A DNA stretch of 63,316 nucleotides, the filler included, from Octopus bimaculoides (taxonomy: Eukaryota), in the NCBI RefSeq assembly GCF_001194135.2. It is 6 parts of 6 records of this genome, joined end to end, with 100 filler letters (N's around TTAATTAATTAA, not from the genome) between each part and the next. Parts side by side here need not be neighbours in the genome. Positions count along the whole stretch, not along the records: positions 29,882 to 49,155 come from NW_026306484.1; 5 more parts are not named here. One strand, given 5' to 3'. Positions 1 through 63,316 of this stretch are shown here, piece by piece. A program made the position numbers and the translations under genes. The number at the start of each line of letters is the position of its first letter. Positions within the stretch are counted from its first letter, which is position 1. The notes under the pieces are model-generated. The model was not told the origin of the DNA, did no database searches, and saw only the letters and a list, made by a program, of their open reading frames with translations.

Positions 1-2003
1 ATATATATATATATACATACTCACACACGCATGTACATGTACATACGAACACACATATATACATATATATGTCTACGCATACACGCACATACACACGCAT
101 ATATACCCATGCACGCAGCGCTACGTTCATATATACATCTCTACAGGCACACATACATACATACGCGGATGTACAAGACGTAATTCTTACACACAGGCAC
201 ATACATACGCGGAAAACGTATATACAAATAAAAACACATACACAAAAAAACACATAAACCGTAAAACATTCACCTTCACCGCAAAACCTGCCAATACAAA
301 TGAGTTATATATTTATATACACAAATACACTCTCCTGTCTGACAAACATGTCTACACCTGCAGACATATAAGCGTACATACATATATGTGTGAAGGAGAC
401 AAGTACAAGGTCACAGATAGAACCTGTTTTTATATAATGTCCACGTACAAACCTTTCATATGTCTTAACATCTCTTATACATTTATATATATTTTATTAC
501 TTTATATATTTTTGTGTACATTAATTTTCATCTTCTTTTATAATTGTGTAACTTATATGCGTGTACTATATACCTAATGTATATGTGCGTGCATATATAC
601 CTGTGTACGAACGATTGTATATACACGAGTGCAAGTTTCTGCTTATTGAAGTAAATATTTAAAAAATACTAAGGCGTGCTGTATGTAATTAATGCGAGAA
701 TAATTTCTCATAAGACATCTAGAGTGGAATGAATCTTGTCCATGATACAATAGAAATCCCGAATAATCAGCCATTAAATTCTTCACAACGTAAAGCAGTG
801 ACTGTTTGTGCATCCTGCCTTGAGGCCGTCCGACTTCTGTCGCGAAATGCAGGTATAAAAAGTACAAATAGATGCATAGAATCTATTTTCTCTCTTTCTT
901 TTGCATACACATTCACAAACATATATATACACAATGAATGGAATCAATGTCTTCATAATGTCAACAAAAGATATAAATTGCAATTGTGTTTTTTTTTTTT
1001 TTACCTATAAATCTGTATGTCAAATTAAACTTACCCACCCTCTCTACCTGATCTAAAATAAACATTAATTTCATGAAATATTTTTGTGAAATATTTTGAT
1101 CGCTCTCCATTCTATCTTGTTCTTTTTCTGTTATTGCTAATTAATTTGGACCGATGAGACAGTTATGTCAAAACAAAGCTCTATAAAAATATTTAGAAAA
1201 TATTGCAGTTAAAATGTAATTTAATTAGATGTTAAGAAAAATACATTCTATGGTTCATTTTATTCGATTAAGTAACAGCAGTTCCCGTTTTCACTTTTGA
1301 TATAGCGTTACGTTCTTCATCATGATGTATATATAACATGGTAGACTCTACAAATTTGGTGAAAACTATTATATTCATACCTAATATGCACATCTCATAA
1401 GAGTAGCCTTTGTGAGACCCGCATTGCTTTGGGCTAACAGATTAACATACAATAGAAGAAGTGATGTCGACATCGTCATTCTTAAAAATATGGTAGCCTT
1501 GTGAAAATGTATAAACTTATTCTTTGCTTAAAGACCAATTTCACCTTTTGGCCTTCCATTGTGTATAGAAAACGCAAAAGTCAAGTCATGCTGCTGATAA
1601 AGTGAACTTATCTTGCCGTTTAAAAATTTGTCATATGCTAAATTAAAAAAAAAAAGAAATAAAATTGCTCGTTTTAATTTATATGCAAAAACATTGCTTA
1701 ATATTTTCCATGGTAAAACTCTTTGACTATATTGTTTATACTTACGTTCATATAATCACTGCCATTATCAAAGTTTAAATAGAAAATATCTACTTGAACG
1801 TTAGTGATTTGTTAAACTATACGTAAATTTATGACCACCATTAAAGCCCGTTTTAGATTTATTTACAGATATAAACGAAAACAATATTAAAATTATTTAT
1901 TGGCATTCTTGCGGGAACACGTATAAGCATTTACTCAGACAAGCATGTTTATTTAGGCACATATGCATATATACACATGCTAATTCTATATGCATAAGCA
2001 CAT

Positions 2004-2059
<56 letters not shown>

Positions 2060-2327
2060 TATCCTTGTACCTACATGTATACACACACATATGTGTGTGC
2101 ATAAGTATGTATATATATGTATGTATATGTGCATATATATGTATATATATACATATATACATACATGATACATACATATCTATATCTGTGTGTATGCATA
2201 TATATGCACACATACATAGAATTAGCTATAGATGTATATACATGATGTACGTTACGCTTAGATGTGCTACACTTTATCAGAATTGTTGTCTCAAGTTCAG
2301 TAAAACAAAAAAATATTACACACACAG

Positions 2328-2405
<78 letters not shown>

Positions 2406-2633
2406 ATGTATGCATGCATGTATGTATGTATGTATTTGCATTTCTGTTATTTGAAGGATTTGGAAATGTTGAAGTAAAATATACTTTCGAGAAGGTCACA
2501 CGCAAATGAAACTAACAGTGAATAAATTATACCCTATGAAATATCTCGATGAGGCATTATTTGTTCATTCATATCATTTGCATTTGAGCTTCTTAACAAA
2601 ACGGCATATATACGTACACACATACATACATGC

Positions 2634-5600
2634 ATGCAGTTACCCTACATTCTAATAAGGTGTCCAGTCCAACGTAACTGGGGCTTGTGTACCATCGCCT
2701 CAATACTCAAGATAATAGCTCTCCCCAGGGCCAGTATATCTGGAGTTTTTAAGGTTCAGCCAACATTCAGAATGTGTCTGAGACATCTCAAGGACCCTTA
2801 CATGACGTTTGTAAAGGGTCCATGTCTTAAATGAGTAAACGAGCGATGTCAGTACACATGCACGGTACAGAGCAATTTTTGTTTGCCTTGCTATGCCATG
2901 CTGGATCCACCAGCACGAGACTCTCTGCAGCCTGAAAGATATTTCATCATCCAGGGAGCAAGAACGGCTGAGTGTGCTGCCCAGGTAGACAAACTTGTCT
3001 ACCACTTTCAGAAATGTTCCTTCAACCAAGATAGCTGATTCCACATATGGATTTCCTAGTGCAGGCTAGAACATTACAACAGTCTTGTTCAGGTTAATGC
3101 TGAATCCAAATGCCTTGCAGGATGCAGAAATACAATTCATAAGTACTTGCATGCCATCTACCGTATGAGTGACTAAGTCACACTCATCTGAATAAAGAAG
3201 GTCACGAATAAGAGACTTGAAAACTTTCGAATTGGCAGCAAATCGGCGCAGATTAAAGAGGCAGCCATAAGATCGATATCTGACATATATTCCCAGAGAG
3301 CTAACCATAGCAAAAGCATGAATAAAAGCAGCAGCAAAGTACGACGAAAAGAGAGTTGGGGCAAGGATGTCACCCTGCTTGACACCATTCTCGACAGAAA
3401 TGGGTACCACCAACACTGACCTAAGCCTCCATCCCATCATGAGACGATTGAATTATAGATAAAAAGTGATCCGGATATCCAAGTTTGCCAAGTATTTTCC
3501 ATAGAAAGGCCTTATTTACAGCATCAAAAGCCTTCGTTAAATCAATGAATATCTGGACAAGATTCATATTCTGCTCATAGCACTTCGCCTGCATCTGTCT
3601 TGCTGTGAAAATCATATCCATTGTACCTCTACCAGATCGGTAGCTACATTGAGATTCAGATTAAACATCATTTACGAGATACCCATTCAGGCTGGTAAGA
3701 AGAATATTTGCCAGAACCTTGCCAGCAACTGATAGTAGAGCAATACCTCTGTAGTTACCACACATTGTTCTGGCTCCTTTTCCTTTACAGAAAGGAAGTA
3801 TAATTGCATCCTTCCAGTCCTTAGGCATTGCACCATCCCTCCAGATTGCACTAAGTTCAGAAAGGGACTGTATTATGTAATCACCACTAAATCGCAAGAC
3901 CTCAACACAAATTCCATCCTTTACTTATTGATGTCATTACTTCATCTATTGAGAGCGTGGAATTTAAGGAGCCAATGATAGGTCTTTGTTGCATAGTATC
4001 AATCACTGTTTCCTCTACTACTGGCTCATGGTTTAGGAGTTCAGAGCAGTGTTTGATCCACCGACCTGTGATTTCTGTTGATTTAGTAAATAGAGTGGAA
4101 AACTCCTTGGAAAGCAAAGAAGCTGATGTGGAACTCTTAGGCCCATGATCTTGCTTCACAAGATGGTAAAGCTTCTTGCTGTCATTTGCAACAGCAGCAG
4201 CTTGAACATCGCGAGCAAGATCCTCCCACTAAGTGTTCTGCATCCTCCTGAGAGATCGCTGCAGTATTGATTTTACACTGCTATAGTGGGTAAGTGATAC
4301 ATTTCGCTGTACATTACAAAGTCCTCTGTGTAGCCACATATTGTGAGCACGGCGCTTTACATCCAACAGTTGCTGAACTTCAGCATAATTTTCATCAAAC
4401 CAATCTCTGTGTCTGGTAGTAGCATATCCCAGTGTTTCAGCAGCACGTTGAAGAACCTGGTGTCGAAAATCCTCCCATGCTGCAGTGTTTTTAATGCTGG
4501 GCAAGCGAGACTGAAGCTCTTTCCTCAAAACAGCATCATATAACTTGTGGACATTCAGACGCCGAGGAATGCTCACAGACCCTCTTCTCTCTTTCACTCT
4601 AATCATCATCCGGAACTTTGCTCGCACCAGACTGTGGTCTGTCTAGCATTCCTATCCATGGAAGGACTTGACATTACAAATGTCATAGATGTCATGCTTG
4701 CGGATGATGACATAATCCAGCAAATGCCAAACTTTAGACCTTGGATGCATCCACGTTGTTGTGTGATCACCTTTGTGCATAAAATGAGTGCTTGCGATGC
4801 AAAGTCCATGTTCATCGCAATGCTCCAGCAACCTGAGATCATTGCTATTCATTTTCCCTACTCCAAAAGGTCCTAGAGAGTTCCATGTTTGCCTGTTTGT
4901 TCCAACACTGGCATTGAAATCCTCCAGTACAATGACTTTATCAGAATTGGGCATTTTCCGAAGTATTGCTCTCAGCTGGGTATAAAATTAGTTTTATCTT
5001 CATCACAGCTAGTCAAAGTAAGTGCATAGGCACTTGTTAGAGTAGCAAACCGCTTACCTTTCAAGTGCAACCGTAGAGTCATTAGACGTTCATTTATAGG
5101 AAGAAGAAGCTCCTCCAACTTCTTAAGGATATCAGATCGAAGTGCAAGGCCAACACTAGTCTCTCTTCGTTCCGCCTTCTGCATCCCCTTCCAAAAAATG
5201 GTGTATCTACCTCCTACTTTCTCAAGGTAACCATCACTTTCTATATGAGTCTCTGAAAGTGCAGCTTTATCAATGTTATAAGGGTTCAGCTCGCGAGCAT
5301 CAAGTGCACTGCATCTTTCAGGCCTACAATCACTCTTCTTGTCCAACAGAGTGCGCACATTCCAACATGAAATGTTCAAGTTCTATCCAGATTCTTGCAA
5401 ATAAGTCTTTGTTTTTCGAGCGCAGGGTGGACATCCGTCAGTCGCACTAAACTGACCAGATATGGAAAGACAGGCAACTTTTGGTTCACCTTTTCTAGAA
5501 CCTTCCCGGCCTACGGGTGAGCAGTGCCCTCTCCAAATGGAGCTACTCAGACACCCATGCAGCAACCGTATCCTACTTCTGTCTTCAGCGACAAGGAGAC

Positions 5601-5720
5601 GACTTTATATCTAGCATGGGCCACCTACGTGCAGGTCGCTGACTACATGCTTCCAACCCGTCAGGTCTGCATGCTTCACCACCTTCTCATCGCCGCAGGA
5701 CTTCCGAATAAAATATAAAA
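2634..5720 (-). mobile_element. RTE-clade (BovB-like) LINE, near full-length ORF, frameshifted, 3'-truncated; 5' UTR may extend to about 6310
   Basis: Collinear minus-strand ORF pieces: AP-endonuclease (SCWNVRTLLD, ALSET, NERLMTLRL, IVLEDFNASVG, WMHPRSKVWHLLDYVI), then RT (NYRGIALLSVAGKVLA, FIDLTKAFD, GVKQGDILAPTLF, LLYSDECD for YADD, FVYLGS). Multiple frameshifts and stops. Confidence 0.93.
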
Positions 5721-7621
5721 TAAAAATATACTAAAAATATATAAATATATACTAAAAATAAAGATACGTATATACTAAATATAAAAATGTATATATAGGG
5801 GGGAAATTCACACACCGAGCAGAAGTCAGCAATGCCTGCGTGGAGTTTTAGGTCCAATAAGGCTTGCACGACACTTCATAGACTCTCTCTAATTTATTGA
5901 CATTATCCAGACACAAGCCGGAGCAAGATGTCTGGTGCAAATATGAGTCGCAGGCTCAGGGATATGGGAGCGCCATGAACTCTAGCACAAACCAAAAATC
6001 TCCAAAATGTCCAATGCCATTCCCTGCATATTTGGTTTTATATTAGGGTGACTTTCTCTTAGAGACATGCTTCAACGGAAGCCGAGGGGTGACTAACTCG
6101 AATTGGTCCTTCAGCATGCTGGACACAATCCTGGAATTTTTGTGTATCCATGCTATAGCTAGATAGCCGTTGAGCCTGCACTAGTTGCATCCGACCTTTC
6201 AACACGTCTTGTTTTTGATCCTGCTGGGTTTCTAGCAACCCTCCTCACCAGGATAGCCTGGTGGGGGTACCTGTTTAGTCGCCGGCAAACCGACCATGCA
6301 ACATGTTGTACTGGATTAATATCAGAGAGCATGCACTTTACAGGTGGCTAAAATTTTGTCATATTCATATGTATACATGATAATGTTCTGGAAATATAGC
6401 TATAAAATATAACAGATACGCAATTAAAGTTAATTATGACGATAATACATCGTTAGAATAACAATATGAAGGAGTAAAATTAGATTTGACAACCGAGTGC
6501 TCTGAGATATGGAGGAAGTTTAGATTGATGAGCTAGATTTGAAAGGGAGACTGACTGGCTAGGTGGAGATAAGGTTAGGAGAAGGGGTGATTTTTTGATG
6601 TAGGTTAACAAGGTAAGTCTGGGAGACAATTATAAACTAAACAAAAAAAGTAATGAGAAAGTTAGCCCCTGATTGGTATCACAGATGTTACATGCTGATG
6701 AACATATACGCTCATATATAGTCTAGCAGACACAAGCACACAGACTCCTACGTATTCATATTCACACGCACATATGCCCGCTCACCTACTTCAGCTTCAA
6801 CGCCAATCACGCCCTACCGTTTTAAAAAGAAAGACCACACGAAACAATGGTGATCATAGGCCCAAATGCTCAATCTGTGCCTGCAAAGGTCTACAATCCT
6901 CTACCTGGGTCTTGAAGTGGTGGTACAGCCTGCTGGAAATAGAAGATGTAATCTTACCCATTGACAGACTGATGTATTCCGTTTACACTCACGGCCAAAC
7001 TGTTGAGAATTCAATATAATCCATATTGAATCATATATCATAAATTTTATTGAAAATTTTGCTTGTAAAATTCATTGTCAGCATTAATAAACATTATGTT
7101 TACTTTATTAACATTGTCATGGAATTTTACAGAGAAATCATCTCTTTGTAGCTTATTGCATTGTTAAATAAACAAAACTTTAATGTCTTTAGAGACATTT
7201 TAGATTTTTATAGAGATATAAACGAAAGCAACACGCCAGTCTACATGTTTGCTAATGGAATTGTTTGCATGAACAAATATATGTATATTCATTGGCGTTT
7301 TATTACTCTGTATGTATGTGTGCATATATATACACACATACATATATGTATGTGTGTATATATATAGTATAGATGTGTGTGTGGCTATATACAAAGATAT
7401 ACATTCATACACACACACATATACTCACAAACATACATACACGTTCACACGCACACATGTATGTGTGTGTGTATGTGCGTGTCTGTGTTTGTGAATGTAT
7501 GCATGCAGCCTCGCAGAAATATTACTATATATTTTATGCATATTTTACTTGCTCTTAATCTTTGGATTGTCTCTTAGACATACACACCCACTCACGCACA
7601 CCACACATATAGATTAATGTG

Positions 7622-7694
<73 letters not shown>

Positions 7695-7770
7695 TGAAGT
7701 AGAGTCCAGTGAGACGTATTGCTGGTTGCGTATTCTTTATTTCGAACAGTTGACAGTATGAGCAATGTAC

Positions 7771-7808
7771 AACCCTGACGTTTCTGATAGTTTCCTTCTT
7801 CAGTGGTT
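7771..7808 (-). ncRNA. Degenerate minimal type I hammerhead ribozyme (Penelope terminal-repeat type)
   Basis: Minus strand AACCA-CTGAAGA-AGGAAACTATCA-GAAACGTC-AGGGTT has the core boxes, palindromic ACGT stem III and an AACC/GGTT stem I; stem II is broken. Confidence 0.4.
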
Positions 7809-7934
7809 AGATGAACTTTGCACCCTTACGTGTGAGTGACTGGCTGTAACCCGTAGGAAACACAAAAGATATGTATATATATATATAAAAGATAATAAGA
7901 GTGAAAAAACTACAGAAGGCTTGTGTTACATGGT

Positions 7935-8207
7935 TAAAGTATATATTTAAATTATGTCAGAAAAATGTAAGAAAAATGTTAGAAAAATGTTATAAAATCT
8001 TTTTGGTATATAAACATTGTATTTTGAGAAATAACCGGTTTCGTGTTGTCTTTTCAAATTTCTCTACTTCATTGTGTCGTGTTCGTTCCAGTCTGTTGAA
8101 AAGACAACACGAAACCGGTTATTTCTCAAAATACAATGTTTATATACCAACAAGATTTTATAACATTTTTCTTACATTTTTCTGACATGATTTAAATATA
8201 TACTTTA
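7935..8207. repeat. Long fold-back inverted repeat (MITE-like)
   Basis: 7935-8057 is the reverse complement of 8096-8207 apart from a short indel and a few mismatches; 38-nt spacer; right arm runs into an N gap. Confidence 0.9.
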
Positions 8208-8809
8208 NNNNNNNNNNNNNNNNNNNNNNNNNNNNNNNNNNNNNNNNNNNNNNNNNNNNNNNNNNNNNNNNNNNNNNNNNNNNNNNNNNNNNNNNNNNNN
8301 NNNNNNNNNNNNNNNNNNNNNNNNNNNNNNNNNNNNNNNNNNNNNNNNNNNNNNNNNNNNNNNNNNNNNNNNNNNNNNNNNNNNNNNNNNNNNNNNNNNN
8401 NNNNNNNNNNNNNNNNNNNNNNNNNNNNNNNNNNNNNNNNNNNNNNNNNNNNNNNNNNNNNNNNNNNNNNNNNNNNNNNNNNNNNNNNNNNNNNNTATAT
8501 ATATATACATGTGTATATAAATACAAACACGCATGCGCGTTGTAGTAATAGAAATAAAAACTCCTTGGTATATTTGAAAAATAAATAAGAATGATATTTC
8601 TCATAATTATGACCTATTTTCCACTTTAATGATTAAATGCTTAAAAATCATATAGTGCTAGAAATGGAATCAAAAGGCTGATGCACATGGTGTGCCCCTA
8701 CATCGCCAGGCCACCAACGTCGCTCGATCGCGTTGGAACACTTTTTTTGAGACCTTGAGCTGGGATTTCACTTCCAGAAATATCCATTAAAATTCTCGTG
8801 TTTGAAAAA

Positions 8810-8849
8810 CTCATTTTCGGAATTCGGTTCCTGGAATTCCGAAAATGAG
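8810..8849. repeat. 16-bp perfect hairpin inside a CpG-rich, probably transposon-derived patch (about 8700-8910)
   Basis: CTCATTTTCGGAATTC-ggttcctg-GAATTCCGAAAATGAG. Confidence 0.75.
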
Positions 8850-9123
8850 TGCGTTCGGGATCCCGCTCGCATTTCTTTCGGTCATTTTCCCGCATTCCCC
8901 GCCCTGTATGATACCATCCGTAAACATCTAATCATTAAAGTGTAAAATAATTATCAGAAAACTCATTCTTGTTCAGTTTTCGTGTTATACACGCGCGCGC
9001 TCATGCATGCACACACATTCACACACACACATACACATACATATACGTATGTATAGACAAAGGCTATCTGATGAGACGGCTTCGATCTAAGCACCTGCAA
9101 AGATGTAAGTTACTTGGAACTTA

Positions 9124-9185
<62 letters not shown>

Positions 9186-9431
9186 ATCTATCTATCTATA
9201 TATTTATCCATCTATCTAGCTATATGCAAGTGTGTATGCATGTATGTATGTATGTATGCATCTAAACGCACACGCACATACGCAAAATATATATATTATA
9301 CTATACCTTATGCAGAGGCTTCCGTAGCATCAGCGATAATATTCATATACGTGCTTAAATAGTTCTACATATATGGATGGATGTATGTGTGTGTTTGTGT
9401 GTTTGTGTGTATGTGTGCGTGTGCGTGTATA

Positions 9432-9478
<47 letters not shown>

Positions 9479-10990
9479 ATATACGAAATTTTACGTGTAT
9501 GTCTGCTGTGTGGGTGTATCTTTATATATGCGCATACTACTTACATATCCAGAGATTATGATTCACTTTAGAATCTCCAGACATTACATCATCAATCACA
9601 GAAAAGTAATGTTGAATAAATAAAATGAAATGACATGATACTTACTTGTATAGTGCTTTACCCCGAGCTATTTGTTTAGAGTTTGCAATTTTTGAACATT
9701 CACGCTTACTTCCAAACGGTAGATGCTTAATATGAGACATGGCCTGGCTTATAAGATTAACAACGTCACTGACTATATGTTCTTGGTTTATAGTGACGCT
9801 CAACGAAAAAGAAAGCGATCCAATCGGGAAAGAGTGATATCGTTCTGTTGATCGTATATAATCATGTTCAGTCAGTAGCCAGGCATAATCCCGGTCTTTT
9901 AATCCAATTGAATATACCTGTCAAAAGAGATAGAATACAGATTTCATGAAATGTTCTGGAAATGTAGTCTGGAAAGATTTGGAGTAGAAATTTATATTTA
10001 GACTCAATACTCGAAAGAAACAGAAGTTTTATTTGCGATAACATTTAGATGTAAAGATATAAAATTGTATCATACCTACGCTTTTTATTAAGAACGGAAC
10101 TAGAAGATATCTATCCATGGAAACAACATTTTTATCAATGGATTATAGACACATCATAATTTGAAATCAGTAGTGAAATTTTTCTGAAATATCCATTTTC
10201 AAATTTTCAACACCCACCCTACTTATATAAAGTACGACAGAAAAGCGAAGAACAAACAACCCAAATGCTACGTTTCATGATGTGAGCCGGGCCAAATTAT
10301 ATCAATCACTGTGAAAAGAGCAATAAACCATGAAGTACATAAATACACTATTATCTTGTAATATAACTTCACGAGGAGCATACCAATGATCATGAAAATT
10401 ACGGACGTTTTTCTGTAATTCTTAAACTGGGTATTCTCAAATTCTTATGGTCAGCAGCTTGGGAACTATTGGCTGCATGTGTTTTCTTTAACTATTACCT
10501 TTATCTTTTTTCTCAGCGAACATATCATTGAAATTTAGTTTTCTTTCATACTGTTAACAAGAAATAATTCATCTCATAAATACTAGACACACAAGACTTT
10601 ATCATAATCACAGTGCTGCTGCTGTTCCTGCGACGGAGCTTTGCCATGCTCGCTGCAGTAGGGAGCATCTGTGCTATGCGCTATAAATGGTTTCCCTGTA
10701 GCCCTGAAATCTTAACTCACTTTTATTAAGTTAGGAGACGGCACATTGCAACATGTACCGGGTGTAGAATAGGAAGACTCTTGTAATTTCATCTATGACC
10801 TTATATGCATACAATACATTAATGGCTGGACGCGTTAAACAAGACAATTCAATAATGAGGGATATTGTATTTCTGATTGGGGATCTCAGATGAATTCATA
10901 TTGGAGATTTATAGCATCAAAAAAATGTGTGCACGTTATTATATTATTAAACACGCATAAACGCGCGCGCACACACACACATATACATTA

Positions 10991-11378
10991 TTCTTTTACT
11001 TGCTTCGGTCATTTGATTGCGGCCATGCTGGAGCACCGCCTTTAGTTGAACAAATCGACCACAGGACTTATTCTTTGTATGCCTAGTACTTATCCTATTG
11101 TCTCTTTTGCCGAACCGCTAGAACAGGGAGGTAAGCAAACTAACATCGGTCATCGAACGATGGTGGCGAACCAGACACAGACACACAGAAGCATATACAT
11201 ATATATATATAAATATATATATAAATATGTATGTATATACGACGGGCTTATTTTAGTTTCCGTCTACCAAATCCACTCAAAATGCTTTGGTCGGCCCAAG
11301 GTGCCAGGCAGTGGGACTGAACTCTGCACCATGTGGATGGGAAGTAAGCTTCTTACCACACAGCCACACAGCCACTGC
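10991..11378 (-). mobile_element. tRNA-derived octopus SINE (OR/CORE-like family)
   Basis: Reverse complement gives a tRNA-like head (TGGCTGTGTGGTAAG...GTTCAGTCCC) and the family body (GATTTGGTAGACGGAAACT, CTAGGC, TCGATTTGTTCAACTAAAGGCGGTGCTCCAGCATGGCCGCA) shared with many copies in the window. Confidence 0.85.
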
Positions 11379-11388
11379 TACGTCTCCG

Positions 11389-11425
<37 letters not shown>

Positions 11426-11446
11426 ATCTATCTACCTATCTCTCAC

Positions 11447-11520
<74 letters not shown>

Positions 11521-11687
11521 AATAATACAGAATGGGACAAGGACGCAAAACACCCAGACAGTTAGGTGATACAAGAATGGGACAAAACATCCAGATAGAC
11601 AATACAAAGAAAACACGGACTGGTCATTCGGAGTTTTCTTTCTTCAGTTGAGATCCAGTTTATCTTTGCAATTTCGGTTGATTATTC

Positions 11688-11722
<35 letters not shown>

Positions 11723-11751
11723 AGAGAGAGCGAGAGAGGGAGGGGGAGTTG

Positions 11752-12110
11752 CAGGCGTGGCTGTTTGGTAAGAAGTTTGTTTCCCAACCTCATGGCTCCG
11801 GGTTCAGTTCTGCTTCTACTAATAGCCTCAAGCTGATCAAAGCCATGTGAGTGGATTTAGTAGACGGAAACTGAAAGAAGCCCGTCGTATATATGTATGT
11901 GTGTGTGTATGCTTGTGCGTCTGTGTTTGTCACCTCACCATCGCTTGACAACCGATGTTGGTGTGTTTACGTCCCGTAACTTAGCAAAAGAGACCGATAT
12001 AACTATTAGGCTTACAAAGAATAAATCCTGGGGCCGAATTGTTCGACTAAAAGGCGTTGATCTAGAATGGCTACAGTCAAATTACTGAAACTAGTAAGAG
12101 AATAGAAGAA
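11752..12110 (+). mobile_element. tRNA-derived octopus SINE (OR/CORE-like family)
   Basis: Head CAGGCGTGGCTGTTTGGTAAGAAG...GGGTTCAGTTC, then the same body and a purine-rich tail; inverted relative to the 10991 copy. Confidence 0.85.
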
Positions 12111-12145
12111 AAGAAAGAATATATATATATTCATATTTATAGAAA

Positions 12146-12231
12146 AATGATAAATGGAGCAAAACGCATATAATCAATAAGTTCCTTATAAGGAACTTAT
12201 TGATTATATGCGTTTTGCTCCATTTATCATT
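12146..12231. repeat. 86-bp perfect palindrome
   Basis: 43-bp arms centred on CCTTA|TAAGG at 12188/12189, no spacer, no mismatch. Confidence 0.9.
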
Positions 12232-12718
12232 ATTCTTCAAAGCTACTCTAAATACATCACTTTAACATGGTATTTCTACCTATTAAACGGGTATGATATC
12301 CCAGTTTTTGTGTGATTTTTGCTACTCTGGTAACTATTAACATATTTACATTATCGAATCGTTAACAAAACTCAAAACAATAACACATGCAATGTTTAAA
12401 TACCAGTAATTCTTATCGCTATATTAAAGCTGTCTGACTAATGTTTAGCAAGATTGCTTAAATCAAATGTAATCATAGGTCATTTTTGTATGACATACAT
12501 ATATACATATGCAGGCACACGAACACACACACACAAACACACACACACACACGCGCGCACGCACGCACGCACGCACGCGCATGCGCGCACACACACACTC
12601 ATATGTATGTATTTACGTATTTATGTGTATATGTATTATATGTAAATATATATGCATATAAATACACATATATGCACACACTTATAAATTCATATATAGA
12701 TATACAGACCTATATGCG

Positions 12719-12755
<37 letters not shown>

Positions 12756-13171
12756 TTCCTATCTTTATATATCTGTTCTATCGTTTCTCTTCCCCCCAAA
12801 AAATGCTTCTCCCAGCGTTCACTAATTTCCTTTCGTTCTGGTCTAACGACCCTCCATGTTTGTTTTCATTCGGTTTCCTTGTATGTGTCCACTGCCATCT
12901 TTTTTTATCCCAACTTTGACCCTCCATAAATCCTAAATTTCATCTTAGAATTCATGGGACCAATTGTCATTGAATGCTCGAAATGAGGAGTAGGTAGACA
13001 GCCGATGACTGATGAAGTATCCTTTCTCTGTGTTTTCTTGTCCTGTTTTCCATTTTTCTCATTGTCTACGCATTTCACTCGTTTTTGCCTCGTTTCTTTA
13101 CCTATTTCCTGTTATTTGCACCGTTGGTGACGTCCTGCACCCATATATGCATGCATGTATGTATGTATACG

Positions 13172-13212
<41 letters not shown>

Positions 13213-13328
13213 NNNNNNNNNNNNNATATAATTAGAATAAAGTCATTAATTAATGATTCATCAGTGGCCAGCGTACCAACGAGATCATACTAGTTATTTT
13301 GTATTTAAAGTATAATTATAAAAATTAT

Positions 13329-13440
13329 AATTATGATAAAGGGCACTGAAGTGACAACGCCTGTACGCTAGAAATAGTAGTCCTTTGGTGTCTATTTCTA
13401 GCCTACAAGTGTTACCACTTCAATGCCCTTTATTATAATT
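13329..13440. repeat. Imperfect hairpin, 49-bp arms, 14-nt loop
   Basis: 13329-13377 vs reverse complement of 13392-13440: 7 mismatches, 6 of them transitions. Confidence 0.8.
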
Positions 13441-13526
13441 CATTTTTTATAATTACATATATATACATACATATATATACACATGCATACACACATACAC
13501 ACACACCCATATATACATACATACAT

Positions 13527-13600
<74 letters not shown>

Positions 13601-37869: not shown

Positions 37870-37995
37870 GGAGTTGTAGCAGTCCTTTTCATAATCCTCT
37901 CTGTCAAATTCGAATGGCGTCCTTACATTTGGATCAGGACCCGTGTCATCAAGTGGCAATCTCATAAGAAATACCAGAATCCACCACAGGCATAA
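37870..37995 (+). CDS. TM + cytoplasmic-tail terminal exon, copy 1 (5' end in gap)
   Basis: GVVAVLFIILSVKFEWRPYIWIRTRVIKWQSHKKYQNPPQA*: hydrophobic run, then basic tail, then TAA. Confidence 0.65.
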   Translation, partial: GVVAVLFIILSVKFEWRPYIWIRTRVIKWQSHKKYQNPPQA

Positions 37996-38074
37996 GAATG
38001 CTATGTTTTGCGCTTTTTTTCTTGTTTTTCTGAGATAAATATTGAATGTATTTCTTTAAATCATATATAACCAG

Positions 38075-38237
38075 AATACTCATCTCTGCCATAGTCCTCA
38101 TTTCCATACTCGGCCTTCTAGTCATCCTTTTCATAGCCTTTTCTGTCAAATTCGAATGGCGTCCTTACGTTTGGATTAAGACCCGTGTCATCGAGTGGCA
38201 ATCTCAGGAGGAATACAAGAATCTACCAGAGGCATAA
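38075..38237 (+). CDS. TM + cytoplasmic-tail terminal exon, copy 2
   Basis: Acceptor ATATAACCAG|A (phase 2); ILISAIVLISILGLLVILFIAFSV (24-aa TM) then KFEWRPYVWIKTRVIEWQSQEEYKNLPEA*. Confidence 0.65.
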
Positions 38238-38274
38238 GAATGCTATATTTTGTGATATTTTGTGTAAATTATAT

Positions 38275-38463
38275 ATATCCATCTCTGCCATTGTCATTCC
38301 TTCCATTATTGTCCTTTTCATAATCCTCTCTGTCATATTCAGATGCCATCCTTACATTTGGATCAAGACCCGTGACATCCAGTGGAAATCTCATAAGAAA
38401 TACCAGAATCCACCACAGGCAGAAGAATGCTATGTTTTGTGCTTTTTTTCTTGCTTTTCTTAA
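38275..38463 (+). pseudogene. TM + tail copy 3 (acceptor AG deleted, stop read through)
   Basis: ISISAIVIPSIIVLFIILSVIFRCHPYIWIKTRDIQWKSHKKYQNPPQAEEC...; the CCAG acceptor of copies 2 and 4 is missing. Confidence 0.6.
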
Positions 38464-38506
38464 AGGAGAAATATTGAATGTATTTATTAAAATAATATAT
38501 ATCCAG

Positions 38507-38648
38507 CATACCCATCTCTGCCATAGTCCTCCTTTTCATAATCCTCCCTGTAATATTCAGATGCCATCCTTACATTTGGATCAAGACCCGTGACATCCAG
38601 TGGAAATCTCACAAGAAATACCAGAATCCACCATGCTATGTTTTCTGA
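38507..38648 (+). CDS. TM + tail copy 4 (shortened TM)
   Basis: Acceptor ATATATCCAG|C (phase 2); IPISAIVLLFIILPVIFRCHPYIWIKTRDIQWKSHKKYQNPPCYVF*. Confidence 0.45.
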
Positions 38649-41600
38649 TTTTTGTTTTTCTTACAGGAGAAAAATGTTAAAATTTTAAAAAAATTATATA
38701 TTGTAATAAACTTTTTCTAACAACAATATATCCTTATGGGTTTTTGTTGAAGCCTCGTTCTTATTCTATTGATCTCTTTTGCAAAACTGCTAGGTTACAG
38801 GGACTTAAACACAACCCTCTCCATACACACGTATATCTGTGATTATAATTTGATGCATGCAGCATGACACATACTAACCGCCCAGAAGAAATACCTGGGG
38901 CATATCTACGCATGAATGATATTCAGTGTTTCACAAGTGTTTTAGCTTTACTTGGAAAATGCAAAATGAATCATCGTAAAAACACTTATAGAAAACTTTT
39001 AATTTCCATAAATCCTTTATTATACATAAGCCATTTAAAATAAAACACAAAAACCATTAGATTCACTTCAACATGTTTTTTCCTTCGGTTGAATAATAAC
39101 ATCTGCGCACAAGTGTATGAGTGGTTTAGACATTTCCAAGATGACTGAAAAATGGTAAGAGTGATGAATATTCTGGGAGACTTACAACCAACAGAACTGA
39201 GAAGAACATCGCAGAAGTGTATGCAGAAGGAAAATAAATAAATAAATAAAAACAAAAAGATGGTAGAATTTCGTTTATAAAATTTTATTTTGGTTTCTGT
39301 AAATTCCATCATGAAATTCGAACCTCTGTCCTGATGTTTGGAACTGTCAGAGATACATTTCCATAAAGTATACGCCATACATCCCCCCCAAAAAACAATG
39401 TATGTATAGCAATAAGAGCATGCAGAATATTGAAAGAATGTGTGTGTGTATTACGCACACATACACACAGAAAAGTGGGGCTAAACTTAGGGGTTTCTAG
39501 TTTGGAGGGCTGTTACACATGTACACTCATGCAACAGTTGATCCTGTCCCCTTTCATCACCCTCGGACTTCTCTACTGGACTTTCTACACTCCAGCCTAT
39601 GGATTACACTGGACTCTTTTGAATTTGAGATTTTTTGAAAATTCTTTTTTCCAGAATCGGAATCTCCATAGCCTAAAACGTGGGATTCCGTTTAAAAAAA
39701 AAAGGGAAGGGGGAAGATTGCATATGCTCCATCTGGACCAAGACCAGACAAATACAGACAAGGGGGGGGGGGTAATTGTATTCATTCATTTATGAATTAT
39801 TTGCATTTCTAGCTTGAGATTATGAAGAAACTTGAGGAATGTGGCTTCAGTTACATCAAATTTCTTCATAGAAAATCCAGAAAAAAGGAAAAAGAAAAAA
39901 GAAGCTCTTTGTGTTGGCTACGAAATATGCAATAATATCACAAACATTGCTAAAGGTGTCATTGAAAATGTTATAAACCTAACAAGGCATTCAGAGACAA
40001 GGAAGTTGTTCTGCTTTATGTTTGTCACAAATCTTTACACAAGACAATCCAAATTGAAAAAAAAAAGGGCTGTTCTATTGTAAGTGTGACCCATTTTAGA
40101 AAATTTTCTTCGGGACAATTTTGGTTTCCTTCCATTTCTAGCATCTTGTGCTTGTAAAGAAATGGGGGTTGATAAGATTGCATGTTGATGCTGTGAAAAA
40201 ATGTTTTAGGAAACCATTAAATGACTTGCAAAGCAAAAACAGAAGTGAAATATACACAAGCAACAAGCGGCAAGTGTGCTTCTATCATCCATGAATTATT
40301 TACATCTGCAGTTTGATAAGACTATGAAGAAAACTGCGGAAGAAGACTCTCTAATTATATCAAAAGATTTATCCAAAGAAATCCAGATAAAAGTAAAGCG
40401 TTCTGTGTATTGGCTTCTCAAAGTTGGTTAACAACATTGAGAAAAATGAAGGAAACATTGAAAATATCGCAAAATCTATCCAAAACCATCCAGAGATGCT
40501 CTTCGTATTGGATGCCAAATATTTTGTAGTAATGATATCAAGGAAATCGAGGTACGTGATATTGAAGATATCACAGATGGAATAAAAACACAACCAGATG
40601 CAGAAAGTTTTTCTGCTAAAGCGACGCAAAATGTGACCGTGTCACAGGTCAACGAAACGATGCCACAAAACTTTAGACAAAACAATTCAAAGAATCTAAG
40701 TGATTCTGTTCAAATGCGATTCATTATACAATCTCTTTGTCAGATTATTTTAGCTTCCTTCTATTTCTAAGCACGGTTTAGTTCGATGCTTAGGAGACAT
40801 GGAACTAAACCATCAAATGCTTTGCAAAAAGAAAAAGAGAAGTGAAATATAGACAAGCAACAACTGGTGAGTGTGATTCTATTGTTTATCACTTAAGAGA
40901 GCTTTAATTATATAAAAGAATTTCTCCCAAAATATCCAGATAAAATAAGTTATTCTTTGTATTGGCTGCTAAATATACAACAATACTGTCCCAAAATTCA
41001 GAAATGCCTTAAAGAGTAACATCCGAACAATTCTGTCCTGGTGCAGACATTAAGTCGCCTTGGACAATACAAATGGAACGCATCTCCTTAGACCCACATT
41101 CAGTACTTCTTGACCGATGCTTCATTTTTGACAGACTTACAACAATTTTGTTGGCATTGTTATAACACAATGCTTTCACGAATTTCATAATATGCATTAG
41201 TATCAACTTGTTTAATCTACCAAGCAACCATATGCACAAGTCCATTAGGGACAAAAAAAGAAAAAAAAGTGAAGGAAACATTGTAAATATCGCAAAATTT
41301 AGCCAAAAACATCCAAATGGATAGAAGATGCTCTTTGTATCGATTGCCACGTATTCAGGAGAAATGGCATCAAGGAAATCAAAGAACGTGACATTGAAGA
41401 TGTCACAAACGGAATAAAAACACATCCAGAAGCATTAAGTTGTTCTGCTTTTAGAGCGTTGCAAAGTGTGACCGTGTCGCAGGTCAACGAAGTGATGCCA
41501 CAAAACTTTATACAAGACAATCGGAACAAAATAAGTTAGGGTCAATTTTAAATGCGAACCATTTTGGAAGTTTATTTTCTTCAATTTTTGCAGACTATAT

Positions 41601-41663
41601 TAGTTTCCTACTAATTTCTAGCAGATTTCATTGTAAAGAAATGCAGGTTGATAAGATTAATGT

Positions 41664-41925
41664 GAAAAGTGTTTTGGACGACAAGATGTTGTAGAAATTG
41701 ACGAATCTAAGTTTATGCATCGGAAGTGTCACTGTGGATCAAACGCAGTAGCCTGAAATGCATTTTAGCTCCTGTGCAAGACAGGAGTGCAGCAACATTG
41801 TTGCCCATCATTTCCAGCCATATTTTGCTGGGAACTAAGACCCTTATAGACTAATGTGGTGAGTTTTGTCCATCTCAACAATGCCTCAATCCACGCAAAC
41901 ACCGTGGAGGGGATGTAGAGTCATG
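41664..41925 (+). mobile_element. Merlin (IS1016/ISXO2-like) transposase remnant 1
   Basis: FGRQDVVEIDESKFMHRK, VQDRSAATLLPII..HIL.GT..ID, HANTVEGM*SHVK: the Merlin DDE motifs in order. Confidence 0.85.
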
Positions 41926-41956
41926 TGAAAGCAAATTATCAGAAAAGTGTTGTTGT

Positions 41957-42190
41957 GAAAAATGTGTTGGAGGGCAAGACATAGAAATAGATGAATCCAG
42001 ATTGAACTGCTGGCACATTATCTATAACCAACAGACATGTGCTGCCATGGACTACAATTCTAACAGACAGCTTGCAGACTTATAATCTTCCCCATCATTG
42101 CAGTATGAACCTCGGACCGAGTTCTGTCGAGCCCAATGGTACCACAATCCACACGAATACGGTTGAAGGAATTCCGAGTCACATAAACGG
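41957..42190 (+). mobile_element. Merlin transposase remnant 2
   Basis: VGGQDIEIDESR, HVLPWTTILTD..TYN, HTNTVEG..SHI. Confidence 0.8.
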
Positions 42191-43097
42191 TTAAATATTG
42201 CAATAGGCATGGTACCTCTGATACGTTGTTTTCTACAGATTTACAAGAATTTTATTGGCAATATTACAACAGGTATACCTTTATGAACTTCATAAACTGC
42301 CTTAAACCTGTTTAATGTACCAGTTACGAGAATAATATAGTTGGAGACACACCGCAATCATCTTTTACTTTATGTTGTAGTTTACAATAGTTTATGAGGT
42401 TTTTAAAAACTGTTTTACTGCCTTTTATTGGCACATTTCATTCAAAAGACAAAGAGTGAAATATAGACCAGCAACAACCGGTGAGTGTGGTTCTATTCTT
42501 TATGTATTTGAATAAGATTATAAAGAAAATTAAGCAAGGTGACTTAAAATATGAGAAAATTTTGAACGAAACTAATGAAACTAAACCATGAAATGCTTTG
42601 TAAAGAGAAGTGAAATATAGACCAGCAACAACTGGGGTGTGTGGTAGCATTCCTTCCCGTTTATGAATTTCTCCTGTATAAAATTTGATAAGATAGATAG
42701 AAAATTGAGGAAGATGTCTTGAAATATATGATGAGATTTCTCAGAGAAAATCTGAGATAGAAATACGTTCTTAAAAGAAGTCGTTTGTATTGGCTGCACA
42801 AATAAAATTACGGAAATCAAAATGCATGACATTGAAGATGTCATCAAACGAAATAAAAAAACTTCCAGAAACAGTAAGTTGTTCTGCTTTAGAGTGTCAG
42901 AAAATGTGACCGTGTCACAGTTCCAGGAAATGATGCCACAAAACTTTATACAAGACAATCCAAACAATCAAAGTGGGTCTGTTTTAAGTGCGACCCATTA
43001 TAAATGCCTTTTTGTCGGACTATTTTAGTTACCTTCTATTTCTAGCAGATTTCTTTGCAAAGAAATGCAGGTTGCTAAGATTACAAAAATTGGATAA

Positions 43098-43190
43098 CAA
43101 AATGTAGAAACTGATGAATCCAAGTTTATGCACAGGAAGTACCACCACAGTTGTTATCGACAAGGCCGCTGGATTCTTCAAATAATACAA
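43098..43190 (+). mobile_element. Merlin transposase remnant 3
   Basis: QNVETDESKFMHRKYHHSCYRQGRWILQII. Confidence 0.8.
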
Positions 43191-44379
43191 CAATATAAAT
43201 TGTTCTGTTTTAAGTGTGGCCCATCATATAAGATTTTCTTCAGACTATTTTAGTTTCCTACTATTTCTAGCATCTTCCATTGCAAAGAAAAGCTAGGTTG
43301 ATAAGACTACAGATTGTTTTAGGGGACACAGAAGGAAGCTATTAAACTCCTTGCAAAATGAAACAGAAGTGAAATATAAACAAGGAACAACTGGCAAGTG
43401 TGTTTTTAATCTATCATTTATGAATCCTTCACGTCTGTAGTTTGATAAAATTATACAGAAAACCGAGGAAGGGCACTTTATTCATGTCAAAAGATTTATC
43501 AAAATATTCTCCATATTGGCTTCTAAACGCTAAGCAACAACAGTATCACAAAAAGTCAAGATGATATTGAACATGTTCCAAAATTTATTTAAAAACATCT
43601 AGATAAAACTATTGTTACCCCAGTGGTAACCAAATGGCTGTAAAATAAACTTTATAAAAAAAGTAACTGGAAAACACATCACCACGACGGATTCGCTGGA
43701 GGTCAAATTTAAGGCTGACCCCCTCCGGAAGTAACCAACGAAACAAAAAGGAGGACAGTGGTTTATAGAACACTGTCCACAACCAGTAAAAAGATTGAGG
43801 TAGGAAATAAGGAGTGTGTGCAATGTTCTACACTCGAAGCACTAAATCACTCCACTGAGGAAGATGAAATTACGAATCAAATCAAAAGCCAAAAGCACTT
43901 AATCTTATTCTTATAATGGAGATCCTATCAGGACCGTCTCCAGATGGCATGGCTCCTTATGAAGCTCACAAATGAGAGTTTATCAAACATGTCTCAAAGT
44001 CCCATCAAATAAAACCAGGAGATGAGAGCAGAGCAAGAAGTCTGAAGTTTGTCATTGAAATATGAAGACAAGGAAATCATGAACTAAATCTAGAGCCAAA
44101 AACACTGTTATTCTTATTGTTCTTGTAGCTGATAATGGGTCCATCAGACTCGAATCAAAAGAGATGACTGAGATAACATAAAACAAGTTAAGAAGATCGA
44201 CAGAGGAAAAAAAAAAAATTGTGTGCCTGCTTCCATGCATCTCACAGAGATATGCAACCATCAAGACTGATTCTTGGTGGTGGGTTTTTTTCTTTGGGGG
44301 GGTGTCACTTGTCTATCCAACTGGATGCCTCCACAGGGCCAGTTCTGCAGCCCCACACTGAAGGTGCTGTAAATAAACA

Positions 44380-44603
44380 AACTGTACTCGGAGGCCCTGG
44401 TCGGACAAAAGAAGAATCTCAACAGAATGGATTGGCAAACCTGAACTGCCGAGTGTTACAACCACACCATCACCGCAACCACCAAAAGTTTTACTTCAGT
44501 ATGGACCCAACAGGAAAATGTCTCGTTAGGTACAACAATTTTTACTGATAAATGAGCCAGTTACAAGGGCCTTCACCAACTTGGCTCCTGCATTCACCAA
44601 ACA
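44380..44603 (+). mobile_element. Merlin transposase remnant 4, internally deleted/scrambled
   Basis: VLGGPGRTKEES, NGLANL..HHRNH..F.MDPTG, then QENVSLGTTIFTDK*ASYKGL. Confidence 0.7.
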
Positions 44604-44751
44604 GCGGAGAATGCACCAGCCGTATTTAGGCCAAGTCATCTCGTAAAAACATTAATTGATGAAATTATTCACAATGCCGACAGCTCCATAAAGTACCAAT
44701 CTCTCAAAGTGGAAGACCTAGGGCCGAGACTTCTGGTGCCTGGCTGTACTC

Positions 44752-45190
44752 AATTAGAACAGGCTAAAGAAATGTCCTTTGATGGAAGCAAAAAAGAGGG
44801 ACATACAGCTTTAGATTTGACGCCAATGAAGAAATTCTTTTTGTAAAATGGTTTGATAATACATGCGTCACTATTGGAACTAATTATGATACAGTGGAAC
44901 CTCTTCAAAAAGTGCAACGTTGGCTGAAGAAATGCAAAGCAAAGGATCCAGTTTCTCAACCTCATGTGTTCAAAAATTACAGCGCACATAGGGGAGGTGT
45001 CGATAAGCATGATTGGTGGATCAGCAAATACGCCACAAGAATCAGAGCTAAAAAGTGGTATTGGCCTATCATCATTCGAATCGTGGAATATGGCAGTTGT
45101 GAATGCCCATATATATAACTTGATAAATAGCAACAATGAAAAACCAGCCACCAAAATCGATTTGCTTTTAGGAAGACATTCGGCAGGCAA
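44752..45190 (+). mobile_element. piggyBac (PGBD-like) transposase C-terminal remnant
   Basis: KRGTYSFRFDANEEILFVKWFDNTCVTIGTNYDTVEPLQKVQRW...QPHVFKNYSAHRGGVDKHD..ISKY..RIRAKKWYWPI, including the YNxxMGGVDxxD third catalytic Asp motif; stops present. Confidence 0.88.
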
Positions 45191-45611
45191 ATCATTAATC
45201 TGCAATACTGACCTGAAGTAGTTCTTGATCAGGTAATTAACTAATTGACATAATTTATATATATATATTTTTTTTATATTCGAGTTAATTTATATTTCCA
45301 GAAACAGCTTTCCAAAACCATCAAAAAAGATTACCTCATCACCCGAAATGCACGTCTTCTCACTAAACTGGAAACCTAGACTCACTTACCATCGAAGAAT
45401 ACATTGGATTTATTAAGGAACTACACACAAATCCCATAGGATAATCTCCCCCACCACCACCACCACCACCGTCAGTCCTGGATACTACCAAACATGCTCG
45501 AAGTCCACGATCACACGGAGCCCTGCAACCCAAGAGCCCCAAACTTTAACCTTAACAGTTAACACTGGACCTTCTGCTATCAAGAACTGACAAACTCAAT
45601 TATTTTCTAAC

Positions 45612-45689
45612 GGCGCTGTGCCTAAGACTCAAATATTTTATAACAATTCTGGCGCTGTGCCTAAGACTCAAATATTTTATAACAATTCT
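45612..45689. repeat. Exact 39-bp tandem duplication
   Basis: GGCGCTGTGCCTAAGACTCAAATATTTTATAACAATTCT twice. Confidence 0.9.
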
Positions 45690-45906
45690 GTGTGCTGTCG
45701 TTGTTGAAAGATGTTGCTGTCTTTCTCAATACGTAACTGAATCGTACGGGCCTGTTTGTTCTATTTGCTGTTTCCTTTGTCTAACCATAACAAAATATAC
45801 ACACACACACATACATGGAGAAACAAGCACTGGTACACTTTGAGGGGAGGAAATATCAACTCTTTCATTAGCATATTTCTGTTGAAATACATTGTCACAG
45901 TTTCAA

Positions 45907-45942
<36 letters not shown>

Positions 45943-46495
45943 TAATTGTGAAAAATAATTTTGTCATCATTAAGCTGGCATACTTAACAAATTAATGTGA
46001 AATTTTGGGTAATTTAACAAAAAACCAAAAAACCAAAAAACAACAACAAAAACTGCAACAATGGATTTGTCTCGTAAACCAAAGGTAGGTCTTTGGAAGG
46101 GGACGTAGGTATCAAAATTAATTAAACCAAACATGGGCACCAAACCGTTAATTAATGGAGTTAACATTTTCATTAATCACTTAACTTTGGAAATCATTGT
46201 TGGACTAATCAACCTTCGTTACATTTAACATTCGTTAATTGAAATCAAATTGAATTTACTACTATTAACTTTAATTACAGTTAATGGATTTTAATAGTTT
46301 TGGCACTTTTTTTAAAGGTGTTTTTAGGTGGGTTTTTTTTTTTGAGCAAAAACTTANNNNNNNNNNATGACAAGAATATAATAAAAAATAATGACTTTTC
46401 TTTTAATTTGCCACACCAATGCGAAGGACAGTGGGACCAACAGAAAGTGTTAGGGTTTACATATAATGAAATGAGGAAAAAAAAAATTATATATA

Positions 46496-46930
46496 GGCGT
46501 GGCAGTGTGGTACCAAGTTTGCCTCCCAACCACATGATTCCAGGTTCAGTCCCACTGCCATGGCACCTTGGGCAAGTGTCTTCTACTATAGCCTCGGGCT
46601 GATCAAAGCCTTGTTAGGACTTATTCTTTGTAAGCCTAGTACTTATTCTATCGGTCTCTTTTTGCCGACCTGCTAAGTTACGGGGACGTAAACACACCAT
46701 TGGTTGTCAAGCGATGTTGTGGGGGACAAACGCAGTCACACAAACATATACACACACATACATACATATATACACATATATACGACGGGCTTCTTTCAGT
46801 TTCCATCTACCAAATCCACTTACAAGNNNNNNNNNNCGGGCTTCTTTCAGTTTCCATCTACCAAATCCACTTACAAGGCTTTGGTCAACCTGAGGCTTTA
46901 GTAGAAGACACTTGCCCAAGGTGCCACGCA
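46496..46930. mobile_element. Two OR/CORE-like SINE pieces fused in opposite orientation
   Basis: + strand head 46496-46615 (GGCACCTTGGGCAAGTGTCTT) followed by a minus-strand copy ending in ACACTTGCCCAAGGTGCCACGCA at 46930. Confidence 0.8.
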
Positions 46931-47043
46931 AAAAAATTAAAAGTAATTCAATGTTTTCTTGAAACAATAAATTTCTATAGAAATTAGGATTTATAAAAAG
47001 TTTCCGTTCTACAATATTCTCAAAGGAATGAAATATTATCCAG

Positions 47044-47165
47044 CAACTCGAGCTAATACAAACGAGCCCGGTTGGTTTAAAAGATTAACTGGCATCTCCT
47101 TGTCAGGAATACAGGCAACCGTCAGATCACAGAGGTCTATGGTGCACTCCACTGTCGTTATTTAA
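47044..47165 (+). CDS. Candidate phase-1 terminal exon
   Basis: ATTATCCAG|CA acceptor; TRANTNEPGWFKRLTGISLSGIQATVRSQRSMVHSTVVI*; AATAAA at 47206-47211. The antisense frame is also open and the acceptor is weak. Confidence 0.3.
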
Positions 47166-47596
47166 TTACTGTATTCTGTGTTAAATTCAAATTACGACAA
47201 ACGTAAATAAACAAACGAAGTTTGCTTTTAGAAGTGTTGAGATGTCTTTTAGAAAGTTAAAGAAGTGATTTTAAATTCTCAATCGCAGAATAATGCTAAT
47301 AATATAGCCTGAACAGGATAAACTACCCCTATTTTGCAGAGAAAAGTGTAGGTGGCTGGAGAAGGGAAGAGAACTAGATATAGAAAAAATAAGCAATTCG
47401 GGAGCTAGAAATATTGGAGAAAAATGTGAAATTCTTCAAGCAGGTATCTGTCTTATGCAAAACCAATAGAAGCCCCAAGTGATACCAAAAACCTGGAATG
47501 CCTTCTGAGATAGATAAATACACACACATATGTATATATAGAAATGTGTAGTACATACTTAGAATTAAGTTGTTCAAACCATCCCTTCTCTTTTTA

Positions 47597-47846
47597 CTCT
47601 CTTTTACTTGTTTCAGTCTTTTGACTGCGGCCATGCTGGAGCACCGCCTTTAGTCGAGCAAATCGACCCCAGGACTTATCCTTTTGTAAAGCCTAGTACT
47701 TATTCTAACGGTCTCTTTTGCCGAACCACTAAGTTATGGGGACCTAAACACACCACCAACGGTTGTCAAGCGATGTTGGGGGACAAACACAAACACACAA
47801 ACATATACATATATACGACAGGCTTCTTTCAGTTTCCGTCTACCAC
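47597..47846 (-). mobile_element. Octopus SINE (OR/CORE-like), cut by gap
   Basis: GACTGCGGCCATGCTGGAGCACCGCCTTTAGTCGAGCAAATCGACCCCAGGACTTA...TTCAGTTTCCGTCTACC. Confidence 0.85.
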
Positions 47847-60734: not shown

Positions 60735-61120
60735 GTATATGTATTTATATATACATGCATATATGCATGTATGTATACGTGTATGTAAATGTGTATATGT
60801 GTGTTTGTATGTATGATGTATGATTTTAAGTATACACACGCACGGGAAGCAACCTTATGGTGATATATTGCATATACACAGATATATTTTTGTATAGGTG
60901 TGTGTGTGTGTGTGTGTAATTAACAATATGCTAACAGATACAGTAGCACACTCACACACACACATATGCTCGACCGAACAACAACAACAACAACAACAAC
61001 AACAATAATAATAATAATAATAATAACAATAGCAACAAAATCAACAACAACAACAAGAATAATAAGAAGAAGAAGAGTAAGCAAAAAAAGAGGAAGAAGA
61101 AGAGGAGGTGGAGGAGGAGG

Positions 61121-61245
61121 AAGAAGAAGAAGAAGAAGAAGAAGAAGAAGAAGAAGAAGAAGAAGAAGAAGAAGAAGAAGAAGAAGAAGAAGAAGAAGAA
61201 GAAGAAGAAGAAGAAGAAGAAGAAGAAGAAGAAGAAGAAGAAGAA
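61121..61245. repeat. (GAA)n microsatellite
   Basis: Direct reading. Confidence 0.95.
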
Positions 61246-61380
61246 TTGGAAGAAGAAGAAGAAGAAGGAAGAAGAGGAAGGAGAATGACCAGTAGGATGA
61301 GGAGGAGAAATATATAAATAATCAATGAATAAATCAGACTTTATCAATCGCTTAATCTCCCGCAGTCTTGCAGTCCCCAA

Positions 61381-61419
<39 letters not shown>

Positions 61420-61487
61420 NNNNNNNNNNNNNNNNNNNNNNNNNNNNNNNNNNNNNNNNNNNNNNNNNNNNNNNNCATACACAAACA

Positions 61488-61521
<34 letters not shown>

Positions 61522-62761
61522 TATACAAAAAATACACAAAATACAACCAGTCACACATACAAGCACACGCACACACATAACCAGTCACATGTATACCAAT
61601 AGATATTTACTTACCTACCAGCTAACCGACCAAGCAATCAACCAGCCAGCCAGCCAGCTAAACAGCCAACCAAACAATATGTCTTCATCTTTATCGTTCG
61701 TCATTCCACCATTCCACCCCCCGTCACACACACATAGATACCTATTTACCTTCTCACTGACTCACCTTCATTAAACGTAATCATTCTTCTTATTCCCCTA
61801 CACACAAAAAACACACATACACACACACACACACTCATTCACTCACTTTCTCGATCACTCAAACATCGAGACACCAATAATTTATTAAAGTAACTCTTGT
61901 TACTAAGAACTCTTATTGGTTCGGTTACACCACGGCCAAACACACCGCACCGAACCATTTCACATCATCAGATAGTGTCAGATGCTGAATGAAAAACGAT
62001 TTCTAATTAGAAAATCGTCTTCTTTCGACCTGTTACAAACTCCAATTGCCATTCATTGTTGACGTTTCGAGGCTTCCATAGAAATTAAGTTTTTTTTATT
62101 CCTTAACGAAAACAAAAACCACAATACAAATAGAAAGTTACAACATCTAATCAAACTGAAACTCGTTAAATATTCAAGAAATTTTCATTGTATTTCTTTC
62201 TTTCTTTCTTTCATGTCTTTCAGATTCTCATTNNNNNNNNNNNNNNNNNNNNNNNNNNNNNNNNNNNNNNNNNNNNNNNNNNNNNNNNNNNNNNNNNNNN
62301 NNNNNNNNNNNNNNNNNNNNNNNNNNNNNNNNNNNNNNNNNNNNNNNNNNNNNNNNNNNNNNNNNNNNNNNNNNNNNNNNNNNNNNNNNNNNNNNNNNNN
62401 NNNNNNNNNNNNNNNNNNNNNNNNNNNNNNNNNNNNNNNNNNNNNNNNNNNNNNNNNNNNNNNNNNNNNNNNNNNNNNNNNNNNNNNNNNNNNNNNNNNN
62501 NNNNNNNNNNNNNNNNNNNNNNNNNNNNNNNNNNNNNNNNNNNNNNNNNNNNNNNNNNNNNNNNNNNNNNNNNNNNNNNNNNNNNNNNNNNNNNNNNNNN
62601 NNNNNNNNNNNNNNNNNNNNNNNNNNNNNNNNNNNNNNNNNNNNNNNNNNNNNNNNNNNNNNNNNNNNNNNNNNNNNNNNNNNNNNNNNNNNNNNNNNNN
62701 NNNNNNNNNNNNNNNNNNNNNNNNNNNNNNNNNNNNNNNNNNNNNNNNNNNNNNNNNNNNN

Positions 62762-62815
<54 letters not shown>

Positions 62816-63211
62816 TCACACACACAAGCACGACGGATTTCGTCTACAAAATTCATTCATAAGGTTCTCTTTGGCTCATGCTATAATACAAAATTGTGTC
62901 GCTTAAAATGATGTGCAGTGGATTTGAACCACACAGCAGGTCATGTCTACTACTGTTTATTCAAATTATCTTCTTTGTAAACAAATCAGGATGGGAGTCT
63001 TCATTGCAGGATTTAGAGAGGCTTCAGATAATTTATATGTCTTATGACCAGAGTTTCACGCTGCAGCGATTTCCTGACGAGCACTGTTTCACCATGCGCA
63101 TTATATAAAACACCCTTTCTTTCCTTCCCTGAGCGTTTTATTGATACTTTGCATATACCACGTTCTCACATTGTTGCTTTTTTATTATCTTTTTTTCCGC
63201 TTATTTTATTA

Positions 63212-63252
<41 letters not shown>

Positions 63253-63316
63253 ACTTGGGGATGGTCATATTGCCAGTTTAGCCAATAAAAACACACGCAC
63301 TGTATATTTGGTGTTA

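What the first reader, a model, noticed from the sequence alone, without database searches (positions are those of the whole stretch)
37870..38648. Four tandem copies of a TM + cytoplasmic-tail terminal exon: possible swappable signalling tails
Seen: a unit of about 190-240 bp is repeated four times 1.5 kb downstream of Ig exon 2. On the + strand every copy stays open from a hydrophobic run into a short tail and a stop. Copies 2 and 4 keep a CCAG acceptor, copy 3 has lost it, and copy 1 starts in a gap. All four keep Y-x-N (YQNP or YKNL) and P-Y-(I/V)-W-I. Established: pY-x-N is the Grb2 SH2 consensus and YxxL/I are sorting or SH2 motifs. Inference: alternative last exons could give one ectodomain different tails. 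Caveat: the acceptors are phase 2 while Ig exon 2 ends in phase 1, so a stalk exon must exist, probably in the 37352-37869 gap.
Basis: partly seen in the sequence, partly recalled or inferred. Interest (0 to 1): 0.75.

Follow-up and report, generated by a model that had tools for sequence, protein, structure and literature searches.

The report
Octopus membrane-anchor exon with three partial duplicates
The last exon (membrane anchor plus short tail) of an octopus-only immunoglobulin-like surface protein gene is followed by three partial tandem copies of itself. These copies look like decaying duplicates rather than a set of swappable signalling tails.

Summary
Four homologous units (spacing 242/187/218 bp) lie at 37870-38701, and each is open from a hydrophobic run to a stop.

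The window is Octopus bimaculoides scaffold LGKD02011600.1, gene LOC106871836. This gene belongs to an Octopus-restricted family with predicted Ig-like domains.

In O. vulgaris the orthologous last Ig exon splices in phase 1 directly into one stalk+TM+tail exon. Synteny places the acceptor and stalk of copy 1 inside the 518-N gap, so no separate stalk exon is needed.

Copies 2-4 start at the last stalk codons and end about 80 nt after the stop. Copy 3 has lost its stop and every usable AG. Copy 4 has a 27-nt TM deletion and an 11-nt deletion at the stop. dN/dS is about 1 or higher. The only AATAAA follows copy 4.

Most likely copy 1 is the terminal exon and copies 2-4 are untranslated duplicates.

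One caveat remains. A superseded RefSeq model joined the Ig exon to an in-frame AG inside copy 2. O. vulgaris and O. sinensis have their own duplications of this exon, and annotated isoforms there use the second copy.

The parts
33258..33513 (+). Ig-like domain exon A of LOC106871836. The 5' end is approximate. The donor is A|GTAAGG, phase 1.
   Evidence: tblastn of P0001, P0002 and P0003; sequence read.
34603..34641 (+). Short linker exon encoding (N)LTIAENYKIFQN. Its acceptor is TTTTTCAG and it is phase 1 at both ends.
   Evidence: present in P0003 and P0014.
36093..36341 (+). It ends ...GAG ATT AAA G|GTAAGG, phase 1.
   Evidence: AlphaFold2 model pLDDT 92.5. Foldseek best matches are titin/twitchin I-set domains, IgLON and antibody VL, with TM-scores (query-normalised) of about 0.6-0.75 among those listed. 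86% identical to the O. vulgaris Ig3 exon region.
37352..37869 (.). Assembly gap of 518 N. By synteny it should hold the last ~266 bp of the intron, the native phase-1 acceptor, the stalk and the first TM codons of copy 1.
   Evidence: Window 36895-37351 matches L004 33101-33545 at 90%. The match resumes at window 37874 = L004 33871. The O. vulgaris acceptor lies at L004 33810/33811.
37870..37995 (+). Copy 1: the 3' part of the stalk+TM+tail terminal exon, with stop TAA at 37993-37995. It is the positional counterpart of the annotated O. vulgaris TM exon.
38070..38237 (+). Copy 2: a partial-exon duplicate with stop TAA at 38235-38237. An in-frame phase-1 AG at 38093-38094 (tcatctctgccatAG|TC) was used by the superseded model XP_014774040.1. 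Spliced there, it encodes VLISILGLLVILFIAFSVKFEW...NLPEA.
   Evidence: Kyte-Doolittle 19-residue maximum 2.69.
38275..38463 (+). Copy 3: a partial-exon duplicate. Both the CCAG and the CATAG are lost (CATTG). It has a 12-nt in-frame TM deletion, and the stop is mutated (TAA to GAA) so the frame runs 20 codons into the pyrimidine-rich flank.
   Evidence: No phase-1 AG gives the TM frame.
38502..38648 (+). Copy 4: a partial-exon duplicate with a 27-nt in-frame TM deletion and an 11-nt deletion that removes the original stop. The hydrophobic run is 17 residues with two prolines. The CATAG acceptor at 38525-38526 would leave only 11 hydrophobic residues.
37996..38069 (+). Spacer between copies 1 and 2. 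Similar spacers lie at 38238-38274 and 38464-38501. It is homologous to the ~80 nt 3' flank of the exon in O. vulgaris and O. sinensis, not to the acceptor or stalk.
   Evidence: alignment.
38705..38710 (+). The only canonical AATAAA near the array, 57 nt after the stop of copy 4. An ATTAAA lies at 38486-38491, after copy 3. Nothing follows copies 1 or 2.

Best explanation
The array is the 3' end of LOC106871836, an Octopus-restricted type I membrane protein gene with predicted Ig-like ectodomains.

Copy 1 is the genuine terminal exon, carrying stalk, TM helix and a cytoplasmic tail of about 28 residues. Its phase-1 acceptor and stalk are hidden in the 518-N gap. It is spliced directly to the Ig exon that ends at 36341.

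Copies 2-4 arose in the O. bimaculoides lineage by tandem duplication of a short unit. The unit runs from the last ~5 stalk codons, through the TM, tail and stop, to about 80 nt of 3' flank. It excluded the native acceptor.

The copies therefore sit immediately behind the stop codon of copy 1. They are most likely transcribed only as 3' UTR up to the AATAAA at 38705, and they are drifting neutrally.

Shown: the repeat anatomy, the synteny, the breakpoints, the lesions and the lack of constraint. Inferred: that copy 1 is the exon in use, and that copies 2-4 are untranslated.
For: 1. O. vulgaris proteins P0001 and P0011 join the last Ig exon to ADGSGTS-IPTYA...PYIW...YQLPPVEV. The genomic acceptor is TTTTGCAG|CT, phase 1, with the stalk in the same exon.
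2. Synteny: the intron 36895-37351 is 90% identical to L004 33101-33545. The match resumes inside copy 1, and the missing 326 bp fit the 518-N gap. The downstream flank 38745-38918 matches the flank of the O. vulgaris exon.
3. The inter-copy spacers align to the exon's 3' flank in three species. Each unit begins at (A/T)CCAG(A/C)ATAC, which corresponds to the coding sequence ACC AGC ATC CC.
4. Lesions: c3 has lost its stop and all phase-1 AGs; c4 has 27-nt and 11-nt deletions.
5. Pairwise dN/dS is 0.86-4.1 in 13 of the 14 defined comparisons (c3-c4 0.23; c1-c3 undefined because there are no synonymous differences). Variable columns by codon position are 14/15/9. Under neutral simulation the chance that all four copies stay stop-free is about 0.17.
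6. Poly(A) signals occur only after c3 (ATTAAA) and c4 (AATAAA).
7. The current RefSeq model XP_014774040.2 uses none of the copies.
8. O. bimaculoides copies mostly resemble one another more than O. vulgaris or O. sinensis copies (0.77-0.88 against 0.69-0.78), although c2 did not group cleanly with the others in the tree.
Against: - The superseded model XP_014774040.1 (P0014) spliced 36341 to 38095 inside copy 2, in frame, giving a good 18-residue TM.
- Both TM-region indels, -12 and -27 nt, are multiples of three.
- Some copies differ by up to 23%, which is more than the 10-14% interspecies divergence of flanking non-coding DNA. The copies are therefore either old or fast-evolving, yet they are still open.
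- O. vulgaris and O. sinensis carry their own duplications of this exon. Isoforms P0012, P0013 and P0010 splice copy 1 into copy 2. O. vulgaris alternative forms were added by PASA from transcript data (PMC10700109).
- The 5' part of copy 1 is unseen.
Confidence: 0.6

Rival explanations
1. Alternative 3' splice-site choice within one repeated terminal exon. The Ig exon can be joined either to the acceptor of copy 1 or to the conserved CATAG|TC inside copy 2, and perhaps copy 4. This would give receptors with different TM helices and tails. It is the reader's idea in corrected form.
For: - XP_014774040.1 used exactly this junction.
- The AG at 38094 follows a pyrimidine-rich tract (0.67), comparable to the real acceptor of exon B (0.72).
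- The TM-region indels are in frame.
- Sister species use a second copy in annotated isoforms.
- O. vulgaris copy 2 is open in phase 1 from its native acceptor through a long SANGSG stalk, the TM and the tail.
- dN/dS above 1, and an exon more diverged than its intron, could mean diversifying selection.
Against: - The junction was dropped in the current RefSeq model. It may have been forced by the missing copy-1 acceptor in the gap.
- Copy 3 has no usable AG, and copy 4 would give only 11 hydrophobic residues.
- There is no sign of purifying selection.
- The annotated second-copy use in O. vulgaris and O. sinensis works differently. It needs a GT donor before the stop and the native acceptor of the next copy, and the O. 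bimaculoides copies have neither: GC instead of GT, and no acceptor.
Confidence: 0.2
2. The whole locus on this unplaced scaffold is a decaying or incomplete gene copy, so none of the four copies, including copy 1, makes a membrane protein.
For: - No signal-peptide exon was found within 9.9 kb upstream of exon A, by protein or DNA search.
- Both RefSeq models start at an internal Met.
- The scaffold is unplaced, gappy and rich in repeats and transposon remnants.
- Even c1 against the O. sinensis and O. vulgaris exons shows dN/dS above 1.
Against: - Exons A, B and the linker are intact, with good splice sites and conserved phases.
- The Ig-like domain folds confidently.
- Copy 1 keeps the stop at the ancestral place.
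- A short, fast-evolving leader exon is easily missed or could lie beyond the repeats.
Confidence: 0.12
3. The array is an assembly artefact: mis-joined reads or haplotypes in a short-read assembly next to a gap.
For: The array abuts a 518-N gap on an unplaced scaffold. The window is identical to GCA_001194135.2 LGKD02011600.1, with the same gaps.
Against: The copies differ by 5-23% and by several indels, each with its own junction sequence. Alleles or collapsed reads would not give four ordered, diverged units. Independent assemblies of two other species also show tandem copies of this exon.
Confidence: 0.04

Closest known systems
Tandem exon duplication with alternative or mutually exclusive use, such as the two alternative transmembrane exons 17.1/17.2 of Drosophila Dscam1 (from general knowledge, not tested here)
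   Same: Homologous TM-encoding exons lie in tandem behind Ig-domain exons. In O. vulgaris and O. sinensis the duplicates keep the native acceptor and are used in annotated isoforms.
   Different: In O. bimaculoides the unit is a partial exon without the native acceptor and without any donor. Every copy ends in a stop. There is no purifying selection on the copies, and no transcript evidence is available.
Pseudo-exons: partial exon duplicates left in introns or 3' UTRs
   Same: The unit boundaries fall inside the exon and in its 3' flank. The copies show lesions (stop loss, deletions), neutral-looking substitution, and a single downstream poly(A) signal.
   Different: The reading frames are still open, the TM indels are in frame, and copy 2 retains a usable in-frame AG that one gene model used.
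O. vulgaris gene encoding CAI9744055-57 (P0013, P0012, P0001) and O. sinensis LOC118762047 (P0010)
   Same: The gene architecture is orthologous or paralogous: leader, Ig-like exons each preceded by a linker exon, then stalk+TM+tail exon(s) in tandem. The PYIW...W.S...Y..PP tail is shared.
   Different: The duplication units are 1.5-2.5 kb and include about 470 bp of intron and the acceptor. Copy 1 has a GT donor just before its stop (GAA|GTATAA). It is spliced into the next copy's stalk, read in another frame, which adds an ADQQMDQE-repeat tail. O. bimaculoides has 190-240-bp units, GC at that position and no acceptor.

Membership tests
Alternative or mutually exclusive tandem exons (Dscam exon 17 type) | Two or more homologous exons in tandem | tested here: met
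   Four units.
Alternative or mutually exclusive tandem exons (Dscam exon 17 type) | Each copy carries its own native splice acceptor in the phase of the upstream exon | tested here: not met
   The units start inside the exon and the spacers are 3' flank. CCAG is phase 2 and aligns to coding sequence. Only cryptic in-frame AGs exist in c2 and c4, and none in c3.
Alternative or mutually exclusive tandem exons (Dscam exon 17 type) | Purifying selection on every copy | tested here: not met
   dN/dS is 0.86-4.1 for almost all pairs, and there is no third-position excess (14/15/9). Only 35 codons were compared, so power is low.
Alternative or mutually exclusive tandem exons (Dscam exon 17 type) | Transcripts that include one copy or another | not testable with these tools
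   Only gene models are available. XP_014774040.1 uses c2 and XP_014774040.2 uses none.
Alternative last exons, each with its own poly(A) site | A poly(A) signal downstream of each copy | tested here: not met
   AATAAA occurs only at 38705 and ATTAAA only at 38486. Nothing follows c1 or c2.
Immunoglobulin-superfamily type I membrane protein | Ig beta-sandwich ectodomain | tested here: met
   AlphaFold2 pLDDT 92.5. Foldseek PDB matches to I-set and V-set domains have probability 1.00 and TM-scores (query-normalised) mostly 0.6-0.75. The Pfam I-set score is below the cut-off, 22.8 against 23.7 bits, and the canonical B-F disulfide positions are not evident.
Immunoglobulin-superfamily type I membrane protein | Signal peptide and a single TM helix | tested here: inconclusive
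   A TM is present. The leader is present in O. vulgaris (P0001) but not found on the O. bimaculoides scaffold.
Grb2-SH2 pY-x-N docking motif | Y-x-N conserved in the functional tail | tested here: not met
   All four O. bimaculoides copies and the O. sinensis copies have YQN or YKN. The annotated O. vulgaris proteins P0001 and P0011 have YQLPP. Only the Tyr and the PP are invariant. Phosphorylation is not testable here.

The most novel reading that the evidence does not exclude
The stalk+TM+tail exon of this Octopus-restricted Ig-like receptor family may be a recurrent duplication hot spot whose copies are actually used. In O. bimaculoides the route would be alternative 3' splice sites inside a repeated terminal exon (copy 1 against copy 2). 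In O. vulgaris and O. sinensis the route is splicing of copy 1 into the stalk of copy 2, read in a second frame (a dual-coding 27-nt repeat). The excess of non-synonymous change, and an exon more diverged than its introns, would then reflect diversifying selection on the membrane-proximal and cytoplasmic part of a surface receptor.
Probability: 0.15. Interest if true: 0.6.

Novelty: new member of a known kind. Interest (0 to 1): 0.3.

Why it matters
If copies 2-4 are dead, this is an ordinary local duplication in a poorly assembled region. Its main value is a corrected gene model: the current RefSeq protein, which reads into an intron, should end in a TM exon whose 5' part lies in the gap.

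If some copies are used, the case becomes more interesting. A lineage-restricted cephalopod surface receptor family would diversify its membrane anchor and tail by repeated exon duplication. That would be a small-scale parallel to Dscam-type TM exon choice, in an animal known for unusual transcript diversification. The O. vulgaris isoforms, which read one repeat in two frames, would deserve a look in their own right.

Tried and rejected
- Tandem Repeats Finder missed the array because of indels. The repeat finder and nhmmer recovered it.
- I first took CTGAG|AT at 38034 and TTAAAG at 38466 to be decayed native acceptors followed by in-frame stops. The alignment with the 3' flanks of three species showed these stretches are duplicated 3' flank, not acceptor or stalk, so I dropped that reading.
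- The O. vulgaris locus of the paralog P0004 (L001) has no TM-tail homolog.
- P0001 and P0011 could not be looked up by exact sequence. The longest isoform, P0013, gave the locus.
- Profile searches of 5.8 billion and 1.84 billion proteins with the tail found only Octopus proteins: P0009 (the window itself), P0010 and P0011. The module has no detectable relatives outside the genus.
- Pfam gave only sub-threshold I-set hits.
- Rfam and ARAGORN were negative for the whole piece.
- No paper mentions any of the LOC identifiers.
- A search for the signal-peptide exon on the scaffold failed.
- The short decayed third copy in O. vulgaris (L004 37180-37293) shares AGGCATAA...TGTG with the O. bimaculoides copies, but it aligned too poorly to settle the order of duplications.

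Full report
**1. What is there**

The piece 29882-49155 is identical, gaps included, to the end of Octopus bimaculoides unplaced scaffold LGKD02011600.1 of assembly GCA_001194135.2.

Between 37870 and 38701 lie four homologous units. The repeat finder gives 150-nt copies at 37882, 38124, 38311 and 38529, with 81%, 92% and 69% ungapped identity to the first and spacing of 242/187/218 bp. A profile of the units finds only these four on the scaffold, at E 1e-62 to 1e-69.

Each unit is open on the + strand from a hydrophobic run through P-Y-(I/V)-W-I and Y-(Q/K)-N to a stop. Copy 1 is cut by the 518-N run 37352-37869.

**2. Which gene**

The upstream exons (about 33258-33513, 34603-34641 and 36093-36341) belong to LOC106871836. 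A search of 5.8 billion proteins found relatives only in Octopus (O. vulgaris, O. sinensis, O. bimaculoides), all uncharacterised.

Pfam gives only a sub-threshold I-set hit. An AlphaFold2 model of the 36093-36341 domain is confident (pLDDT 92.5). Its best PDB matches are titin and twitchin I-set domains, IgLON proteins and antibody VL domains (TM-score about 0.6-0.75). 'Ig-like' is therefore justified as a predicted fold.

**3. How the TM exon is joined in relatives**

O. vulgaris P0001 and the paralog P0011 run ...LELK/ADGSGTS-IPTYAVV...PYIW...YQLPPVEV. That is, the last Ig exon joins directly to stalk+TM+tail.

In the O. vulgaris locus (L004) the Ig3 exon ends AAA G|GTAAGGAAATTACTTCTGC, just as in the window. 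The TM exon starts TTTTGCAG|CT GAT GGA..., phase 1, with the stalk in the same exon. So no separate stalk exon is needed.

**4. Where copy 1 stands**

Window 36895-37351 is 90% identical to L004 33101-33545. The match resumes at window 37874 = L004 33871. The 326 bp that are missing include the acceptor at L004 33810/33811 and fit the 518-N gap.

Window 38745-38918 matches the flank downstream of the O. vulgaris exon. Copy 1 is thus the positional counterpart of the annotated TM exon, and its acceptor and stalk should lie in the gap.

**5. What copies 2-4 are**

Alignment with O. vulgaris and O. sinensis shows two things. The spacers between copies are the roughly 80 nt 3' flank of the exon (AATGCTATGTTTT...ATTGAATG.ATT...ATATAT). 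Each following unit begins at (A/T)CCAG(A/C)ATAC..CATCTCTGCC, which corresponds to the coding sequence ACC AGC ATC CCC ACC (T-S-I-P-T) at the end of the stalk.

The duplicated unit is therefore a partial exon plus 3' flank.

The lesions are:
- Copy 3 lost CCAG and the CATAG (now CATTG). It has a 12-nt TM deletion and its stop is mutated.
- Copy 4 has a 27-nt TM deletion, leaving 17 hydrophobic residues with two prolines, and an 11-nt deletion at the stop.

A scan of every AG for phase-1 compatibility finds the TM frame reachable only at 38095 in copy 2 (a good 18-residue TM) and at 38527 in copy 4 (only 11 hydrophobic residues). Copy 3 has no such site.

**6. Constraint**

The test used the 35 codons shared by the four copies and two O. 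sinensis copies.
- dN/dS is 0.86-4.1 for nearly every pair; c3-c4 is 0.23 from only 4 differences.
- Variable columns by codon position are 14/15/9.
- Neutral simulation gives about 0.17 for all four copies staying stop-free.

So nothing shows purifying selection, though power is low.

Two facts point weakly the other way. Both TM indels are multiples of three. The exon is also more diverged between species (78%) than the flanking intron (90%), and likewise within O. sinensis (87% against 97.7%). This could mean diversifying selection, array turnover or gene conversion.

**7. Ends**

AATAAA occurs only at 38705, after copy 4. An ATTAAA lies at 38486, after copy 3. Nothing follows copies 1 or 2. 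A copy-1 mRNA would therefore most simply carry copies 2-4 as 3' UTR.

**8.

The first RefSeq model of this gene, XP_014774040.1 (P0014), ends ...FTLEIK-VLISILGLLVILFIAFSVKFEWRPYVWIKTRVIEWQSQEEYKNLPEA. It maps to 36341->38095, an in-frame AG (tcatctctgccatAG|TC) inside copy 2. The current model XP_014774040.2 drops this junction and reads into the intron. With the copy-1 acceptor missing from the assembly, the old junction may have been forced.

The same exon is also duplicated in other species:
- An O. sinensis contig has three full copies at a 2.46-kb period, plus a fourth fragment that keeps only the acceptor and first stalk codons.
- O. vulgaris has two copies 1.5 kb apart plus a decayed third.

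Those units include the intron flank and the acceptor, and the O. bimaculoides copies mostly group apart from them (copy 2 is placed ambiguously), so they are probably separate events.

O. vulgaris isoforms P0012 and P0013, and O. sinensis P0010, use a GT donor just before the stop of copy 1 (GAA|GTATAA). They splice into the native acceptor of copy 2, whose 27-nt-repeat stalk is then read in another frame as an ADQQMDQE-repeat tail. That tail ends at the TAG where the TM of copy 2 would begin. In the O. vulgaris annotation, alternative forms were added by PASA from Iso-Seq and RNA-seq assemblies (PMC10700109).

O. bimaculoides copies have GC at that donor position and no native acceptor, so this route is not evidently open to them.

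**9. Motifs**

P-Y-(I/V)-W, R, W, S, Y and PP are invariant across copies and species. Y-x-N is not: the annotated O. vulgaris proteins have YQLPP. The Grb2-type reading therefore rests on the less trustworthy copies.

**10. Verdict**

- Most likely (about 0.6): copy 1 is the terminal exon and copies 2-4 are lineage-specific partial duplicates drifting in the 3' region.
- About 0.2: copy 2, and perhaps copy 4, is used through an internal alternative 3' splice site.
- About 0.12: the locus as a whole is a decaying copy. No leader exon was found within 9.9 kb upstream.
- About 0.04: assembly artefact. The rest is left to readings not listed here.

The finding is a real but fairly ordinary exon duplication. 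Its most interesting aspect is comparative: repeated duplication of the same exon in three Octopus genomes, and the two-frame use of the second copy in O. vulgaris and O. sinensis.

Noticed in passing
window 30933-31690: About 105 units of CCTAAC are followed after a 23-bp spacer by about 17 units of TAGGGA/TTAGGG. This is a head-to-head interstitial telomere-like array 1.6 kb upstream of Ig-like exon A.
   Followed up: no
window 36790-36900: A near-perfect inverted repeat (ggttagtagccctcgctcttaaccactacaccatatgcgc / gcgcagtggttaagagcgtaggctactaacc) lies in the intron. It looks tRNA/SINE-like, but ARAGORN and Rfam find nothing.
   Followed up: partly
window 40000-43500: A block of repeated units (65-83% identity, spaced 150-1600 bp apart) carries short ORFs on both strands. 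A syntenic repeat block exists in O. vulgaris (L004 40.3-45.4 kb). There is no Pfam match.
   Followed up: partly
window 44894-45118 (+): An ORF fragment matches the piggyBac-type transposase domain PF13843 (E 2e-5, 24.5 bits against a cut-off of 22.4).
   Followed up: no
L004 35343-35540 (O. vulgaris): The stalk of TM-exon copy 2 is an expanded 27-nt repeat that is open in all three frames. In the TM frame it encodes SANGSG repeats. In annotated isoforms P0012 and P0013 it is read as ADQQMDQE repeats, forming a cytoplasmic extension.
   Followed up: partly
L003 1432-7746 (O. sinensis VCDQ01005367.1): The 2.46-kb units carrying the TM exon are 99% identical between units 2 and 3. Between units 1 and 2 the intron flank is 97.7% identical but the exon only 87%, so the exon is more diverged than its flank.
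   Followed up: partly
window 29882-33257 and L002 1-6567: No counterpart of the O. vulgaris signal-peptide exon (L004 10001-10056) was found upstream of exon A. O. bimaculoides exon A matches both Ig1 and Ig2 of O. vulgaris at about 81%, so O. vulgaris has one more Ig exon.
   Followed up: partly
window 36342-36388: The current RefSeq protein XP_014774040.2 ends ...EIKGKEITSANNNNNNSF. It reads through the donor at 36341/36342 into the intron. This is probably an annotation artefact caused by the gap.
   Followed up: yes
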